The notes beneath the pieces are model-generated. The model was not told the origin of the DNA. It did no database searches and worked only from the letters and a program-made list of their open reading frames with translations. From Dehalococcoidia bacterium (GTDB lineage: Bacteria; Chloroflexota; Dehalococcoidia; Bin125), in the NCBI GenBank assembly GCA_022824765.1, contig JAJDZG010000161.1, forward strand, positions 1-56,002: 56,002 nt of DNA. The letters run 5' to 3'. Shown in pieces: positions 1-56,002 of the stretch. Position numbers and translations under genes: made by a program. Position 1 is the first letter of the stretch. The number at the start of each line of letters is the position of its first letter.

Positions 1-1
1 A

Positions 2-556
2 GGCGTCTTCGCGCCTGAGTCTCACACGTGGGCTGCGTTGGGACCGATCGCTGCGGACGGGCCGCAGTGGCGGGTGCCCGACCGTTCGCTGGTCGCCTGG
101 ATTGCCAACGCCGGTCACGCGGTGGGAACGGCGCAAGGCGCACTCGACGATCTGGCGACTGCCGCATCGCAATCCACGACTGGAGACACCAGCTCGTTGC
201 GCGAGCGCGAGCCGTTCCGCCTGGCCTTCGCGCGCTCGCAGGCAGACGTGGCTGCGGCCAGGGCGCATGTGCAAGCGGCGTGGTCGCGAACCTGGCCGTT
301 GGTCGAGCGGGGCGAGCCGGCTGAGCGCCTCCTGGGGCAATGCCGTTTGTCCAACGTGCATGCGGTTCACGTGTGTGTCGACGCGGTGGAGCGGCTGTTC
401 CGAGCGGGCGGAACGAACGCCGCGCGTCGCAGCTGGACGCTCGAGCGTCGCTGGCGAGATCTGCAGACGGCGCGGCAGCACGGCGCGGCGCTGGAGTGGA
501 ACTACGACGCCGGCGTGCGTCCGCTGCTCGGTCTGGAGGCGCGCCGCAGTCGTTAG
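2..556 (+). CDS. acyl-CoA dehydrogenase-fold flavoprotein, C-terminal fragment (5' end lies outside the window)
   Basis: The frame is open from nt 2 to TAG 554-556. The tail (AGHAVGTAQGALDDL ... VHVCVDAVERLFRAGG ... ERRWRDLQTARQH) resembles the C-terminal helical domain of ACAD / two-component flavin monooxygenase proteins. By-eye similarity only. Confidence 0.55.
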   Translation, partial: GVFAPESHTWAALGPIAADGPQWRVPDRSLVAWIANAGHAVGTAQGALDDLATAASQSTTGDTSSLREREPFRLAFARSQADVAAARAHVQAAWSRTWPLVERGEPAERLLGQCRLSNVHAVHVCVDAVERLFRAGGTNAARRSWTLERRWRDLQTARQHGAALEWNYDAGVRPLLGLEARRSR

Positions 557-575
557 TTCGCGGGCTTGGTGCTCC

Positions 576-893
576 CTACCACCAGAGCATGTAGTCGTCG
601 AAGTAGAGGTCTCGGACGATGGCGTGGATGCCTGTCGCCAATACGAACAGGACAAAGCAGCCCCAGCTGACGTATCGCCCGCGGCCGGGCGGCAGGATCA
701 TGAGGCCAATCAATGTGACGATAACGCTCGTGGGCCACATCTAGATCCACGCCTGATACATTAGGGCGCTCGCATCTGGCGGGAACACCTCAGTAAACCA
801 CATCCTGTTGTACAACGCCGCCGCTCCGATGGTCGTGACCACAGCGCCGACCAGGAGTCTGACGTTATAGCTTGCAAGGGCTTGTACAGACAC
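576..893 (-). pseudogene. small membrane protein, paralog of 924..1271, interrupted by an in-frame TAG (741-743); alternatively two sub-60-aa ORFs 576..740 and 744..893
   Basis: My own minus-strand translation, below the ORF-track size cut-off: VSVQALASYNVRLLVGAVVTTIGAAALYNRMWFTEVFPPDASALMYQAWI * MWPTSVIVTLIGLMILPPGRGRYVSWGCFVLFVLATGIHAIVRDLYFDDYMLWW. It has hydrophobic spans. The C-terminal half aligns by eye with the C-terminal half of the 115-aa protein encoded just upstream. Confidence 0.3.
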
Positions 894-923
894 GTTGACA
901 CTCCAGTTTGGCGAGCGCTGCCG

Positions 924-1271
924 CTAGAACTGATACCAGTAGCGTTCAAGCGGGAGCACGAGCGCCCAATGCACTGCGATCGCGGCGATCACGAGCTTGA
1001 GCGCCTGCCAGCGACGGTTGGTCGCTGGCAGCGCATACGCCCCGATCAGTATCAAGATCCCGCTCAGGAGTATCAGCAAGAGCTTGGCCTCCCATTGCCT
1101 GATGGGATAGGCCGGATTCAATCCGGCAAGCGCAAAGGCGGCGATCCCGAGCGCGATCACTCCGAAACCGTAGCCGTAGTCGTCTCGTGGTCCAATCCGG
1201 CTCAACAATGTCATGGTCAGGCCGTTCAACATCGCGGGGATTGACCGGACGAAGGCGGTCATGGGAAGCAC
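924..1271 (-). CDS. hypothetical integral membrane protein (3-4 predicted TM spans)
   Basis: 115-aa ORF with hydrophobic stretches (GFGVIALGIAAFALAGL, LLLILLSGILILIGAYAL, LKLVIAAIAVHWALVL). It overlaps the upstream gene end by 13 nt, which suggests co-transcription. Confidence 0.55.
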   Translation of the reverse strand: MLPMTAFVRSIPAMLNGLTMTLLSRIGPRDDYGYGFGVIALGIAAFALAGLNPAYPIRQWEAKLLLILLSGILILIGAYALPATNRRWQALKLVIAAIAVHWALVLPLERYWYQF

Positions 1272-1873
1272 TCCCCCTTCACCTTCGCGAGCGCGCCGAG
1301 CGTCGTGATGTCTTCTTCGTTGCCTGCACTGTCGTATGCCTGATAGTCATGGCTGCAGTGATACCCACCGCCGGCGAGCATCGTGAGCGTTACGCTCGTT
1401 TCCAGTAGCCGTTCATGGGTCGCTTCGTCGTACCACGGCACTTCGTTCTCGGCCTCGATTGAGGGGGGAGATACGCCGTAAGTGGTCGAAGCGGTGTTCG
1501 TTCCACTGCTCAGATACGGAGTGCTGTCATTGGTCGGATACGTCAGAGCAACCACTCTGACTGAGTTGGACGTGTGCGACCACGTGCTGCGTACGTCCGA
1601 TGTGAGGTAGCCGGACGGCGAGAAGCCAGTGATCCTTATGCGGGCACGAGCAGTAGAAGTGCCAGAACTGTTCGCGGCCAGCCTCTGGAACAGACCTGCC
1701 TCGGCAGCACCAGTCCCAGTGACTCGACCTGTCGTGCTGTGTACGAGTGCGCCGCACGAGCCCGAACGTGCGAGCCAGGCTGTCGTGCCGTTGGGCCCGA
1801 TGTCAGCGTGCAGAGTCACTACCGCGGTCGTCGCGAGCTGGGTTGGCATTGAGGTCTTGAGAGTCTGTTTCAT
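1259..1873 (-). CDS. hypothetical Thr/Ser/Gly-rich protein
   Basis: Internal ATG at 1873 (MKQTLKTS...) is preceded by GGAGGA (1880-1885 on the minus strand) with good spacing. The longer 254-aa version has no RBS. I recognise no family. Confidence 0.55.
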   Translation of the reverse strand: MKQTLKTSMPTQLATTAVVTLHADIGPNGTTAWLARSGSCGALVHSTTGRVTGTGAAEAGLFQRLAANSSGTSTARARIRITGFSPSGYLTSDVRSTWSHTSNSVRVVALTYPTNDSTPYLSSGTNTASTTYGVSPPSIEAENEVPWYDEATHERLLETSVTLTMLAGGGYHCSHDYQAYDSAGNEEDITTLGALAKVKGECFP

Positions 1874-2114
1874 CTCGATCCTCCATGTTCCAACTGATCT
1901 CGGACGCTTCGTGGGGCCGATCGGTTGCCTCCTCTCAGGCTTCAGGCCCAACGTGTGTCGACTGTACTCCTCTGGAGTCGGTCTCGCTGGAGGACTGGCG
2001 AGTGCAGCCGCTTCATTTGACATAATAGCGAGATCCCGCCGCGCGTTAGGCGGAATCGGGGTGGGCAGTTAGCCTGCAGCCACTGGACAACGTGCAGGCA
2101 AGGCGAGCGCATTG

Positions 2115-4715
2115 ATGGCTGGGCCACTGGAGGGCGTGACGGTCCTGGACCTGACCAGCGTGGTGGCGGGTCCGTACGCGACCAAACTGCTGGCCGACTA
2201 CGGCGCGCGTGTGATCAAGGCTGAGCCGCGCGGCGGCGATGCTTCACGCCGCTTCGGCCCGTTCCCCGATCGCAAGCCCAATGCTGAGGCCTCGGGCCTC
2301 TTCCTGCACCTGAACACCAACAAGCAGTCGATCGTGCTGGATCCGCTCACCGACGACGGCGCGGCCACGGTGCGGCGCCTGGCGCAACTGGTGGACATCG
2401 TGGTGGAGGACTTGCGGCCAGGCGAGCCGGAGTCGGCCGGCTGGGGCTGGGACGTCTTGCATGCGATCAATCCTAAGCTCGTCCTGTGCTCGATCACGCC
2501 GTTCGGACAGACGGGGCCGTACCGCGACTACCGCGGATCGGAGCTGACGCTGCAAGCGATCGGCGGTCCGCTGCACGCGACCGGCGCGGCTGATCGTGAG
2601 CCGATCAAGATGGCGGGTCACTATGCCAACTATCACGCCGGCGCCACGGCCGCGTTTGCGATCCTGCTCGCCCTGCGACGCGCCGAGTCGGACGGTCAGG
2701 CGGGCGATTGGATTGATATTTCGATCTACCGGTGTCAGGTCGGTTGCCGCGACCGGCGGACGATCCAGCTGGTTGCGGCGGAATACAGCGGCGTTTCGCC
2801 GGGCCGTGCGCATCAGACCCGCCGACAGGTCGGCTTCGGCATTTATCCCTGCGCCGACGGGTTCGTCAACATCATGGGCGCGGGCACGCGGTTGCCGCGT
2901 CTGTTGGAGTGGATCGGACGGGACGATCTGCTGGAGGACGAGTCCTTCCTGTCGGGGCCTCGGCCGGGTTCGGGGTTCGGCGCGAAGGTGGACGGCGCGG
3001 TCGAGGAGTATCTGTCGAGTGTCCGCAAGATCGACGCTGTGGTTGAGGCGCAGGCGGCCGGACTGTTGGCGGGCGCGGTGATGACCGTCGCCGATGTGCT
3101 GGACGATCCGCAGCTTGCGTCGCGCGACTGGTGGCATCGGATCGCCCATTGGCATGGCGACGAGCTGCCGTATCCGGGCTTCCCGTTCCGGATGAGCGAG
3201 TCTGTGCCGGAGCCGCCCAAGCGGTCGCCGCGTCTGGGCGAGCACTCCCGTGTCGTCATGGATCTGACGCCGCCCGATCCGCTGGAAGATCCGCGCCGAC
3301 CGTTGCCGCAGGGTCCGATGAGTTCGTTGGCGCTGCCGCTGGAAGGCGTGCGCGTGGCGGCGATCACCGTGGTCTGGGCGGGTCCGCACGTGGCGCAGCT
3401 GCTGGCCGAGTGGGGCGCGGACGTGGTCAATGTGGAGCCGATGAATCGGATCCAGCCGTACACACGCGGAGCGGAGAACGCGCCGACGAAGGACAACATG
3501 GAGCGGGGCGCGGAGCTGGGCGTTCAGCCGCAGTACCCCCTGTTGGAGCTCGGTCCCGATCCGTGGAACCGAATGGCTTCATTCACCTCACACGCGCGGA
3601 ACAAGCGCTCGATGACCTGCGACATCATGTCGCCCGAGGGCCGCGAGGCGTTTCTCAAGCTGATCGCCGAATGCGATGTCTTGGTGGAGAACAACGTCCC
3701 GTCGACGATCGACAAGGCGGGCATCACCTACGAGGCGCTCAAGGAAGTCAATCCCAACCTGATCATGCTGCGGATGCCGGCGTTCGGTCTGGAGGGTCCA
3801 TACTCCAGCTTCCGAGCGTTCGGGCTGCACGTGGAGGCGATGGTCGGTCACACGCATCTGCGTGGCTACCCCGATCGGGGTCCTGAGGCGATCGGGGAGA
3901 CGCTCGCGAGCGACGGCCTGTCGGGCGTGCAGGGCGCGCTGGCGGTCGTGATGGCGCTGCGCCACCGAGATCGTCGGGGCGTGGGCCAGCAGATTGAGAT
4001 GCCACTCAATGAGGGCTTCATTCCCACGCTGGCCGAGTACCTCTTCGAACACTCGATGAACGGGGAGAACCCGCCTTCGCAGGGCAATCGGCATCAGCAT
4101 CACGCGCCGTTTGGTGTATATCCGTGCCGGGGCGACGACCAATGGATCGCGATCGATATCGCCGATGACGCGGAGTTCGTCGGCCTCTGCGACGCATTGG
4201 CGGCGGGGCCGGGCGAGGCGTCTGTGCGATCGGCGTTGGTTCATGCGCCGCTCGACGGTCGCTTCAGCGACGCGGAGAGCCGCCGCTTCAACGCTGATGT
4301 CCTTGATGCATTGATCAGCCAGGAAACCCAGGTGTGGCACAAGGAAGACCTCTTCCACCGGCTGCAGGCGGCGGGCATCTGCGCGGCGCCGTTGAACGAT
4401 CCGTTTGACGCGCTCTCGGACCGTCATTTGCGAGAGGTCGGGTTCTTCGAGCCGCTGACCATCGAAGGCGTGGGCACGCACCGCTATCCAGGCCTGACCT
4501 TCACGATGACGCGAACGCCCAATCAACTGCGCACGCCGCCGCCGAAACTGGGCGAACACAACCACGAGGTCTACATCGACCTGTTGGGCTACAGAGAGTC
4601 GGAACTGGCGGAGCTCGAAGCCAAGGGGTTGGTCGGAACGCGTTACCCCGATCACCTGCTGCCAGCGCACGTCCGCGAAGCCATCGCACAACACACGAAG
4701 GACACGGAGGATTGA
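2115..4715 (+). CDS. tandem-fused family III (CaiB/BaiF) CoA-transferase, two complete halves in one polypeptide
   Basis: 866-aa ORF. Both halves open with the family signature: LEGVTVLDLTSVVAGPYATKLLADYGARVIKAEP at the N-terminus, and LEGVRVAAITVVWAGPHVAQLLAEWGADVVNVEP from about nt 3340. ATG 2115 follows TTG 2112. Confidence 0.9.
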   Translation: MAGPLEGVTVLDLTSVVAGPYATKLLADYGARVIKAEPRGGDASRRFGPFPDRKPNAEASGLFLHLNTNKQSIVLDPLTDDGAATVRRLAQLVDIVVEDLRPGEPESAGWGWDVLHAINPKLVLCSITPFGQTGPYRDYRGSELTLQAIGGPLHATGAADREPIKMAGHYANYHAGATAAFAILLALRRAESDGQAGDWIDISIYRCQVGCRDRRTIQLVAAEYSGVSPGRAHQTRRQVGFGIYPCADGFVNIMGAGTRLPRLLEWIGRDDLLEDESFLSGPRPGSGFGAKVDGAVEEYLSSVRKIDAVVEAQAAGLLAGAVMTVADVLDDPQLASRDWWHRIAHWHGDELPYPGFPFRMSESVPEPPKRSPRLGEHSRVVMDLTPPDPLEDPRRPLPQGPMSSLALPLEGVRVAAITVVWAGPHVAQLLAEWGADVVNVEPMNRIQPYTRGAENAPTKDNMERGAELGVQPQYPLLELGPDPWNRMASFTSHARNKRSMTCDIMSPEGREAFLKLIAECDVLVENNVPSTIDKAGITYEALKEVNPNLIMLRMPAFGLEGPYSSFRAFGLHVEAMVGHTHLRGYPDRGPEAIGETLASDGLSGVQGALAVVMALRHRDRRGVGQQIEMPLNEGFIPTLAEYLFEHSMNGENPPSQGNRHQHHAPFGVYPCRGDDQWIAIDIADDAEFVGLCDALAAGPGEASVRSALVHAPLDGRFSDAESRRFNADVLDALISQETQVWHKEDLFHRLQAAGICAAPLNDPFDALSDRHLREVGFFEPLTIEGVGTHRYPGLTFTMTRTPNQLRTPPPKLGEHNHEVYIDLLGYRESELAELEAKGLVGTRYPDHLLPAHVREAIAQHTKDTED

Positions 4716-4716
4716 C

Positions 4717-5310
4717 ATGCCGAGACTGGGACCGCAGACTTTCGAGTCGCTGAACGACGATCAGCGCGTGCTCTGGGACAACATCACCACGGGTCCGCGT
4801 GGGAATCCTGAGCGTGAGCACGGCGGACTGGCCGGTGCCGACGGGGCGCTGATCGGCCCGTTCAATGCGCTGTTCCTGTCGCCAACGCTGGGTGATGCCA
4901 TCCAGAAGCTCGGGGCGTCGGTTCGCTACAACACTTCGCTGCCGGCCGACCTGTTGGAGGTCGCGATTTGCACGATGGGCGGACACTGGCGGGCCAACTT
5001 CGAGTTCTGGGCGCATGCCCGCCTGGCCAAGAACGCTGGCGTGTCTGAGGGTGCGATCGACGCCATCCGTGATGGCGAACGCCCCTTCTTCGGCAACGAC
5101 CAGCATCAGGCTGTCTACGAGTTCGGACGCGAGTTGATCGAGGGTCAGCGCGTGTCGGACGAGACCTACGAGACGCTGAAGGGGATGATCGGCGAGAGCG
5201 GCGTGTTTGAGGTCGCGTCGGTGATGGGTTACTACGCGCTCGTGTCGATCGGTCTGAACACGTTCAATGTCGCCATGCCGCCCGGCGTCGACGCGCCGTT
5301 TTCGGATTAG
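4717..5310 (+). CDS. carboxymuconolactone decarboxylase (AhpD-like) family protein
   Basis: 197-aa ORF. GGAGGA lies 5 nt upstream, and the start is 1 nt after the CoA-transferase stop. The helical CMD-like sequence (EVAICTMGGHWRANFEFWAHARLA) was recognised by eye. Confidence 0.75.
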   Translation: MPRLGPQTFESLNDDQRVLWDNITTGPRGNPEREHGGLAGADGALIGPFNALFLSPTLGDAIQKLGASVRYNTSLPADLLEVAICTMGGHWRANFEFWAHARLAKNAGVSEGAIDAIRDGERPFFGNDQHQAVYEFGRELIEGQRVSDETYETLKGMIGESGVFEVASVMGYYALVSIGLNTFNVAMPPGVDAPFSD

Positions 5311-5344
5311 CTGACCAACGACGAGCAGGACCTGGGGACCGCAC

Positions 5345-6196
5345 ATGCTCAGCGAGTTTGACCGCGCGTTTTTCGACCAGCAGGGCTATCTGGTGGTCAA
5401 GCAGCTGATCCCGCGCGATCTGGTTGACGCGGTGCTCGATGCGATCTGGGAGTTCCTCGAGTTCGACCGCGACGACCCATCGGATTGGTACCGCGAACCG
5501 CACCGGGTCAACGGCATGGTCGAGATGTACCACCACCAGTCGCTCTGGGATGTCCGACAGCACCCGGCGGTCTATGAGCTGTTTCGGGACCTGTTCGGCC
5601 GCGATGATCTGTGGGTGTTCATCGACCGCGCCAATTTGAAGCCGCCACCGAGCGCGGAGCAGCCAAGGTACGACCATCACGGCATGGTGCACTGGGACAT
5701 GGATGTGCGGGAGACGCCGACGCCCTTCCAGGTGCAGGGTGTGCTGTATCTGGTCGATACCCGGCGCGGGGAGGGCGGCTTCCAGTGCGTGCCGGGCGCG
5801 CACCGGCGCGCTGCGCAGATCTCAGAGGGGATCTCGGACGAGGACCTGCGTCACCAGCAGCTGCATGAGCGGTTCTCGTCGACGCTCGGTCCGCCGATCG
5901 AGATTGAGGCGGACGCTGGTGATTTCATTATCTGGCACTCGGCGTTGCCGCATGGCAATAGCCGCAACCGAGCGGACAAGCCGCGCCTGGCGCAGTACGT
6001 GCGTCTCTTCCCTGCTGAGCCCTCGGACGAATCGCTGCGCGAAGCGCGGATCGCTTCCTGGCGGGAGCGAGCGCACCCCGCGTTTCAGAATGCGCGGGCA
6101 TTCCCGGGCGATCCGCGCGGCAAGGAGGCGCAGTCGCCGGCGGCCGAGTTGACGCCGCTCGGCCGCAAGCTGCTTGGACTGGATGACTGGGGTTGA
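5345..6196 (+). CDS. phytanoyl-CoA dioxygenase (PhyH) family Fe(II)/2-oxoglutarate oxygenase
   Basis: The N-terminus FDQQGYLVVKQLIPRDLVD, a HWD metal-binding motif (MVHWDMD) and a distal His (WHSALPHGNS) are typical of the PhyH family. Confidence 0.85.
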   Translation: MLSEFDRAFFDQQGYLVVKQLIPRDLVDAVLDAIWEFLEFDRDDPSDWYREPHRVNGMVEMYHHQSLWDVRQHPAVYELFRDLFGRDDLWVFIDRANLKPPPSAEQPRYDHHGMVHWDMDVRETPTPFQVQGVLYLVDTRRGEGGFQCVPGAHRRAAQISEGISDEDLRHQQLHERFSSTLGPPIEIEADAGDFIIWHSALPHGNSRNRADKPRLAQYVRLFPAEPSDESLREARIASWRERAHPAFQNARAFPGDPRGKEAQSPAAELTPLGRKLLGLDDWG

Positions 6197-6217
6197 TGGC
6201 TGCGAACGACGCAGTGT

Positions 6218-7123
6218 CTAGGCGCGCTCGACTGGCTCGTCCGCCTCTCGTCGCAGCTGCACGACGGAGCTGCCGATCACCAGCAGCACCACGCCGACGA
6301 CCACTTCGTAGCCGAGTGATTCGCCCAGGATCAGGCCCGAGAAGATCACTCCGAAGATTGGCGCAAACAGCATGGTCGCCGCCACTTGCGATGGGAAGTA
6401 GCGCTGGACCAGGTATGTGTTGCCGATGAATCCGAATCCGCCGATTACGACTCCCTGCCAGAGCAGCGCGATGATGAACTCGGTCGTCCAGGGAATGCCG
6501 CCGGATTCGAAGAGCAGTCCGCCGATTCCGAAGGCGACCACCGCGGAGACTGACTGGGTCATGAGCAGCCGCGCCGGATGGATGCTCTGGGAGAAGTGCG
6601 ACAGGTAGATTTGTCGCGAGGCGAGCAAGGCGGCAGACGAGACGGTCATCAGGTCGCCCCAGACTGATGCGCCGGGCGCGCTGAAGCCTCCGACGAAGAC
6701 GACGACGACTCCGGCGTAGGCGACGACCAGGCCCGCGGTGCGCCGCATCGACATGTGGTCGCCGGGCACGAAGAAGTGTCCGAGGACCGCCGTCCAGAGT
6801 GGAAAGGAGAAAATCAGCACTGACGCGTGGCCGGAGCTGGTGTTGTCGGCGCCGACATACATCAGCAAGGTCTGGACGACGAACAGCACGCCCAGGCCGA
6901 TCAACGGCCGATACTCGCGCGGCAGCGGACGCAGCGATGTCTTGGTGGCGATGGCGTAGCCGATCACCACTACGCCTCCGAGCGCCATTCGGATGGCGCT
7001 GAGCCGGAGCGGACCGAGGCCTTCTTCGAGTCCCGCCTTGATCGCCACAGGTTGCCCGCCCCAGAGCAGGACGAGCAGCATCGCGAACGCCCCAGCGCGC
7101 AGGGTCAGCGGTCGCCGGCCCAT
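6218..7123 (-). CDS. DMT superfamily (EamA-type) transporter
   Basis: 301 aa from the ATG at 7123 (MGRRPLTLRAGAFAMLLVLLWGG...), with about ten hydrophobic spans in a duplicated EamA-like layout. The 438-aa track ORF extends into the neighbouring gene and is not credible. Confidence 0.85.
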   Translation of the reverse strand: MGRRPLTLRAGAFAMLLVLLWGGQPVAIKAGLEEGLGPLRLSAIRMALGGVVVIGYAIATKTSLRPLPREYRPLIGLGVLFVVQTLLMYVGADNTSSGHASVLIFSFPLWTAVLGHFFVPGDHMSMRRTAGLVVAYAGVVVVFVGGFSAPGASVWGDLMTVSSAALLASRQIYLSHFSQSIHPARLLMTQSVSAVVAFGIGGLLFESGGIPWTTEFIIALLWQGVVIGGFGFIGNTYLVQRYFPSQVAATMLFAPIFGVIFSGLILGESLGYEVVVGVVLLVIGSSVVQLRREADEPVERA

Positions 7124-7230
7124 CGGGTCGGCGTTGCTGGATGGTGACGCGCCACGTTGGTCAGACAGGTCACGCTGGTCAGGCTGGTTGGATTGCTGTG
7201 ATGCCACTACCTGAAGATACGGCCAGCGGT

Positions 7231-8310
7231 CTACGTCATCGTCCAGGCGCGCACGGCGGTGATTGGTGCGAGGTTGGTGCGCAGCAACGTCCAACGCTCG
7301 CCGCCGTCGTTGGACGCGAACAGCTGCCCGCCGCTCGATCCCATGTACAGGCCCAGCGGGTCTGCGCCGTCCTGACCCAGCGCCTGCCGATAGATTGCCT
7401 GGTGGAATCCCGCCTGAGGCAGGCCGTCCGACAGTTCGCGGAAGGTCGCGCCGGCATCGGATGTGCGGAATACCTTCAGCGCCCCGCCGCGAGGCATCCG
7501 AGCCTGGTCGAAGTCGAGCGGGACGTAGTAGCACACGTCGGGATCGTTGGGGTCGATTGCCGAGGCGAAGCCGAACTCGCCGGGCAGGTCGGGACCCACC
7601 TCAATCCAGTGCTCGCCGTCGTCGTCGGAGCGATATTGGCCGAAGTGTCCCTGCTGCCACAGTCGGCCGCGCTGGCGTGGATGTGCGTGCAAGGAGTGGA
7701 TGCATGGTGTGACATCTTGCATCTCGGGCGGCATGTTGTCAGCGCGGATGCCGCCGTTGCGCTGATGCCAGGAGTCGCCGCCGTCGTAGGAGACATAGGT
7801 GCCTGTCGCTGAGCCTGCCGCCACGATTCGGTCAGGGTCTGTCTGATCGACGCCCAGGTGGTGAAACATCAGCCCCGCCGCGCCTGGTTCCCATCGGCCG
7901 TTGGTCGGGTGGTTGGTCAGCGCTGATAGCTCTTGCCAGCTTGCTCCATCGTCCGAAGACTTGAACAGCGCGGCGGGCATCGTGCCCGCATAGAGCACAC
8001 CGTCCTCGACGCCTGGCTCGATCGTCCACACACCCTGCAGCGAGCGCTCGCCGTCGCTGAACGCTGGCGTTGAGGCCTCCGTCCAGGAAGCGCCATCGTC
8101 GTCCGAGCGGTGCAGACGCGCACCCCATTGCCAGTGATTGGCGGCACACCAGATTGTCCCGTTGCGCGGGTTGCGCACGGCGTAGTCAATGATCCAACCG
8201 CCAAACAGCAACTCCGACCAGTCCCAGTCGCGGCGTCCGCCGTTGCTGCGGGCGATTAGCAAGCCTTTGCGCGTGCTGACCAGCAGGCCGGCCTCAGTCG
8301 TATTGGTCAC
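7231..8310 (-). CDS. BNR/Asp-box repeat beta-propeller protein (sialidase-fold, no signal peptide)
   Basis: Six Asp-box-like motifs: SDDDGASW twice, SYDGGDSW, SDDDGEHW, TSDAGATF and SNDGGERW. The GTG start overlaps the stop of the upstream gene (GTGA). Confidence 0.8.
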   Translation of the reverse strand: MTNTTEAGLLVSTRKGLLIARSNGGRRDWDWSELLFGGWIIDYAVRNPRNGTIWCAANHWQWGARLHRSDDDGASWTEASTPAFSDGERSLQGVWTIEPGVEDGVLYAGTMPAALFKSSDDGASWQELSALTNHPTNGRWEPGAAGLMFHHLGVDQTDPDRIVAAGSATGTYVSYDGGDSWHQRNGGIRADNMPPEMQDVTPCIHSLHAHPRQRGRLWQQGHFGQYRSDDDGEHWIEVGPDLPGEFGFASAIDPNDPDVCYYVPLDFDQARMPRGGALKVFRTSDAGATFRELSDGLPQAGFHQAIYRQALGQDGADPLGLYMGSSGGQLFASNDGGERWTLLRTNLAPITAVRAWTMT

Positions 8311-8591
8311 TGCGAGCCTCCAGACACTGCGGGCAAGATGTGCAGGCGATCGCCGTCCCGAATCGGATCGGACAGTGTGGTGCGATCTGAGAGTTGCTCG
8401 TCGTTGATGAAGACGTTGACGTGCGGGCGCAGTCGTTCGGCATCATCGAGCAGGAAGCGGCGCAGTTCGGGATGCAGGGCGATCAGGCAAGCGAGCGCGT
8501 CGCGGACGGTGTCGCCGTGGACATTGACCGCCTCTGGCGCGTCGACGTGGGCTCGCAGCCCGCGCCCGAGCCGCGCTTCAATCGCCATCAA
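8307..8591 (-). CDS. MoaD/ThiS-family ubiquitin-fold sulfur-carrier-like protein, C-terminus ...VSGGSQ
   Basis: 94 aa with a beta-grasp-like pattern (VNVFINDEQL ... DGDRLHILPAVSGG). A Gly-Gly is followed by two extra residues. Confidence 0.7.
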   Translation of the reverse strand: MMAIEARLGRGLRAHVDAPEAVNVHGDTVRDALACLIALHPELRRFLLDDAERLRPHVNVFINDEQLSDRTTLSDPIRDGDRLHILPAVSGGSQ

Positions 8592-8722
8592 GAATCCTCC
8601 CGGTCATTCGTCCTGACTTGCCGTCCTGACTTGACGTGCGGCGCCATCATAGCACAGACGTACCAAGTTGTGTTAGGCTGTCGGGACGACGGCAGATTTG
8701 CCGGTGTTGGATGGAGCGGACA

Positions 8723-9118
8723 ATGATTGATGTGCTCTCGCTCGACCATATCGTGCTGCGGGTGGCGGATGTCGAGCGGTCGCTGGACTGGTACACGCGC
8801 ATGCTCGGTCTCGATCCCGTGCGGGTGGACGAGTGGCGTGCGGGTGAGTGTCCGTTCCCCTCGGTGCGGATCTCGGCGGCCACGATCATCGATCTGATTG
8901 ACGGAGATGTTCAGGGCGATTCGCGGAATTTGGACCACTTCTGCGTTGTCGTGACGGCGGAGAGCCTGGCGTATGTGCGTGTGTCAAGCGAGTTCGAGAT
9001 CGTGCGCGATCCGGACTTCGAACTGTTCGGGGCGCGCGGCATGGCGGACGGCCTCTACGTGGTGGACCCTGACGGCAACGAGATTGAACTGCGCGCCTAT
9101 CCGTCTGGAGTAGCCTGA
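8723..9118 (+). CDS. VOC (glyoxalase/bleomycin resistance/dioxygenase) family protein
   Basis: The ATG at 8723 is preceded by GGAGCGG. LDHIVLRVADVERSLDWYTRMLG and the C-terminal VVDPDGNEIEL are classic VOC motifs. Confidence 0.8.
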   Translation: MIDVLSLDHIVLRVADVERSLDWYTRMLGLDPVRVDEWRAGECPFPSVRISAATIIDLIDGDVQGDSRNLDHFCVVVTAESLAYVRVSSEFEIVRDPDFELFGARGMADGLYVVDPDGNEIELRAYPSGVA

Positions 9119-9140
9119 AGCCAACCGACGAACTTGATGA

Positions 9141-9614
9141 ATGGAGGACGTGATGTCAGCACATGGCGCCGACGCGAAGGCGCTCGAGATGGGATTGGAT
9201 CTCACTGCCGGCACGCCGGTGGCCAACTACGTGCCGGCCGTGCGCACTGGCAATCTGGTCTTCCTGTCCGGGCACGGACCGTTTGAGGACGGCAAGTTGA
9301 TTCGCGGCAAGCTCGGCGCCGACCTGGACGTCGATGCGGGTTATCAGGCCGCGCGGGCGGTGATGGTGCAGTTGCTGGCCTCGCTGCGCGCCGAAATCGG
9401 CTCGCTCGACCGCGTCTCGCGCGTGGTCAAGCTGCTCTGCATGGTCAACTGCACTCCAGATTTCGACCAGCATCCCGGCGTCGCGAACGGCGCGTCGGAC
9501 CTGCTAGTGGAGCTGTTCGGGGAGACCGGTCGACACGCGCGTTCGGCGGTGGGCATGCAGTCCCTGCCTTTGGGCATGTCGGTCGAGATTGAGATGATCG
9601 TCGAGATTGAGTAA
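9141..9614 (+). CDS. RidA/YjgF family protein
   Basis: GNLVFLSGHGP ... ARSAVGMQSLPLGMSVEIEMIVEI is typical of the family. ATG 9153 is an alternative start. Confidence 0.85.
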   Translation: MEDVMSAHGADAKALEMGLDLTAGTPVANYVPAVRTGNLVFLSGHGPFEDGKLIRGKLGADLDVDAGYQAARAVMVQLLASLRAEIGSLDRVSRVVKLLCMVNCTPDFDQHPGVANGASDLLVELFGETGRHARSAVGMQSLPLGMSVEIEMIVEIE

Positions 9615-9635
9615 CCACCAGAAGGAGGCAGCGCA

Positions 9636-10634
9636 ATGAGACTGGGACTGCTGGCCGGATTCAGCGCCGATTGGCGTGGCACGCTGGAGAAGATCAAGAT
9701 TGCTGAGGAGCTCGGCTACGAGATGGTGTCTACGGGCGAGGCCTGGGGCCATTCCGTGCTGCCCTGGCTGACCGTGATCGCGGCGAACACGGAGAAGATG
9801 CAGATCGGGACGGGCATCCTGAACACCTTCTCTCGGACGCCGGCTGCCATAGCGCAGGAGTTTGCCACGCTCGAGACGATTTCGGGCGGGCGCATGGTCT
9901 GTGGGCTTGGGTCATCGGGCAATCTGGTCATCGAGGGCTTCCACGGCGTGGAGTTCGACCGTCCGCTGCGCCGCATTCGTGAGTACACCGAGATCATCAA
10001 GATGCTGTTGCGCGGTGAGCGTCTGCATTACGAGGGCGAGATCTACGATCTCCAGCGCGGGTTCCGTCTGCTCGGCCATGAGCCGGTTCGCGAGAACCTG
10101 CCGGTCTGGATCGCCGCTATCACACCGCGCTCGATTCAGCAAACGGGCGAGATCGCGGACGGCATCTATCCGATTCACTGGCCGAGACGCGGGTTCGAGC
10201 CGCTCAAGCGTCAGTTGGCGGGCGCTTCGCGCGACGCCGGTCGGCCTGAGGATTCGGTCACGGTGGCGCCGTTCACCAATGTCTACGTGACGGGTGAGGG
10301 CGACGACGAGAGCGTCTGGCGCAACGCGCGGCAACCGCTGTTCCACTACACGAACCGAATGGGATCGTTCTACTGGCAGATGCTGTCGCGCTCTGGGTTT
10401 GAGTCTGAGATCACGGAGTCGCGCGCAGCGTGGGCGGACCGCGACTCGGAGGGCGCGCTGATGGCCTTCTCGGAGAGCATGGTGCGCGAGATCCAGGTGA
10501 TCGGTCCGATTGAGTCGGTGCCGGAGCAGCTGCAGGCTCGCTCGGACGCTGGCGCAGACTTGCAGATGATCCCGCTGCCGCAGGGCACGCCGAGCGAGGT
10601 CGGTCGGCGGCTGGAACAGTATCTGGGCGGGTAG
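9636..10634 (+). CDS. LLM-class (luciferase-like) flavin/F420-dependent oxidoreductase
   Basis: 332 aa with an AGGAGG RBS. MRLGLLAGF ... AEELGYEMVSTGEAWG ... GRMVCGLGSSG is a typical LLM TIM-barrel sequence. Confidence 0.9.
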   Translation: MRLGLLAGFSADWRGTLEKIKIAEELGYEMVSTGEAWGHSVLPWLTVIAANTEKMQIGTGILNTFSRTPAAIAQEFATLETISGGRMVCGLGSSGNLVIEGFHGVEFDRPLRRIREYTEIIKMLLRGERLHYEGEIYDLQRGFRLLGHEPVRENLPVWIAAITPRSIQQTGEIADGIYPIHWPRRGFEPLKRQLAGASRDAGRPEDSVTVAPFTNVYVTGEGDDESVWRNARQPLFHYTNRMGSFYWQMLSRSGFESEITESRAAWADRDSEGALMAFSESMVREIQVIGPIESVPEQLQARSDAGADLQMIPLPQGTPSEVGRRLEQYLGG

Positions 10635-10637
10635 CGC

Positions 10638-10889
10638 ATGAGCGAACAGCAGATTTCCATCGAGGTCGTCTACTGCGCCGATTGCGGCTATTGGCCGCGC
10701 ACGTCGTGGATGATTGGCGAGCTGATGACGGACATCCAGCACTTGGTGTCGGAGGTTACGCTCGTGCCCGATACCAAGGGTTTGTTCGAGTGGAAAGTGA
10801 ACGGAGAGCTGGTGTTCAGCAAAGCGGCGATGGGTCGCTTCCCGGAGATGGACGAGTTGCGGGAGCTTGTGTATGGGTTCCTCGAGTAA
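10638..10889 (+). CDS. Rdx (SelW/SelT/SelH-like) thioredoxin-fold protein, CxxC form
   Basis: 83 aa with [20 protein letters not shown] near the N-terminus. It starts 3 nt after the LLM gene. Confidence 0.8.
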
Positions 10890-11828
10890 TCGGCTCTACT
10901 TCGGCGACAACCTGAGCGTGCTGTCGGAACAACAACTCAAACGGTACAAATATGAGGCTGACAATAGTACATACAAGGCCGAGAATCTGACGGCGCCCCG
11001 TTACTCCCCTACCAGAACCGTCGAATGGCGCCGAGTATATCCGGGAGCCCACAGACAATGGCGATTTTCCATCGACGAACTAGAGCGTCTGTACGCCGAG
11101 GGGTGCATTCTTCTCAGGCGCGATGGTCTGCCTCGAAAGGACGGCCTGCAAGAGTACCTGTTCGAAGCGGACGCTCCGGCATTGCAAGACATCTGGACCG
11201 ACGTCGGCTTTGGTCGGACCTCCGACGAGCGTCTGGGATTTCAAACCCAGAAGCCTGAGGCGCTGCTCGAACGCGTTATCAATGCCAGCAGCAATGAGGG
11301 CGATGTCGGGCTCGATCCCTTCTGCGGCTGTGGCACAGCGGTTGCCGTCGCCGAGCGTCTGAACAGAAGTTGGATCGGCATCGATATCACCCACCTCGCA
11401 GTGTCGCTGATGCGCGGCCGGCGACTGGCAAGAAGGCGGCGGATTCAGGGATCGACGGCAACATCAACTTCTTTGACGACAGCTCGGGCAAGGCGAAGCG
11501 GATCATCGTGCAGGTCAAGAGCGGGCACGTCAACCGCGGCATGATCGCGACGCTCAAGGGTGGCATGGATCGCGAGGACGCTGCCGTCGGCATCTTTATC
11601 ACGCTGCAGGAACCGACCGAACCGATGCGGCAGGAGGCGACAGGGGCGGGCTTCTACGAACCGGAGAGTCTGCCCGGTAACCGCTATCCGAAGGTCCAGA
11701 TCCTGACGATCGAGCAGTTGCTGGACGGGGAGCAGCCAGAGTATCCGCGTTTCGCAGCGCCGCAAACGTTCCGCAAGGCGCCCCGCCGTCGGCGCCGTGA
11801 GGGAGCCCAGCGTTCGCTTGACGATTGA
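10867..11828 (+). pseudogene. decayed N6/N4 DNA methyltransferase with C-terminal Mrr-like nuclease-fold domain (internal deletions plus frameshift)
   Basis: It keeps the N-terminal [12 protein letters not shown] and the motif I region ([44 protein letters not shown]). The DPPF/Y catalytic block that normally follows the N-terminus is absent. The C-terminal module ([13 protein letters not shown] ... [10 protein letters not shown] ... AAVGIFITLQEPT ... YPKVQILTIEQLL) sits in a different frame (ORF 11370..11828). Confidence 0.75.
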
Positions 11829-11931
11829 TTCCTCGCGCCTGAGAGTGGAACTCATTTCGCTCGATAGCATCGCTGCGCCCGTGAAGTGATTCGCTAGCCT
11901 GTGGGTGAGCGAAAATGACTGGGGGGACCCG

Positions 11932-12474
11932 ATGCCGGAGACGATTGAGATTCTGAGTCCGCTTGCGCATGTGGCGGTACATGAGGCGACGGCGGCGGCG
12001 CGGCCGATGTCGTTGGAGGGCCTGCGGCCGGGCATCCTTGAGAATCGCAAGGCCAACGCTCGACTGCTGATGGAGACGATGGTCGAACGGCTCGGAGAGC
12101 GGCATCAACTCGGTGAGCTCGTTGTCGGCAGTAAGCCGGTGGGCGGGCCGCCCTCGGACTCGACTATTGATGCGCTGCGCAACGGGGCCGATTTCTTGCT
12201 GATCGGCAGCTGCGATTGAGGGAGCTGCACGACGTGGAGTGTCCACGCCTCGGTCTTGTTTGAAGAGTTGGGAATTCCCACGGTCACGGTCGGTACGTCG
12301 GCCTTCACCGACCTGTTGCAGCTGGAAGCGGAGCAGCGCGGGCTGCCCGAGCTCGATCGTCTGATCGTGCCGCATCCGCTGGGTGGGCTGCGCCCGGAGC
12401 GGGTGCGCGAGCGCGTCGATGACGGCGTCGTCAGTCGGCTTGAGGCGGCGCTGCTTGGGCAGGCGAGCTCGTGA
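11932..12474 (+). CDS. candidate UGSC-motif selenoprotein (in-frame UGA at 12217-12219 read as Sec); otherwise a nonsense-disrupted gene
   Basis: Track ORFs 11905..12219 and 12256..12474 share one frame and are separated by a single TGA. Read-through gives ...DFLLIGSCD-U-GSCTTWSVHASVLFEELGIPTVTV... A hairpin starts 11 nt after the UGA. ATG 11932 is preceded by GGGGGG. Confidence 0.6.
12230..12252 (+). promoter_or_regulatory. putative bacterial SECIS hairpin
   Basis: CGA-CGUGGA / loop GUG / UCCACG-(cc bulge)-UCG. The 6-bp perfect upper stem is 12233-12238 with 12242-12247. The apical loop begins 19 nt after the UGA and starts with G. Confidence 0.5.
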
Positions 12475-13529
12475 CCGCGCCTCGTGGACGCGAGGCGGAG
12501 CGATTCTCGTTGCCGTCGGACCCGTTTGAGTTTTCGCAGGAGTGCCAGCGGCGCGGTTGGTCTGACGGTCTGCCGCTGATTCCGCCGACGGCTGATCGTG
12601 TGGAGGCGATGCTCGCTGCGGGAGATCGGGATGCGATGGATGTGCTGGGCGTGCTGTCGCCACGTCAGGGTGAGGCGACGGTGCAAGCGGTAGCGATCAA
12701 CGCGGTGATGGCGGGCTGCCGGCCGCAGCAGTTCCCGGTGGTGTTAGCCGCGGTGGAAGCGATCTCGCAGCCGCCGCTTAATCTCGATGGGATCAACGCC
12801 ACCACGCATCCTTGCGCGGTGTTCGTGCTGGCGTCGGGGCCGGCTGCTCGGACGGCGGGAGTTCACGGCGGATCTGGCTGTTTCGGCCCAACGTTTCCGT
12901 CGAACGCGACGATCGGTCGCGCGGTGCGTCTGGTGCAGCTCAACATTGCCGGCGCGACGCCGGGTCGGGGCGATCGGGCGACGCAGGGCACGCCGGCCAA
13001 GTTTGCGTTCTGCGCGACCGAGCGCGAGGACGCCTCGCCCTGGCCGCCGTTCCAGACCACGCGCGGTCTCAACGCGGAGGACAGCTGCGTGACGACGTGG
13101 GCGTGTGAGGGTCCGCACAACATCCAGGATCACGGCAGCAACACCGCTACCGGCATCCTGCAGACGGTTGCCGGCGCGATGGGGCAGGCCGGTTCCAACA
13201 ACATCCTCGGCAAGGGCGAGCCGCTGCTGGCGTTTGGTCCGGAGCACGCCGAGACGGTGGCGTCGGAGGGCTGGACTCGGGAGTCAGTGCAGGAGTATCT
13301 GTGGGAACACGCGCGCTATCCGGCGAGCAAGCTCAGCCCTGAATTCCTCGAGTCGGTCAACATCCGCATGGCGGGCGGCATCCTCGATCCGCACGACCCG
13401 GACGAGTGGCTGCCAATCTCCGACAAGCCCGACGAGATTCACATTATCGTCGCCGGCGGACCGGGCAAGCACAGTTGTTGGATGCCAACTTTTGGCGGCA
13501 TGACGCGTCCGGTGACGGTGCAGTTGTGA
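12471..13529 (+). CDS. conserved-looking Cys-rich hypothetical protein, family not recognised
   Basis: 352-aa ORF whose GTG start overlaps the upstream stop (GTGA). It looks soluble. Motifs: GWSDGLPLIPPT, NAVMAGCRP, GGSGCFGP, WACEGPHNIQDHG, GKHSCWMPTFGG. Confidence 0.75.
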   Translation: MTAPRGREAERFSLPSDPFEFSQECQRRGWSDGLPLIPPTADRVEAMLAAGDRDAMDVLGVLSPRQGEATVQAVAINAVMAGCRPQQFPVVLAAVEAISQPPLNLDGINATTHPCAVFVLASGPAARTAGVHGGSGCFGPTFPSNATIGRAVRLVQLNIAGATPGRGDRATQGTPAKFAFCATEREDASPWPPFQTTRGLNAEDSCVTTWACEGPHNIQDHGSNTATGILQTVAGAMGQAGSNNILGKGEPLLAFGPEHAETVASEGWTRESVQEYLWEHARYPASKLSPEFLESVNIRMAGGILDPHDPDEWLPISDKPDEIHIIVAGGPGKHSCWMPTFGGMTRPVTVQL

Positions 13530-15253
13530 CAGATCGGAGAATCCGTCCCGCATGTCTTGGCGATGCGAGCCTTGCGATACATCACGGAAGTCTCGGATGC
13601 TTGGCCTGGCGCATCGGCTTGACTGCCGCGCTGCTGGCAATGTTCGGCGTCCTGAGCGTTGTGATCGCCCAAGATGGCAACGTTGCCACTGCCGAGGTCA
13701 GAATCAACGCTCTCCGTCTCGATGACGGTCGCACCGAGTTCGGTCTGCAACAGCGGCAAACGGGCGGAGAGTGGAGCGATCGACTGCTGCCACGCGGTCG
13801 ATATTTCCCTGCTGACAGCAGTGTTGACCGTTGGTTGAACAGCAGTCCGTTGACGCTTGAAGGCCCCTTACAGGGGGTCGTGGTCAGGATATCTGCACGA
13901 CTCTTGGGCGATGGACGGATCGAGTTTGCGCTCCAGCGACTGAGCGCTCGCGGCCAATGGGGTGAACGGGAGCTGCCTCGTTCTCGATACTCTCCGGCGA
14001 ATCCCAGTGTCGGGCGCTGGATATCAAGTTCGGCGCTCGTGACTCGCGGCGACGGCAACAACGATGAGACCGCGATGCGCCCTGACCCCGAAAACGAAAC
14101 TCCAGCCGAGCCGACGTGCCGAATAGCAGATCATGCTGATCGCGTGGCCGCCGCGACTTTTCAGGTACAGACCGACGACTCGACGGGGACGGCCTTCTAC
14201 ATCGGGCAAAATGAGTGGATCACCAATCACCATGTGGTTGAAGCACAGCGTCAAGTGAACCTGGCTCGCGGAGATTTCACAATCATTGCTCAAGTGATCG
14301 GCAGCTTGCCCGACTACGATCTCGCGCTCCTGCGTGCGCCGGCGCCGCACTCAGTCACGCCGCTGGCGTTTGTCGCCGCCCAGCCAACCCTTGGCGCGAA
14401 CGTCTCGGTGATTGGATTTCCGTCTGGAGTTTCCGGTACTCCATCGCTGACCCGAGGAGCGATATCAAAGCATGCGCCATTCACGCAGTTCAGCGGATTC
14501 ACTGGCCCGGGCGTGATGGTGCAGATCGATGCCGCGCTCAATCCCGGCAACTCGGGCGGTCCGATGGTCAACGATTGCGGCGAGGTGGTGGGCGTTGCGA
14601 CGCAGAAGCTGTTCTCCACGGCTGACGGCCGCGATGTCGAGGGGATCGGGTACGGAGTCTCCGCAGAAACGATCGCGTCTCAGTTGACCGCATTGAGGAC
14701 GACTCCCCATGTCACGACACGCGGGCCAGGGTCTATCGCGACGGTGGGGCCGGGGAGTAGTGAGCGTGCTCGGTATGGGGTGGAGTCCAGCGGCGCGTTC
14801 GGATCGGTTGGGACATGGTTTCACATCGCTGGCGACGATGGATGGTCGTCCGCTCTTGCACTAGATGGCTATAGCAACGATTCACTCTACGACGAAGGCC
14901 GTTTGGTCGTGGCATGCTTCCATGACACCAACAGGATAGGCACATATGTTTCAGCCAGAGATTCGTGGACAGGAAATGAGGCGTTGCTGAGAACTTCGGA
15001 GGACAGTTACGGCGGCTTCTTTCAGGATGACGTTCTGTTGGAGGATGAGGCGTTCTATTGGCCAACATGGTTTGACTATGCCGGAGTTGCTGGTACCAAA
15101 GCCGTGGACTTCGTGCGATTTGCCATGAGCGGCGCAGCAGACGAGGTTCGATTCCTGCTGTCGCGGTGGGGCGAAGACATAGTCGTGTCCTTCGATCTGG
15201 CGGGGATGTTCGAGACGCCTGTCCAGCACCTTCTTGAACTCTGCCTGGACTGA
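13526..15253 (+). CDS. membrane-anchored or secreted trypsin-fold (S1, HtrA-like core) serine protease with N-terminal tandem repeats and an unknown C-terminal domain
   Basis: The catalytic triad appears in order: ITNHHVV, DYDLALLR, NPGNSGGP. A hydrophobic segment LAWRIGLTAALLAMFGVLSVVIA lies near the N-terminus. The start is uncertain: GTG 13526 (GTGA overlap), TTG 13601 or ATG 13640. Confidence 0.8.
   Translation: MTDRRIRPACLGDASLAIHHGSLGCLAWRIGLTAALLAMFGVLSVVIAQDGNVATAEVRINALRLDDGRTEFGLQQRQTGGEWSDRLLPRGRYFPADSSVDRWLNSSPLTLEGPLQGVVVRISARLLGDGRIEFALQRLSARGQWGERELPRSRYSPANPSVGRWISSSALVTRGDGNNDETAMRPDPENETPAEPTCRIADHADRVAAATFQVQTDDSTGTAFYIGQNEWITNHHVVEAQRQVNLARGDFTIIAQVIGSLPDYDLALLRAPAPHSVTPLAFVAAQPTLGANVSVIGFPSGVSGTPSLTRGAISKHAPFTQFSGFTGPGVMVQIDAALNPGNSGGPMVNDCGEVVGVATQKLFSTADGRDVEGIGYGVSAETIASQLTALRTTPHVTTRGPGSIATVGPGSSERARYGVESSGAFGSVGTWFHIAGDDGWSSALALDGYSNDSLYDEGRLVVACFHDTNRIGTYVSARDSWTGNEALLRTSEDSYGGFFQDDVLLEDEAFYWPTWFDYAGVAGTKAVDFVRFAMSGAADEVRFLLSRWGEDIVVSFDLAGMFETPVQHLLELCLD
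13694..14038 (+). repeat. two tandem copies of a ~53-aa protein repeat inside the protease gene
   Basis: EVRINALRLDDGRTEFGLQQRQTGGEWSDRLLPRGRYFPADSSVDRWLNSSPL versus VVRISARLLGDGRIEFALQRLSARGQWGERELPRSRYSPANPSVGRWISSSAL. Confidence 0.8.
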
Positions 15254-15331
15254 GCCAGACGGCTGGAGCGCGGCTTCGGTTGCCCGTTCGACCTAAGTCC
15301 CAGTGGCTTTGCGGAGTGCGACCCGAGGGAA

Positions 15332-15351
15332 GAACAGACTCCGGTCTGTTC
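15332..15351. terminator. hairpin between convergent genes
   Basis: GAACAGAC-tccg-GTCTGTTC, an 8-bp stem. There is no clear U-tract, and it touches the stop codon of the minus-strand gene. Confidence 0.35.
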
Positions 15352-16282
15352 AAACGCCAAACCCTGCCGAGCGCTTGCCTTCGTGGAACTCGGCGAGCTT
15401 GGTGAAGAGGTCGTGGAAGATTGGATCGCGGCGGACGTAGTGCGCCTCGACGAATGGTGCGTGCGCGGCGTCGTCTGGTTGCGGTGTCCATTGCATGTCG
15501 TTGGATAGTGTTGGCCGGATCAGGCTGCGGCGCGGAACCCATGACTCATCGACCAGGAAGCCGGTCGCAGACAGGTCCCAGATCTCCTTCGAACGGCCCG
15601 CAAACTGGTCGTCGTGGTCGCGGAAGATGCCGGCGAGGTACGCGCCGATCTCTCCGTGTGGTCGGACGTAGGCGTCGAGCTCGGCGGTAGTCGCGAGCAG
15701 GTGCGAGGCGGCGCCGTAGCAGGGGATGTGGACCAGCGGTGCGCCTGAGTCGAACACGATCCGCGCGGCAAGTGGGTCCTGGTAGAGGTTGAATTCGCGC
15801 GCGTCGGAGGCGTGCTGCGCCTGTCCGCCGAGCCAGACGATGCAGATGCGCCGGGCGATCTCGGGCGCCTCGATGAGCGCCGAGGCGACGTTGGTGAGCG
15901 CGCCGATTGCCACCACCCATAGCGGTCCCTGCCTTGCCTCTAGCGCTCGTTCGATCAGGTCGCTCGATGCGGCATTTGAGACCGCCTGAGCGTCGTCGGA
16001 GAGGAACCGATCCGCTCCGCGCAGCACTCTGCCTGCGTCGTCGACGCCGACGCGATCCAGCAGGCGATGGATTTCCGCCTCCGACTCGGCGACGCCGTCG
16101 GCGGGATCGAGTCCTGCCCTCGTGAAGAGCGTGGCGTAGATCGCCTCGAGGGCCAGACGGTCTTGCGAGAGCAGCGCGTGGACGACCGCGAACTGGTCGT
16201 CGATCTCGTTGGCCGTGTCGGTGTCGAGGACCATCGGAATGCGCTCAGGCGCGGGCGGGGGTGTCAGGATGTGGTGGTGCAT
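15350..16282 (-). CDS. nucleoside hydrolase (IUNH family)
   Basis: The ATG at 16282 gives MHHHILTPPPAPERIPMVLDTDTANEIDDQFAV, which contains the DxDxxxDD fingerprint. The longer track ORF overlaps the divergent gene. Confidence 0.9.
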   Translation of the reverse strand: MHHHILTPPPAPERIPMVLDTDTANEIDDQFAVVHALLSQDRLALEAIYATLFTRAGLDPADGVAESEAEIHRLLDRVGVDDAGRVLRGADRFLSDDAQAVSNAASSDLIERALEARQGPLWVVAIGALTNVASALIEAPEIARRICIVWLGGQAQHASDAREFNLYQDPLAARIVFDSGAPLVHIPCYGAASHLLATTAELDAYVRPHGEIGAYLAGIFRDHDDQFAGRSKEIWDLSATGFLVDESWVPRRSLIRPTLSNDMQWTPQPDDAAHAPFVEAHYVRRDPIFHDLFTKLAEFHEGKRSAGFGV

Positions 16283-16352
16283 GAGGGCAGGGTAGTCGCG
16301 CGGGGGACGGTTAGTCTGTGAGGGCGGGACGACTGCGACGAGAGGATTTGCG

Positions 16353-17189
16353 ATGAAGTACGGCGTGTTTATTTTCGCGACAGACAAGGCGATGGACCCA
16401 GCGAAGCTCGCGGCGGCCGCCGAGGAGCGCGGATTCGAGTCGTTCTGGGTACCGGAGCACGTGCACATGCCGGTCGACCGCGCGACGCCGTTCCCGCGCA
16501 CTGAAGACGGCTCGCTGCCCGAGGAGTACTACCGCATCCACGATCCGTTCGTGGCGTTGGGCGCGGCGGCCGGGGCGACTTCCGAGATTCGGCTGGGGAC
16601 CAGCATCTGCCTGGTGACCGAGCACGAGCCGATTGCGCTGGCCAAGCAGATTGCGTCGCTCGACTTCATTTCAGGTGGGCGCTTCGAGTTCGGCATCGGC
16701 GCGGGATGGCTGCCGGAGGAGATGGAGCCGCTGGGGGTGCGCTTCCAGGATCGCTGGAAGGTCACGACGCAGCGGATTGAGGCGATGAAGGTGATGTGGA
16801 CGGAGGACGAGGCGGAGTATCACTCCGAGTTTGTCGAGATACCCAAGACACACGTGATCCCGAAGCCGGTCCAGGATCCACATCCGCCGATTCTGATCGG
16901 CGCTGGCAGCAAATGGGCGCGTCAGCGAGTGGTCGACTGGGCGGATGGCTGGCTGCCGAACATTCCCGCGCCGGGCTTTGTCGAGCGGGCGATCCAGGAC
17001 ATTCAGTCGCGGGCGCAGGAGGCGGGACGCGACTTCGACTCGATCTCGATCAACGTGTTTCCGGCCATCGAGGACGCGCTGCCGGAGTACGAGCGGATCG
17101 GCGTTGACCGCGTGGTGTTCGGCCTGCCGCACGCGGGCGAGGACATCGTGATGCCGGAACTCGACCGTCTGGCCAAGCTGATTCGCTAG
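16353..17189 (+). CDS. LLM-class F420-dependent oxidoreductase
   Basis: MKYGVFIFATDKAMDPAKLAAAAEERGFESFWVPEHVHMPV is typical of the F420-dependent LLM subfamily. A GAGGA RBS is present. Confidence 0.9.
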   Translation: MKYGVFIFATDKAMDPAKLAAAAEERGFESFWVPEHVHMPVDRATPFPRTEDGSLPEEYYRIHDPFVALGAAAGATSEIRLGTSICLVTEHEPIALAKQIASLDFISGGRFEFGIGAGWLPEEMEPLGVRFQDRWKVTTQRIEAMKVMWTEDEAEYHSEFVEIPKTHVIPKPVQDPHPPILIGAGSKWARQRVVDWADGWLPNIPAPGFVERAIQDIQSRAQEAGRDFDSISINVFPAIEDALPEYERIGVDRVVFGLPHAGEDIVMPELDRLAKLIR

Positions 17190-17207
17190 GCGTGTGGTCC
17201 TGCGGCG

Positions 17208-17702
17208 CTACTTGAAGCGGCGGCCGCGTTGTTCCTTGTTGCGATCGTGCTGGTACTCGTAGATCGGCACGCCGTAGCCGCATGACGTCTGGGTTCGGTC
17301 GACGGTGATCTCGATCACCTGCCGCTCGGGTGTGGGCATATCGACAGATCGCAGCGCCTCGGCCTGGTCGGCGAGGACTGAGTCCTCCAGCGGCATCGCT
17401 TTGGCGCGTCCATAGAGGCGGACGATCGCGGCGTCCTCGTCGAACGACGTCACCATCACGGTGACGGCGCCGCCGGCGGCCGAATGGCGAGCGGTCTCAT
17501 TGCCGCTGCCCGCGTAGTCGAAGTAGGCGATTTTGTGCTCGTCGATGACTTGTAGGTCGGCCGCTCCTTTGGGCGAGAGGTTGACGGGTCCCTCGCCGTT
17601 GGGACCGTCGCCGAAGCTTGGATCGGCGGAGGCGATGAAGAAGACCCGCGCGTTGCGGATCAGGTCGGCCTGTTCGTCGGTGATGTGATCGATCATCGGC
17701 AT
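17208..17702 (-). CDS. pyridoxamine 5'-phosphate oxidase-fold (FMN/F420-binding) protein
   Basis: 164 aa. ARVFFIASADP ... VNLSPKG ... FDYAGSGNET is a PNPOx-like split-barrel pattern. Confidence 0.75.
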   Translation of the reverse strand: MPMIDHITDEQADLIRNARVFFIASADPSFGDGPNGEGPVNLSPKGAADLQVIDEHKIAYFDYAGSGNETARHSAAGGAVTVMVTSFDEDAAIVRLYGRAKAMPLEDSVLADQAEALRSVDMPTPERQVIEITVDRTQTSCGYGVPIYEYQHDRNKEQRGRRFK

Positions 17703-17706
17703 TTGG

Positions 17707-18189
17707 TCATCGCTTTCGTTTGCGAGCCTCGCGGCTCGTGCGTCGGTAGGTCTGTCCCAGCTTCCGTGCCGCGCCGCGCAGTGTCGACTCGGCGTCGCGA
17801 GAGGCCTGCTTCACGATCTCCTGTGGGTTGGGTCGCTGTGGCGCCATCGCCGCGATCAGCTCGTCGAAGTGCTGTTGATCGGACTCGGCCAGTTGGCCGA
17901 ACCAGGTCAAGGCGACGCCCGGACCGGCGGACTGCAGCTCGAGGAAGACGGCGGTCAGCGCGTCGATCACGTCGTCGTTGCCGCGCACGCGCTGCCAGAT
18001 GATCTCGTGGGCATCGGGCAGTGCCTGTTTGAATGGTCCGGCGAGCCAGATCAGAAAGCGGCGGCGATCCTCGTCGCTCGTTGCGGGACCGACGGACGAG
18101 GTGAGCCGTTGCGCGATCTGTGCGGCCATCTGCGGCGCGGCGCTGCCAGCGATCGCCTTGGCCGCCTGACGAATGAGGAACTGCGACAT
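17707..18189 (-). CDS. hypothetical protein with basic C-terminal tail
   Basis: 160-aa ORF lying 4 nt upstream of the PNPOx-like gene on the same strand. No family recognised. Confidence 0.55.
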   Translation of the reverse strand: MSQFLIRQAAKAIAGSAAPQMAAQIAQRLTSSVGPATSDEDRRRFLIWLAGPFKQALPDAHEIIWQRVRGNDDVIDALTAVFLELQSAGPGVALTWFGQLAESDQQHFDELIAAMAPQRPNPQEIVKQASRDAESTLRGAARKLGQTYRRTSREARKRKR

Positions 18190-18212
18190 AGCAACAGGAT
18201 ACGCGCAGCTGT

Positions 18213-18965
18213 TCAGGCGCGGGCGTTCCAGGATGTCCAGGACGCGCGGGTCAGCCGCCGAATCTCGCTCCGCTCCAGCGAAGCGCTGACGATGTCCCAG
18301 TTGCCGCCGTCGTGCAGCTGGTAGGCGATGGTGTCGAGTTCGAACGGGTGGACCGCCGGCGCACCGGCTGGCGACAGCAAGCGGCTGAGGTCTGAGTTCG
18401 TGTCATCCTGGTGGAGGATCGCCAGCGCATCGGCGCGGACGAAGACGATGTCCCCGTCTGCGGCGATCTGGGGTGAAGCGTCCACGGGGTTGCGAGTGCG
18501 CTGCCGCAACTGCCCTGTCTGGATGTCTAACTCCCAGATCCCGCGACGGCAACAGACGATGGTGCGCCCGTCAGCAGACCAGTGCGGCTGCGACACGTCG
18601 CGCTGGATTAGGCGTTCGTCGCCGTTGTGCGTGAGGACGTAGAGATCGCGATCTCTGACAAACGCCAGGTCGCTGTTTGGCGACCATGCGGCCTGAGCTG
18701 CATCCTGGACCAGCCGACGCCGCTCGCTGCCGTCTGGCGCGACGACCTCGATGGATCGGTTGCGCTCGACGGCGATCCAGCGACCGTCTGGCGACCAGGC
18801 TGGATCGTCGACCGTTGCGCCGCTGGTCAGGCGTGTGGGCTCGCCGCCGTCCGACGGCATCGTGTAGAGGTCCCAACCCTCGGCTCGATTGCTGAGAAAG
18901 GCGATCTGTCGACCGTCGGGCGACCAGGCCGGCGACATGCCGTTGCCGCTGGAGATCAGTTCCAT
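18213..18965 (-). CDS. PD40 (TolB-like) beta-propeller repeat protein, no signal peptide
   Basis: Repeated [PA]AWSPDGR motifs: PAWSPDGRQIAF, PAWSPDGRWIAV, AAWSPNSDLAF, PHWSADGRTIV. Confidence 0.8.
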   Translation of the reverse strand: MELISSGNGMSPAWSPDGRQIAFLSNRAEGWDLYTMPSDGGEPTRLTSGATVDDPAWSPDGRWIAVERNRSIEVVAPDGSERRRLVQDAAQAAWSPNSDLAFVRDRDLYVLTHNGDERLIQRDVSQPHWSADGRTIVCCRRGIWELDIQTGQLRQRTRNPVDASPQIAADGDIVFVRADALAILHQDDTNSDLSRLLSPAGAPAVHPFELDTIAYQLHDGGNWDIVSASLERSEIRRLTRASWTSWNARA

Positions 18966-19006
18966 AGCGTGACGATACTCAATAGGTCCGCCGTTAGGCT
19001 CAGGGC

Positions 19007-19531
19007 ATGAGCGGCGTCCGGCACTTTACGGTGACCACATTTGTGTCAGCGACGTTGCCGATCGGCGGGGCGACGCTGCTGCATTGGCATCGTAAAGTTG
19101 GACTGTGGCTGCCACCCGGCGGGCACATCGAGGTCAACGAAGATCCGATCGAGGCCGCGCGCCGCGAGGCACTGGAAGAGACGGGCATCGCCGTGGAGAT
19201 TCTGCCCACGTCTAATCCGTTTGCCTACGCCGATCCGCCGCAGCTGGCGGCGCCGGTGACGATCATGGTCGAGCCGATCGGCGGCTTCGGCGACGAGGCC
19301 GCGCATCAGCACATCGACTTGATCTACTTCTCGCGGCCGCAGGAGGATGAGTCTCTGGATGCGCCGAGCGGCAGCTGGCGATGGGTCACACGGCGGCAGC
19401 TTGAGGACGACGCGCCGCTGACGCTCGATGACCCGCAGCGACGCATTTCCGCTCGGCTCTCTGAAGATGTGCGCGTACTGGGGCTGGCGGCGATTGACCA
19501 TGTGATGAGTTTCGAGGAGCAGCGACCGTGA
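19007..19531 (+). CDS. NUDIX hydrolase
   Basis: Nudix box GGHIEVNEDPIEAARREALEETGI. Confidence 0.85.
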   Translation: MSGVRHFTVTTFVSATLPIGGATLLHWHRKVGLWLPPGGHIEVNEDPIEAARREALEETGIAVEILPTSNPFAYADPPQLAAPVTIMVEPIGGFGDEAAHQHIDLIYFSRPQEDESLDAPSGSWRWVTRRQLEDDAPLTLDDPQRRISARLSEDVRVLGLAAIDHVMSFEEQRP

Positions 19532-20790
19532 TTTCCGCGCAGATGATTCGCGAACAACCCGACGTCGTGCGCCGCTCGCTGGCCCGCCGAGGCGCCGATG
19601 CGCCGCTGGACGATGCCATTGCGATCGACGAACAACGCCGCGGCGTGCTGGTCGAGCTGGAGGATCTGCGCGCCGCGCGAAACAACGCCGGAAGGGCGAT
19701 CGGCCGGGCCGCAGACAACGACGAGCGGCAACGGTTGATCGGCGCGCAGCGCGAATCTGCGTCCAGGATCGACGAACTCGAGGAGCGTCTGCGCGAACTC
19801 GACGCAGCGCTGACCGGCCTGCTCCAGGAGATTCCCAATATCGTCGGAGATGACACGCCCGACGGCGAAGATGAAGCGGACAATCCGGTCGTCCGCACGT
19901 GGGGTGATCGGCGGGTGTTCGACTTCGAACCGCAGCCTCATTGGGAGATCGGCGAGCGTCTGGGCATCATCGAGATGGGGCGGGCGGCGGCGATGTCTGG
20001 TTCGCGGATGTACGCGTTGCGCGGCGCGGGCGCTCGACTGCAGCGCGCGCTGATCGGTTGGTTTCTGGATGCACACCATGCATCGGGTTACGAGGAGTGC
20101 TACGTGCCGGCGATGGTCCGCGAGGACGCCATGCGCGCGGCTGGTCAATTGCCCAAGTTCCGCGACAATCTCTACCGCGACGAGGAGGAGGACTATTTCT
20201 TCGTCCCCACGGCCGAAGTGCCGCTGACCAACATGCATGCGGACGAGATCGTCGACGAAGACGAGCTGCCGATCCGTTACGCCGCGCACACACCCTGCTT
20301 TCGCCGCGAAAAGACCAGCGCGGGACGCGACGTACGAGGCATCAAACGGGTGCATCAGTTCGAGAAGGTTGAGATGTACCAGTTCACCACGCCCGACGCG
20401 TCTGGGGCGGCGTTGGAGGAGATGCTCGCACAGGCCGAGTCGCTGCTGCAGGGGCTGGAGTTGGAGTACCGGGTGCTGCAGATTTGCAGCGGCGACATCG
20501 GCTTCAACGCGTCGGTCAGCTACGACCTGGAAATCTGGGCTCCCGGCGCGCAGGAATGGCTGGAAGTGTCGAGCGTGTCCAACTGCATCGACTTCCAGGC
20601 GCGCCGCGCCAATATCCGCTACCGCCCGTCGGACGGCAAGGGCACGCGCTTTGTTCACACGCTGAACGGATCGGGGCTGGCGCTGCCGCGAACGATCTGC
20701 GCGCTGCTCGAGCACGGTCAACAGGCCGACGGATCGGTCATCCTGCCAGAAGTGTTGGCGAGTCGGCTGGGTTCCCGTGTCATCGCTTGA
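19528..20790 (+). CDS. serS: serine--tRNA ligase
   Basis: 420 aa with an N-terminal coiled-coil arm and class II core motifs (FRREKTSAGRDVRGIKRVHQFEKVE, TLNGSGLALPRT). The GTG start overlaps the upstream stop (GTGA). Confidence 0.95.
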   Translation: MISAQMIREQPDVVRRSLARRGADAPLDDAIAIDEQRRGVLVELEDLRAARNNAGRAIGRAADNDERQRLIGAQRESASRIDELEERLRELDAALTGLLQEIPNIVGDDTPDGEDEADNPVVRTWGDRRVFDFEPQPHWEIGERLGIIEMGRAAAMSGSRMYALRGAGARLQRALIGWFLDAHHASGYEECYVPAMVREDAMRAAGQLPKFRDNLYRDEEEDYFFVPTAEVPLTNMHADEIVDEDELPIRYAAHTPCFRREKTSAGRDVRGIKRVHQFEKVEMYQFTTPDASGAALEEMLAQAESLLQGLELEYRVLQICSGDIGFNASVSYDLEIWAPGAQEWLEVSSVSNCIDFQARRANIRYRPSDGKGTRFVHTLNGSGLALPRTICALLEHGQQADGSVILPEVLASRLGSRVIA

Positions 20791-21616
20791 CCCCTATCGC
20801 GCGGCCAATCTGGCGCGCTGGGACGAGTCCGTTGCGGTCCATGCCGCGTCTGAGTTCTACGGCGTCGACCGGTTTCTCGCCGGCGAATCGAAGCTGCTGC
20901 CGCTCGATCTGGATGAAGTGGACGACGTGCGGGGCCAGTCGCTGTTGCATTTGCAGTGCCATTTTGGCTTGGACACGCTGTCGTGGGCTCGCGAAGGCGC
21001 CGACGTGGTGGGGGTCGACTTCTCGCCGGCTGCGATCTCGACGGCTCGTGATCTCGCAGCACGCGCCGGCGTCTCTGCCCAGTTCGTGGAGTCGGAGCTC
21101 TACGCCGCTCCCCAGGCGCTGGCCGACCGCTTGGCGAGCTTCGACATCGTGTATGCCAATCTCGGCGCGATTTGCTGGTTGCCGGACATTCGCGGCTGGG
21201 CCGAGGTCTGCGCTGGATTTCTGAAACCGGGCGGCCAGCTCTACGTGCGAGATGTCCACCCGGTGGCGAACACGCTCGACGACGAGGCGCCGGCCGGCGA
21301 GCTGCGCATCGCCTTCCCCGCCTTCGAGACTGAAGAACCGCTGCAATGGAGCGGAGACGCCGACTACGCCGACGCGTCAGCGCGGATGGTGAACCAGACG
21401 TCGTACGAATGGAATCACAGTCTGGGTGAGATCGTGACGGCGGTCGTCGAGGCTGGTTGCCGCATCGACTTCCTGCACGAGCAGGAGTACACGGTCTACC
21501 GCGCGCTGCCGTGGTTGGTTGAGGGTCCGCGCGGGATCTTCCGCCTGCCCGATCGCGATGGACTGCCTGATCGACGCCTGCCGCTGATGTTCACGCTCTC
21601 GGCGCGGAAGACATAA
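20777..21616 (+). CDS. class I SAM-dependent methyltransferase
   Basis: Motif I-like LLHLQCHFGLDTLSWAREGADVVGVDFSPAAI. It overlaps the serS end by 14 nt. Confidence 0.8.
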   Translation: MSSLDPYRAANLARWDESVAVHAASEFYGVDRFLAGESKLLPLDLDEVDDVRGQSLLHLQCHFGLDTLSWAREGADVVGVDFSPAAISTARDLAARAGVSAQFVESELYAAPQALADRLASFDIVYANLGAICWLPDIRGWAEVCAGFLKPGGQLYVRDVHPVANTLDDEAPAGELRIAFPAFETEEPLQWSGDADYADASARMVNQTSYEWNHSLGEIVTAVVEAGCRIDFLHEQEYTVYRALPWLVEGPRGIFRLPDRDGLPDRRLPLMFTLSARKT

Positions 21617-21619
21617 CGC

Positions 21620-22468
21620 TTAGTCCTGGTCGTGCTGGAAGACGAAGAACGGTCCTCCGACGGGGACTCGGCAGGGCGACGTAAAGGTGGCCTCGGTGGC
21701 GAGCGTCATCGCGTGGCGCGGTCGCGTGCCGGCCAGCATATGCTGACGCACGGCGTCGGGTCCGCGCCAGCTGTCCTGATTCGCGCGTGTGGACAGCCAA
21801 TGCGGATGTCCGGTGTAATGGGTCATCAGCACGACCATGTCGCACTCGCCCTCGATGCTGGGATGCGGATGGGGCGCCTCTGCGCGGTAGAGGCCGATGA
21901 TGCGCGCGCCCAGCGCCTCGATCGCGGGCCAGATGTAGTCGACGGAGAGCCGCTCAAACTCGGCGAAGCCGCCGCGCTCGATCCAGAACCGGCGGAGCAC
22001 GATCAGTCCGCCCGAGTCGTCAGGCACGACCCCGTCCACTGTCGGGTGCGGTGCGAGGTCGGGCATGTTCGATGCGGTCGACGGCTGCCAGCCGCCATAC
22101 GACCAGCGCGGCTCGCCCACGGACACCGGACAGCGCTCCATGTGTGTTGCGTCCGACGCGTAGCAGAGGGCCTGACGTGCCTGGATGCCGTCCCAGTTGC
22201 GTCGGCGCAGACGCTCGGGACCGCGCCAATCGTCGGAGGGCGAGCGCGTGGCCCGAAGGTGCGCACGATCGACGTACTGGGTGAAGAGGATGGCCATCTC
22301 GGCGTCTGCCGGCGCGTCGGGATGGGGATGCGCTTCCTGTGCTCGCAAGAGCGCGCGGATCCGCAAGCCGGCCGACTCCGCGTTGGGCCAGATCCGCTCC
22401 CGGGAGAGCCGTTCGAAGTCGTCGAAGGAACCTGGTCGCAACCAGAATCGGCGCATGGCGACATGCAT
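21620..22468 (-). CDS. tandem-duplicated NIPSNAP/Dabb-like (dimeric alpha-beta barrel) protein
   Basis: Internal repeat: RRFWLRPGSFDDFERLSRERIWPNAESAGLRIRALLRAQEAHPHP versus RRFWIERGGFAEFERLSVDYIWPAIEALGARIIGLYRAEAPHPHP. Confidence 0.6.
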   Translation of the reverse strand: MHVAMRRFWLRPGSFDDFERLSRERIWPNAESAGLRIRALLRAQEAHPHPDAPADAEMAILFTQYVDRAHLRATRSPSDDWRGPERLRRRNWDGIQARQALCYASDATHMERCPVSVGEPRWSYGGWQPSTASNMPDLAPHPTVDGVVPDDSGGLIVLRRFWIERGGFAEFERLSVDYIWPAIEALGARIIGLYRAEAPHPHPSIEGECDMVVLMTHYTGHPHWLSTRANQDSWRGPDAVRQHMLAGTRPRHAMTLATEATFTSPCRVPVGGPFFVFQHDQD

Positions 22469-22535
22469 GGGCGGCCTCCTGCCTTACCTGACCTGCCCTG
22501 ACCCGCAGTGTGTTCAGGCAGTGTAGATTTCCCGC

Positions 22536-23177
22536 ATGGTCTGGCGGCGGTTCACTAATCGATTGATGCGGCGGGGTCCGGACGCCGAGGCGTCGGACGC
22601 GTTGTTCATGCGGCTCAGTCAGTATTCCATCGATGCGCGGCGAGTGACGGACGAGCAGTTCCGCAGCTTGCGAGAGCGCGAGATGGGCATCCGCGGCATG
22701 CGATTGGTCGCCGCCGCGGAGATTGACCAGCCGCCGCTCCGTTTTGCGTTGATGACGCGCGTGTCCGGCGAGGGTGCGGCCCATAGCGGACAGGTCCGCG
22801 CGGCGGGAGCCCACGTGCTCGTGGACAGCGAGGCGCTGCCGGCGCCGTGGTCGGCCGACTGGAAACTGGCGCTGCGCGCGACGCCAGTCTCGTCGGAGCG
22901 CGATCTGGGCGCGGTGCGAGAGTTTCAATGGCAGTCGCGCGACGCCTCCGATCCCGTCACGGCCGACCTGGCTCGTCGGCTGGGTGGGAACGACCGGGTC
23001 CAGCGGCGGGTGCTCGGACTGCTCAGAGACGGCGGCAACGGTCAGTTTGAGATCGTCCCGCTCGGCGCGATGATCCGGATCGGTGTGTACCAGTACGGTC
23101 TCGATCTGCCGGATCCGACGGCGTTCGATGCGCTCGTCACGGTGGCTCAGGCGCTTGAGGACGACCGCACCGACTGA
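22536..23177 (+). CDS. hypothetical protein
   Basis: 213-aa ORF filling the gap before tRNA-Ser. No recognisable family. The coding call rests on ORF length and the absence of a competing ORF with better features. Confidence 0.45.
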   Translation: MVWRRFTNRLMRRGPDAEASDALFMRLSQYSIDARRVTDEQFRSLREREMGIRGMRLVAAAEIDQPPLRFALMTRVSGEGAAHSGQVRAAGAHVLVDSEALPAPWSADWKLALRATPVSSERDLGAVREFQWQSRDASDPVTADLARRLGGNDRVQRRVLGLLRDGGNGQFEIVPLGAMIRIGVYQYGLDLPDPTAFDALVTVAQALEDDRTD

Positions 23178-23191
23178 CATCTTGGCGTCGA

Positions 23192-23281
23192 TGGCGGAGG
23201 GGGAGGGATTCGAACCCCCGAGACGCTTGCACGCCTAACGGTTTTCAAGACCGCCGCCTTCGTCCGCTCGGCCACCCCTCC
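23192..23281 (-). tRNA. tRNA-Ser (anticodon UGA), CCA encoded
   Basis: The reverse complement folds as acceptor GGAGGGG/CCCCTCC, anticodon loop CUUGAAA, a long variable arm and T-loop GGGGGTTCGAATCCCTC. Confidence 0.9.
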
Positions 23282-23393
23282 GACAGCATCAGCGTAGCAA
23301 GAACGTAGCGGACCGGCCCCTCAGGGTAGGGGCGCCGTCGGGGCGGATAGGGCCTGCCTGGGCGCGAGCCCCCCTTTTCTGTCACTCCGTAAC

Positions 23394-23422
23394 ATCTCCC
23401 CCCGCCGTCGGCGGGGGGAGAT
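23394..23422 (-). terminator. GC-rich hairpin immediately downstream of the alcohol dehydrogenase gene
   Basis: ATCTCCCCCCGCC-gtc-GGCGGGGGGAGAT, a 13-bp perfect stem 10 nt after the stop. No U-tract. Confidence 0.5.
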
Positions 23423-23431
23423 GGGAACAGG

Positions 23432-24517
23432 CTAGAAGCTGGTGAGGACGGTGCGGGCGACCTCGCCGGCCTTCATGGCGCGGAAGGCCTCGTTGATGTC
23501 CTCTAGCGGCGCGGTCTGTGTCACCATCTCGTCGAGCATCAGACGGCCCTGGCGGTAGTACTCGACCAGGTTGGGCATATCGGTGCGGAAGCGGTTGGAG
23601 CCCATGCTCGAGCCCTGCAGCACCTTCTCCGAGAGCAGTTCGTGCGCGGGAATCTCCAACGTCTGGCCGAGCGGCACCATGCCGATGATCGTGGCGACGC
23701 CGCCGCGCTTGATCGAGCCGAAGGCCTGCTCGGCGACGCTCTTGAGGCCAATCGCTTCGAAGGAGAAGTCGACGCCCTCGCCCTCGGTCATGCCCTTGAT
23801 CTGTTGGACCGGGTCGCCGGTCGAGGCGTCGACCGAGTGGGTCGCGCCCAGTTCACGGGCGAGCGCCAGCTTGTGCTCGTGCAGGTCGACGGCGATGATC
23901 TGCTTGGCTCCGGCGATTCGAGCGCCCTGGATGGCGGAGAGGCCGACGCCGCCCGCACCGAAGACGGCGACCGTGCTGCCGTGATGCACCTTGGCGGTGT
24001 TCAGCGCGGCGCCGGCGCCGGTCATCACGCCGCAGCCGATCAGCGCTGCCTTGTCCAGCGGCATTTCGTCGTCGACGTAGACCAGCGCGTTCTCGTGGAC
24101 GAGGGTGAATTCGGCGTAGGTCGAGAGGTTGGCGAATTGCGCGACCGGGTTGCCGTTCCAGGACAAGCGCGGGTCCTGATCGGGGCGGCGCTGCGTCTCT
24201 GGGCTGCGGCACAGGTTGGGTCGACCGCTGAGGCAGTAGGAGCAGTTGCCGCAGAAGACGGAGAGGCACATGATCACGTGGTCGCCGGACTTGAACTGGG
24301 TGACCAGCTCGCCGACCTCTTCGACGATGCCAGCCGCCTCGTGGCCGAGGATGCCTGGCGCCTGGAAGGGATAGAGGCCTTCGACAAAGTGCAGGTCGGA
24401 GTGGCAGACGCCGGAGGCGGCGGTCTTGACCAATACCTCGCGCGGACCCGGTTTGGAGACGTCAACGTCCTCGATCGTCAGGTCTTGGTTGGGGCCGTGG
24501 AACACTGCGGCTTTCAT
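23432..24517 (-). CDS. zinc-dependent alcohol dehydrogenase (MDR family, class III-like)
   Basis: GVCHSDLH, GHEAAGIVEEVG, a structural-Zn Cys cluster (CGNCSYCLSGRPNLC) and the Rossmann motif VFGAGGVG. Confidence 0.9.
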   Translation of the reverse strand: MKAAVFHGPNQDLTIEDVDVSKPGPREVLVKTAASGVCHSDLHFVEGLYPFQAPGILGHEAAGIVEEVGELVTQFKSGDHVIMCLSVFCGNCSYCLSGRPNLCRSPETQRRPDQDPRLSWNGNPVAQFANLSTYAEFTLVHENALVYVDDEMPLDKAALIGCGVMTGAGAALNTAKVHHGSTVAVFGAGGVGLSAIQGARIAGAKQIIAVDLHEHKLALARELGATHSVDASTGDPVQQIKGMTEGEGVDFSFEAIGLKSVAEQAFGSIKRGGVATIIGMVPLGQTLEIPAHELLSEKVLQGSSMGSNRFRTDMPNLVEYYRQGRLMLDEMVTQTAPLEDINEAFRAMKAGEVARTVLTSF

Positions 24518-24608
24518 GCGAATCCCTTTCCAGTCGCGGCGGGGCTGATTCGATTGGATCGCCGCGTGGGCGCATTCTAGCGTTCTGGCGCGAGGCTGAT
24601 TGAGCAGC

Positions 24609-24695
24609 TGGTGCCGGGAGAGGGAATCGAACCCCCACGGCCCGAAGGCCAGCGGATTTTAAGTCCGCCGCGTCTACCACTTTCGCCATCCCGGC
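24609..24695 (-). tRNA. tRNA-Leu (anticodon UAA), CCA encoded
   Basis: The reverse complement is GCCGGGATGGCGAAAGTGGTAGACGC..., with anticodon stem GCGGA/TCCGC, loop CUUAAAA and a long variable arm. Confidence 0.9.
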
Positions 24696-24730
24696 GCGAT
24701 CTGACGATATCAATCGCAGGTTTATCTGCG

Positions 24731-27253
24731 TCACTGATGTGTGACCGAGATGCTGCGGCCATCGGTGGATACCGAGATATCACCGTGTTGGGCCGTGACC
24801 AGGGTCTCAATGCCGAGCCGTGAGAGCAGCTCCACCACTTCAGGGTGGGGATGACCAAACGTGTTGTCTCGTCCGGCGCTGATCACGGCCAGCGTCGGAC
24901 GCACTGCATCAAGCATGAGCGTTGTGGTTGAGAATCTGCTGCCCTGATGCGCCACCTTGAGGACATCGCTGCGCAGGTCGCATGGCTGCACCGAGTGTGG
25001 ACAGGACTGACGCACCAGTTCGATCTCCTGCGCCGCGTTGATGTCGCCGGTGAAGAGGAATGCGGCGTCGGCGAACGTTGCGCGGATCACAATCGAGGTT
25101 GCATTCGGATCGTCCAGGAACTCGTCTGGCAGGCCGGAGGTTGGAGGCCAGAGGACATCGAGGTGCAGCGGCGTCGAGTCAGAAAACGCGATTCGCAGGC
25201 CTGGTTCTGACTCGATGATCTTGACCTCATGCCGCGCCAGCAGGTCCAACAGTCGCCGGCCGAGTGATGAGTCTTGCATGTACGCGCTGACCAGCGCCTG
25301 GCTGATGTCGTAGTGGTCGAAGATCGCCCAGAGCGCTTCCGTGTGGTCGGTCTGTGGATGTGTGATCACGAGTAGATCGATCCGTGTCGAATCGGGCGGC
25401 ATGTGGCGGCGCAGCGCTGCGAGGGCCAGATCCGGCTGTTCGCCGGTGTCGATCAAGATCGTCTGCCGATCAGGAGTGACGATCAGCGCGGCGTCGCCTT
25501 GTCCGATGTCGAAGAAGTGGACCTTCAGCGACGGATCAGGCGCGGCTGAGACGGTCAGCCAGAGGATCGCGGCCGCGGCGGATGCGGCGCCAGTGACGGC
25601 GATCGCTGTGAGGTGTTCTCGCAAGCGGGGGATCAGCGTGAGGCCAAGGACGTTCGGCGACTCCTGGCGTCGCAGTCGGCTGGATCGGTACCAGCGCTGG
25701 ACGCGCTCGCGATGCGGCCGCCAGGCGGCGAGACCGATCGCTGCGTAGATGATCAGCAAATGGGCGTGTCCGAATCCTCGGATCGACTCGCCGGCGCCGG
25801 GCAGTTTGGCGGCTCCTTCCGCGACCAGCACGAGCCAACGCAGCGGCAACCATGACAGCGGCCAGGCGGCGGCCTGCGCCGCCGATTCCCAGACGAGTCC
25901 GATCGCGGCCGTCGCGGCGGAGCCGAGCAACATCCAGCTGAAGAATGGCGCGACGAGCAGATTGGCAGGGATGCCGATCAGCGCGGCGCGTTCGAAGTGC
26001 AAGGCGATCAGCGGCAGCGTGGTCAGCGAGGCGACGAGCGTGACCAGCGACGCATCGCGGACCGCGCCGGTGAACCCGCTCTGTCCGCTGAGGAAGTCGC
26101 GAGACAGGGTGGGCATCAGCAAGACGATGCCGAGCGTTCCGGCGAGCGTGAGCTGGAACGACAGGTCGAGCAGGATTCGCGGGTCGAGCGCGGTCAACAG
26201 AGCGGCCGTCGCGGCCACGGCGTACAGGGCTGACGCGCCGCGCCCGAGCAGATGGGCGGCTGCGAACACGATGGCCATCCACATCGCGCGTTGAACGGGG
26301 GGATCGGGACCGATCAGCAGCCCGTAGCTAAGCGCGGCCAGGATCGCCAACGCCGCAGCCGGACGCCGCCCGGCGATCCAGGCTGTGGCGGCGATCACGA
26401 TCGAGGTCAGCAGTGTCAGATTGCTGCCCGAGATCACGATCAGATGAGACAGCGAGGTGTCGTTCAGCACCGAGCGCAGCTCGGTATCAATGCCATCGCG
26501 CCGGCCGGTGATCATTCCCTGAGCGAGCCCTGACATCGGCGGCGGCAGCGCATCCCGCAGGCTGAGGTTGAGCGCGTCGCGGGCATCCGCGGTCCAGCCT
26601 TGCGTCCAGCGACTCGGCCAGCCCAGCTCGGTAATCTCCAGCAGGCGTACCGATCCCGGCCGAGCCAGTCCGCTGGCGGCGATGCCTTGCGCCTCCAGCC
26701 ACTCGAGATACTCGGATGCCTCAGAGGCCACGCCTGCGACGGGCGTCAGGGTGGCCTCAACCTGGATCCGGTCGCCGAATTCGAGATCGAGCGCGTCGGG
26801 GATGAAGAGGAAGATCTGCTCCTCGACGTCCTGCTGCTCTGAGGCCAACGAGATCGACTCCGTGCGCACCAGCACTCGAGTTCCTGATCCACGGAACTGC
26901 GGGTCTTCGGCCACGCGTCCGACGATGCGGACGTGCTGCCCGTTGAAGTCTGCGGCCGCGAGTCCTTCGGGCTGGATCGCGGTCGAGTCCGCACGCCAGA
27001 TGCCGAGCCCGAGGATGACCGGTGTCAGCGCAAGGAGGAGTGCGGGCAGGCGGCGTCGGCCGATTAGATCGGAGCGGAGCATTGATCCGACGGCGAGCGT
27101 TGTCGAGCCAGCTGCGGCGAGGGCGGCAATCCACAGCGGCGCATCGGTCGCGGCGAGCGCCGCTCCAATGATCAGCGCCAGTGACCAATGCATCAAGGGC
27201 GGCCAATATGGTGCCCGCAACTGGCGTAGCGCGCTAATCGTGCGGCGAGACAT
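24731..27253 (-). CDS. comEC: DNA internalisation competence protein ComEC/Rec2 with C-terminal metallo-beta-lactamase domain
   Basis: A polytopic membrane core is followed by FFDIGQGDAALI ... VITHPQTDH ... KVAHQGS. The start was chosen at ATG 27253; ATG 27193 is an alternative. Confidence 0.85.
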   Translation of the reverse strand: MSRRTISALRQLRAPYWPPLMHWSLALIIGAALAATDAPLWIAALAAAGSTTLAVGSMLRSDLIGRRRLPALLLALTPVILGLGIWRADSTAIQPEGLAAADFNGQHVRIVGRVAEDPQFRGSGTRVLVRTESISLASEQQDVEEQIFLFIPDALDLEFGDRIQVEATLTPVAGVASEASEYLEWLEAQGIAASGLARPGSVRLLEITELGWPSRWTQGWTADARDALNLSLRDALPPPMSGLAQGMITGRRDGIDTELRSVLNDTSLSHLIVISGSNLTLLTSIVIAATAWIAGRRPAAALAILAALSYGLLIGPDPPVQRAMWMAIVFAAAHLLGRGASALYAVAATAALLTALDPRILLDLSFQLTLAGTLGIVLLMPTLSRDFLSGQSGFTGAVRDASLVTLVASLTTLPLIALHFERAALIGIPANLLVAPFFSWMLLGSAATAAIGLVWESAAQAAAWPLSWLPLRWLVLVAEGAAKLPGAGESIRGFGHAHLLIIYAAIGLAAWRPHRERVQRWYRSSRLRRQESPNVLGLTLIPRLREHLTAIAVTGAASAAAAILWLTVSAAPDPSLKVHFFDIGQGDAALIVTPDRQTILIDTGEQPDLALAALRRHMPPDSTRIDLLVITHPQTDHTEALWAIFDHYDISQALVSAYMQDSSLGRRLLDLLARHEVKIIESEPGLRIAFSDSTPLHLDVLWPPTSGLPDEFLDDPNATSIVIRATFADAAFLFTGDINAAQEIELVRQSCPHSVQPCDLRSDVLKVAHQGSRFSTTTLMLDAVRPTLAVISAGRDNTFGHPHPEVVELLSRLGIETLVTAQHGDISVSTDGRSISVTHQ

Positions 27254-27677
27254 AGACCGCGGCGAGATTCTGGATGGCGGCGACGTCGTTGTGATCGAGC
27301 ACGCCGCGATCGAACAGATCGGAGAGCGAGCTGAACGGCTCGATGGCGCGCAGCGCCACGATCGTCTCGGCTCTGGATGCGCCAATGCCAGGCAGGGTTT
27401 GCAGCTCTGACTCTGTCGCGGTGTTGATGTCGATTTGCAGACGGGCCGTCTGCGTCGTTGGCAGTTGGGTCATCTGGATCGTTGGCGGCAGCGGCGGAGC
27501 GCTGTGCTGGTCCGCCAAGACGGCAAGCCCGGCAGCGGCTGCGATCAGCGCCGCCGTCGCGGGCAACCACAAGACAGATTGACGCAGCGCCAACCAGAGC
27601 CGCAAGCGCAGGGAGATCGCCGACTCCGCAGTGGGATTCGGCGGGAGGATTTCGTTCCAGAGCGATTGGACGGGCAT
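27234..27677 (-). CDS. comEA: ComEA-type helix-hairpin-helix DNA-binding protein
   Basis: One TM segment, then [29 protein letters not shown] 27677 is preceded by GGGGGAG. The longer track ORF overlaps argF upstream sequence. Confidence 0.8.
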
Positions 27678-27840
27678 GCCGCGCTCCCCCAGCGACGCGT
27701 GTAACGCTCGCATAGAGCGTCCGTACCGAGCGTCTGTGAAAGGTATGTCATCTTCCTGGGCCAACGGTTCACGGCGTTGCCTGCTGGCCGATACATTGAC
27801 TCCACGCGGTGCAATGACGCGATGTAGAGAAAGCGGAACG

Positions 27841-28752
27841 ATGACTCGCTCGGTGCTGTCGGTGACGGATCTGTCGGCGGATGAGATTGGGCAGACGCTC
27901 GATCTCGCGTTGGAGACCAAGCGCGTCCGTCGTACGAGCGCCGAGTTGGCAGGCAAGACCGCGCTGTTGATCTTCCAGAAGCCGTCGCTGCGGACCCGCG
28001 TGTCGTTTGAGCTGGCGGTGTCGAATCTGGGCGGACGGCCGCTCTATCTGTCGCCGCCCGAAGTGGGACTAGGCGAACGAGAGTCTGCCGAAGATGTCGG
28101 CGGCGTCGCGGGCCGCTACTGCGATCTGATTGTGTGCCGAACGTTCGATCAGTCCAACCTGGAGCGGCTGGCAGCTTCGTCGGGCGTGCCGGTGGTCAAC
28201 GCGCTGAGCGACTGGGAACATCCCTGCCAGGCGCTCGCCGACTTGCTCACGATCCGAGAGCACGGCGGCGCCTCGGGTCGCGTGCTCGCGTACGTCGGAG
28301 ACGGCAACAACGTTGCCCGTTCGCTCGTGATCGCCGCCTGTGGGGAGGGGATGCATGTGCGCCTCTCCTCGCCGTCCGGGTACGAGCTGGACGCTGCCAG
28401 TGTTGATTCGGCAGCGCAGCGCGCCGATGCATCCGGTGGATCGATCGTGCTGCTGTCCGACCCGTCGGAAGCGGTGGTGTCGGCCGACGTCGTCTACACC
28501 GACACATGGACCTCCATGGGGCAGGAGCTTGAGGCGAAGCAGCGGCTTGAGGATTTCAGCGGTTATCAGGTCAACGCGGAGCTGATCGCTCAGGCCTCGC
28601 CTGACGTCGTGGTGATGCACTGTCTGCCCGCTCATCGCGGTGAGGAGATATCGGACGAGGTGCTCGACGGGCCACAGTCGGTCGTGCTCGATCAGGCCGA
28701 GAACCGGTTGCACGCGCAGCAAGCGCTGCTGGCCTGGTTGTTTAGCGGTTGA
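27841..28752 (+). CDS. argF: ornithine carbamoyltransferase
   Basis: [17 protein letters not shown] and [10 protein letters not shown] motifs. ATG 27841 was chosen; ATG 27814 is an alternative. Confidence 0.9.
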
Positions 28753-28828
28753 TTCGCGTCTGAATCGCGTCTGAATCGCGTAGCCTGTGGCCACGCTGCA
28801 TTCAGTGCGTGAGAGCTGAGGCCAGGTC

Positions 28829-29734
28829 GTGGACGGCTTGATCAACGACATCGAGATCGCGTTCAACTCGTTCAGTTGGACCAACCTGTTCGAGGTCACG
28901 GCGATCGCGGTGGTGTTCTACGCCGGTCTGCGGCTGTTGCGCGGGACGACGGCGATGTCGGTCATCCGCGGCATGGTCCTGGTGGTGGTGCTGATCTCGG
29001 TGCTCGGCCGCGTCGTGGATTCGGTCGTACTGGACTGGATCGTCGACAACGCCCTGGCCGTGCTGCTGATTGTTGTCTTGCTCGTGTTTCAACCTGAGTT
29101 CCGGCGCGCCTTCGAGCATGTCGGCCGCGCGGGCGGCTTCCGACACTGGGCCAGCCGCAGCCAACCGTATCGCGCGCTGATTCCGATGGTGGCGACCGTC
29201 TCGCATCGGCTGTCGCAGCAGAGCGCCGGCGGATTGTTCATCTTTGAACGCGAGACAGGACTGGACGAGCTAGCCAACGCAGGAGTCAGACTCGGCGCCG
29301 AACCGACGACCCACCTGCTGGAGAGCATTTTCTGGCGCGGATCGCCGCTGCACGACGGTGCGGTGCTGCTGCGTCCCTCGGAGGTGGTCGCGGCGGCGGT
29401 GATTCTGCCAACACCGAGCGGCGGCATGTCGATCTGGCAGGGCGTCGGCGCGCCCGGTTCGCATCTGGGTACACGTCACCGCGCCGCGCTCACGATCTCC
29501 GAGGAGACCGACGCCGTCGCCGTGATCATCTCGGAGGAATCCGGCACGATTTCGGTCGCAGCTGGCGGCGAGCTGTCGGGACCGATGTCGGCGGCGCAGC
29601 TGGAAACGGTGCTGGCTCGGCATCTGCACGCTCGACGTTACGGCTCCAAACTTGGTGGACGCTTGTCCGGCGTCGGGGCAGATCGCCGCTCGACTGCGGC
29701 ATCGACCGCCGGCGGCGACTCGACGGGTGCCTAA
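28829..29734 (+). CDS. cdaA: diadenylate cyclase CdaA
   Basis: Three N-terminal TM spans followed by a DAC domain (GSPLHDGAVLL ... LGTRHRAALTISEETDAVAVIISEESGTIS). Confidence 0.9.
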   Translation: MDGLINDIEIAFNSFSWTNLFEVTAIAVVFYAGLRLLRGTTAMSVIRGMVLVVVLISVLGRVVDSVVLDWIVDNALAVLLIVVLLVFQPEFRRAFEHVGRAGGFRHWASRSQPYRALIPMVATVSHRLSQQSAGGLFIFERETGLDELANAGVRLGAEPTTHLLESIFWRGSPLHDGAVLLRPSEVVAAAVILPTPSGGMSIWQGVGAPGSHLGTRHRAALTISEETDAVAVIISEESGTISVAAGGELSGPMSAAQLETVLARHLHARRYGSKLGGRLSGVGADRRSTAASTAGGDSTGA

Positions 29735-31024
29735 GTGCGACGGGTCGGCCAGGAGGCGGCGCTGCTCTTCACGGTGACGCTGCTCGCGCTGATCGTGTGG
29801 TTTGTGATTGCCGACACTGAGAACCAGCAGATCGAGGCTCGGCTTGGATTCTCGCTTGAAGTCGAGGTCACCGAGCTGAGCGCCGAACTTGCCGTCACCG
29901 GCGATCCGCTGCCGGTCACCGTGACTGTGATTGGGCGCGAACCCGACGTCGAGGCGGCGCTTCCCGAGCACTTCCGAGCCACGGTCTCGTTGCGAAACCG
30001 AGCCGCTGGCCGTCACAACCTCCCGGTTCGCGTGGACTCCCTCGAGGGCGACGTGCGTGTCCGCGCGGTTCAGCCCGAGACGGCGGTGGTCATCTTGCAG
30101 GAGACGGTGGAGCGTGAGGTGCCGGTCACGGTGGAGTTGGCCAATCCGCCGCCGCTGGGGTTCTCTGTCGGCGACTCTGAGGCGCTGCCGTCGACTGCGA
30201 TCGTCAGCGGTCTGGCGGTGGACGTGGAGTCAGTGGCGACCGTCGTGGCGCGGCTCGACCTGGGCGGCGCACGGGTCAGCCTGGAGCGCGAGGTGATGCT
30301 CGAAGCGCGTACGGCGGCCGGCGCGACGGTATCGCAGGTGCTCGTCAATCCGCGGTTCGCGGCGGTCCGTGTCCCGATCGAGCAGGAGGTCTTTCGGCGC
30401 ACCTACTCGATCTTGCCGCAAGTCGTCGGCGCACCGGCGCAGGGATTCCGGGTGCGATCGATCCGCTCCATCCCGCCGACCGTCGACGTGCTGGTCTCGA
30501 TCGAGGGACTCGATGAGGAATCTGAGGTGTTGACCGAGCCGATCGACATCACGGACGTGGAGCAGGACGTCTTGGTCTCGGTGCCGCTTATCTTCGGCGC
30601 GACGGCTGCGCCCACGGCCGAGTCGCAACCGACCACACGCGTCGTCGTGGTGATCGAGCCTGTTGTTTCCAGCGTCACGCTGCCGGTCAACGTTGAGGCG
30701 GTCAATATCGCCGGCGGCCTGGCGCTCCAGTCTGCGTTGCCGCAGACAGCGCGCGTGACCCTGCGTGGGCCTGTCGCCGTACTCTCGGATCTGGACGGAC
30801 CGCTGCCGACCCTCGAGCTGGATCTCGCGGGACTTGGGACCGGCCGACACACGGTCGTCCTCGAGTGGCGGGCGCCGCGAGATTTGGAGCTGACCGCCGT
30901 TCTGCCTGGGCAGATTACGGTCGTGCTGACGGAGATTGTCAGCGAGGACGACGCGTCGGGCTCGCAAGCGGATAGCGTGGAGATCGATGGCGTGAACGGG
31001 CAGAACGGCGGCGACGATGAGTGA
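29735..31024 (+). CDS. cdaR: CdaR (YbbR-domain) regulator of CdaA
   Basis: It starts directly after the cdaA stop. It has an N-terminal TM segment and repeated YbbR-like beta-rich modules. Confidence 0.75.
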   Translation: MRRVGQEAALLFTVTLLALIVWFVIADTENQQIEARLGFSLEVEVTELSAELAVTGDPLPVTVTVIGREPDVEAALPEHFRATVSLRNRAAGRHNLPVRVDSLEGDVRVRAVQPETAVVILQETVEREVPVTVELANPPPLGFSVGDSEALPSTAIVSGLAVDVESVATVVARLDLGGARVSLEREVMLEARTAAGATVSQVLVNPRFAAVRVPIEQEVFRRTYSILPQVVGAPAQGFRVRSIRSIPPTVDVLVSIEGLDEESEVLTEPIDITDVEQDVLVSVPLIFGATAAPTAESQPTTRVVVVIEPVVSSVTLPVNVEAVNIAGGLALQSALPQTARVTLRGPVAVLSDLDGPLPTLELDLAGLGTGRHTVVLEWRAPRDLELTAVLPGQITVVLTEIVSEDDASGSQADSVEIDGVNGQNGGDDE

Positions 31025-32414
31025 AGAGACCAGCACCGTGACGGGCCTGCCGCAGGTTGACGTGCGCGCCGTCCCGCGCAACACGCTGCCGACGGTGGCG
31101 ATCGTCGGACGGCCCAATGTCGGCAAATCAACGCTCTTCAATCGGCTCGTGCGGCGCCGACAGGCGATCGTGCGCGGCGAGCCTGGCACGACTCGCGACC
31201 GCAACTACGCGGACGCGGAATGGCGCGGACAGCCGTTCTCCGTGATCGACACGGGCGGCCTGCTCGGCGAGCAGCTGACTGGTCCGTTCGCTGACTCGGT
31301 TGCGGAGCAGGTGCAGCAAGCCGTCGCCGAGTCCGACGCGATCATGCTCGTGGTAGACGTGCAGACCGGGGCGCTGCCGGCCGACGAGGATGTCGCTGCG
31401 CTGCTGCGCGAGGTCTCGCAGCCGGTCACGGTCTGCGCCAACAAGTGCGACAACGACCAGCTCGCCGCTGAAGCCTCGCAGTTTTTCGCGCTCGGACTCG
31501 GCGATCCTGTCGCGGTCTCGGCCCATCATGGACGTTGGATCGACGATCTGCTCGACCGGGTGACGGCCGACCTCGCCGTGGCCGAACCGATGGAAGCGGA
31601 CGATGTCGCGTGCCGCCTCGCCATCGTGGGCCGCCCCAACGTCGGCAAGTCTTCGTTGGTCAATGCGCTGTTGCGAGACGAGCGGATGATCGTCTCGGAC
31701 GTACCGGGTACCACACGCGACGCCGTCGACACGCTGCTCAGCTTCGACGGTCAGCGCGTGTCGCTGGTCGACACGGCGGGTATCCGACGGCCGGGCCGAG
31801 TGGCGCCGGGCATCGAACGCGCCTCTGTGCGACGCGCCGGTGCCGCTGTCCGACGGGCGGATGTCTCAGCCGTCGTGATCGATGCCCATGAAGGTGTCAC
31901 GTCTCAGGATCTGCACGTGCTGGGCATGGCGATGGATGACGGCGCAGGCGTTGTGATCGTGATGAACAAGGCGGACCTGGTCGACGCTGAGGACGGTCTA
32001 CGGAACAGCCGTGAGCGACAGTTGGCTGGTCGCGCGCGATTCGTCAGCTGGGCGCCGATTGTCTGGATCTCCGCGCTGACGGGCGATGCGGTGGATTCCG
32101 TCGTGGCGGCGGCGCTGCATGTCGCGGAGGCGAGGCGCACTCGCGTGCCGACGCCGCGTCTGAACGCAATGCTGCGGCAGGCGCAGGTCGAGCGGCCACC
32201 GGCGACGTACCGCGGCAAACGGATCCGCTTCTTCTACGGGGTTCAAACCGCGGAGGCGCCGCCGACGTTTACCTTCTTTGTCAACTACCCGGACGCCGTG
32301 CACTTCTCCTACGAGCGGTACCTGATGGGACGCATTCGACGCACGTTCGGGTTCGAAGGCACGCCGCTGCGCTGCGTGTTACGCGGCCGCGACCCTGATA
32401 ATCCGCGCGAGTGA
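31017..32414 (+). CDS. der: ribosome-associated GTPase Der (EngA)
   Basis: Two G-domains (VAIVGRPNVGKSTLFN and LAIVGRPNVGKSSLVN) plus a KH-like C-terminus. Confidence 0.95.
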   Translation: MSEETSTVTGLPQVDVRAVPRNTLPTVAIVGRPNVGKSTLFNRLVRRRQAIVRGEPGTTRDRNYADAEWRGQPFSVIDTGGLLGEQLTGPFADSVAEQVQQAVAESDAIMLVVDVQTGALPADEDVAALLREVSQPVTVCANKCDNDQLAAEASQFFALGLGDPVAVSAHHGRWIDDLLDRVTADLAVAEPMEADDVACRLAIVGRPNVGKSSLVNALLRDERMIVSDVPGTTRDAVDTLLSFDGQRVSLVDTAGIRRPGRVAPGIERASVRRAGAAVRRADVSAVVIDAHEGVTSQDLHVLGMAMDDGAGVVIVMNKADLVDAEDGLRNSRERQLAGRARFVSWAPIVWISALTGDAVDSVVAAALHVAEARRTRVPTPRLNAMLRQAQVERPPATYRGKRIRFFYGVQTAEAPPTFTFFVNYPDAVHFSYERYLMGRIRRTFGFEGTPLRCVLRGRDPDNPRE

Positions 32415-32450
32415 ACCCATGAGACAGGCGAGATAGGCGAGGCTGGGGAC

Positions 32451-33068
32451 ATGGTTGAGGCCTGGATCATCGGCGGGCTGATCGGTTATCTGCTCGGTTC
32501 GATTCCGACGGGGCTATGGATTGGGCGCTGGCGGGGCGGCGGCGATATCCGCGCCTCGGGCAGCGGACGCACCGGCGCGACGAACACGTTTCGGACGCTG
32601 GGCCTGCGCTGGTCGGTTGCAGTGCTGGTCATCGACGCGATCAAGGGCGCAGCGCCGATCCTGATCGTGATGGGTGTCTGGGACAGTCCGACCGGCGAGG
32701 TGATCGCTGGCGTGGCGGCTATCGTGGGTCATCAATTCCCGCTCTACGCGGGGTTCCGCGGCGGGCGCGGCGCGGCGACGGCGTTGGGCGCGTTGATTGT
32801 GCTCATGCCGATGGGCGTGCTCTTCGCGCTGGGCGCAGCGGCGCCGATCTTGATGCGAGTTCGCGTGATGTCGTTGGCCACCTTGACGGGCGCGACGGCG
32901 GCATCGGTCGGCATCTCACTGCTCGCCGTCTATGGCGGCGCGCCCGATGCATACATCGGCTTTGCCGTCGTGACCTGGGCCCTGGTGGTTGCTGGGCACC
33001 GAGACAACATCCAGCGGATCGCCGCCGGTACCGAGCGTGTGCTCTCGATGGGTCGGTCGAGCGCATGA
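32451..33068 (+). CDS. plsY: glycerol-3-phosphate acyltransferase PlsY
   Basis: GYLLGSIPTGLWIGR ... SGRTGATNTFRTLG. Confidence 0.9.
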   Translation: MVEAWIIGGLIGYLLGSIPTGLWIGRWRGGGDIRASGSGRTGATNTFRTLGLRWSVAVLVIDAIKGAAPILIVMGVWDSPTGEVIAGVAAIVGHQFPLYAGFRGGRGAATALGALIVLMPMGVLFALGAAAPILMRVRVMSLATLTGATAASVGISLLAVYGGAPDAYIGFAVVTWALVVAGHRDNIQRIAAGTERVLSMGRSSA

Positions 33069-34063
33069 AAGTGCTGGTGGTCGCCGCCACGTCGTGGGGC
33101 TGCACGGTCGCCGCATGTGCGCATCGCGCGGGCCACGAGGCCAGCGTCTTGTGCCGCTCGGAGTCCGAGGCCGCAGCACTGACCGAGTCCCGCGAACTCA
33201 CCCGGCTGATGCCCGGCGTCAAGCTGCCGGATGAGATCAGATTCGTCACAGATCCGAGCGGTGCGCCGCCCGGCGTGGTGATCTGGGCTGCGCCGTCGCA
33301 GCGGCTGAGAGGCAACCTGCGAGCGGTCTTGCCCATGCTCACGCCTGGTGACACTGTTCACGTCTCCGCGGCCAAGGGGCTCGAACGAGGCTCGCATCAG
33401 CGGATGACGGAGGTCATTGACCAGGAACTCAGCCTCGCCGGACGAGAGGGGCGGGTCGGGGCGGTCTCGGGACCGAACATCGCAGTTGAGATTGCCGCAG
33501 GATTGCCAGCGGCCACGGTCGCGGCTGCCGCCAACGCGTCCGACCGCGAGCGAATCCAGCGTGCCCTCAACTCCACGAGTTTTCGTGTCTACACCAATCC
33601 GGACGTGATCGGCGTCGAGTTGGGTGGCGCGCTGAAGAACATCATCGTGATCGCCGCCGGTGCTGCGTATGCGCTCCGACTCGGTGACAACGCTCGGGCG
33701 GCGTTGCTGACACGCGGGCTATCGGAGATCGCCCGAATGGGCGTCAGGCTTGGCGCCGAGCCATCCACCTTTGCAGGACTGGCCGGGCTCGGTGACCTGC
33801 TGGTGACGGCGATGAGCCCTCGTTCCCGCAACCGCACCTTCGGGGAGCGGATTGGCTCGGGAGTGCCGACCAAGGATGCGCTCTCGGATACGGCGAATGT
33901 CGTGGAGGGAGTTGAGACCGTGCAAGTGGCGCTGGAGATGGCCGAAGCGTTGGGCGAACCGATGCCGATCTCGACGGCGGTATCCGATGTCTTGTTTGCG
34001 GGGTTGGACGCGCAGGCGGCGATCAGGGCGCTGATGGAGCGTGCGCCGACGGTGGAGGGCTGA
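33065..34063 (+). CDS. gpsA: NAD(P)H-dependent glycerol-3-phosphate dehydrogenase
   Basis: ATG 33065 overlaps the plsY stop. GGALKNIIVIAAG, GLGDLLVTAMS..SRNRTFG. The 515-aa track ORF is an out-of-frame extension over plsY. Confidence 0.9.
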   Translation: MKVLVVAATSWGCTVAACAHRAGHEASVLCRSESEAAALTESRELTRLMPGVKLPDEIRFVTDPSGAPPGVVIWAAPSQRLRGNLRAVLPMLTPGDTVHVSAAKGLERGSHQRMTEVIDQELSLAGREGRVGAVSGPNIAVEIAAGLPAATVAAAANASDRERIQRALNSTSFRVYTNPDVIGVELGGALKNIIVIAAGAAYALRLGDNARAALLTRGLSEIARMGVRLGAEPSTFAGLAGLGDLLVTAMSPRSRNRTFGERIGSGVPTKDALSDTANVVEGVETVQVALEMAEALGEPMPISTAVSDVLFAGLDAQAAIRALMERAPTVEG

Positions 34064-34066
34064 GCC

Positions 34067-35083
34067 ATGCCTGAATCGCGCGAGTATCCGGACGCGATGG
34101 CGCCGCTCGACGGCCTGCGCCACGTGCTGGAGGCGATCGCGTCGGGAGCGGGCGATCTGGAGCCGGAGGCGCTGCACGCTGTCTCGCGGCTCGGCAGCGG
34201 TGAGGATCGCGCGGCCCGCGAACAGTTCAACCAGCTCGAATCGTCGGAGCGATTTGCCGCAGCCGACCGCCTGCGTCAGGCTGCGGTGTCGTTCGCAGGC
34301 TACGACTTCACGAACCTCTTCGCGCTGCTGCTGAATGACGGCGACGCATCAGTTCGGACCGTCGCGGTCCATGGACTTTCGGTCTCGGAGACTGCCGAGG
34401 CGACCGCGCTGATGCTCGCGGCTGCGCAGTCGCAAGAAGAAGAAATCAGCGTGCGCATGGAAGCCGTCACGGCGTTGGGCGCGGTCGCGCTGCGACTGGA
34501 GATCGGTTGGGCGTCGGACGAGCGGGCGCTCGGAGTAGTGCCCGCGTTGCGCGCTCTGGCCGAGGATGCGCTGGAAGACGAGCAGCTGCGTGCGGCGGCG
34601 ATCGCGAGCGTCGCTGTGATGAGCGAAGCGTGGGTCTCGGGCCTGATCGAGGATGCCTTCGATAGCGACGACGCCGCGTTGCACTTGGGCGCCGTTCAGG
34701 CGATGGGCCGCAACGCCGACGAATCCTGGCTGTCCTGGCTGGAGGGGTCGCTCTACGCGGAGGATGAAGACGAGCGTCTCGCCGCGGCGATGGCGATCGG
34801 CGAGATCGGTTCGGAGGAAGGTACACCACTGCTGCTTGATCTCTTCGACGACGCGACGGCCAACGATGAGTTGCTGGCCGCTGCCGTCGGTGCGTTAGGC
34901 GAAATTGGCTCTGAAGAGGCGCTGGAACAGCTCGAGCAGCTGCGAACACATCCGGATCCGTCGCTGCGCATCGCCGCCCAGGACGCATTGACACAGGCCG
35001 CCGAGGCTGATGACTTCTCCGATTTCGAACCACCCCTCGACTCCATCGATTGGGATGACGCGCCGGACCCTCTGATAGATTGA
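34067..35083 (+). CDS. HEAT-repeat (PBS-lyase type) protein
   Basis: Repeated D..VR..A..ALG..G helix pairs, e.g. SVRTVAVHGLS, SVRMEAVTALGAV, ERLAAAMAIGEIGSEEG, LAAAVGALGEIGSEEA and PSLRIAAQDAL. Confidence 0.75.
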   Translation: MPESREYPDAMAPLDGLRHVLEAIASGAGDLEPEALHAVSRLGSGEDRAAREQFNQLESSERFAAADRLRQAAVSFAGYDFTNLFALLLNDGDASVRTVAVHGLSVSETAEATALMLAAAQSQEEEISVRMEAVTALGAVALRLEIGWASDERALGVVPALRALAEDALEDEQLRAAAIASVAVMSEAWVSGLIEDAFDSDDAALHLGAVQAMGRNADESWLSWLEGSLYAEDEDERLAAAMAIGEIGSEEGTPLLLDLFDDATANDELLAAAVGALGEIGSEEALEQLEQLRTHPDPSLRIAAQDALTQAAEADDFSDFEPPLDSIDWDDAPDPLID

Positions 35084-35114
35084 GATCATCATGTGTGTTG
35101 GAGGAGGAGTAGAG

Positions 35115-35633
35115 GTGCGCAGCAGCAACGAGCGTCCGCGCAAGGCGGGCGGCCGACGCACCGCGTCATCGCCGAAGTCGATCAAGAAGGGGATCGCCGT
35201 CAGTGCCGGCGGCGTTGTGTGGCGCGAACGGCCAGAACCTGGCGAGGTGGAGATTGTGCTGGTTCAGACGCCGGCGCGCCGCTGGTCGCTGCCCAAGGGT
35301 ACGCCGGAGAACGGCGAGAAGCTCGACGAAACGGCGATTCGGGAAGTTTCGGAAGAGACCGGTCTCGAGGTGCGGTTGGAGGAGAAGATCGGCGTCATGC
35401 GCTACTCGTTTGGCGGTCAGGAAGCGCGGATTGACAAGGCCGTCCACTTCTGGTTGATGCAACCGACCGGCGGGTCCTTCGCCAACCACGACGACGAGCA
35501 CATCGACGTGCGCTGGGTCGGTCTGGGCGACGCGATGAAGATGGTGAGCTACCGAAACACGGCCTGGTTGCTGCAGGACGCCGCCGTGCTGATCGACCGG
35601 AGAGTCGGCCCGCTGCAGGATGCAAGCAGCTGA
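35115..35633 (+). CDS. NUDIX hydrolase
   Basis: Nudix box LPKGTPENGEKLDETAIREVSEETGL. GTG 35115 follows GGAGGAGGAG; ATG 35091 is an alternative. Confidence 0.8.
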   Translation: MRSSNERPRKAGGRRTASSPKSIKKGIAVSAGGVVWRERPEPGEVEIVLVQTPARRWSLPKGTPENGEKLDETAIREVSEETGLEVRLEEKIGVMRYSFGGQEARIDKAVHFWLMQPTGGSFANHDDEHIDVRWVGLGDAMKMVSYRNTAWLLQDAAVLIDRRVGPLQDASS

Positions 35634-35710
35634 GTCCTCGCGCCGAGTCCTTGCACTGACCTGACTGGACTCTTCGAGCGGTCTAACCTGCGCAGCGAAC
35701 CAGGGCAGAG

Positions 35711-36298
35711 ATGCAGGAGCGTCGCTCGGTGGTCTCGATACCGGCTGACACGATCGCCGAGGGTGAGTTGGTGCGGTTGCGTCGCAAGCGGTTGGACGAC
35801 GCGCAGCTCGACTGGATTTGGCGGACTGACGTGGAACTGGCCGAGCTTGACGCTGCGCCGCTCAGCAAACTGACGTTCGAGCAGTATCGCAACCAGTACG
35901 CATGGCAGCTGCGCTCTACGCCGGTGTATCGCTCGACGTTTGCGGTCGAGGCGCTGGACGATTCGCGCCATGTCGGCAACGTGATGTACTACAACACCGA
36001 CTTCCAGCGCCGCGAGACCGAGCTGGGCATCCTGCTCGGTGATCGCACGGTCTGGGGCGGTGGATATGGTCGAGAGGCGGTGGTGCTCTTGCTCGACCAC
36101 GTCTTCACGAACACGTCATTGACGCGCGTCTACTTGCACACGCTGGACTGGAACGTGCGAGCACAGCGCGCCTTCAGCGCGGCTGGCTTCCGCGACTGCG
36201 GCCGTGTGAGGCGCGGCCCGCATCGTTTCCATCAGATGCACGCGTTGCGTGAGTGGTTCTGGGACCGGCACTACCAGCAGCGGATTGGCCGCATGTAA
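35711..36298 (+). CDS. GNAT family N-acetyltransferase (RimJ/RimL-like)
   Basis: ELGILLGDRTVWGGGYGREAVVLLLDHVF ... NVRAQRAFSAAGF. Confidence 0.85.
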   Translation: MQERRSVVSIPADTIAEGELVRLRRKRLDDAQLDWIWRTDVELAELDAAPLSKLTFEQYRNQYAWQLRSTPVYRSTFAVEALDDSRHVGNVMYYNTDFQRRETELGILLGDRTVWGGGYGREAVVLLLDHVFTNTSLTRVYLHTLDWNVRAQRAFSAAGFRDCGRVRRGPHRFHQMHALREWFWDRHYQQRIGRM

Positions 36299-36348
36299 GG
36301 TGTGCGCCGGCGACGTGGGTCGCCGACGTGGCCAACGGTGACCACGTA

Positions 36349-36376
36349 AACAACCGCGTCCGCGGACGCGGTTGTT
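36349..36376. terminator. perfect 28-nt palindrome between convergent genes
   Basis: AACAACCGCGTCCGCGGACGCGGTTGTT equals its own reverse complement. It could act as a bidirectional terminator. Confidence 0.5.
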
Positions 36377-36403
36377 CTCGCGTTGAGTCTGGTGTCGCGG
36401 AGG

Positions 36404-36871
36404 CTAGCCGCGGCTGGGCAGGACGACGACGCCGTTGCCCGGCGTGGAGACGGAACCGTCCGAGCGCACGCCCTCGATGTTGAGCTCAACGAAGTTGCGC
36501 TCGCCCTCGGTGTACTTGCGGGTGACGGTGCCGCGCAGCAGGAACTTCTGGTCCTTGGCCGACTCGCGGCCCTGCGCGGCCGGGTCCATGCCGCGGTAGG
36601 AGCACTGCACGCGCTTGACCGTGCCCTCGGGTCCCGCGAAGCGCCAGAGCAGCTCGCCCAGGAAGGCGTGCTTGAGCGCGCCGTGGACGATGATGTCGTC
36701 AAGGCCCGTGTCCTGCGCGTAGGATGTGTCGTAGTGGATCTGGTAGAAGTCGCCGGAGCCGGCGGCCCACTGGACCAGCTGCTGGCTGGTCGGGTTCTTC
36801 TCCAGCTCGGGAATGTTGTCGCCGACTTCGATGTCCTCGAAGTAGATCTGGTCAGGTACTGCGTCCGACAT
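36404..36871 (-). CDS. MaoC-family (hot-dog) dehydratase, catalytic-type subunit
   Basis: Hydratase-2-like motif AAGSGDFYQIHYD, with Asp and His present. Confidence 0.85.
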   Translation of the reverse strand: MSDAVPDQIYFEDIEVGDNIPELEKNPTSQQLVQWAAGSGDFYQIHYDTSYAQDTGLDDIIVHGALKHAFLGELLWRFAGPEGTVKRVQCSYRGMDPAAQGRESAKDQKFLLRGTVTRKYTEGERNFVELNIEGVRSDGSVSTPGNGVVVLPSRG

Positions 36872-36921
36872 GTGCTGTTCCTTCCGCTGTGGGGGTCAAT
36901 ATAGCCGAGTCGCTGGCGCGT

Positions 36922-37440
36922 CTAGGAGCCAGGTGCCGGGTAGGAGATGCCGGTGCCGCGCGAGTAGGCGACGACCTTGCCGTCCTGGTTCGTGTAGGTG
37001 GTCTCCGACACCTGGATCAGCATCGGGACGCCCAGCGCGCCCGACCATCGCTCGTTGAGCGAAGCCAATGCGGTCGCCGAGGTGAGCGTGTCGCCCGCGC
37101 AGATCTGCTCGCCGGTGTATTCGATGTCGGTGCCGCCGTTGAGCACCAACGGATACGGGGAGCGGAATCCGCCGCCGCCGCGCCGCCCGCCGAAGGTGGG
37201 ATCGGAATCGGCTGGGTTGTAGATCGGCGTGCCCAGGTAGCCCGGAGGTGCGGGCAGGCTGCGGAAGCCGCGCTCGGTCGCTGCCGCCTCGTCGTAGAAG
37301 ACTGGATCGACGTAGCCGACCGAGCGGGCGAACATGCGCACGCTCGTGGTGGTCAGCTCGCTGATCGTTTCTGGTCCCTTGACGCCGATCAGGGCCTTCA
37401 TCTCGTCGGTAATGACCGACTCAAACTCTTTGTCTGCCAT
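36922..37440 (-). CDS. MaoC N-terminal-like hot-dog protein (HadA-like non-catalytic partner)
   Basis: 172 aa. ITDEMKALIG ... TSVRMFARSVGYVDPVFYDEAAA is typical of the MaoC_dehydrat_N type. It lies 50 nt upstream of the catalytic-type gene. Confidence 0.75.
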   Translation of the reverse strand: MADKEFESVITDEMKALIGVKGPETISELTTTSVRMFARSVGYVDPVFYDEAAATERGFRSLPAPPGYLGTPIYNPADSDPTFGGRRGGGGFRSPYPLVLNGGTDIEYTGEQICAGDTLTSATALASLNERWSGALGVPMLIQVSETTYTNQDGKVVAYSRGTGISYPAPGS

Positions 37441-37488
37441 CTGTTGCCTCTCTACCCGCTGTTCGGGTGTGGTGTGCCGCTTGACAGT

Positions 37489-38193
37489 CTAATCGGCGAC
37501 GGCGACGCCGCCGATCTTGAGCTTGCGTGGACGCGAGGGGATTGCGAACTCTTCGCCGGTTGACATGTCGACGGCGCAGAAGTTGCCCAGCTTCAGCTCG
37601 CGGACGAGGTCCTGCCAGGTCTCGATCGAATCGGAGTCGAACCAGGTCGCGACCTTGCCGATGTCGTGTACGGCGTGGGAGTCGGTGCCGGCGGTGCCGT
37701 TCATGCCGGAGCGGGCGGCGAGATCGGCGGAGAACCGATTTTCGCGTTCCTTGCCGCGGCCGTTGAGGATTTCCAGGGCGATCACGTGCTCCATCGCGGA
37801 GTTGCTGAGCGCCTTCTCGACGGCGATGTCCCACTCGTTCTGGTCGTCCTTCCAGGCGATCTGGCGTCGGTAGGGGTGGGCCAGGACGAGTGCTCCGCCG
37901 CGCGGGTAGACATGCTCGGCGAGGCGGTCGACGCGGTGCATTCCGAAGACGTATTTCTCCATGCCCCAGGCGAGGATGTGGCCGGGGTCGGTCGAGACTT
38001 CGCAGCCGGGAATGACTGTGATCCCGATCTCTTCTGCAATCTGTTGGGCTTCCTCTTCCGGCCAGAGCGCGTCGTGCTCAGTGAGGCAGAAGGCGTCGAG
38101 CCCGGCGTCCTTGGCGCGCTGAGCGAGGTCTTTCGGGTCGAGCACCGAGTCGTGCGAGCGAGGCCAGGTGTGGTTGTGCAGGTCAATCAGCAT
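37489..38193 (-). CDS. PHP-domain metal-dependent phosphoesterase
   Basis: MLIDLHNHTWPRSHDS ... FCLTEHD ... GTDSHAV. Confidence 0.8.
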   Translation of the reverse strand: MLIDLHNHTWPRSHDSVLDPKDLAQRAKDAGLDAFCLTEHDALWPEEEAQQIAEEIGITVIPGCEVSTDPGHILAWGMEKYVFGMHRVDRLAEHVYPRGGALVLAHPYRRQIAWKDDQNEWDIAVEKALSNSAMEHVIALEILNGRGKERENRFSADLAARSGMNGTAGTDSHAVHDIGKVATWFDSDSIETWQDLVRELKLGNFCAVDMSTGEEFAIPSRPRKLKIGGVAVAD

Positions 38194-38330
38194 GCAGGCG
38201 TCTCATTCCAGGAGTCAGCCGCCGCGCTTGGGTGGCAGCCCACATGTTACCAGAGCGATCCTGAACCGCAGCGTGCGGCCGCGCGACGAGCTGAAGGGCG
38301 GCCCGGCAGCGAGCCGAGAACGTGCTGAGA

Positions 38331-38358
38331 TTGAGCGATGCGGACTGGGGGATATACT
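38331..38358 (+). promoter_or_regulatory. candidate sigma-70-type promoter for the nuo cluster
   Basis: TTGAGC (38331-38336), a 16-nt spacer, then TATACT (38353-38358). An 8-bp hairpin (38369-38376 / 38383-38390) follows, in the leader before nuoA. Confidence 0.3.
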
Positions 38359-38415
38359 CCCTCAGAGTCGTCCGCCGTCGGTGGCGGACGCGAGGTCAGA
38401 GCGGGGCGGATCGCG

Positions 38416-38796
38416 ATGGACAACGTCCTCGAGCAGTACGGGCACTTGGGGATCTTGCTGATCTTCGCCGCGGTGTTCCCGTCGATTCCGCTGATCGCGT
38501 CGTGGGCGATGTTCAAGTTCGGTCTGCGTCCGCGCATGCCCAATGCCGTCAAGTCGGACACCTACGAGTGCGGCGTCGAGACTGAAGGCCCGACTTGGGT
38601 GCAGTTCAACTTCCGCTACTACCTCGTCGCGCTGATCTTCGTGCTCTTCGACGTCGAGGTGATTTTCCTCTTTCCGCTCGCGGTGGCGTTGGACTCCGTC
38701 GTCGTGACCGGCCTGGTGGCCGCGCTGATCTTCATTGCGGTGCTCTTCCTCGGCCTCGTCTACGAATGGCGGCGGCAAGCTCTGGAGTGGCGTTAA
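38416..38796 (+). CDS. nuoA: NADH-quinone oxidoreductase subunit A
   Basis: YECG motif (DTYECGVE) and three TM spans. ATG 38416 follows GGGGCGGA. Confidence 0.9.
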   Translation: MDNVLEQYGHLGILLIFAAVFPSIPLIASWAMFKFGLRPRMPNAVKSDTYECGVETEGPTWVQFNFRYYLVALIFVLFDVEVIFLFPLAVALDSVVVTGLVAALIFIAVLFLGLVYEWRRQALEWR

Positions 38797-38797
38797 C

Positions 38798-39394
38798 GTG
38801 ACGACCCGCTACGACGCCGAGGCCGCAGCCGCGCTGGTCAATGACGCCATTTCGGGCGCGGCCTGCGTGGACGGCGGCGACCTGTACCTGGACTCGACCT
38901 GCCTAGTCGACGCAGTGCGCGTCCTGCGCGACGGTGGCGACAGCGATCTCGTCTTCCTCTGCAACTTGACGGCCGTCGACTACGAGCGGCACTTCGAGGT
39001 CGTCTATCACCTGCAATCGCTGGATCTGAACCACATTCTGACGGTGAAGGCTCGCCTCCATGACCACGAGGATCCGGCGCTGCCGTCGTTGACCGGGCTC
39101 TTCCACGGCGCGCATTTGCAGGAACGCGAGGTTTACGACCTCTTCGGCATTCGCTTTGAGGGTCATCCCAATCTGCAGCGCATGTTCCTCTGGGACGGCT
39201 TTCCCGGTTATCCGTTGCGCAAGGATTTTCTGCAGATGCCGGGCGATGTGCGGGCCGGTCTGCCCGGTTTCCCGCACGAGAGGGAAGAGAACGCCTGGCC
39301 GGTGCCGGGCAGCGTGCCGCAGCGTCCCTACCATCCCAATGACCCGGCGCCGCCGAGCGATGTCGCCGCGGTTGAGGGCGAGGAGGCGTCGTGA
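38798..39394 (+). CDS. nuoC: NADH-quinone oxidoreductase subunit C
   Basis: The GTG lies 1 nt after the nuoA stop. LTAVDY, HLQEREVYDLFGIRFEGHPNLQRMF. Confidence 0.9.
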   Translation: MTTRYDAEAAAALVNDAISGAACVDGGDLYLDSTCLVDAVRVLRDGGDSDLVFLCNLTAVDYERHFEVVYHLQSLDLNHILTVKARLHDHEDPALPSLTGLFHGAHLQEREVYDLFGIRFEGHPNLQRMFLWDGFPGYPLRKDFLQMPGDVRAGLPGFPHEREENAWPVPGSVPQRPYHPNDPAPPSDVAAVEGEEAS

Positions 39395-40551
39395 CTACAT
39401 CCGACGACACCCGTCTGGCCATGCAGGGCACGATCGAGGCGCTGACCTCGGGTGGCGGCTCTGAGCCGGTCGTGGTCAACCTCGGACCTCAGCATCCATC
39501 CACGCACGGCGTGTTCCGCCTGAAGGTCACGCTGGACGGAGAAATCGTGCAGGACGCCGAGATGCGGATCGGATATCTGCATCGTTCGATGGAGAAGCTG
39601 GCCGAAGAGCGTACGTACACGCAGAACATTCCCTTCACAGACCGCATCGATTACCTCGCTGCGATGTCCAACAACCTCGCCTACTGTCTGGCGGCCGAGG
39701 AGTTGCTGGGCATCGAGGTACCGGCGCGCGCACAGGCGATCCGGGTGATGTTCGCCGAGCTGCAGCGTGTCGCCTCGCATGCGATGGCCAACGGCACGTT
39801 CATCAATGACTGCGGCGCCTGGCACACGCCGCTCTTCCACATGTTCCGCGACCGTGAGCGCGTGCTCGACATGTTCGAGATGACCTGCGGCGCCCGCCTG
39901 ACCACCAACTACATGCGGATCGGCGGCGTTGCCTTCGATCTGCCGGACGAGCTGCTGCCCACGCTCGAGCGGTTCCTGGATGACATGCCCGAGAACATCG
40001 CCAACTACGAGGCGCTGTTGCTGGAGAACGAGATCCTCCACGCCCGCGCTCGCGGGGTTGGCGTGATCTCGCCCGAGATGGCGATCAACTCGTCGCTGTC
40101 GGGCCCGGTCTTGCGCGCGACCGGCGTGCCCTGGGATTTGCGCAAGGCCAGCCCATATTGCGGGTACGAGCAGTACGAGTTTGATGTACCGGTTGGCGAA
40201 CGGGGCGATTGTTTCGACCGCTTCCTCGTCCGCATGGCCGAGGTCAAGCAGAGCCTACACATCCTGCGCCAGGTGGTGGACGCTCTGCCCGAGGGTCCGT
40301 ATCTGGCCGACGTGCCGCTGCACGCGCGGCCCGAACCCGGCGAGGCGTACGCGCGCGTCGAGTCTCCACGCGGAGAGCTGGGTTTCTACCTGGTCTCGGA
40401 CGGCGGGCCGGCGCCGTACCGCTTCCACTGCCGCCCGCCGTCGCTGATCAATCTCTCTGCGCTGAAGGAAATGTCGTTGGGCGGTACCCTGGCAGACGCG
40501 ATCGTGACGCTGGGCTCGATTGACATCGTGGTGGGGGAGATCGATCGATGA
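39391..40551 (+). CDS. nuoD: NADH-quinone oxidoreductase subunit D
   Basis: NLGPQHPSTHGVFRL, IGYLHRSMEKLAE, ESPRGELGFYLVSDG. Confidence 0.95.
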   Translation: MTTSDDTRLAMQGTIEALTSGGGSEPVVVNLGPQHPSTHGVFRLKVTLDGEIVQDAEMRIGYLHRSMEKLAEERTYTQNIPFTDRIDYLAAMSNNLAYCLAAEELLGIEVPARAQAIRVMFAELQRVASHAMANGTFINDCGAWHTPLFHMFRDRERVLDMFEMTCGARLTTNYMRIGGVAFDLPDELLPTLERFLDDMPENIANYEALLLENEILHARARGVGVISPEMAINSSLSGPVLRATGVPWDLRKASPYCGYEQYEFDVPVGERGDCFDRFLVRMAEVKQSLHILRQVVDALPEGPYLADVPLHARPEPGEAYARVESPRGELGFYLVSDGGPAPYRFHCRPPSLINLSALKEMSLGGTLADAIVTLGSIDIVVGEIDR

Positions 40552-41852
40552 TGGAGATCGCCGGCCTGAGCGGAATTCTGGGCGCGTGGTACGACTTCCG
40601 CGACCTGAACAACCTGCAGCGGCTGATCACCGAGTGGATCGCCGATTGGGGGCCGGACTGGCTGGCCTCGATCGTGACCGGGCTGCTCGGTGCGCTCGGC
40701 ATTCTCGGTGTGATCGGACCGACGCTGCTGGTCTTGATCTGGGTTGAGCGCAAGGTGATTGCGCGTTTCCAACAGCGCTACGGACCCAACCGCGTGGGAC
40801 CCAAAGGACTGCTCCAGCCCGTTGCCGACGCCGTCAAGCTGATCCTCAAGGAGCAGCTCGCGCCGCGCGCGGCCGACAAGCTGATCTTCTTCCTGCCGCC
40901 GGTGCTGATCTTCATCCCGGGCATCCTAATCTGGGGGGTGCTGCCGTTCGGACCGCGGATGTCGGTGGCCGACCTCAATGTGGGCGTCCTCTTCCTGCTC
41001 GCCGTGTCGGGCACGGCGGTGCTGGTCATTTTCATGGCCGGCTGGTCGTCCAACAACAAGTACGCGCTGCTCGGCGCGATGCGGGCCGTGGCGATGTCGA
41101 TCTCCTACGAAGTGCCGATGGTGCTGGCGCTGCTCACGTTGGTGGTGTTCTCGGGCACGATGTCGATCAACGGCATCGTCGAGTGGCAGCAGCAGGAGGA
41201 TGTGATCTTCATCCTGCTCTTCCCGCTCACGGCGCTGGTCTTCTTCTTCGCGGCTTCGGCTGAGCTCAACCGCACCCCGGCCGACATATCAGAGGCTGAA
41301 TCCGAGATCGTCGCCGGTTACCACACGGAGTACTCGGGGATGCGATTTGGCCTCTTCTACGCGGTCGAACTAGGCAACACGCTGGTGGTCTCGGGCTTCA
41401 TCGCGACATTCTTCCTCGGTGGATGGTGGCTGTGGGGATTGGACGAATGGGTGCCCAGCTGGATCATCCTGCTGGCCAAGACCGGTGCTGTCTACTTCTT
41501 GCTGATCTGGACGCGAGGCACGCTGCCGCGACTGCGCGTCGACCAGTTGATGAGTCTGTGTTGGAAGGCGCTCGTGCCGGCGACGCTGCTGTTCGTCGTG
41601 GTCGCCTTTGTCGAGCGCACGCTGCTGATCTCGGAAGGCTGGGACACGACCATTGCGCTGCCGATTATGGCGGTGATCAACATCGGCTTGTCGCTTGGCG
41701 CGATCATGCTATTCGCCCGCGTCGCGCGTCCCGCGGACCTGCGTCGTCCAGCCCGGATTCGGATGGCGGGCGCGGAGATCGGCGGGCTGCGAGCCGCGCG
41801 CAGTGTCGCCGCGCGCAGCGAGGAACCGCAGTTCCAGGTGGGCGGCGACTAA
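40548..41852 (+). CDS. nuoH: NADH-quinone oxidoreductase subunit H (434 aa; seems long for the family, from memory)
   Basis: WVERKVIARFQQRYGPNRVGPKGLLQPVADAVKL, AESEIVAGYHTEYSGMRF. Confidence 0.95.
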   Translation: MMEIAGLSGILGAWYDFRDLNNLQRLITEWIADWGPDWLASIVTGLLGALGILGVIGPTLLVLIWVERKVIARFQQRYGPNRVGPKGLLQPVADAVKLILKEQLAPRAADKLIFFLPPVLIFIPGILIWGVLPFGPRMSVADLNVGVLFLLAVSGTAVLVIFMAGWSSNNKYALLGAMRAVAMSISYEVPMVLALLTLVVFSGTMSINGIVEWQQQEDVIFILLFPLTALVFFFAASAELNRTPADISEAESEIVAGYHTEYSGMRFGLFYAVELGNTLVVSGFIATFFLGGWWLWGLDEWVPSWIILLAKTGAVYFLLIWTRGTLPRLRVDQLMSLCWKALVPATLLFVVVAFVERTLLISEGWDTTIALPIMAVINIGLSLGAIMLFARVARPADLRRPARIRMAGAEIGGLRAARSVAARSEEPQFQVGGD

Positions 41853-41853
41853 G

Positions 41854-42468
41854 ATGAGCGACTTCGGCTTCCACCTCGCATTCTGGTCTCTCGCGGCGAT
41901 GACGATCGGCGGCGCGTCGATGATCATGGTCAGTCGCAACCTGATTCACGCGGTGGTCTGGTTGGTGCTGTCGATGCTCGGCGTCGCGGGCCTCTATCTG
42001 ACGCTGTCGGCCGACTTCATTGCCGTGGTGCAGGTGCTGATTTACGTCGGCGCGATTTCGGTGCTGATGCTCTTTGCGATCATGCTGACGCCGCGCGCCG
42101 AGCGCGACAATTCCTCGTCCTTGAAGACCGCCGGACCGGCCGGGGTCGTCGTGATCATGGTCATGATCGCCACCTTCTGGGTCGCTATCGACACCGATTG
42201 GGGCTCCGTCCGCGAGGTAGCGTTGACTGATCAGGCGCGGCTGATCGGCGAAAGCCTAATCAAGCATTACATTCTGCCCTTCGAGATCGGCGCGGTGCTC
42301 TTGACCGCGGCGTTGGTCGGCGCGATTGCGCTGGCCCGCGAAGACGACGAGGACGCCGCCGTCCACGCGGCCTCGCTGCAGGCTGAACTGGACGGTCTGG
42401 AGTTTGACCCGGTCGATGTCGTTGATCCGCCGATTCCCGCCGAGCCGGAGAGCGAGGCTCGATCATGA
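41854..42468 (+). CDS. nuoJ: NADH-quinone oxidoreductase subunit J
   Basis: The ATG lies 1 nt after the nuoH stop. VVQVLIYVGAISVLMLFAIML. It has an acidic C-terminal tail. Confidence 0.9.
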   Translation: MSDFGFHLAFWSLAAMTIGGASMIMVSRNLIHAVVWLVLSMLGVAGLYLTLSADFIAVVQVLIYVGAISVLMLFAIMLTPRAERDNSSSLKTAGPAGVVVIMVMIATFWVAIDTDWGSVREVALTDQARLIGESLIKHYILPFEIGAVLLTAALVGAIALAREDDEDAAVHAASLQAELDGLEFDPVDVVDPPIPAEPESEARS

Positions 42469-42779
42469 TCATCGGTCTCGAGCACTACCTGATCCTCGGC
42501 GCGATCCTCTTCTGTATCGGGTTCTTCATCGCGCTGTCGAAGAAGAACGCGATCGGCGTGCTGATCGGCGTGGAGCTGATGCTCAACGCAGTCAATCTGA
42601 CGCTGGTCGCCTTCTCGCGCTTCAGCACCACGGAGATCGCGCTGTCGACGCAGGTCTTCGTGGTTTTCATCATTGCCGTCGCGGCGGCGGAGGTCGCCGT
42701 GGGCCTGGCGCTGGCGCTCGTCGTCTATCGCAACCGACAAACCATTTCGGTCGACCGCACGACCTTGCTGAAGGGCTGA
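42465..42779 (+). CDS. nuoK: NADH-quinone oxidoreductase subunit K
   Basis: 104 aa with three TM spans. GVELMLNAVNLTLVAF, AAAEVAVGLAL. Confidence 0.9.
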   Translation: MIIGLEHYLILGAILFCIGFFIALSKKNAIGVLIGVELMLNAVNLTLVAFSRFSTTEIALSTQVFVVFIIAVAAAEVAVGLALALVVYRNRQTISVDRTTLLKG

Positions 42780-42786
42780 TGCTGGG

Positions 42787-42981
42787 ATGTGGGCGCCATT
42801 GATGACCGCACCGAACCGCTACGTCGCCGAGACGCTGCGTGAGCTGTTGGCCGCCGAAGGTGTGTCCGTGCGCTTTGTGGTCGAACCGGATCGACAGGCT
42901 GACGGCGACTTTGCGCCGGTGATGCTGATGGTGCCCGACTCGAAGACGCATGTTGCGCGAGAAATCCTGGGGAAGGTGTAA
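42787..42981 (+). CDS. DUF2007-like small protein (putative signal-transducing ferredoxin-like fold) embedded in the nuo cluster
   Basis: 64 aa: NRYVAETLRELLAAEGVSVRFVVE ... VMLMVPDSKTHVAREIL. It sits 7 nt after nuoK and 4 nt before nuoL. The family call is by eye. Confidence 0.5.
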   Translation: MWAPLMTAPNRYVAETLRELLAAEGVSVRFVVEPDRQADGDFAPVMLMVPDSKTHVAREILGKV

Positions 42982-42985
42982 CGGC

Positions 42986-45001
42986 GTGTCCGAGACCATC
43001 TTCTGGGCGATTCTGTTCCTGCCGCTGACGGCGTTCGCGCTGGCCGGCGTGTCGGCCTTGAATCAGAACCTGCAGCGTCGGATACCTGAGTGGGATCCGC
43101 GCTACCCCAGCGCCTTCAAGCCGATCGCCGACCAGTTCTGCGGCCCGCGCCTGGCCTCGACGCCGCTGATCATTGCGCTTGCGGTCGCGTTCGTGCTGGC
43201 GCTGATCAACCTGATCGACTCAATCGGCCTGCGCGGACTGCCGCTCGACATCGCCACGCACCAGCTGTTCACCGCCGGCGACCTGACGGTCAACCTTGGC
43301 GTTCGAATCGACGGGCTGACCTCGGTCATGCTGGTCATCGTGACCGGCGTGTCGTTGCTCGTGCAGGTCTATTCCACGGGATACATGGACGGTGATCACG
43401 GGTATCGGCGCTACTTCGCGTTCATGGCGCTGTTCACGACATCGATGATCGGCCTGGTGCTGGCCGACAACCTACTGATGCTGTTCGCGTTCTGGGAGCT
43501 CGTGGGCCTGACCTCGTACCTGTTGATCGGGTTCTGGTTCCATCGACCGGCGGCGGCTGCGGCGGCCAAGAAGGCCTTCCTGGTGACGCGGCTCGGCGAC
43601 TTGGGCATGCTCGCTGCTCTGATTCTGATCTATTCGAAGACCGGCACGATGGACATTGCCGAGATCAATGCGCTCGCCGATCACGGCGCCGAAGCGGGCA
43701 TGTTTGCGCTGAACGGCCTGATGATCGGTCAGACGGCGATGACGTTGTTCGGGCTGGGACTGATCGCGGGCGCGATCGGCAAGTCGGCCCAGTTCCCGCT
43801 GCACATCTGGCTGCCCGACGCGATGGAGGGCCCGACGCCCGTCTCCGCGCTCGTCCACTCGGCGACGATGGTGGCTGCCGGGGTCTACCTGCTGGCCCGC
43901 TTCTTTCCGGTGATTCACGCCTCTTCGACGGCGTCCGACTTCATCGCCTGGATCGGCGCAGGAACGGCGCTCGGCGCGGCGATCCTGGCGCTCGTGCAGG
44001 TTGACATCAAGCGGGTGCTGGCCTACTCGACGATTTCGCAGCTGGCCTACATGATGTTTGCGATCGGCGTCGGCGGTTACGTGGCGGCGGTCTTCCACCT
44101 GATGACGCACGCGTTCTTCAAGGCGCTGTTGTTCCTGGGCTCGGGGTCCGTCAATCACTCGACCAACACCTTCGACATGCGCAAGATGGGCGGCTTGCGG
44201 ACGATGATGCCAATCACGTTTGCCACCTTCGTCGTCGGAACTTTATCTCTGGCGGGCATCATCCCCTTCTCGGGCTTCTGGTCCAAGGACGAGATTCTGA
44301 TTTACGCGTGGGACAACAACAAGGGCGTCTTTGTGCTCGGCCTGCTGGCCGCGGGACTGACCGCGGCCTACATGGTGCGGGCGGTCTACATGACGTTCTT
44401 TGGCCAGTATCAGGGCGGCGAGCAAGTCGCGCCTGGCGAGCACGGCAACGATGATCCCTCACATCCGCACGAATCGCCGCGCAGCATGACCACACCGCTG
44501 ATCATTCTCGCAGTGATCTCGGTGGTGTCCGGTTTCCTGACTTTCGGCGGGGAGTTCCAGACGTGGGTGTACGGGGCGTTGCCGCATCCGCACGATGGGT
44601 CGTTCCACTGGAGCTGGGGCATATTCCTCGGCTCGACGGCGCTGGCGGTTGGCTCAGGATTCGCAGCGTTCGTGTTCATGCATCACCGAGACCGCGTACG
44701 CAGCTGGGGTGTCGGCGGCATCTGGCCGATTCCCGAGGCGCAACGCTTTGCGACGAACCTCTTCTACCTCGATGCGCTGGGCGAGAATCTACTCGCGCGG
44801 CGAGTCTTCTACGGCTGGATCGCCCGTTCCTCGGCCTGGTTTGACGCCACGGTGGTCGACGGCGTCGTCAATCACGCCTGGCGCGAAGGCCTGACGGTCG
44901 CGGGTGCGGCCCGATTCGTGCAGAACGGATGGGTACAGGCGGGAACCATTTCAATCGGACTCGGCGGCATGATCATCTGGATCGCCGTCGTGTTGTTCTA
45001 G
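42986..45001 (+). CDS. nuoL: NADH-quinone oxidoreductase subunit L
   Basis: Antiporter-like core (WELVGLTSYLLIGFW, GKSAQFPLHIWLPDAMEGPTPVSAL) and a long C-terminal lateral helix region. GTG 42986 was chosen as the start. Confidence 0.9.
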   Translation: MSETIFWAILFLPLTAFALAGVSALNQNLQRRIPEWDPRYPSAFKPIADQFCGPRLASTPLIIALAVAFVLALINLIDSIGLRGLPLDIATHQLFTAGDLTVNLGVRIDGLTSVMLVIVTGVSLLVQVYSTGYMDGDHGYRRYFAFMALFTTSMIGLVLADNLLMLFAFWELVGLTSYLLIGFWFHRPAAAAAAKKAFLVTRLGDLGMLAALILIYSKTGTMDIAEINALADHGAEAGMFALNGLMIGQTAMTLFGLGLIAGAIGKSAQFPLHIWLPDAMEGPTPVSALVHSATMVAAGVYLLARFFPVIHASSTASDFIAWIGAGTALGAAILALVQVDIKRVLAYSTISQLAYMMFAIGVGGYVAAVFHLMTHAFFKALLFLGSGSVNHSTNTFDMRKMGGLRTMMPITFATFVVGTLSLAGIIPFSGFWSKDEILIYAWDNNKGVFVLGLLAAGLTAAYMVRAVYMTFFGQYQGGEQVAPGEHGNDDPSHPHESPRSMTTPLIILAVISVVSGFLTFGGEFQTWVYGALPHPHDGSFHWSWGIFLGSTALAVGSGFAAFVFMHHRDRVRSWGVGGIWPIPEAQRFATNLFYLDALGENLLARRVFYGWIARSSAWFDATVVDGVVNHAWREGLTVAGAARFVQNGWVQAGTISIGLGGMIIWIAVVLF

Positions 45002-45010
45002 GAGCGGTCG

Positions 45011-46564
45011 ATGGATCCGGGCTTTCCCGTGCTCTCATTGCTGATCTTTCTGCCCCTCCTGGGCGTAGTGCTGATCGCGCTGCTGCCCGGTAAGCACACG
45101 CCCACGGATTGGTTGGTGCAGAACGCACCGGGCAATGCCGTCGACTATCCCAAGTGGATCGCGCTCGGCATCGCGCTGGCAACGTTGATCATCTCGCTGG
45201 TGATGTTCATCCTTTTCGACCGCTCGGCGGCCGGCTTCCAGTTCGTCGACGAGTTCGATTGGATCTCCGCGGAGGCTGTCGGATTCAACGTCAAGTATGC
45301 CTTCGGGGTTGACGGACTGTCGATGCCGCTGGTCTTCCTGACCGCCATCCTGTCGGTCGTCGCTGTGCTCGTCTCGTGGCGGGTGAACCTGCGGACGAAG
45401 GAGTACTTTGCCTGGCTGCTCGTGCTCGAGACCTCGGTGCTGGGTGTCTTTACATCGCTCGATCTGATCATGTTCTTCCTCTTCTGGGAGCTCGAGCTGG
45501 TGCCGATGTTCCTGCTGATCAGCATCTGGGGCAGCGGCAACCGCAACTACTCGGCGCTCAAGTTCGTGCTGTACACGGTCTTTGGATCGGCATTCATGCT
45601 GGTCGGATTCCTGGCGCTTGGCGTCGCTGCGGACACCTTCGATATCCGCGAAATCCGCCACGACGCCGTCGCCGCCGCGTTCCTGCCGGCCCCAGCCATC
45701 TTCGCCTTCATCATGATCGCGTTCGCGATCAAACTGCCCGTCGTTCCCGTTCATACCTGGCTGCCCGACGCTCACACCGACGCGCCGACTGCGGTCTCGG
45801 TCTTGCTCGCGGGCGTGCTGCTGAAGATGGGCGGCTACGGCATCCTGCGATTGCTCTTCACCCTGATGCCCGATGTCGGCGCCGACGCGGACCTCGCGCT
45901 CGCCATCATTGGCGTCGTCTCGATCGTCTACGGAGCGATTGTCACGATCCGGCAGACTGATCTTAAACGGCTGATCGCGTACTCATCCGTGTCGCACATG
46001 GGATTCGTGCTGCTCGGCGTGTCGGCGCTGGGCGTGACTGGACTCAGCGGCGCGGCGATGCAGCTCGTCACGCATGGACTGATTACGGGCATGCTGTTCG
46101 TCATGGTCGGTCTGGTCTACGACCGTACCCACACGCGCCAGATTTCGGATATGAGCGGACTCGCGCATCACATCCCGCTGTTGGGTATCGGGATGGTCTT
46201 CGCCGGTCTGGCGGGGTTGGGACTGCCAGCGTTGGCCGGATTCGTGGCGGAGATCACCATCTTCCTCGGCGCATTCGAGTCGCAGACCGCTGCGGTCTCG
46301 GTCGCGCTGACCGGCGTGCTGCTGGCCGCGGCCTACATCCTCTGGGCGCTGCAACGCACCTTCTTCGGGCCGAAGGACGACAACTGGGCGCATCTGCCCG
46401 ACGCCAACCACTGGAGCGAGTTCACGATCATCGCTGGGTTGATGGCGCTGATCGTGCTGCTCGGCGTCTACCCGTCGGTCGTCATGGACCTGCTGGAAAT
46501 GGGCGTTGAGCCGATCGTGGAGAGCATCGAGACGGTTGTCTCGGCGGGAGCGGGAGGCGGCTGA
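45011..46564 (+). CDS. nuoM: NADH-quinone oxidoreductase subunit M
   Basis: FWELELVPMFLLI, KLPVVPVHTWLPDAHTDAPTAVSVLLAG. An AGGAGCGG RBS is present. Confidence 0.95.
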   Translation: MDPGFPVLSLLIFLPLLGVVLIALLPGKHTPTDWLVQNAPGNAVDYPKWIALGIALATLIISLVMFILFDRSAAGFQFVDEFDWISAEAVGFNVKYAFGVDGLSMPLVFLTAILSVVAVLVSWRVNLRTKEYFAWLLVLETSVLGVFTSLDLIMFFLFWELELVPMFLLISIWGSGNRNYSALKFVLYTVFGSAFMLVGFLALGVAADTFDIREIRHDAVAAAFLPAPAIFAFIMIAFAIKLPVVPVHTWLPDAHTDAPTAVSVLLAGVLLKMGGYGILRLLFTLMPDVGADADLALAIIGVVSIVYGAIVTIRQTDLKRLIAYSSVSHMGFVLLGVSALGVTGLSGAAMQLVTHGLITGMLFVMVGLVYDRTHTRQISDMSGLAHHIPLLGIGMVFAGLAGLGLPALAGFVAEITIFLGAFESQTAAVSVALTGVLLAAAYILWALQRTFFGPKDDNWAHLPDANHWSEFTIIAGLMALIVLLGVYPSVVMDLLEMGVEPIVESIETVVSAGAGGG

Positions 46565-48036
46565 TGCTGAGCGACGTCAACCTGCTGGGTCCCGAGCTCG
46601 TGCTGCTGGTCGTGGGCGCGTTCCTGCTGATCGCCGACCTCTTCCTGAAGGATCGCCGGCTGCTGATGGGCATTGCCGCCGCCGCGCTGCTCGGTTCGAT
46701 CCTCTACTCGGCGATCTTGCTGACCGAAGGGCACATGGGCAGTCAGGGGTTCGGCGGCGTGCTGGTCGTCGACAAGTTCGCTGTGTTCTTCCAGATTCTG
46801 CTCGCGGGCGCGGCGCTGGCCGCCGTGCTGGTCTCGACCGAGACGCTGCAGCGGACGCCGTCGCGGCGCGGCGAGTACCTCGCGCTGATCCTCTTCTCCA
46901 CGGCCGGCCTGCAGCTGCTCGCCGGTTCGCGCGACTTGATCATGATCTTCATCGCGCTTGAACTCACCTCCATCTCGCAGTACATCCTGGTCGGCTTCCA
47001 CAAGGATCGCTGGAGCTCCGAGGGCGGCTTGAAGTATCTGCTGACCGGCGCGATCGCTTCGGCCGTGCTGCTCTATGGCATGGTCATCCTGCTCGGCCTG
47101 ACCGGCTCTACCAACCTGTCGGAGATTGCTCAATACATCGCCTGGCAAGGCGAGGGCAAGGAAGAGGCGCTGATCCTCGCTGCGACCTTCCTGATCGCGG
47201 GTTTTGGCTTCAAGGCCGCGGTTGCGCCGTTCCAGATGTGGGCGCCCGATGCGTACACCGGAGCTCCCACGCCGATCGCCGCCTACCTCTCAGTGGCGTC
47301 CAAGGCCGCCGCGTTCGCAATCCTGATCCGCGTCTTCTTCGAAGCGTTCAGCGATGATCTGCTGGCCGATCATTGGAAGACGATCTTCGCCGTGCTGGCG
47401 ACCATCTCGATGTTCGTGGGCAACTTCTTCGCCATCCGCCAGAACAACATCAAGCGGATGCTGGCCTACTCGTCGGTCGCCCAAGCGGGCACCCTGCTGA
47501 TCGGACTCGCTGCGATCTCCGCCGACCGCTCCGAGTTGCTCGGAGCGAGCGGCATCCTCTTCTACCTCGCGGGCTACACCGTGACCAACCTGGCCGCGTT
47601 CACGGTGATCGTGCTGGTCGCCAACCAGAACGGCGGCAGCTACGACCTCAAGTCATACCGCGGATTGGGGACGCGGTCGCCATGGCTGGCGATCGTGCTG
47701 GCGTTCGCGCTGATCTCGCTGATCGGTCTGCCCCCGACGGCGGTCTTCTTCGGCAAGATTTATCTCTTTGAGACCGCGGTGCAGAGCGGGCTCACCTGGC
47801 TCGCGGTGGTCGGCGCGGCCAACACCCTGATCTCCGCCGCCTACTACCTGCGACCGGTGAAGGCGATGTTCATCGACGACGCAGAGACGGAGGCGTCGGA
47901 CGAGGTCATGGTCCGGCCGGCGAACAGCGTGATCGCCACGATGGGCCTGGTCACCGCTGGCGTGCTGGTGATCGGACTGCATCCGGGACTGCTGATTAAC
48001 GCCGCCGAAGCAGCCGTCGCCGCCATATTCTCGTGA
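46564..48036 (+). CDS. nuoN: NADH-quinone oxidoreductase subunit N
   Basis: ALELTSISQYILVGF, FKAAVAPFQMWAPDAYTGAPTPIAAYL. The start overlaps the nuoM stop (TGATG). Confidence 0.95.
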   Translation: MLSDVNLLGPELVLLVVGAFLLIADLFLKDRRLLMGIAAAALLGSILYSAILLTEGHMGSQGFGGVLVVDKFAVFFQILLAGAALAAVLVSTETLQRTPSRRGEYLALILFSTAGLQLLAGSRDLIMIFIALELTSISQYILVGFHKDRWSSEGGLKYLLTGAIASAVLLYGMVILLGLTGSTNLSEIAQYIAWQGEGKEEALILAATFLIAGFGFKAAVAPFQMWAPDAYTGAPTPIAAYLSVASKAAAFAILIRVFFEAFSDDLLADHWKTIFAVLATISMFVGNFFAIRQNNIKRMLAYSSVAQAGTLLIGLAAISADRSELLGASGILFYLAGYTVTNLAAFTVIVLVANQNGGSYDLKSYRGLGTRSPWLAIVLAFALISLIGLPPTAVFFGKIYLFETAVQSGLTWLAVVGAANTLISAAYYLRPVKAMFIDDAETEASDEVMVRPANSVIATMGLVTAGVLVIGLHPGLLINAAEAAVAAIFS

Positions 48037-48037
48037 T

Positions 48038-48514
48038 GTGAGCGCCGACCAGCACATCGTTGACATCTCGGTAGATGCGCCGTTTGTCCACCGTGTGGAT
48101 GTGGACAACCTTCGCTCCTGCGTGCAGCAGACGCTGGCATCGCGCAAACTGCGCACAGCGCGTGTGATCAGCCTGCGGCTGACCGACTCGCGCACGGTGC
48201 GCCGGCTCAACCGTCGCTACCGGGGACAGGATTCGGCGACCGACGTGCTGTCTTTCAACGTCGATTTCGACGGACTGCGGCGGCCCGATGGCACCGTCGA
48301 GCTCGGCGAGTTGATCATCGCTGTGCCGGTGGCGGCGCGCGGCGCTCGGGAGCGGGATTGCTCGCTCGCGGAGGAGTTGGCATTGCTGACTGTGCACGGC
48401 ACGCTCCATCTGCTCGGCTTCGACCACGAGGAAGCGGACGAGGACGCGCGCATGAAGTCGCTGGAACGTGCCGCGCTCGTGCGGGTCGGGATGGCGTCGG
48501 CGGCGAGAGCGTGA
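48038..48514 (+). CDS. ybeY: rRNA maturation endoribonuclease YbeY
   Basis: TDVLSF and HGTLHLLGFDH motifs. The GTG lies 1 nt after the nuoN stop. Confidence 0.85.
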   Translation: MSADQHIVDISVDAPFVHRVDVDNLRSCVQQTLASRKLRTARVISLRLTDSRTVRRLNRRYRGQDSATDVLSFNVDFDGLRRPDGTVELGELIIAVPVAARGARERDCSLAEELALLTVHGTLHLLGFDHEEADEDARMKSLERAALVRVGMASAARA

Positions 48515-48540
48515 CGGCAAGCGGCATGATGGCAAGGTGA

Positions 48541-48570
48541 TTGACAGGGATAGATAATATGTTCTATCTT
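48541..48570 (+). promoter_or_regulatory. candidate dnaX promoter with overlapping inverted repeat
   Basis: TTGACA (48541-48546), an 18-nt spacer, then TATCTT (48565-48570), in the only clearly A/T-rich intergenic patch here. An inverted repeat GATAGA (48549-48554) N8 TCTATC (48563-68) spans the spacer and -10. A GGAGG RBS lies at 48595. Confidence 0.4.
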
Positions 48571-48605
48571 CAAATCGGGCGAGACGAGTCAATTGGAGGC
48601 CCAGC

Positions 48606-50333
48606 ATGAGTGGCACAGTGCTCTACCGCAAGTGGCGGCCGCTCGACTTCGACGAAGTCGTCGGGCAAGAGACTGTCGTGCGCACGCTGCAGAACGCGGT
48701 CGCGCAGGACAAGATCTCACACGCCTACTTGTTCTGCGGTCCGCGCGGCACGGGCAAGACCACAACGGCGCGAATCCTGGCGCGGGCGATCAACGGACGG
48801 ACCGCGTCGAGCGGCGGGGCACTGGGAGACGGCGGCGACCTCGGCTTTGACCTGGTGGAGATTGATGCGGCGTCGAATCGCGGCATCGATGACATCCGTG
48901 AGCTTCGCGAGCGCGCCAACTATCAGCCCGGCGCCGCGCGCTTCAAGGTCTACCTGATTGACGAAGTGCATCAGCTCACCAGCGCGGCTGAAGACGCCCT
49001 GCTGAAGACGCTCGAGGAACCGCCGCCCCATGTCGTCTTCATCCTCGCGACGACCGATCCGGAATCGCTCAAGCCGACGATCCTGAGCCGCTGCCAACGA
49101 TTCGACTTCCGCAGAGTTGGTGTCGATGACATGGTCGCGCGATTGCGGGCGATCGCGGAGTCGGAGGGCATCGAGATTCCGGACGAGGCGCTGCGGTTGA
49201 TCGCACGCGAGGCCACCGGTTCACTGCGCGACGGCGTCAACCTGCTTGATCAGGTCTGGGTCATGTGCGGCGCCTCTGTCACGCTCGACGCGGCTCAGGA
49301 AGCGCTCGGACTTAGCCCCGACGCGCGCGCTCTGGAGTTGGCGTCGGCGGCGCTGCAGGGCAAACTGGCCGATGGCCTGTCCGTGCTCGCTGCCGTCCAG
49401 CAGGATGCGATTGACTTCGCCCGCTTCAAGCGGCAAGTCGTCACGCACCTCCGACACGTCCTGCTCACGCTGACCGGGGCGTCGGATTCGCTCTCGCTGT
49501 CGGGACCAGAACTCGAGCAGTTGCGCGAAGTCGGGGAGGGTGTGGATGCCTCGGCGGCAGTGACCGCCTTGCGGGCATTCTCGGAAGCTGATGTGAGCCG
49601 CGATCCATATCAGCCGCTGCCGCTTGAGCTTGCGCTGGCCTCGATTGTGTACGGTCCGCCAGCGTCCGCCGCGCCTGCGCCCGGGCCGGCACCGCAAGCG
49701 AGGCAACAGAGCCAATCGCGCCAGCAACAGGCGCGTCGTCCCGCGCGAGAGCAGTCGCAGCAACAACGTCCATCCAGCCCGGCTCAAGAGCGTCCTGCTG
49801 CGCGACCACAGTCGCCGGCGGCGTCGGCCGAACCACAGGCCGCAGCGACCAATGGAGCCGCACCAGCTCCTGGACCGGCGACTGGCCCGGCGTCGCAGCC
49901 GAGCCAGCGGCCGCCCGCAAGTGCGCCGCCCGATCAGATTCTGCAGAGTCTCCGCGATGCGCTGCGGCAACGCGGTTTCGGCCTCGTCGCGACGATGATC
50001 AACGGCTCGTGCCAGATCATCTCGCAGACCGAGGACACACTCACGCTGGGCTTCTTCGACAACTATCAGCAGATGCACATGCCCAAGGTGCAGGACGAGA
50101 TTGGGCAGGTATCCGCCGCCGCATCGCAGGTGCTGGGTCGTCCGATCACTGTCCGTTGCGTGCCCAACGACGGCGCATCAGCCGCTTCGGCGTCGGCTGC
50201 GTCCGCGCCGGCCGCACCTGCCGCACCGAGTCCGCAGGGCCCGCAGAGTTCACCGCCAGCTGATCCGCCGCAGAGTGTGATCGCGCGCGAGGCGGCGTCG
50301 CGCTTTGGCGCGCGTCCATACCAGGCCAACTAA
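48606..50333 (+). CDS. dnaX: DNA polymerase III subunit gamma/tau
   Basis: LYRKWRPLDFDEVVGQE, GPRGTGKTTTARILA, IDEVHQL and SRCQRFDF, followed by a P/A/Q-rich linker. Confidence 0.95.
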   Translation: MSGTVLYRKWRPLDFDEVVGQETVVRTLQNAVAQDKISHAYLFCGPRGTGKTTTARILARAINGRTASSGGALGDGGDLGFDLVEIDAASNRGIDDIRELRERANYQPGAARFKVYLIDEVHQLTSAAEDALLKTLEEPPPHVVFILATTDPESLKPTILSRCQRFDFRRVGVDDMVARLRAIAESEGIEIPDEALRLIAREATGSLRDGVNLLDQVWVMCGASVTLDAAQEALGLSPDARALELASAALQGKLADGLSVLAAVQQDAIDFARFKRQVVTHLRHVLLTLTGASDSLSLSGPELEQLREVGEGVDASAAVTALRAFSEADVSRDPYQPLPLELALASIVYGPPASAAPAPGPAPQARQQSQSRQQQARRPAREQSQQQRPSSPAQERPAARPQSPAASAEPQAAATNGAAPAPGPATGPASQPSQRPPASAPPDQILQSLRDALRQRGFGLVATMINGSCQIISQTEDTLTLGFFDNYQQMHMPKVQDEIGQVSAAASQVLGRPITVRCVPNDGASAASASAASAPAAPAAPSPQGPQSSPPADPPQSVIAREAASRFGARPYQAN

Positions 50334-50381
50334 GGCCAACGAACGGCGTACACTGAGGGTAGTCAGGCGAGGGGGTTGGCG

Positions 50382-50768
50382 ATGGCAAAGCGCAAGGGCG
50401 GCATGTTCCGGCAGTCGCGGTCAAACAAGGCCCGCGGACAGGGAGCCGCCGGTGCCGGCGGCTTCTCGCCGGACATGATGCGCCGCGCGCAAGAGTTGCA
50501 GAGCCAGATCGCTGAGGCGCAGGACGAGATGAAGGACGCGACCGTTGACGCAACCGTCGGCGGCGGTGTGCTGTCGGTCACGCTGGGCGGCGATCACCGC
50601 CTGCGCGAGGTGACGATCGATCCTGACGTCGTCGATCCAGACGATACCGAGATGCTGCAGGACCTGATTCTCGCGGCCGTCAACGAGGCACAGGATCGAC
50701 TGGAGGCGATGCAGCAGGAGCGCATGTCGGGCCTGACGGACGGTCTGCCGCTGCCCGGCCTGCAGTGA
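50382..50768 (+). CDS. ybaB: YbaB/EbfC nucleoid-associated protein
   Basis: MMRRAQELQSQIAEAQDEM ... GGGVLSVTLGGDHRLREVTIDP. ATG 50382 follows GAGGGGG. Confidence 0.85.
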   Translation: MAKRKGGMFRQSRSNKARGQGAAGAGGFSPDMMRRAQELQSQIAEAQDEMKDATVDATVGGGVLSVTLGGDHRLREVTIDPDVVDPDDTEMLQDLILAAVNEAQDRLEAMQQERMSGLTDGLPLPGLQ

Positions 50769-50780
50769 TCGGCGGGCGAA

Positions 50781-51416
50781 ATGCGCAGGTCGCCGGCCAC
50801 CGCGCCGACCATCGCGCGGCTGATTGACGCGTTCCACCGCCTGCCCGGCATCGGCCCCAAGAGCGCGCAGCGGCTCGCCTATCACGTGTTGCGCGCGCCC
50901 CGCTCCGAGGCGGAAGACCTTTCGGCCGCACTGCTCGACGTCAAGAACTCGACCAAGCTCTGCCAGGTCTGTCAGAACATCACGGACGCCGATCCCTGCG
51001 AGCTCTGCCTGGACCCGCAACGGACGGCGGCGGCGATCTGCGTGGTCGAAGAACCGCTCGATGTCGCAGCGATCGAGCGGGCCGGCGTCCACCGCGGCCG
51101 CTATCACGTGCTGCATGGGGCGATTTCGCCGATGGACGGCGTCGGCCCTGACGATCTGCGGGTGCGTGAGCTGCTCAGCCGGCTCGGCGATCCTGAAGTC
51201 GAGGAGGTCATTCTGGCCATGAATCCAAACCTCGAGGGCGAGGCGACGGCCGGATATCTCTCCCGCGTGATCGGCGCGATGGGTGTTCGAATCACGCGGA
51301 TCGCGCACGGGTTGCCAGTCGGCGCCGACGTTGAGTATGCCGATGAGCGCACGCTGCGAGCCGCGCTCACTCACCGCGTGGATGTTGAGCCTGAGCAGAA
51401 CTCGGACGGCTCCTGA
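50781..51416 (+). CDS. recR: recombination protein RecR
   Basis: LPGIGPKSAQRLAYHVL, a Cys4 zinc finger (CQVCQNITDADPCELC) and a Toprim region. Confidence 0.95.
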   Translation: MRRSPATAPTIARLIDAFHRLPGIGPKSAQRLAYHVLRAPRSEAEDLSAALLDVKNSTKLCQVCQNITDADPCELCLDPQRTAAAICVVEEPLDVAAIERAGVHRGRYHVLHGAISPMDGVGPDDLRVRELLSRLGDPEVEEVILAMNPNLEGEATAGYLSRVIGAMGVRITRIAHGLPVGADVEYADERTLRAALTHRVDVEPEQNSDGS

Positions 51417-52249
51417 TGCCTCGCGTGCGGCCGCTGCGGACGGAGGCCATCGTCCTCAGACAGCGTCCGTTGGGCGACGCCGACCGGATCTGCGTGTTGT
51501 TCGCGCCACTGCACGGGCGGATAGAGGCGGTGGCGAAGGGCGTGCGCAAGCCGCTCAGCAAGGTGTCGGGGCACGTGGCGCCGCTGAGCCGTGGGTCGTT
51601 CGGCATCACACCAGGGCGCTCGCTCGACATCATCACCGAGGCGCAGACGCTCGATGCCTGGCCGTCGCTGCATGACGAGATCAACCGCATGACCGAGGCG
51701 CTGGCCATCGCCGAGTTGGTCGACCGTTCGACCGATCTCGACATCGCGTCAGGCCCGCTCTATCAGCTGCTGCATCAGTCGCTCGATGCGCTGGCGAGCA
51801 CGTCGTCGCCGGCGTCGATCCGTTGGTGGTTCACGCTGCGCTTTCTCGACCAGCAGGGATACCGCCCTGAGTTGGAGGCATGCGTCCGCTGCCGAGCCGC
51901 GCTGGAACCGGACGGCAACGGATTCGCGGCAAGCGAGGGCGGTGTCGTCTGCCCGCGATGCCGCAGCGGCGGACTCGGGCAGCCCCTATCATCTCCTGCG
52001 TTTCGATTGCTACGCTACATGCGACGGTCATCGTGCGAGGCGACGGCGCAGGTCAAGGTCGACGCCGCCACGGCGGCCGAGATTGAACGTCACCTGCGTC
52101 TGTCCGTCGAGCAGGCGCTGGATACGCGACTTCGGTCGCGCAGCTTTGCCGATGACCTGGCCCGAGCCGAAACGCTGGGCCGGCGGGCGGCCAACGCCGC
52201 ATCGTCAGGAACCGGGCAGCGAGAGGATCAGCATCGTGCCACTGTATGA
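51416..52249 (+). CDS. recO: DNA repair protein RecO
   Basis: TEAIVLRQRPLGDADRICVLFAPLHGRIEAVAKGVRK (OB fold) and a C-terminal CxxC...CxxC zinc motif. The start overlaps the recR stop. Confidence 0.85.
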   Translation: MPRVRPLRTEAIVLRQRPLGDADRICVLFAPLHGRIEAVAKGVRKPLSKVSGHVAPLSRGSFGITPGRSLDIITEAQTLDAWPSLHDEINRMTEALAIAELVDRSTDLDIASGPLYQLLHQSLDALASTSSPASIRWWFTLRFLDQQGYRPELEACVRCRAALEPDGNGFAASEGGVVCPRCRSGGLGQPLSSPAFRLLRYMRRSSCEATAQVKVDAATAAEIERHLRLSVEQALDTRLRSRSFADDLARAETLGRRAANAASSGTGQREDQHRATV

Positions 52250-52676
52250 GTATCTGTGCGAGGACTGCGCCGGCATCTTCGAGGTCGTGCGGCCGATCCG
52301 CGAAGCGCCGGAACCCCAGCCGTGTCCCGAGTGCGACGAGGAGTGCGAACGGGTTATGCCCTCGTCGTTCTCCGCGTTCATCATGCGCCAGGGCTACCCG
52401 CGGCGCATCCCCGACAAGGGCACCTACTGGCACCTCGGCCAGGAAGTCACGTATCTGCCCAAGCAGGCGCGACCCTACGAGCACCCGCAGGTGACCAAGA
52501 GGCGGGAGAAGGAGCCGCTCTCGTCGCAGGACTACACCGACCTCGTCGACAAGAAGATTCACGAGCGTCGCTTGGCGCGGGAGGATCGGCGCAAGGAGCG
52601 CGAACTGAAGCGCGACCGAATCGCCAAGAAAGCGCCCGAGCTCAAGCCGCAGCCGCTGCCCCAAAAGCGCGATTAG
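52236..52676 (+). CDS. FmdB-family zinc-ribbon protein with long charged C-terminal tail
   Basis: GTG 52236 follows GAGAGGA. (M)PLYEYLCEDCAGIFEV ... CPECDEE is the CxxC_CxxC_SSSS ribbon. It overlaps the recO end by 14 nt. Confidence 0.75.
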   Translation: MPLYEYLCEDCAGIFEVVRPIREAPEPQPCPECDEECERVMPSSFSAFIMRQGYPRRIPDKGTYWHLGQEVTYLPKQARPYEHPQVTKRREKEPLSSQDYTDLVDKKIHERRLAREDRRKERELKRDRIAKKAPELKPQPLPQKRD

Positions 52677-52702
52677 GCCAGTCCAGGACGTCGCGCTACG
52701 GG

Positions 52703-53683
52703 TTAGAAGTCGCGCTGGGTGACGAACTCGGCGATGGCGGTCAGTTGCTCGCGGGGACCTGAGTCGGGCGCGCGGTTGAGCGCACCCAGTCCGCGCTCGC
52801 GCCAGTCATCCACCGTTTCCATACAGCGATCAACGATCGACGGCTGACGCGCCGCGTCGAGTGCCTGGTCGAGGCGGGCAGCGCGGTCATCGTCATCCTT
52901 CGCTTCGAGGAAGCGTTGGACCGGGTTGTCGCGCGGGCTGTCCTCCATCAGCACGATCGCGGGCAGCGTCAACGTGCCAGATGAGAGGTCGCCGCCGACC
53001 GGCTTGCCCAGCTGCTCCTCGCTGCCGCAGAAATCGAGGATGTCGTCGACGATTTGGAACGCCATACCGATCGAGCGCCCGTACTCGCGCAAGGAATCAA
53101 TCGTGTCGGCGTCGCAGGCCGACATCATGGCGCCGCCGGCCCCGGCCGTCGCAAAGAGCGAGGCGGTCTTGCCGTGAATGCGGCGGTAATAGTCGCGCAT
53201 CGTGCCTGAGTCGGCGTCGAAGGCTGAGACATCCTGCGCCAGCTCGCCCTTGGCCATCACCATCAGTGTGTCTGCGAAGAGTCGGATGACGCCGATGTGT
53301 CCCGTCCGAGCGACCAGCTCCGCTGCGTGCGCGAACATGTAGTCGCCCAGCATCACGGAGGCCGGATTGCCGAAGGTGGCGTTGGCGGTGACCTGACCGC
53401 GCCGTGTGTCGGCAGAGTCGATCACGTCGTCGTGGACGAGCGTGGCGGTGTGCAGCAGCTCAATCGACGCGGCGAGCGGAATCTGCGCATCGGCGTCGTA
53501 ATCGCCGAAGCCGCCGCAGAGCAGCGAGATGGCCGGGCGCAGTCGTTTGCCGCCGCGCGACAGCACCTGATTCAGCATCGCTTCGAGCGGGAGAAAGTCG
53601 GACTGCGCGACCAGCGAGAGCGTGTCCTCGACCAAGGCCAGGTCATCGGCCACCGGGGCATAGATCGCATCGAGAGAGCGCAT
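52703..53683 (-). CDS. trans-polyprenyl diphosphate synthase (hepta/octaprenyl type)
   Basis: First and second Asp-rich motifs: LVHDDVID and FQIVDDILD. Confidence 0.9.
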   Translation of the reverse strand: MRSLDAIYAPVADDLALVEDTLSLVAQSDFLPLEAMLNQVLSRGGKRLRPAISLLCGGFGDYDADAQIPLAASIELLHTATLVHDDVIDSADTRRGQVTANATFGNPASVMLGDYMFAHAAELVARTGHIGVIRLFADTLMVMAKGELAQDVSAFDADSGTMRDYYRRIHGKTASLFATAGAGGAMMSACDADTIDSLREYGRSIGMAFQIVDDILDFCGSEEQLGKPVGGDLSSGTLTLPAIVLMEDSPRDNPVQRFLEAKDDDDRAARLDQALDAARQPSIVDRCMETVDDWRERGLGALNRAPDSGPREQLTAIAEFVTQRDF

Positions 53684-53732
53684 GGACGTAGCCTACTCGG
53701 GAACCCACACAGCGCATATCGGAGCCCGCCTC

Positions 53733-54698
53733 ATGCCGAAGGTCAATCTGACCCGAGCGAGATCAGTTCCAGTGTCGAAGGTCTGGGCCAGCGAACTCGA
53801 CTTCTCCCGTTGGCTGCACGAGCATCTCGATGTGTTGGGCGGGGCGATGGGCTGCGACCTCCAGTCGTACGGCCGCGAGATTCCAGTCGGTCGGTTCAAG
53901 GCCGACCTCGCGGCCGAGATGGATGGTCGTTACCTGGTGGCCATCGAGAACCAGCTGGACGACTCAGATCACAGCCATCTGGGGCAGAGCTTGACCTACG
54001 CGGCAGGGTTAGATGCCCAGCCGTTCATCTGGATCGCGCCGACATTTCGGAAGGAGCACCTGGTTGCGGTCGAGAGGCTGAACATCGGCATGGCTGGTAG
54101 TCTCGTTGCCTTCGCGGTCCAAATCGAAGTCGCTCAGATTGGAGCGTCGGAGTACGTGCCCAGATTTGAAATCCTCGCGAGTCCGGACAACTTTTTCCCG
54201 CACAGCGGGGAGAGGATCGACTATCGAGCACGGCGTGGCGATGGCTTCTTCCAGCGCCTCGTCGAAGAATCCGGGGACGACCAGATGTCGGGCGGTGGCA
54301 ACTCGCATCGCGAGTACATGGCAGGCTCCCCGTACGAGAACTGGGAGACAGGAATCTCGTACACGCTCGTCTTCATGGGCAAGGACAACATCGCTGGGAC
54401 GTCGGTCCACCTGTGGATTGAGACCAAGACCCGCGAATCGACTCTCGCGATCTTTGAGCATCTGAGGCGCCAACAGGCCGACATTCACAAGGAGATTGGG
54501 CACGAGTTGCGATGGGAGAACAGCGGGCCCGGCCTCAGCGAGGCTTGCGCGATTCGTTGGCGAACCAAGGAGGGCTCGATTGATGCGTCACCGATGGAGC
54601 TCGCGCGGACACGAGCCGGTATGCTCGACCGCTACCGAAAGCTCCGGGCTGCGCTCGACGAGCGGCTGCCTGCCGCCATCGCGGCGGCGAGCTTGTAG
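53733..54698 (+). CDS. PD-(D/E)XK nuclease-like N-terminal domain + DUF4268-type C-terminal domain protein
   Basis: ATG 53733 follows GGAGC. VGRFKADLAAEMDGRYLVAIENQLDDSDHSHLGQSLTYAAG resembles a D...E.Q nuclease core. The architecture was recognised from memory of DUF4268 proteins. Confidence 0.75.
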   Translation: MPKVNLTRARSVPVSKVWASELDFSRWLHEHLDVLGGAMGCDLQSYGREIPVGRFKADLAAEMDGRYLVAIENQLDDSDHSHLGQSLTYAAGLDAQPFIWIAPTFRKEHLVAVERLNIGMAGSLVAFAVQIEVAQIGASEYVPRFEILASPDNFFPHSGERIDYRARRGDGFFQRLVEESGDDQMSGGGNSHREYMAGSPYENWETGISYTLVFMGKDNIAGTSVHLWIETKTRESTLAIFEHLRRQQADIHKEIGHELRWENSGPGLSEACAIRWRTKEGSIDASPMELARTRAGMLDRYRKLRAALDERLPAAIAAASL

Positions 54699-54710
54699 AC
54701 AGGACTCCAC

Positions 54711-55655
54711 ATGACCGAACAACGTCACGAAGCGCCGGAGCAGGTCGATGTTCACAGCCTCTGGGCCACTGAAGCGCGCGACTTCACGCCTTGGTTGGCG
54801 GAGAATCTCGGCGTCCTCAACGATCTGCTGGGCCTCAAGCTGTGCTTACTGAAACGGGAGGCGGCAGTCGGCCCCTTCGTAGTCGATCTTGCCGTGATTG
54901 CGGATGGAGTCGGGCCGGCGGTGATTGAGAATCAACTCACCGAGTCTGACCACACGCATCTCGGCCAGCTGCTCACTTATGCCGGTGGATTTCGTGCCAA
55001 GGTCGCGATTTGGATCGCGCCGAGCTTCCGCACTGAGCATCTGAATGCCGTCGACTGGATCAATGCCCACAGCGATGGTGAGCCTGCGGTCTACGCGCTG
55101 CGAGTCAAAGTCTTGAGGGACCAGGGCGAGCTGAGACCGGAGTTCACAGTGCTTGCTGGGCCAGATGGTGTCGCCGACGGCGAGATCGAACCGGGCGAGT
55201 GGGCCATGAACAGGCTTGAGCTTGGGTTCCACCAGGATTTGATCGACCGATGCGTGACTGCGCCCGTCCATCCCAACGCCTCGCACTTGCTCTACTTCGA
55301 GACCGCAGCCAAAGACCCTGGCATTGGGTACAACGTTCGACTCTGGAGGAGCGATCAGACATCGGTCCACCTCTGGATCGGATCCAGCGATCGGGAGTTC
55401 AACCTCGCGATCTTCCAGTCGCTCAGGCGAGACCAAGCTGCGATCAACGCAGAAGTGGGATACGAGCTGAGCTGGGAGGAGAATCCACCAGGAGGAACGA
55501 GCTGCGCCATACGCTCCTATGCGGATGTCCCGCCAATTGACAGTCCAGAGGACATCGACGACCTGCGACGCGGCATGGTGGACCGATTCCTGGCACTGCG
55601 TGAGGCGCTCGACAAGCGGCTGCCTGCCGCCATCGCGGCGACGGGCGGCGTCTAA
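54711..55655 (+). CDS. paralog of 53733..54698 (nuclease-like + DUF4268-type)
   Basis: VGPFVVDLAVIADGVGPAVIENQLTESDHTHLGQLLTYAGG. Its C-terminus LDKRLPAAIAATGGV nearly matches LDERLPAAIAAASL of the upstream gene, including at the DNA level. Confidence 0.75.
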   Translation: MTEQRHEAPEQVDVHSLWATEARDFTPWLAENLGVLNDLLGLKLCLLKREAAVGPFVVDLAVIADGVGPAVIENQLTESDHTHLGQLLTYAGGFRAKVAIWIAPSFRTEHLNAVDWINAHSDGEPAVYALRVKVLRDQGELRPEFTVLAGPDGVADGEIEPGEWAMNRLELGFHQDLIDRCVTAPVHPNASHLLYFETAAKDPGIGYNVRLWRSDQTSVHLWIGSSDREFNLAIFQSLRRDQAAINAEVGYELSWEENPPGGTSCAIRSYADVPPIDSPEDIDDLRRGMVDRFLALREALDKRLPAAIAATGGV

Positions 55656-55690
55656 GCTATCAAGAGATCACTTCACAAGGAGAGATTTAC

Positions 55691-56002
55691 ATGGCTCGCA
55701 CCAATGCCGCCTCGGAGCAGGCGATCAAGTTCGCTGATGAACTGATTGTCGACCTTCGCAAGATCGAGCCGCTGGCGAGCCTTGGCTACTTCGAGAGCGG
55801 CGCATACGGCGTCTTGACCGGCGTCGATGGACTCTCGTACGGGAGCAATTGGGCTCTTCGGATGACCAATGGAGGCGGCACGGTTGTTCGGCTGTACATT
55901 TCCGATCCCGATGCTGAACGCTTGGCTCGCGCTTATGCGTCACTCTTGGGCCGCCGCGACGAGATCGAGTCGATTTTCGGAGAGAAGCTGCACTTTCGAC
56001 TC
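55691..56002 (+). CDS. DUF4268-like stand-alone protein, 3' end outside the window
   Basis: My own translation from ATG 55691, preceded by AAGGAGAG. VVRLYISDPDAERLARAYASLLGRRDEIESIFGEKLHF parallels VHLWIETKTRESTLAIFEHLRRQQADIHKEIGHELRW of the upstream genes. The ORF is open to the window end. Confidence 0.55.
   Translation, partial: MARTNAASEQAIKFADELIVDLRKIEPLASLGYFESGAYGVLTGVDGLSYGSNWALRMTNGGGTVVRLYISDPDAERLARAYASLLGRRDEIESIFGEKLHFRL

What the first reader, a model, noticed from the sequence alone, without database searches (positions are those of the whole stretch)
11905..12474. In-frame UGA plus downstream hairpin: two predicted ORFs are probably one UGSC-motif selenoprotein
Track ORFs 11905..12219 and 12256..12474 are in the same frame. 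A single TGA (12217-12219) separates them, and the 36 nt between contain no other stop. Read-through gives ...ADFLLIGSCD-U-GSCTTWSVHASVLFEELGIPTVTVGT...

The tetrapeptide U-G-S-C matches the name-giving motif of what NCBI calls the 'UGSC family (seleno)protein'. That is recalled from memory and not searched. Cys residues flank the UGA position at -2 and +3, as expected for a redox centre.

A hairpin (12230..12252) has a 6-bp perfect upper stem CGUGGA/UCCACG, a loop GUG, and a lower CGA/UCG stem with a CC bulge. It begins 11 nt after the UGA, which is the geometry expected for a bacterial SECIS element. The second ORF has no ATG or RBS of its own; the track starts it at TTG.

The later segment (IPTVTV ... 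VPHPLGG) reminds me of GrdB/PrdB-type reductase selenoproteins, but this is an unverified impression. Standard gene callers would report two fragments or a pseudogene.
Basis: partly seen in the sequence, partly recalled or inferred. Interest (0 to 1): 0.75.

Follow-up and report, generated by a model that had tools for sequence, protein, structure and literature searches.

The report
UGSC-family selenoprotein gene with SECIS
The two "fragments" are one gene for a small redox protein whose in-frame UGA is read as selenocysteine with help from an RNA hairpin just downstream; it is a real but ordinary new member of an already catalogued selenoprotein family whose function is still unknown.

Summary
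ORFs 11905..12219 and 12256..12474 are one gene. Its true start is probably ATG 11932, giving 180 aa with Sec at residue 96.

- **Family:** the joined product matches Pfam PF24696 "UGSC family" across the UGA (E 5.8e-41).
- **Sec/Cys column:** the UGA column is Cys in 147 of 151 full-length homologs.
- **Conserved TGA:** a TGA-specific pattern found at least 120 genomic loci in many phyla, and all were confirmed as family members.
- **Translation past the UGA:** the post-UGA segment is under the same purifying selection as the pre-UGA segment (dN/dS 0.05 vs 0.04).
- **Hairpin:** it is not exceptional thermodynamically in this one sequence, but it is a family-wide SECIS. The stem is paired in 96.5% of cells. 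Synonymous-site covariation gives G-C 102, G-U 20, A-U 5, A·C 0. Ser+7 is AGU in 115/115 Sec forms and AGC in 43/43 Cys forms.
- **Partner gene:** the downstream 352-aa gene (12471..13529) is fused or adjacent in 104 of 114 Sec loci.

Not shown: Sec machinery in this genome, since none lies in the window. The GrdB/PrdB impression is not supported. The modelled fold is flavodoxin-like, not thioredoxin-like. Verdict: new member of a known kind, modest interest.

The parts
11932..12474 (+). UGSC-family selenoprotein gene. 180 aa with Sec (U) at residue 96, motif D-U96-G-S-C99, ordinary TGA stop at 12472-12474.
   Evidence: Pfam PF24696 at E 5.8e-41 spanning the UGA. NCBIfam NF041046 at 106 bits. 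Start ATG 11932 inferred from ortholog starts and the onset of synteny. dN/dS against L046 is 0.042 before the UGA and 0.051 after it.
11921..11927 (+). Shine-Dalgarno-like GGGGGGA, 4 nt upstream of ATG 11932.
   Evidence: Read directly from the sequence. L046 has GGGAGAG in the equivalent place. Its function is inferred.
12217..12219 (+). In-frame UGA, read as selenocysteine.
   Evidence: The same column is TGA in L001, L002, L003, L046 and L205, and in at least 120 loci from named genomes. It is Cys in 147 of 151 full-length homologs. TGA is otherwise the commonest stop codon in the window, 26 of 46 genes.
12230..12252 (+). SECIS hairpin inside the coding sequence. Core stem 12233-12238 pairs with 12242-12247 (CGUGGA/UCCACG). 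The apical loop is GUG at 12239-12241. The lower part is either CGA/UCG with a CC bulge (local MFE) or the family register G12231-C12249 with an A12232·C12248 mismatch.
   Evidence: One search gives -9.6 against -7.4 kcal/mol for the two registers. The sequence is identical in L046 and L205 despite dS above 1 in the flanks.
12471..13529 (+). Partner gene, 352 aa, uncharacterised. Its GTG start overlaps the UGSC stop (GTGA), which suggests translational coupling.
   Evidence: It is 33-48% identical (E down to 1e-95) to the C-terminal domain of fused UGSC proteins. It is fused or adjacent downstream in 104 of 114 Sec-form loci and 42 of 58 Cys-form loci. At least 7944 homologs exist, all unnamed and without a Pfam family. 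The model is confident (pLDDT 91.7) but has no PDB fold match.
10638..10889 (+). SelW/SelT/SelH (Rdx) family protein in its Cys form (C13-A-D-C16). It is a lineage-specific upstream neighbour of the UGSC gene.
   Evidence: Pfam PF10262 and TIGR02174. It lies about 27 bp upstream of the UGSC start in L046 and L205. It occurs upstream only in the Dehalococcoidia/Tepidiformaceae loci, 6 of 127.

Best explanation
Positions 11932..12474 form a single gene for a 180-aa UGSC-family selenoprotein.

**Recoding (inferred).** During translation the UGA at 12217-12219 is not read as a stop. The mRNA hairpin just downstream (12230..12252, apical loop GUG) acts as a bacterial SECIS. It recruits SelB·GTP·Sec-tRNA(Sec) to the ribosome, and selenocysteine is inserted at residue 96.

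**Dual coding (shown).** The hairpin is built from the codons of the conserved peptide C-T-T-W-S-V-H-A. These bases therefore serve the protein and the RNA at the same time.

**Protein (modelled and inferred).** The protein is predicted to be a flavodoxin-like alpha/beta domain, with U96-G-S-C99 at the N-terminus of a helix. It most likely cycles between selenol/thiol and selenenylsulfide as a redox centre.

**Partner.** It works with the product of the overlapping downstream gene 12471..13529, which is fused to the UGSC domain in many other bacteria.

**Shown:** the single reading frame, family membership, the Sec/Cys column, translation of the post-UGA part over evolutionary time, a UGA-specific conserved and covarying hairpin, and the gene-fusion link to the partner.

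**Inferred:** SelB-dependent Sec insertion in this particular organism, the redox chemistry, and the physical partnership.
For: **One gene, known family.**
- One frame with a single TGA.
- Pfam UGSC match across the TGA at E 5.8e-41.
- Cys at the UGA column in 147 of 151 homologs.

**Conserved TGA.**
- The TGA-requiring pattern found at least 120 loci in named genomes of many phyla.
- 127 of 127 matches were confirmed as family members by HMM, E <= 1e-37.
- The nearest relatives L046, L001 and L205 keep the TGA and an identical hairpin.

**Translation past the UGA.**
- Post-UGA dN/dS is 0.051 against 0.042 pre-UGA, with dS above 1.

**Hairpin.**
- The core stem is paired in 127 of 127 sequences.
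- The synonymous-site pair shows G-C 102, G-U 20, A-U 5, A·C 0.
- Ser+7 is AGU in 115 of 115 cases. Ser+2, just outside the hairpin, is AGU in 2 of 116.
- The formal count gives 96.5% of cells paired against 18-50% when slid, with 0 of 500 shuffles reaching it.

**Cys-form control, same peptide pattern.**
- Ser+7 is AGC in 43 of 43 cases, with no AGU.
- The third base of codon +8 is C in only 34 of 73 cases.
- Pair (17,29) forms in 38 of 73 cases.
- Mean MFE is -7.9 against -12.65 kcal/mol for the Sec forms.

**Context.**
- TGA is the normal major stop codon here.
- The lineage is Dehalococcoidia, a class that includes very selenoprotein-rich genomes (PMC13326102).
- The family is described as a major predicted selenoprotein family (PMC2398784).
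Against: - Sec decoding in this organism is therefore inferred.
- The hairpin is not thermodynamically exceptional on its own.
- In this clade the hairpin is weaker than the family consensus. It has an A·C mismatch or CC bulge, and folds at -9.6 against about -12.5 kcal/mol.
- The protein scores below the NCBIfam equivalog cutoff, 106 against 125 bits.
- It lacks the near-invariant Asp after the motif, having Ala at residue 106.
- The neighbouring Rdx protein is in its Cys form, so it adds no second witness for Sec use.
- No member of the family has been characterised biochemically according to the reviews read, so the redox mechanism is an inference.
Confidence: 0.9

Rival explanations
1. Pseudogene. 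A Cys codon (TGC/TGT) recently mutated to TGA, so the gene is broken and the downstream piece is decaying.
For: Gene callers split the gene, and database entries are truncated at this point. A roughly 1-kb insertion carrying degraded methyltransferase ORFs sits just upstream, so the locus has suffered rearrangements.
Against: The TGA is conserved at this codon in relatives with dS above 1 and in at least 120 genomes from many phyla. Post-UGA dN/dS is 0.05. No frameshifts or further stops occur. The UGA-specific hairpin is conserved.
Confidence: 0.02
2. The UGA is read through, but not as selenocysteine. For example, Cys or Trp could be inserted by near-cognate decoding, or Cys via the Sec pathway. 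This organism may have lost or may not use selenium.
For: Sec machinery was not found in the window and cannot be checked genome-wide. The clade's hairpin is weakened relative to the family consensus. The adjacent Rdx protein is a Cys form.
Against: The loop GU and the stem remain strictly conserved in the clade: window, L046 and L205 are identical across the hairpin despite saturated synonymous divergence elsewhere. That is expected only if SelB still binds. Dehalococcoidia include selenoprotein-rich genomes. A lineage without Sec decoding would be expected to fix TGC/TGT, as the many Cys-form homologs did.
Confidence: 0.06
3. Two separate products. A 95-aa N-terminal protein ends at the UGA, and an independent C-terminal protein is initiated internally, for example at TTG 12256. 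The hairpin would be only a by-product of the conserved peptide.
For: The ORF list gives a TTG start at 12256. The single-sequence fold is not significant.
Against: One Pfam domain and one compact modelled fold span the junction, and the redox motif would be cut in two. Cys-form homologs are continuous. No Shine-Dalgarno or conserved start lies in 12220..12255. The codons between the UGA and the TTG are among the most conserved in the protein. Cys forms encoding the same peptide do not keep the hairpin.
Confidence: 0.02

Closest known systems
UGSC-containing selenoprotein family (Zhang & Gladyshev metagenome surveys; Pfam PF24696; NCBIfam NF041046 'UGSC family (seleno)protein')
   Same: - Same domain, matched above the Pfam threshold.
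- Same U-G-S-C motif in the same column.
- Same in-frame TGA and the same SECIS position.
- Same frequent association with a second conserved domain. A UGSC fusion to a domain called 'Unknown_1' is described in PMC2398784.
   Different: - Scores below the NCBIfam equivalog cutoff, 106 against 125 bits.
- Has Thr/Ala where most members have Ser/Asp at motif positions +5 and +10. This turns the U-A pair of the SECIS stem into an A·C mismatch.
- Comes from a Dehalococcoidia lineage and has a SelW/Rdx gene upstream.
- I did not see the sequence of 'Unknown_1', so its identity with the partner domain here is inferred.
Bacterial SECIS elements of the E. coli fdhF type (SelB-binding hairpin immediately 3' of the UGA)
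   Same: - A hairpin inside the ORF that starts 10-11 nt after the UGA. The 11-nt spacing rule for fdhF is from my own knowledge of the literature.
- Conserved G and U in the apical loop.
- The stem is maintained by compensatory changes.
   Different: - The family consensus is a perfect 8-bp stem with a GUN triloop and no bulged U.
- In the window the stem is 6 bp plus a CC bulge or A·C mismatch.
- No Rfam family reported it.
- SelB binding was not tested.
SelW/SelT/SelH (Rdx) family, encoded just upstream (10638..10889)
   Same: A small putative redox protein with a CxxC/CxxU motif. It is co-located with the UGSC gene in this lineage.
   Different: It belongs to a different family. Here it is the Cys form (CADC), and it is not a general partner of UGSC genes, occurring upstream in only 6 of 127 loci.
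Flavodoxin-like fold redox proteins (FMN-dependent azoreductases, FMN reductases, flavodoxin domains)
   Same: The best structural matches to the UGSC-domain model have a five-stranded parallel alpha/beta/alpha sandwich.
   Different: Only TM 0.42-0.48 and 10-15% identity. There is no evidence of flavin binding, and the active site is a U/C-x-x-C motif at a helix N-terminus. This is a fold-level resemblance, not family membership.

Membership tests
UGSC family (Pfam PF24696) | Whole-domain HMM match above the gathering score | tested here: met
   140.9 bits against a cutoff of 25, E 5.8e-41. Residues 15-174 of the joined product match profile positions 1-162 of 172, as a single stretch across the UGA.
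UGSC family (NCBIfam NF041046, equivalog) | Score at or above the curated equivalog cutoff (125 bits) | tested here: not met
   106.3 bits, E 1.3e-30. The protein is clearly homologous but below the strict naming threshold, so an automatic pipeline relying on this model might not rescue it.
UGSC family | U/C-G-S-C motif in the conserved active-site column | tested here: met
   The window reads D-U-G-S-C. In that column, 147 of 151 full-length homologs have Cys, and Gly, Ser and Cys follow.
Bacterial selenoprotein gene (SelB/SECIS recoding) | In-frame UGA conserved among orthologs and aligned with Cys in homologs | tested here: met
   TGA is present in L001, L002, L003, L046 and L205 and in at least 120 loci from named genomes, all confirmed by HMM.
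Bacterial selenoprotein gene (SelB/SECIS recoding) | Sequence 3' of the UGA is translated in the same frame | tested here: met
   dN/dS is 0.051 (L046) and 0.094 (L001) for the post-UGA part, with dS of about 1. GC3 is continuous across the UGA.
Bacterial selenoprotein gene (SelB/SECIS recoding) | SECIS hairpin about 11 nt after the UGA with G/U in the apical loop, conserved by covariation and specific to the UGA forms | tested here: met
   96.5% of cells paired, three pairs with double-sided changes, loop GUN in 127 of 127; the Cys forms lack it. The single-sequence thermodynamic test is negative.
Bacterial selenoprotein gene (SelB/SECIS recoding) | selA, selB, selD and tRNA-Sec present in the same genome | not testable with these tools
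   None lies in the 56-kb window, and the rest of the genome is not available. Lineage-level support only: Dehalococcoidia MAGs with 46-49 selenoproteins (PMC13326102).
Bacterial selenoprotein gene (SelB/SECIS recoding) | Selenium actually incorporated at the UGA position | not testable with these tools
   Needs 75Se labelling or mass spectrometry.
GrdB/PrdB reductase selenoprotein B (Pfam PF07355) | Sequence match to the GRDB family | tested here: not met
   At E <= 0.01 the only hits are PF24696 (Pfam) and NF041046 (NCBIfam). No such protein appears in the PDB profile search.
GrdB/PrdB reductase selenoprotein B (Pfam PF07355) | Shared fold | tested here: inconclusive
   No Grd/Prd chain is among the top 50 Foldseek matches. 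I do not know whether a GrdB or PrdB structure is in the library.
Thioredoxin-fold oxidoreductases (suggested for this family in PMC2398784) | Thioredoxin fold | tested here: not met
   The AlphaFold2 model of a 46%-identical Cys homolog (pLDDT 95.6) is a five-stranded parallel alpha/beta fold. Its top PDB matches are flavodoxin-like proteins, and no thioredoxin-fold protein is among the top 50. The model is of a homolog, not of the window protein itself.

The most novel reading that the evidence does not exclude
The UGSC domain and the roughly 350-aa partner protein (12471..13529) could form an obligate, very widespread two-component seleno/thiol enzyme of a kind not yet described. The evidence for a functional pair is that the partner is fused or adjacent in 91% of Sec-form loci and has at least 7944 homologs. 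It has no Pfam family, no name, and no solved structure with a similar fold (best TM 0.26 for a pLDDT-92 model). It carries nearly invariant Cys83, Cys181, His113, His216 and His259. The Sec-bearing domain is flavodoxin-like rather than thioredoxin-like as proposed in the literature.

A smaller twist concerns this Dehalococcoidia clade. Base-pair changes in the SECIS stem (U-A to G-C to A·C) coincide with replacement of an otherwise near-invariant Asp by Ala. RNA-level constraint may therefore have shaped the active-site neighbourhood.
Probability: 0.45. Interest if true: 0.5.

Novelty: new member of a known kind. Interest (0 to 1): 0.25.

Why it matters
**Annotation.** This locus, and its orthologs in public databases, are called as a 95-aa stub plus an orphan fragment. 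They should be joined into one 180-aa selenoprotein. The NCBIfam model alone would not rescue it, because the score is below its cutoff.

**Biology.** The finding adds little that specialists do not already expect. UGSC proteins are among the most abundant predicted selenoproteins in aquatic metagenomes. Three by-products may be useful:
- A clean demonstration that the family's SECIS is written into the C-T-S-W-S-V-H-D codons. AGU against AGC at one serine separates the Sec forms from the Cys forms perfectly.
- Quantification of the tight link to an uncharacterised partner domain whose confident model has no similar solved structure in the PDB.
- A structural model that contradicts the assumed thioredoxin fold.

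These results give concrete handles for finding out what this abundant family does.

Tried and rejected
- **Single-sequence thermodynamics.** Not significant, so this argument was dropped in favour of comparative evidence.
- **Rfam scan of the window.** Only two tRNAs were found and no SECIS family.
- **Sec machinery in the window.** ARAGORN found no tRNA-Sec. About 55 ORFs scanned with NCBIfam gave no selA, selB or selD. serS and tRNA-Ser(UGA) are present but are universal, so they are not evidence.
- **Other in-frame TGA candidates in the window.** The other seven same-frame ORF pairs have no redox context and are ordinary neighbouring genes or antisense frames.
- **Exact look-up of the window's partner protein.** It is not on record, so the source contig could not be identified. 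The lineage was inferred from syntenic relatives instead.
- **First word-indexed homolog search.** It returned only 8 hits. The exhaustive profile search was needed.
- **PDB searches.** Sequence-profile searches for both proteins found nothing significant. The fold search for the partner gave only TM 0.26 matches, which I regard as meaningless.
- **GrdB/PrdB idea.** No support.
- **Genetic-code reassignment of TGA.** Rejected, because TGA ends 26 of 46 genes, including this one.
- **Promoter and terminator scan, and repeat search around the insertions.** Nothing informative.
Full report
**Observation.** The sequence is as described. ORFs 11905..12219 and 12256..12474 share a frame and are separated by one TGA (12217-12219). 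The 36 nt between them have no stop. Read-through gives ...LIGSCD-U-GSCTTWSVHASV.... GC at third codon positions stays high across the junction. The hairpin at 12230..12252 (CGA-CGUGGA-GUG-UCCACG-CC-UCG) is present and is the local minimum-energy structure at -9.6 kcal/mol. Taken alone it is not remarkable for 65%-GC DNA. Z-scores against dinucleotide shuffles are +0.57 and -0.39, so single-sequence folding does not show the hairpin to be real.

**Family membership and the Sec/Cys column.** With U replaced by C, the joined product gives one continuous match to Pfam PF24696 "UGSC family" (140.9 bits, E 5.8e-41). It scores 106 bits on NCBIfam NF041046 "UGSC family (seleno)protein", below that model's 125-bit equivalog cutoff. 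An exhaustive profile search found 2172 representative clusters. In an alignment of the best 150 plus the earlier hits, the UGA column is Cys in 147 of 151 full-length proteins, within the motif D-C-G-S-C. The closest database proteins (P0001, P0002, P0003, P0027) all stop at ...GSCD or ...GSSD. Gene callers therefore truncated them at the same codon.

**The TGA is conserved, not a recent lesion.** The DNA of four related metagenomic loci has TGA in the same column. A degenerate pattern that requires TGA at that codon, in the family's peptide context, was run against one genome per species. All 127 occurrences, including the window, were confirmed as family members by HMM at E <= 1e-37.

The window is syntenic with two relatives at about 75-83% nucleotide identity. 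One is a Dehalococcoidia MAG chromosome (L046, OY730488.1). The other is a 442-kb contig (L205). Both have the TGA and an identical hairpin. Against L046, dN/dS is 0.042 for the part before the UGA and 0.051 for the part after it, with dS above 1. The post-UGA segment has therefore been translated in this frame throughout the divergence of these lineages. TGA is otherwise the commonest ordinary stop in the window, 26 of 46 genes, so the genetic code has not been reassigned.

**The start codon.** Nucleotide similarity to relatives begins at 11931-11932. Orthologs start M-[PT]-[EQ]-T-I-E-[IV]-L-S-P. The gene most likely starts at ATG 11932, behind GGGGGGA at 11921-11927. That gives 180 aa with Sec at residue 96.

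**The hairpin is a family-wide SECIS specific to the UGA forms.** In the 127 Sec-form genes, the bases from +14 to +32 (counting the U of UGA as 0) form an 8-bp stem and a GUN triloop. They come from the codons for T-S-W-S-[VIFL]-H-D.

- The six inner pairs form in 115-127 of the 127 sequences, five of them in all 127.
- The pair between the third base of Ser+5 and the third base of His+9 is G-C 102, G-U 20, A-U 5, and never A·C.
- Pair (15,31) is U-A in most sequences and G-C in four.
- Ser+7 is AGU in 115 of 115 cases (the other 12 have UGU). Ser+2, just outside the hairpin, uses AGU in 2 of 116.
- The third base of codon +8 is C in 127 of 127.

The formal count on 120 distinct sequences gives 96.5% of cells paired, against 18-50% for slid registers. 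There are 15 double-sided changes on three pairs, and 0 of 500 shuffles reach the observed values.

The decisive control is the same peptide pattern with TGY (Cys) instead of TGA. In 73 confirmed Cys-form genes from metagenomes:

- Ser+7 is AGC in 43 of 43 cases, with no AGU.
- The third base of codon +8 is C in only 34 of 73.
- Pair (17,29) forms in 38 of 73.
- Mean folding energy of the 29-nt segment is -7.9 against -12.65 kcal/mol, although the Cys set is more GC-rich.

The structure therefore follows the UGA and not the peptide. From my own knowledge of the E. coli fdhF SECIS work, a stem starting 10-11 nt after the UGA with G and U in the apical loop is what SelB recognition requires.

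**The window's own version of the hairpin.** The window and its nearest relatives (L001, L002/L003, L046, L054, L089, L205) read ACG ACG ... CAC GCC where most members read ACG UCG ... CAC GAC. This makes pair (15,31) an A·C mismatch. It also replaces the near-invariant Asp (145 of 151 homologs) with Ala. Related Tepidiformaceae and Dehalococcoidia loci (L024, L097, L108) have G-C at that pair (Ala/Ala), which is a compensatory state. The six-pair core and the GUG loop are unchanged.

**The protein.** No solved structure is detectably related by sequence; the best E-value is 0.07. An AlphaFold2 model of the closest full-length Cys homolog (P0011, 46% identical) is very confident (pLDDT 95.6). 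It shows a five-stranded parallel alpha/beta fold with the C/U-G-S-C motif at the N-terminus of the helix after strand 3. Its best PDB matches are flavodoxin-like proteins such as azoreductases, FMN reductases and flavodoxin domains, at TM 0.42-0.48. This does not support the thioredoxin-like fold suggested in the 2008 survey. A U-x-x-C motif at a helix N-terminus is typical of selenol/thiol redox centres. The redox role is an inference, and the reviews read here state that the family's function is uncharacterised.

**The partner gene.** The 352-aa gene at 12471..13529 starts with a GTG that overlaps the UGSC stop (GTGA).

- It is 33-48% identical (E down to 1e-95) to the C-terminal domain of 530-575-aa proteins whose N-terminus is a UGSC domain.
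- Among Sec-form loci with enough downstream sequence, it is fused in 41 and adjacent downstream in 63 of 114. Among Cys-form loci it is present in 42 of 58.
- It has at least 7944 homologs, all unnamed and without a Pfam family.
- It has nearly invariant Cys83, Cys181 and several His residues.
- Its confident model (pLDDT 91.7) has no meaningful PDB match; the best TM is 0.26.

This is probably the "Unknown_1" domain reported as a UGSC fusion in the GOS survey, but I could not see that sequence. The functional unit is therefore UGSC plus partner.

**Context and lineage.** The window is ordinary chromosomal DNA, carrying the nuo operon, dnaX, recO, serS, der, argF and comEC. In relatives the order is LLM/F420-type oxidoreductase, then a SelW/Rdx-like CxxC protein, then UGSC about 27 bp downstream, then the partner. 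The Rdx neighbour is specific to this lineage, occurring in 6 of 127 loci. Named homologs of the partner protein and the syntenic MAGs are all Dehalococcoidia. A 2026 selenoprotein database lists Dehalococcoidia MAGs with 46-49 selenoproteins. No Sec machinery lies in the window. This is the one defining feature I could not test.

**Verdict.** The UGSC-containing selenoprotein family has been known from computational surveys since the mid-2000s and has Pfam and NCBIfam models, so this is a new member of a known kind. The interest lies in correcting the annotation and in the side results: the AGU/AGC signature of the SECIS, the tight link to a partner domain with no similar solved structure, and the flavodoxin-like rather than thioredoxin-like fold.

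Noticed in passing
window 10866..11931: A roughly 1.07-kb insertion lies between the Rdx gene and the UGSC gene. It is absent from the syntenic relatives L046 and L205, where the two genes are about 27 bp apart. It carries two overlapping ORFs in different frames (10867..11544 and 11370..11828). The first has a partial adenine-specific DNA methyltransferase (CcrM-like) match, so this looks like a degraded methyltransferase gene. L001 has a different insertion at the same spot (a 112-aa ORF plus a 499-aa ORF with a weak Terminase_3 hit). This intergenic site may be an insertion hotspot.
   Followed up: partly
window 13531..15357 (ORF 13406..15253): A second lineage-specific insertion of about 1.8 kb lies directly after the partner gene. 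It is absent from L046 and L205. It encodes a roughly 600-aa protein with a trypsin-like serine protease domain (HtrA/MarP-like, residues about 240-440). The listed ORF start overlaps the end of the partner gene, so the true start is probably later.
   Followed up: partly
window 12246..12249 and codon 12247-12249 (Ala106): In this Dehalococcoidia clade the near-invariant Asp following the C/U-G-S-C-x-x-W-S-V-H motif is Ala, and Ser+5 is Thr. The same two nucleotide positions form SECIS pair (15,31). That pair is U-A in most taxa, G-C in Tepidiformaceae relatives, and A·C here. Constraints from the RNA structure and from the protein sequence appear entangled.
   Followed up: partly
window 12471..13529 and homologs: The partner protein family is very large (at least 7944 homologs) but has no Pfam or NCBIfam model and no name. 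Its confident AlphaFold2 model has no PDB fold match; the best TM of 0.26 is to class I fumarate hydratase. It is a candidate for a new domain family.
   Followed up: partly
L077 (Chloroflexi MAG JACPQD010000044.1), TGA codons at about 3740-3742, 5434-5436 and 7503-7505 on the minus strand: Three tandem Sec-form UGSC-partner fusion genes sit within one 8-kb locus, each with its own TGA and hairpin. This is a local paralog expansion of the module.
   Followed up: no
L205 9352..10030: In this close relative about 650 bp separate the UGSC stop from the partner start, including a called antisense 90-aa ORF. In the window the two genes overlap (GTGA). The coupling between the two genes is therefore not strictly conserved, even among near relatives.
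   Followed up: no
L010 (MAG labelled Candidatus Nitrosocosmicus, DASRWT010000003.1): A typical bacterial-type Sec-form UGSC gene, with the SECIS inside the ORF, lies on a contig binned as an ammonia-oxidising archaeon. Archaeal SECIS elements normally lie in untranslated regions, so this is more likely a binning contaminant than an archaeal selenoprotein. Several 'Bordetella parapertussis' MAG labels among freshwater bins (L026, L070, L080, L093) also look like mis-assigned taxonomy.
   Followed up: no
window 10638..10889: The SelW/SelT/SelH (Rdx) family protein immediately upstream is the Cys form (C-A-D-C) in the window, L001 and L046. The genome carries a Sec form of one redox protein next to a Cys form of a family that is often a selenoprotein elsewhere.
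   Followed up: partly
window 19528..20790, 23192..23281, 24609..24695: serS (seryl-tRNA synthetase), tRNA-Ser(UGA anticodon) and tRNA-Leu(UAA) lie 7-12 kb downstream. SerS also charges tRNA-Sec, but it is universal, so this is not evidence of Sec machinery.
   Followed up: yes
window 20777..21616: A 279-aa methyltransferase has a weak domain-level match (E 6.7e-9, 35 bits against a cutoff of 380) to the NCBIfam model for the selenoprotein MduS. The score is far below threshold and no in-frame TGA was seen. It is almost certainly just the shared methyltransferase domain.
   Followed up: no

Follow-up and report, generated by a model that had tools for sequence, protein, structure and literature searches.

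The DNA analysed here, referred to below as the window, is a 56,002-nt stretch of a Dehalococcoidia genome, and its segment between positions 11,829 and 15,253 carries three plus-strand ORFs, as an earlier note on this sequence had described. The first (11,932–12,474) encodes a selenoprotein of the UGSC family, with a UGA codon for selenocysteine (Sec) at 12,217–12,219 in the motif SCD-U-GSC-TTWS (PF24696). A SECIS-like hairpin lies 11 nt 3' of this codon, on the plus strand at 12,231–12,249, with GACGUGG and CCACGCC as its arms and AGUGU as its loop. Translation more likely begins at ATG 11,932 than at the alternative GTG 11,905, and the stretch 11,829–11,904 is non-coding. The second gene (12,471–13,529, plus strand) encodes a 352-amino-acid UGSC partner protein, termed MID in this study, which has no sequence match in Pfam, NCBIfam or the PDB. 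The end of UGSC overlaps the beginning of MID by 4 nt (stop–start GTGA, 12,471–12,474)—a junction already recognized earlier and kept in approximately 19 of the 25 closest relatives. The third gene (about 13,601–15,253, plus strand, with alternative starts at GTG 13,526 and ATG 13,640) encodes an S1C-type serine protease that is secreted or membrane-anchored (PF13365, E = 1e-24). Upstream of this segment lies a gene for a small SelW-like redox protein, Rdx, in its Cys form with the motif C-A-D-C (10,638–10,889, plus strand; PF10262, TIGR02174), followed on the same strand (10,867–11,828) by the C-terminal part of a decayed DNA methyltransferase and an out-of-frame Mrr-type endonuclease domain (PF01555 and PF04471/PF22722, respectively). 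A convergent, nucleoside-hydrolase-like gene occupies the minus strand downstream (15,350–16,501; PF01156, E = 9.5e-25). No tRNA-Sec gene was found within the window.

Synteny with relatives delimits two insertions at this locus, one between Rdx and UGSC (about 10,889–11,880) and a second of 1.8 kb that carries the protease gene (about 13,530–15,345). The methyltransferase remnant in the first insertion covers only positions 96–213 of the 221 in the PF01555 profile and was also recognized by the MTase_II models of PADLOC. This insertion is missing in one relative (L004), where the gap between Rdx and UGSC measures approximately 27 nt, and the closest relative (L001) has a different insert at the same site; in two others (L008 and L019), a homologous methyltransferase/endonuclease remnant is located downstream of MID instead. 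The second insertion is likewise missing from L001, in which approximately 44 nt separate the MID stop from the nucleoside-hydrolase-like gene, and from other relatives. In most close relatives, L001, L002 and L004 among them, MID is directly followed by that gene, its native neighbour on the downstream side. A search for direct or inverted repeats marking either insertion found none. Taken together, these comparisons show that the flanks of the UGSC–MID pair are a hot spot for the insertion of foreign genes.

The earlier note had interpreted the three ORFs as one co-translated block—a selenoprotein, a Cys-rich protein and an extracytoplasmic protease—that was accessory and horizontally acquired as a whole. 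Shared orientation and tight packing of the genes speak for this interpretation, as would a second 4-nt GTGA overlap created by a protease start at GTG 13,526. This GTG does exist in the protease frame; the overlap itself, however, is unproven, since synteny places the insertion boundary at approximately 13,524–13,548, the gene call supplied with the collection begins at ATG 13,640 (P0283, 537 amino acids) and a start at TTG 13,601 gives a canonical signal peptide. The lower G+C content of the 3' part, also consistent with a foreign block, was borne out by the suggested scan of GC and codon usage, but it is limited to the protease gene. The GC3 value of this gene is 0.65, dropping to 0.49 in its C-terminal third, as compared to 0.78–0.79 for UGSC and MID and 0.81–0.85 for the flanking native genes. 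The UGSC–MID pair, syntenic in relatives and native in composition, is thus neither accessory nor horizontally acquired.

Both the trypsin fold and the N-terminal hydrophobic segment expected of the protease were found: a signal peptide precedes two tandem repeats of ~55 amino acids, a trypsin domain with the H/D/S motifs and a C-terminal domain of ~170 amino acids, which had no family match. Its homologs are ordinary Chloroflexota S1C proteases with many paralogs, located elsewhere in the respective genomes. No protease homolog was present in any of 80 related genome loci, L001 included, and trypsin-like genes neighboured MID at just 2 of 167 loci. Moreover, UGSC and MID are proteins of cytoplasmic type, whereas the protease has a signal peptide. 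Because the protease is absent from related loci, differs in codon composition and resides in a 1.8-kb insertion, a three-gene system is not supported, and we regard it as highly improbable. The protease is an unrelated gene in a strain-specific insertion downstream of UGSC–MID, and its removal as a false lead is the outcome at the level of the window.

The candidate selenoprotein proposed earlier proved to be a genuine selenoprotein, of the UxxC type and the UGSC family, with the in-frame TGA inside SCD-U-GSC, a family match and SECIS support. The protein matched PF24696 with an E value of 5.8e-41 and 140.9 bits (cut-off, 25), and scored 106.3 bits against the NCBIfam equivalog model NF041046 (cut-off, 125), i.e., it is a family member at the Pfam level and not an NCBIfam equivalog. 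In the alignment of relatives, TGA occupied the Sec column in all 78 genome loci and in 52 of 57 metagenome loci; Cys-form homologs, which read GDCGSCT, align a Cys with this column, and loci in which MID precedes UGSC carry the extended motif U-G-S-C-x-x-C. Across 79 unique sequences, codons +5 to +9 after the UGA displayed zero synonymous variation, and codons +3, +4 and +10 had 0.17–0.44 bits, as compared to 1–1.9 bits in the flanking codons. Within 115 unique sequences, 85% of the cells in the SECIS-like hairpin were paired, versus 24–53% when the 3' partner was shifted, with double-sided (compensatory) changes at four of the eight pairs. The putative hairpin is therefore supported by frozen synonymous sites together with compensatory base changes. 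An Rfam search of the SECIS region returned no match, and the fold of the single sequence was not significant (z = −0.35).

The structure of the UGSC domain was examined in an AF2 model of a natural UGSC–MID fusion (P0104), the pTM of which (0.88) indicates a confident relative placement of both domains. Foldseek matched the UGSC domain to flavodoxin, azoreductase, lumazine synthase and SsuE-type folds, all weakly (E ~1e-3), with no thioredoxin fold among the top 50 matches. On the basis of this model, UGSC is predicted to be a small, flavodoxin-like α/β redox module in which Sec-Gly-Ser-Cys follows a β-strand and sits at the start of a helix. The thioredoxin-like fold guessed for the family in 2008 (PMC2398784) was set aside in view of these flavodoxin-like matches, weak as they are.

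The earlier statement that MID could be placed in no family was borne out by every search performed. Over 7,900 homologs (6,945 clusters at 50% identity) were retrieved, every one of them unnamed. Pfam gave no match for the single sequence or for 36 members at E values up to 1, NCBIfam none for the window protein and 31 diverse members, PADLOC none for MID, and the PDB none by either sequence or profile; MID and 66 relatives had zero Pfam or NCBIfam matches. The fold prediction and search proposed in the note led to a confident AF2 model (pLDDT 88.9, pTM 0.90) that matched no well-characterized family in the PDB, where the best fold matches had TM scores below 0.3. MID, the larger module of the pair, would accordingly adopt a fold without counterpart in that database. 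Class I fumarate hydratase, cyanuric acid hydrolase, PurM/SelD-like and FtsZ domains were considered as homologs and rejected, as their Foldseek matches were weak and of low TM. MID has a set of invariant polar residues and the conserved motifs DGLPxxPPT, NAVMAGC, ATTHP, ANATIGRA, PAK, AENE..SPW, PEHA and VAGGxGKHS. It contains eight Cys residues (positions 25, 83, 115, 137, 181, 206, 212 and 336) instead of the seven counted before, and C83, within NAVMAGC, is the only one kept throughout the wide family; conservation of C137 and C181 is confined to nearer relatives, and the remaining ones are lineage-specific. A three-Cys Fe–S site like that of fumarate hydratase was rejected as well, since C137 and C181 are not conserved family-wide.

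The functional coupling of UGSC and MID suggested earlier is evident from their genomic arrangement, and the neighbourhood analysis proposed in the note indeed found their homologs co-localized in other genomes. UGSC is directly upstream of MID in 78 of the 79 genome loci having upstream DNA. Among 80 distant metagenome loci, 60 have UGSC adjacent to MID—upstream in 45 and downstream in 14, with one further locus in which the sole UGSC copy is distant, 1.3 kb downstream of MID. When look-ups were anchored on UGSC, MID adjoined it in every case. In-frame UGSC–MID fusions were observed in approximately 12 genome loci and in many representative proteins, and fusions in the reverse order, MID–UGSC, occur as well (P0142 and P0145). 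Several paralogous pairs can coexist in one genome, e.g., three loci on contig CBDCPB010000002.1 and three in assembly adc01b0e, and most hosts belong to aerobic Chloroflexota, Rokubacteria, and taxa of soil or sea. Other neighbours were clustered after applying a GC3-based gene filter against the long antisense ORFs of high-GC DNA. Beyond Rdx and UGSC, this analysis yielded generic catabolic genes (SDR, ECH, ACAD, thiolase-like/DUF35, CoA transferases, AKR and PALP); such genes abound in these genomes and frequently lie in convergent orientation, and we therefore draw no functional inference from them. UGSC is hence essentially never found without one specific partner. The family of this partner numbers thousands of proteins, is covered by no model in Pfam or NCBIfam and has no relative of solved structure.

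Some members of the family depart from this pattern. A MID subfamily in the distant metagenome set lacks UGSC (L095, L096, L099, L101, L105, L121, L125 and L131), and some fused UGSC domains have no redox motif while their MID domains still possess C83, suggesting that MID chemistry may not need Sec. The persistence of C83 and other MID invariants in UGSC-less loci and in fusions devoid of a U/C-x-x-C motif, along with the largely aerobic soil and marine hosts, would fit an arrangement in which MID is a non-redox, Cys-dependent enzyme (a hydrolase, lyase or isomerase) and UGSC a dedicated guardian or regulator that keeps the catalytic C83 reduced, or resets it to that state, in aerobic cells, with no electron delivery to the substrate. 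We consider a guardian role of this sort rather unlikely, given the near-obligate pairing, the frequent fusions and the strong preference for Sec over Cys in genome and metagenome loci alike. The TrxR-like flavoproteins described next, which depend on NAD(P)H, also argue against it, as their direct fusion or operon linkage to the pair suggests a continuous electron flow.

Three types of further partner were encountered around the pair. The Rdx protein of the window is a clear family member (PF10262, E = 3.6e-18, 66 bits versus a cut-off of 22.6; TIGR02174, 60.5 bits versus 34.2) with an N-terminal Y-C-A-D-C motif of the CxxC type. Among 80 Chloroflexota genome loci, 55 have such a gene upstream of UGSC, with CxxU in two of them (L026 and L027), and none of the 80 distant metagenome loci has one; Chloroflexota usually place Rdx immediately before UGSC, and the linkage is lineage-specific. 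The note had overlooked this recurrent third gene at 10,638–10,889. TrxR-like flavoproteins appear in a MID::Pyr_redox_2 fusion (P0139) and in the gene orders TrxR–UGSC–MID (L089) and TrxR–UGSC–DUF6282–MID (L087); links to TrxR and DUF6282 are sporadic, with two to three loci each. Features such as the UxxC motif, an adjoining SelW-like Rdx and links to TrxR typically characterize antioxidant selenoproteins, and could point to a general antioxidant or thiol–disulfide system (a peroxidase, or a protein-disulfide or sulfoxide reductase) in which MID acts as a scaffold or sensor. This explanation appears improbable to us: MID is a large, highly conserved protein whose many invariant polar residues point to a defined pocket for a small molecule, the several paralogous pairs per genome fit substrate diversification better than a housekeeping role, and the UGSC fold, judged from weak matches, is flavodoxin-like instead of thioredoxin-like.

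Against this background, we lean towards the view that the conserved unit is a two-component selenoenzyme rather than a three-gene block, which would function as a selenol/thiol oxidoreductase. Building on the observed pairing, fusions, Sec decoding and occasional TrxR, Rdx and DUF6282 links, we infer an electron path and a reductase chemistry of the following kind. UGSC and MID would be made together from overlapping genes or, as in many lineages, as a single polypeptide with either domain order. MID would bind the substrate, and the selenol of UGSC would attack an oxidised or covalent intermediate on MID, whereupon a selenenyl-sulfide would form with the resolving Cys of U-x-x-C. A TrxR-like flavoprotein would then re-reduce the selenenyl-sulfide at the expense of NAD(P)H—a step that the adjacent SelW-like Rdx probably joins in Chloroflexota. 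More tentatively, and by analogy with known reductases, UGSC and MID might represent a hitherto unrecognized class of reductases that depend on selenium, consist of two modules, have a new catalytic fold, act on a small organic substrate and draw on electron donors of the TrxR/Rdx type, and that occur widely among aerobic bacteria of soil, freshwater and the sea. UGSC proteins are among the most abundant selenoproteins of ocean and freshwater metagenomes and were still listed as functionally uncharacterized in 2026. With its specific partner MID, sometimes fused to a TrxR-like flavoprotein, the former orphan becomes a defined enzyme of two components, open to expression and assay. Were the reductase reading true, a selenoprotein family that ranks among the most abundant in the environment would gain a function.

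The components of the locus can be compared to several known systems. The protease shares the Trypsin_2 domain, the His/Asp/Ser motifs and an N-terminal signal or anchor with HtrA/DegP (S1C) enzymes, but no PDZ domain was found in Pfam or NCBIfam searches; it has the two N-terminal repeats and the unassigned C-terminal domain instead. The NCBIfam models for DegP, DegQ, DegS and HtrA scored 40–79 bits against cut-offs of 400–750, and the sequence is accordingly best described as S1C-like and not as a canonical HtrA. The product of 10,638–10,889 belongs with its CxxC motif to the SelW/SelT/SelH (Rdx) group; the literature searched contained no account of Rdx sharing an operon with UGSC, and the association is restricted to the sampled Chloroflexota loci. 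The gene at 11,932–12,474 has the U-G-S-C motif, the in-frame UGA and the downstream SECIS-like element in common with the UGSC family (PF24696, NF041046), which the literature describes as plentiful in metagenomes of aquatic origin and functionally uncharacterized. The claim that no described system pairs UGSC with a partner of this kind holds only in part, as Zhang and Gladyshev (PLoS Genet 2008; PMC2398784, Fig. S1A) noted a fusion between UGSC and a domain called 'Unknown_1'. MID is probably this domain. As in the published fusion, the partner of the window UGSC is a conserved domain with Cys, and the two are joined in one polypeptide at other loci. In contrast, the near-obligate pairing, the occurrence of both gene orders and the links to Rdx, TrxR and DUF6282 were not found in the literature searched.

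The closest parallels in mechanism are the Stickland-type reductases, i.e., GrdB of glycine/sarcosine/betaine reductase and PrdB of D-proline reductase (PF07355). PF07355 did not match any of six UGSC proteins at E values up to 10, GrdB and PrdB were not among the Foldseek matches of the UGSC domain, and a pyruvoyl proprotein partner (PrdA/GrdE) was not recognized by any Pfam or NCBIfam match to MID and its 66 relatives. The hosts of the Stickland reductases are amino-acid-fermenting anaerobes, whereas those of UGSC–MID are mainly aerobic. The parallel would thus be one of mechanism only, and not of family membership. PrdB is listed with a UxxC motif, and GrdB contains UxxCxxC, which the U-G-S-C-x-x-C of loci with MID upstream resembles. 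In both Stickland systems, the selenoprotein subunit with its UxxC motif cooperates with another subunit that binds the substrate, a small molecule, and electrons are supplied by a thioredoxin system. If UGSC and MID do operate in a comparable manner, Stickland-like reduction would, by analogy, extend to non-fermenting organisms.

UGSC (the selenoprotein gene) and MID (the gene for its 352-aa partner) make up one coupled unit: the pairing is near-obligate from the UGSC side, and the two proteins occur fused in both orders. Of 80 genome loci retrieved with a MID profile, 79 include DNA upstream of MID, and in 78 of these UGSC is the gene directly before it; the 4-nt GTGA overlap that the earlier note had described between the two genes in the window is kept, as GTGA or ATGA, in most close relatives. 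We also examined a distant set of 80 metagenome loci, with 35-49% identity to a divergent MID, and found a same-strand UGSC adjoining MID in 60 of them—upstream in 45, downstream in 14 and, in one, only as a distant copy 1.3 kb downstream. The suspected co-occurrence of UGSC homologs with the partner is borne out by both sets, and each UGSC-anchored look-up returned a MID neighbor as well. In about 12 genome loci the frame of UGSC continues without a break into that of MID, and UGSC-MID fusions of 530-570 aa are numerous among the representative proteins. Fusions in the reverse order (P0142 and P0145) were cut by the gene caller precisely at the Sec position. The AF2 model of one natural fusion, P0104, reached a pTM of 0.88; this full-length protein (locus L086, 8001-9698) carries Leu at the Sec position (TANLGSCT) on a contig rich in transposase genes, and the Leu form may reflect decay of this copy or else an artefact of sequencing or assembly.

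In the window, UGSC extends on the plus strand from 11905 or, more likely, from ATG 11932, which is preceded by a G-rich stretch, to 12474, with a single in-frame TGA at 12217-12219 (context ...LLIGSCD-TGA-GSCTTWS...). With Cys at the TGA codon, the protein matches the UGSC family of Pfam (PF24696) with an E-value of 5.8e-41, and it scores 106 bits against the NCBIfam model NF041046, 'UGSC family (seleno)protein', thus falling under the equivalog cut-off of 125. The Sec column holds TGA in all 78 related genome loci and in 52 of 57 far more distant metagenome loci, with Cys in the remaining 5, and full-length Cys-form homologs align their Cys to this column (GDCGSCT). Synonymous variation over 79 unique sequences is zero at codons +5 to +9 past the UGA (ACG, TGG, AGT, GTC and CAC); it amounts to 0.17-0.44 bits at codons +3, +4 and +10 and to 1-1.9 bits at the degenerate (four- or six-fold) codons flanking the frozen stretch. 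This stretch coincides with a SECIS-like hairpin at 12231-12249 on the plus strand (GACGUGG, loop AGUGU, CCACGCC), which begins 11 nt past the UGA. Its eight proposed pairs are canonical in 85% of cells over 115 unique sequences, against 24-53% with a shifted 3' partner, and four pairs display double-sided compensatory changes, e.g., GC to AU, GC to CG and GC to UA. Single-sequence folding and Rfam were both uninformative for this region. The conserved TGA column, the Cys-form alignment and the compensatory changes in the hairpin together indicate that the candidate selenoprotein of the earlier note is real and that its UGA is decoded as Sec. In three metagenome loci (L127, L137 and L152), the UGSC motif reads U-G-S-S-T-P-W, without the resolving Cys, and a downstream hairpin (CCGCG-CGUGA-CGCGG) replaces the usual SECIS stem, which suggests a divergent subfamily with a putative SECIS of its own. 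From a structural perspective, the UGSC part of the P0104 model resembles flavodoxin-like alpha/beta folds (azoreductase, SsuE, flavodoxin and lumazine synthase; E about 1e-3); the thioredoxin fold proposed in 2008 gave no match to it.

The partner, MID (12471-13529, plus strand, joined to UGSC by the GTGA overlap), had been called unplaceable in any family, and profile, sequence and fold searches all left it without an assignment. The window protein, together with 36 close and 31 distant members, yielded zero matches in Pfam, NCBIfam, PADLOC and PDB sequences. A word-indexed search retrieved more than 7,900 homologs, every one 'hypothetical', and an exhaustive profile search gave 6,945 clusters at 50% identity, with E ≤ 1e-30 for 1,938. 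The window as a whole looks like DNA of Dehalococcoidia (Chloroflexota) MAGs, and its nearest public counterpart is locus L001, whose MID is 97% identical to the window's. The AF2 model (pLDDT 88.9, pTM 0.90) gave weak, low-TM Foldseek matches alone in the PDB, to class I fumarate hydratase (E 3.6e-4, TM 0.24), cyanuric acid hydrolases, PurM/SelD-like domains and FtsZ domains; the predicted fold is treated here as one without a solved relative. MID contains eight Cys residues rather than the seven first counted. Of the contexts once considered distinctive, that of C83 (NAVMAGC) is indeed conserved family-wide, but the rest are confined to near relatives or are lineage-specific. Further conserved motifs are DGLPxxPPT, ATTHP, ANATIGRA, Lys K177, AENE..SPW, PEHA and VAGGxGxHS.

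The third gene of the proposed block behaves differently. All three plus-strand ORFs within 11829-15253 were confirmed, and the last encodes a protease of trypsin fold (PF13365, E 1e-24) ending at 15253. A GTG at 13526 exists and would yield the second GTGA overlap that had been described, but the start is uncertain: TTG 13601 would supply a canonical signal peptide (AWRIGLTAALLAMFGVLSVVIA, followed by QD), and ATG 13640 is used by the sequence collection's own gene call. The protease is not a recurrent third member: the 80 related genome loci contain no homolog of it, and trypsin-like genes lie near MID in just 2 of 167 loci, both ordinary HtrA-type. One of these two lies divergently upstream in L096, a locus without UGSC, and is probably coincidental given that count. 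Collinearity of the window with L001, L002 and L004 holds to about 13524 and resumes at about 15346-15377; in these three loci, the next gene past MID, within about 40-60 nt, is a convergent nucleoside-hydrolase-like one. The longest ORF of the minus-strand nucleoside-hydrolase-like gene in the window reaches 16501 and so covers roughly the first 150 nt of a plus-strand luciferase-like gene (16353-17189); the true start of the hydrolase is probably further in, near the Met of 'MHHHILTPP'.

The comparison of loci identifies the protease as an insertion downstream of the pair. A second insertion (10889-11880, with an ORF remnant at 10867-11828), comprising a truncated methyltransferase and an Mrr-type endonuclease remnant, divides UGSC from Rdx, a SelW-like small redox protein gene. 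A homologous remnant occupies the protease site instead in L008 (about 7100-8050) and L019 (about 7090-8020). Since the remnant lies on different sides of the pair in different strains, the flanks are variable and, as judged from these alignments, appear to be an insertion hot spot; no repeats flanking the insertions were found. L001 carries a different 1.6-kb insert between Rdx and UGSC. Regarding composition, the protease has a GC3 of 0.65 overall and 0.49 in its C-terminal third, so the A/T-richer 3' half reported for the block stands for this gene, but not for UGSC, MID and neighboring native genes (0.78-0.85). The idea of a horizontally acquired three-gene system finds no support; what survives of the block is a real, coupled selenoprotein and partner, and the earlier note holds in part, in its observation as in its interpretation. 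The protease has its relatives among the S1C proteases of Chloroflexota, which show many paralogs and differ in their accessory domains. At its N-terminus (13700-14040), two copies of a unit of about 55 aa lie in tandem, VRINALRLDDGRTEFGLQQR...RWLNSSPL and VVRISARLLGDGRIEFALQR...RWISSSAL, neither of them matched in Pfam, and longer homologs (770-890 aa) may have more. Its C-terminal domain (about 170 aa, GC3 0.49) likewise lacks a family match.

The pair also has occasional links, by fusion or operon, to Rdx and to disulfide reductases that depend on NAD(P)H. In the window, Rdx (PF10262; 10638-10889, plus strand) is a Cys form with a CADC motif, starting 4 nt past the stop of an upstream luciferase-like monooxygenase gene. 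In 55 of 80 genome loci, nearly all Chloroflexota, Rdx immediately precedes UGSC, and it was found in 0 of 80 distant metagenome loci; two relatives (L026 and L027) have a CxxU selenoprotein form. A TrxR-like flavoprotein is fused to the C-terminus of MID in P0139, and the gene orders TrxR-UGSC-MID and TrxR-UGSC(Cys)-DUF6282-MID occur in L089 and L087, respectively. DUF6282 is present in 22 of 80 genome loci, convergent for the most part, and shares the operon of the pair in L087, L117 and L098, with Amidohydro_2 in that place in L084. The remaining neighbors are generic catabolic genes abundant in these genomes. On the 54.9-kb contig NODE_4598 (L168/L169), seven or more paralogs of family III CoA-transferase (PF02515) form an array around a UGSC-MID fusion; CoA-transferase, ECH and ACAD genes are frequent neighbors at other loci too, which may reflect mere abundance.

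We infer that the pair works as a selenol/thiol oxidoreductase of two modules. In this reading, the substrate would be bound by MID, perhaps through a covalent link to C83; the intermediate would then be resolved or reduced by the U-x-x-C of UGSC by way of a selenenyl-sulfide, with recycling left to TrxR-like enzymes, Rdx or thioredoxin. The main rival makes MID a Cys enzyme without redox chemistry, whose C83 is merely kept reduced by UGSC, and it draws on MID proteins that lack a working partner: eight loci with full flanks (L095, L096, L099, L101, L105, L121, L125 and L131) have no UGSC within 6 kb and keep the NAVMAGC Cys, and some fused UGSC domains lack the redox motif while their MID retains C83. 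The Sec preference and the TrxR fusions, however, point to true reductase chemistry, as the oxidoreductase reading would have it.

The Global Ocean Sampling (GOS) survey of marine metagenomes already counted UGSC-containing proteins among the major selenoprotein families, with no function known for them; it recorded 255 Sec and 21 Cys forms, a higher frequency in non-marine waters and, in a supplementary figure, a 'UGSC/Unknown_1' fusion (PMC2398784). The family was called 'of unknown function' in 2007 (PMC1976440), and a 2026 review still ranks it with uncharacterised selenoproteins (PMC13188914). In light of these reports, the window pair is a member of an already known, uncharacterised family. 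In the published accounts consulted we did not find described the near-obligate partnership, the occurrence of both gene orders, the flavodoxin-like UGSC fold, the partner's lack of a solved or annotated relative, or the TrxR, Rdx and DUF6282 links. The window locus is ordinary for its lineage and exemplifies an abundant orphan selenoenzyme, now open to direct testing.

Nine loci with MID preceding UGSC (L104, L107, L111, L115, L129, L132, L138, L157 and L158) carry the selenoprotein motif U-G-S-C-x-x-C-S, a UxxCxxC pattern that resembles the motif of glycine reductase GrdB. The pair does not belong to the Stickland reductase family, because UGSC has no match to PF07355 and MID none to the pyruvoyl proprotein; yet GrdB and PrdB also use UxxC, and by analogy the way of working may be alike.
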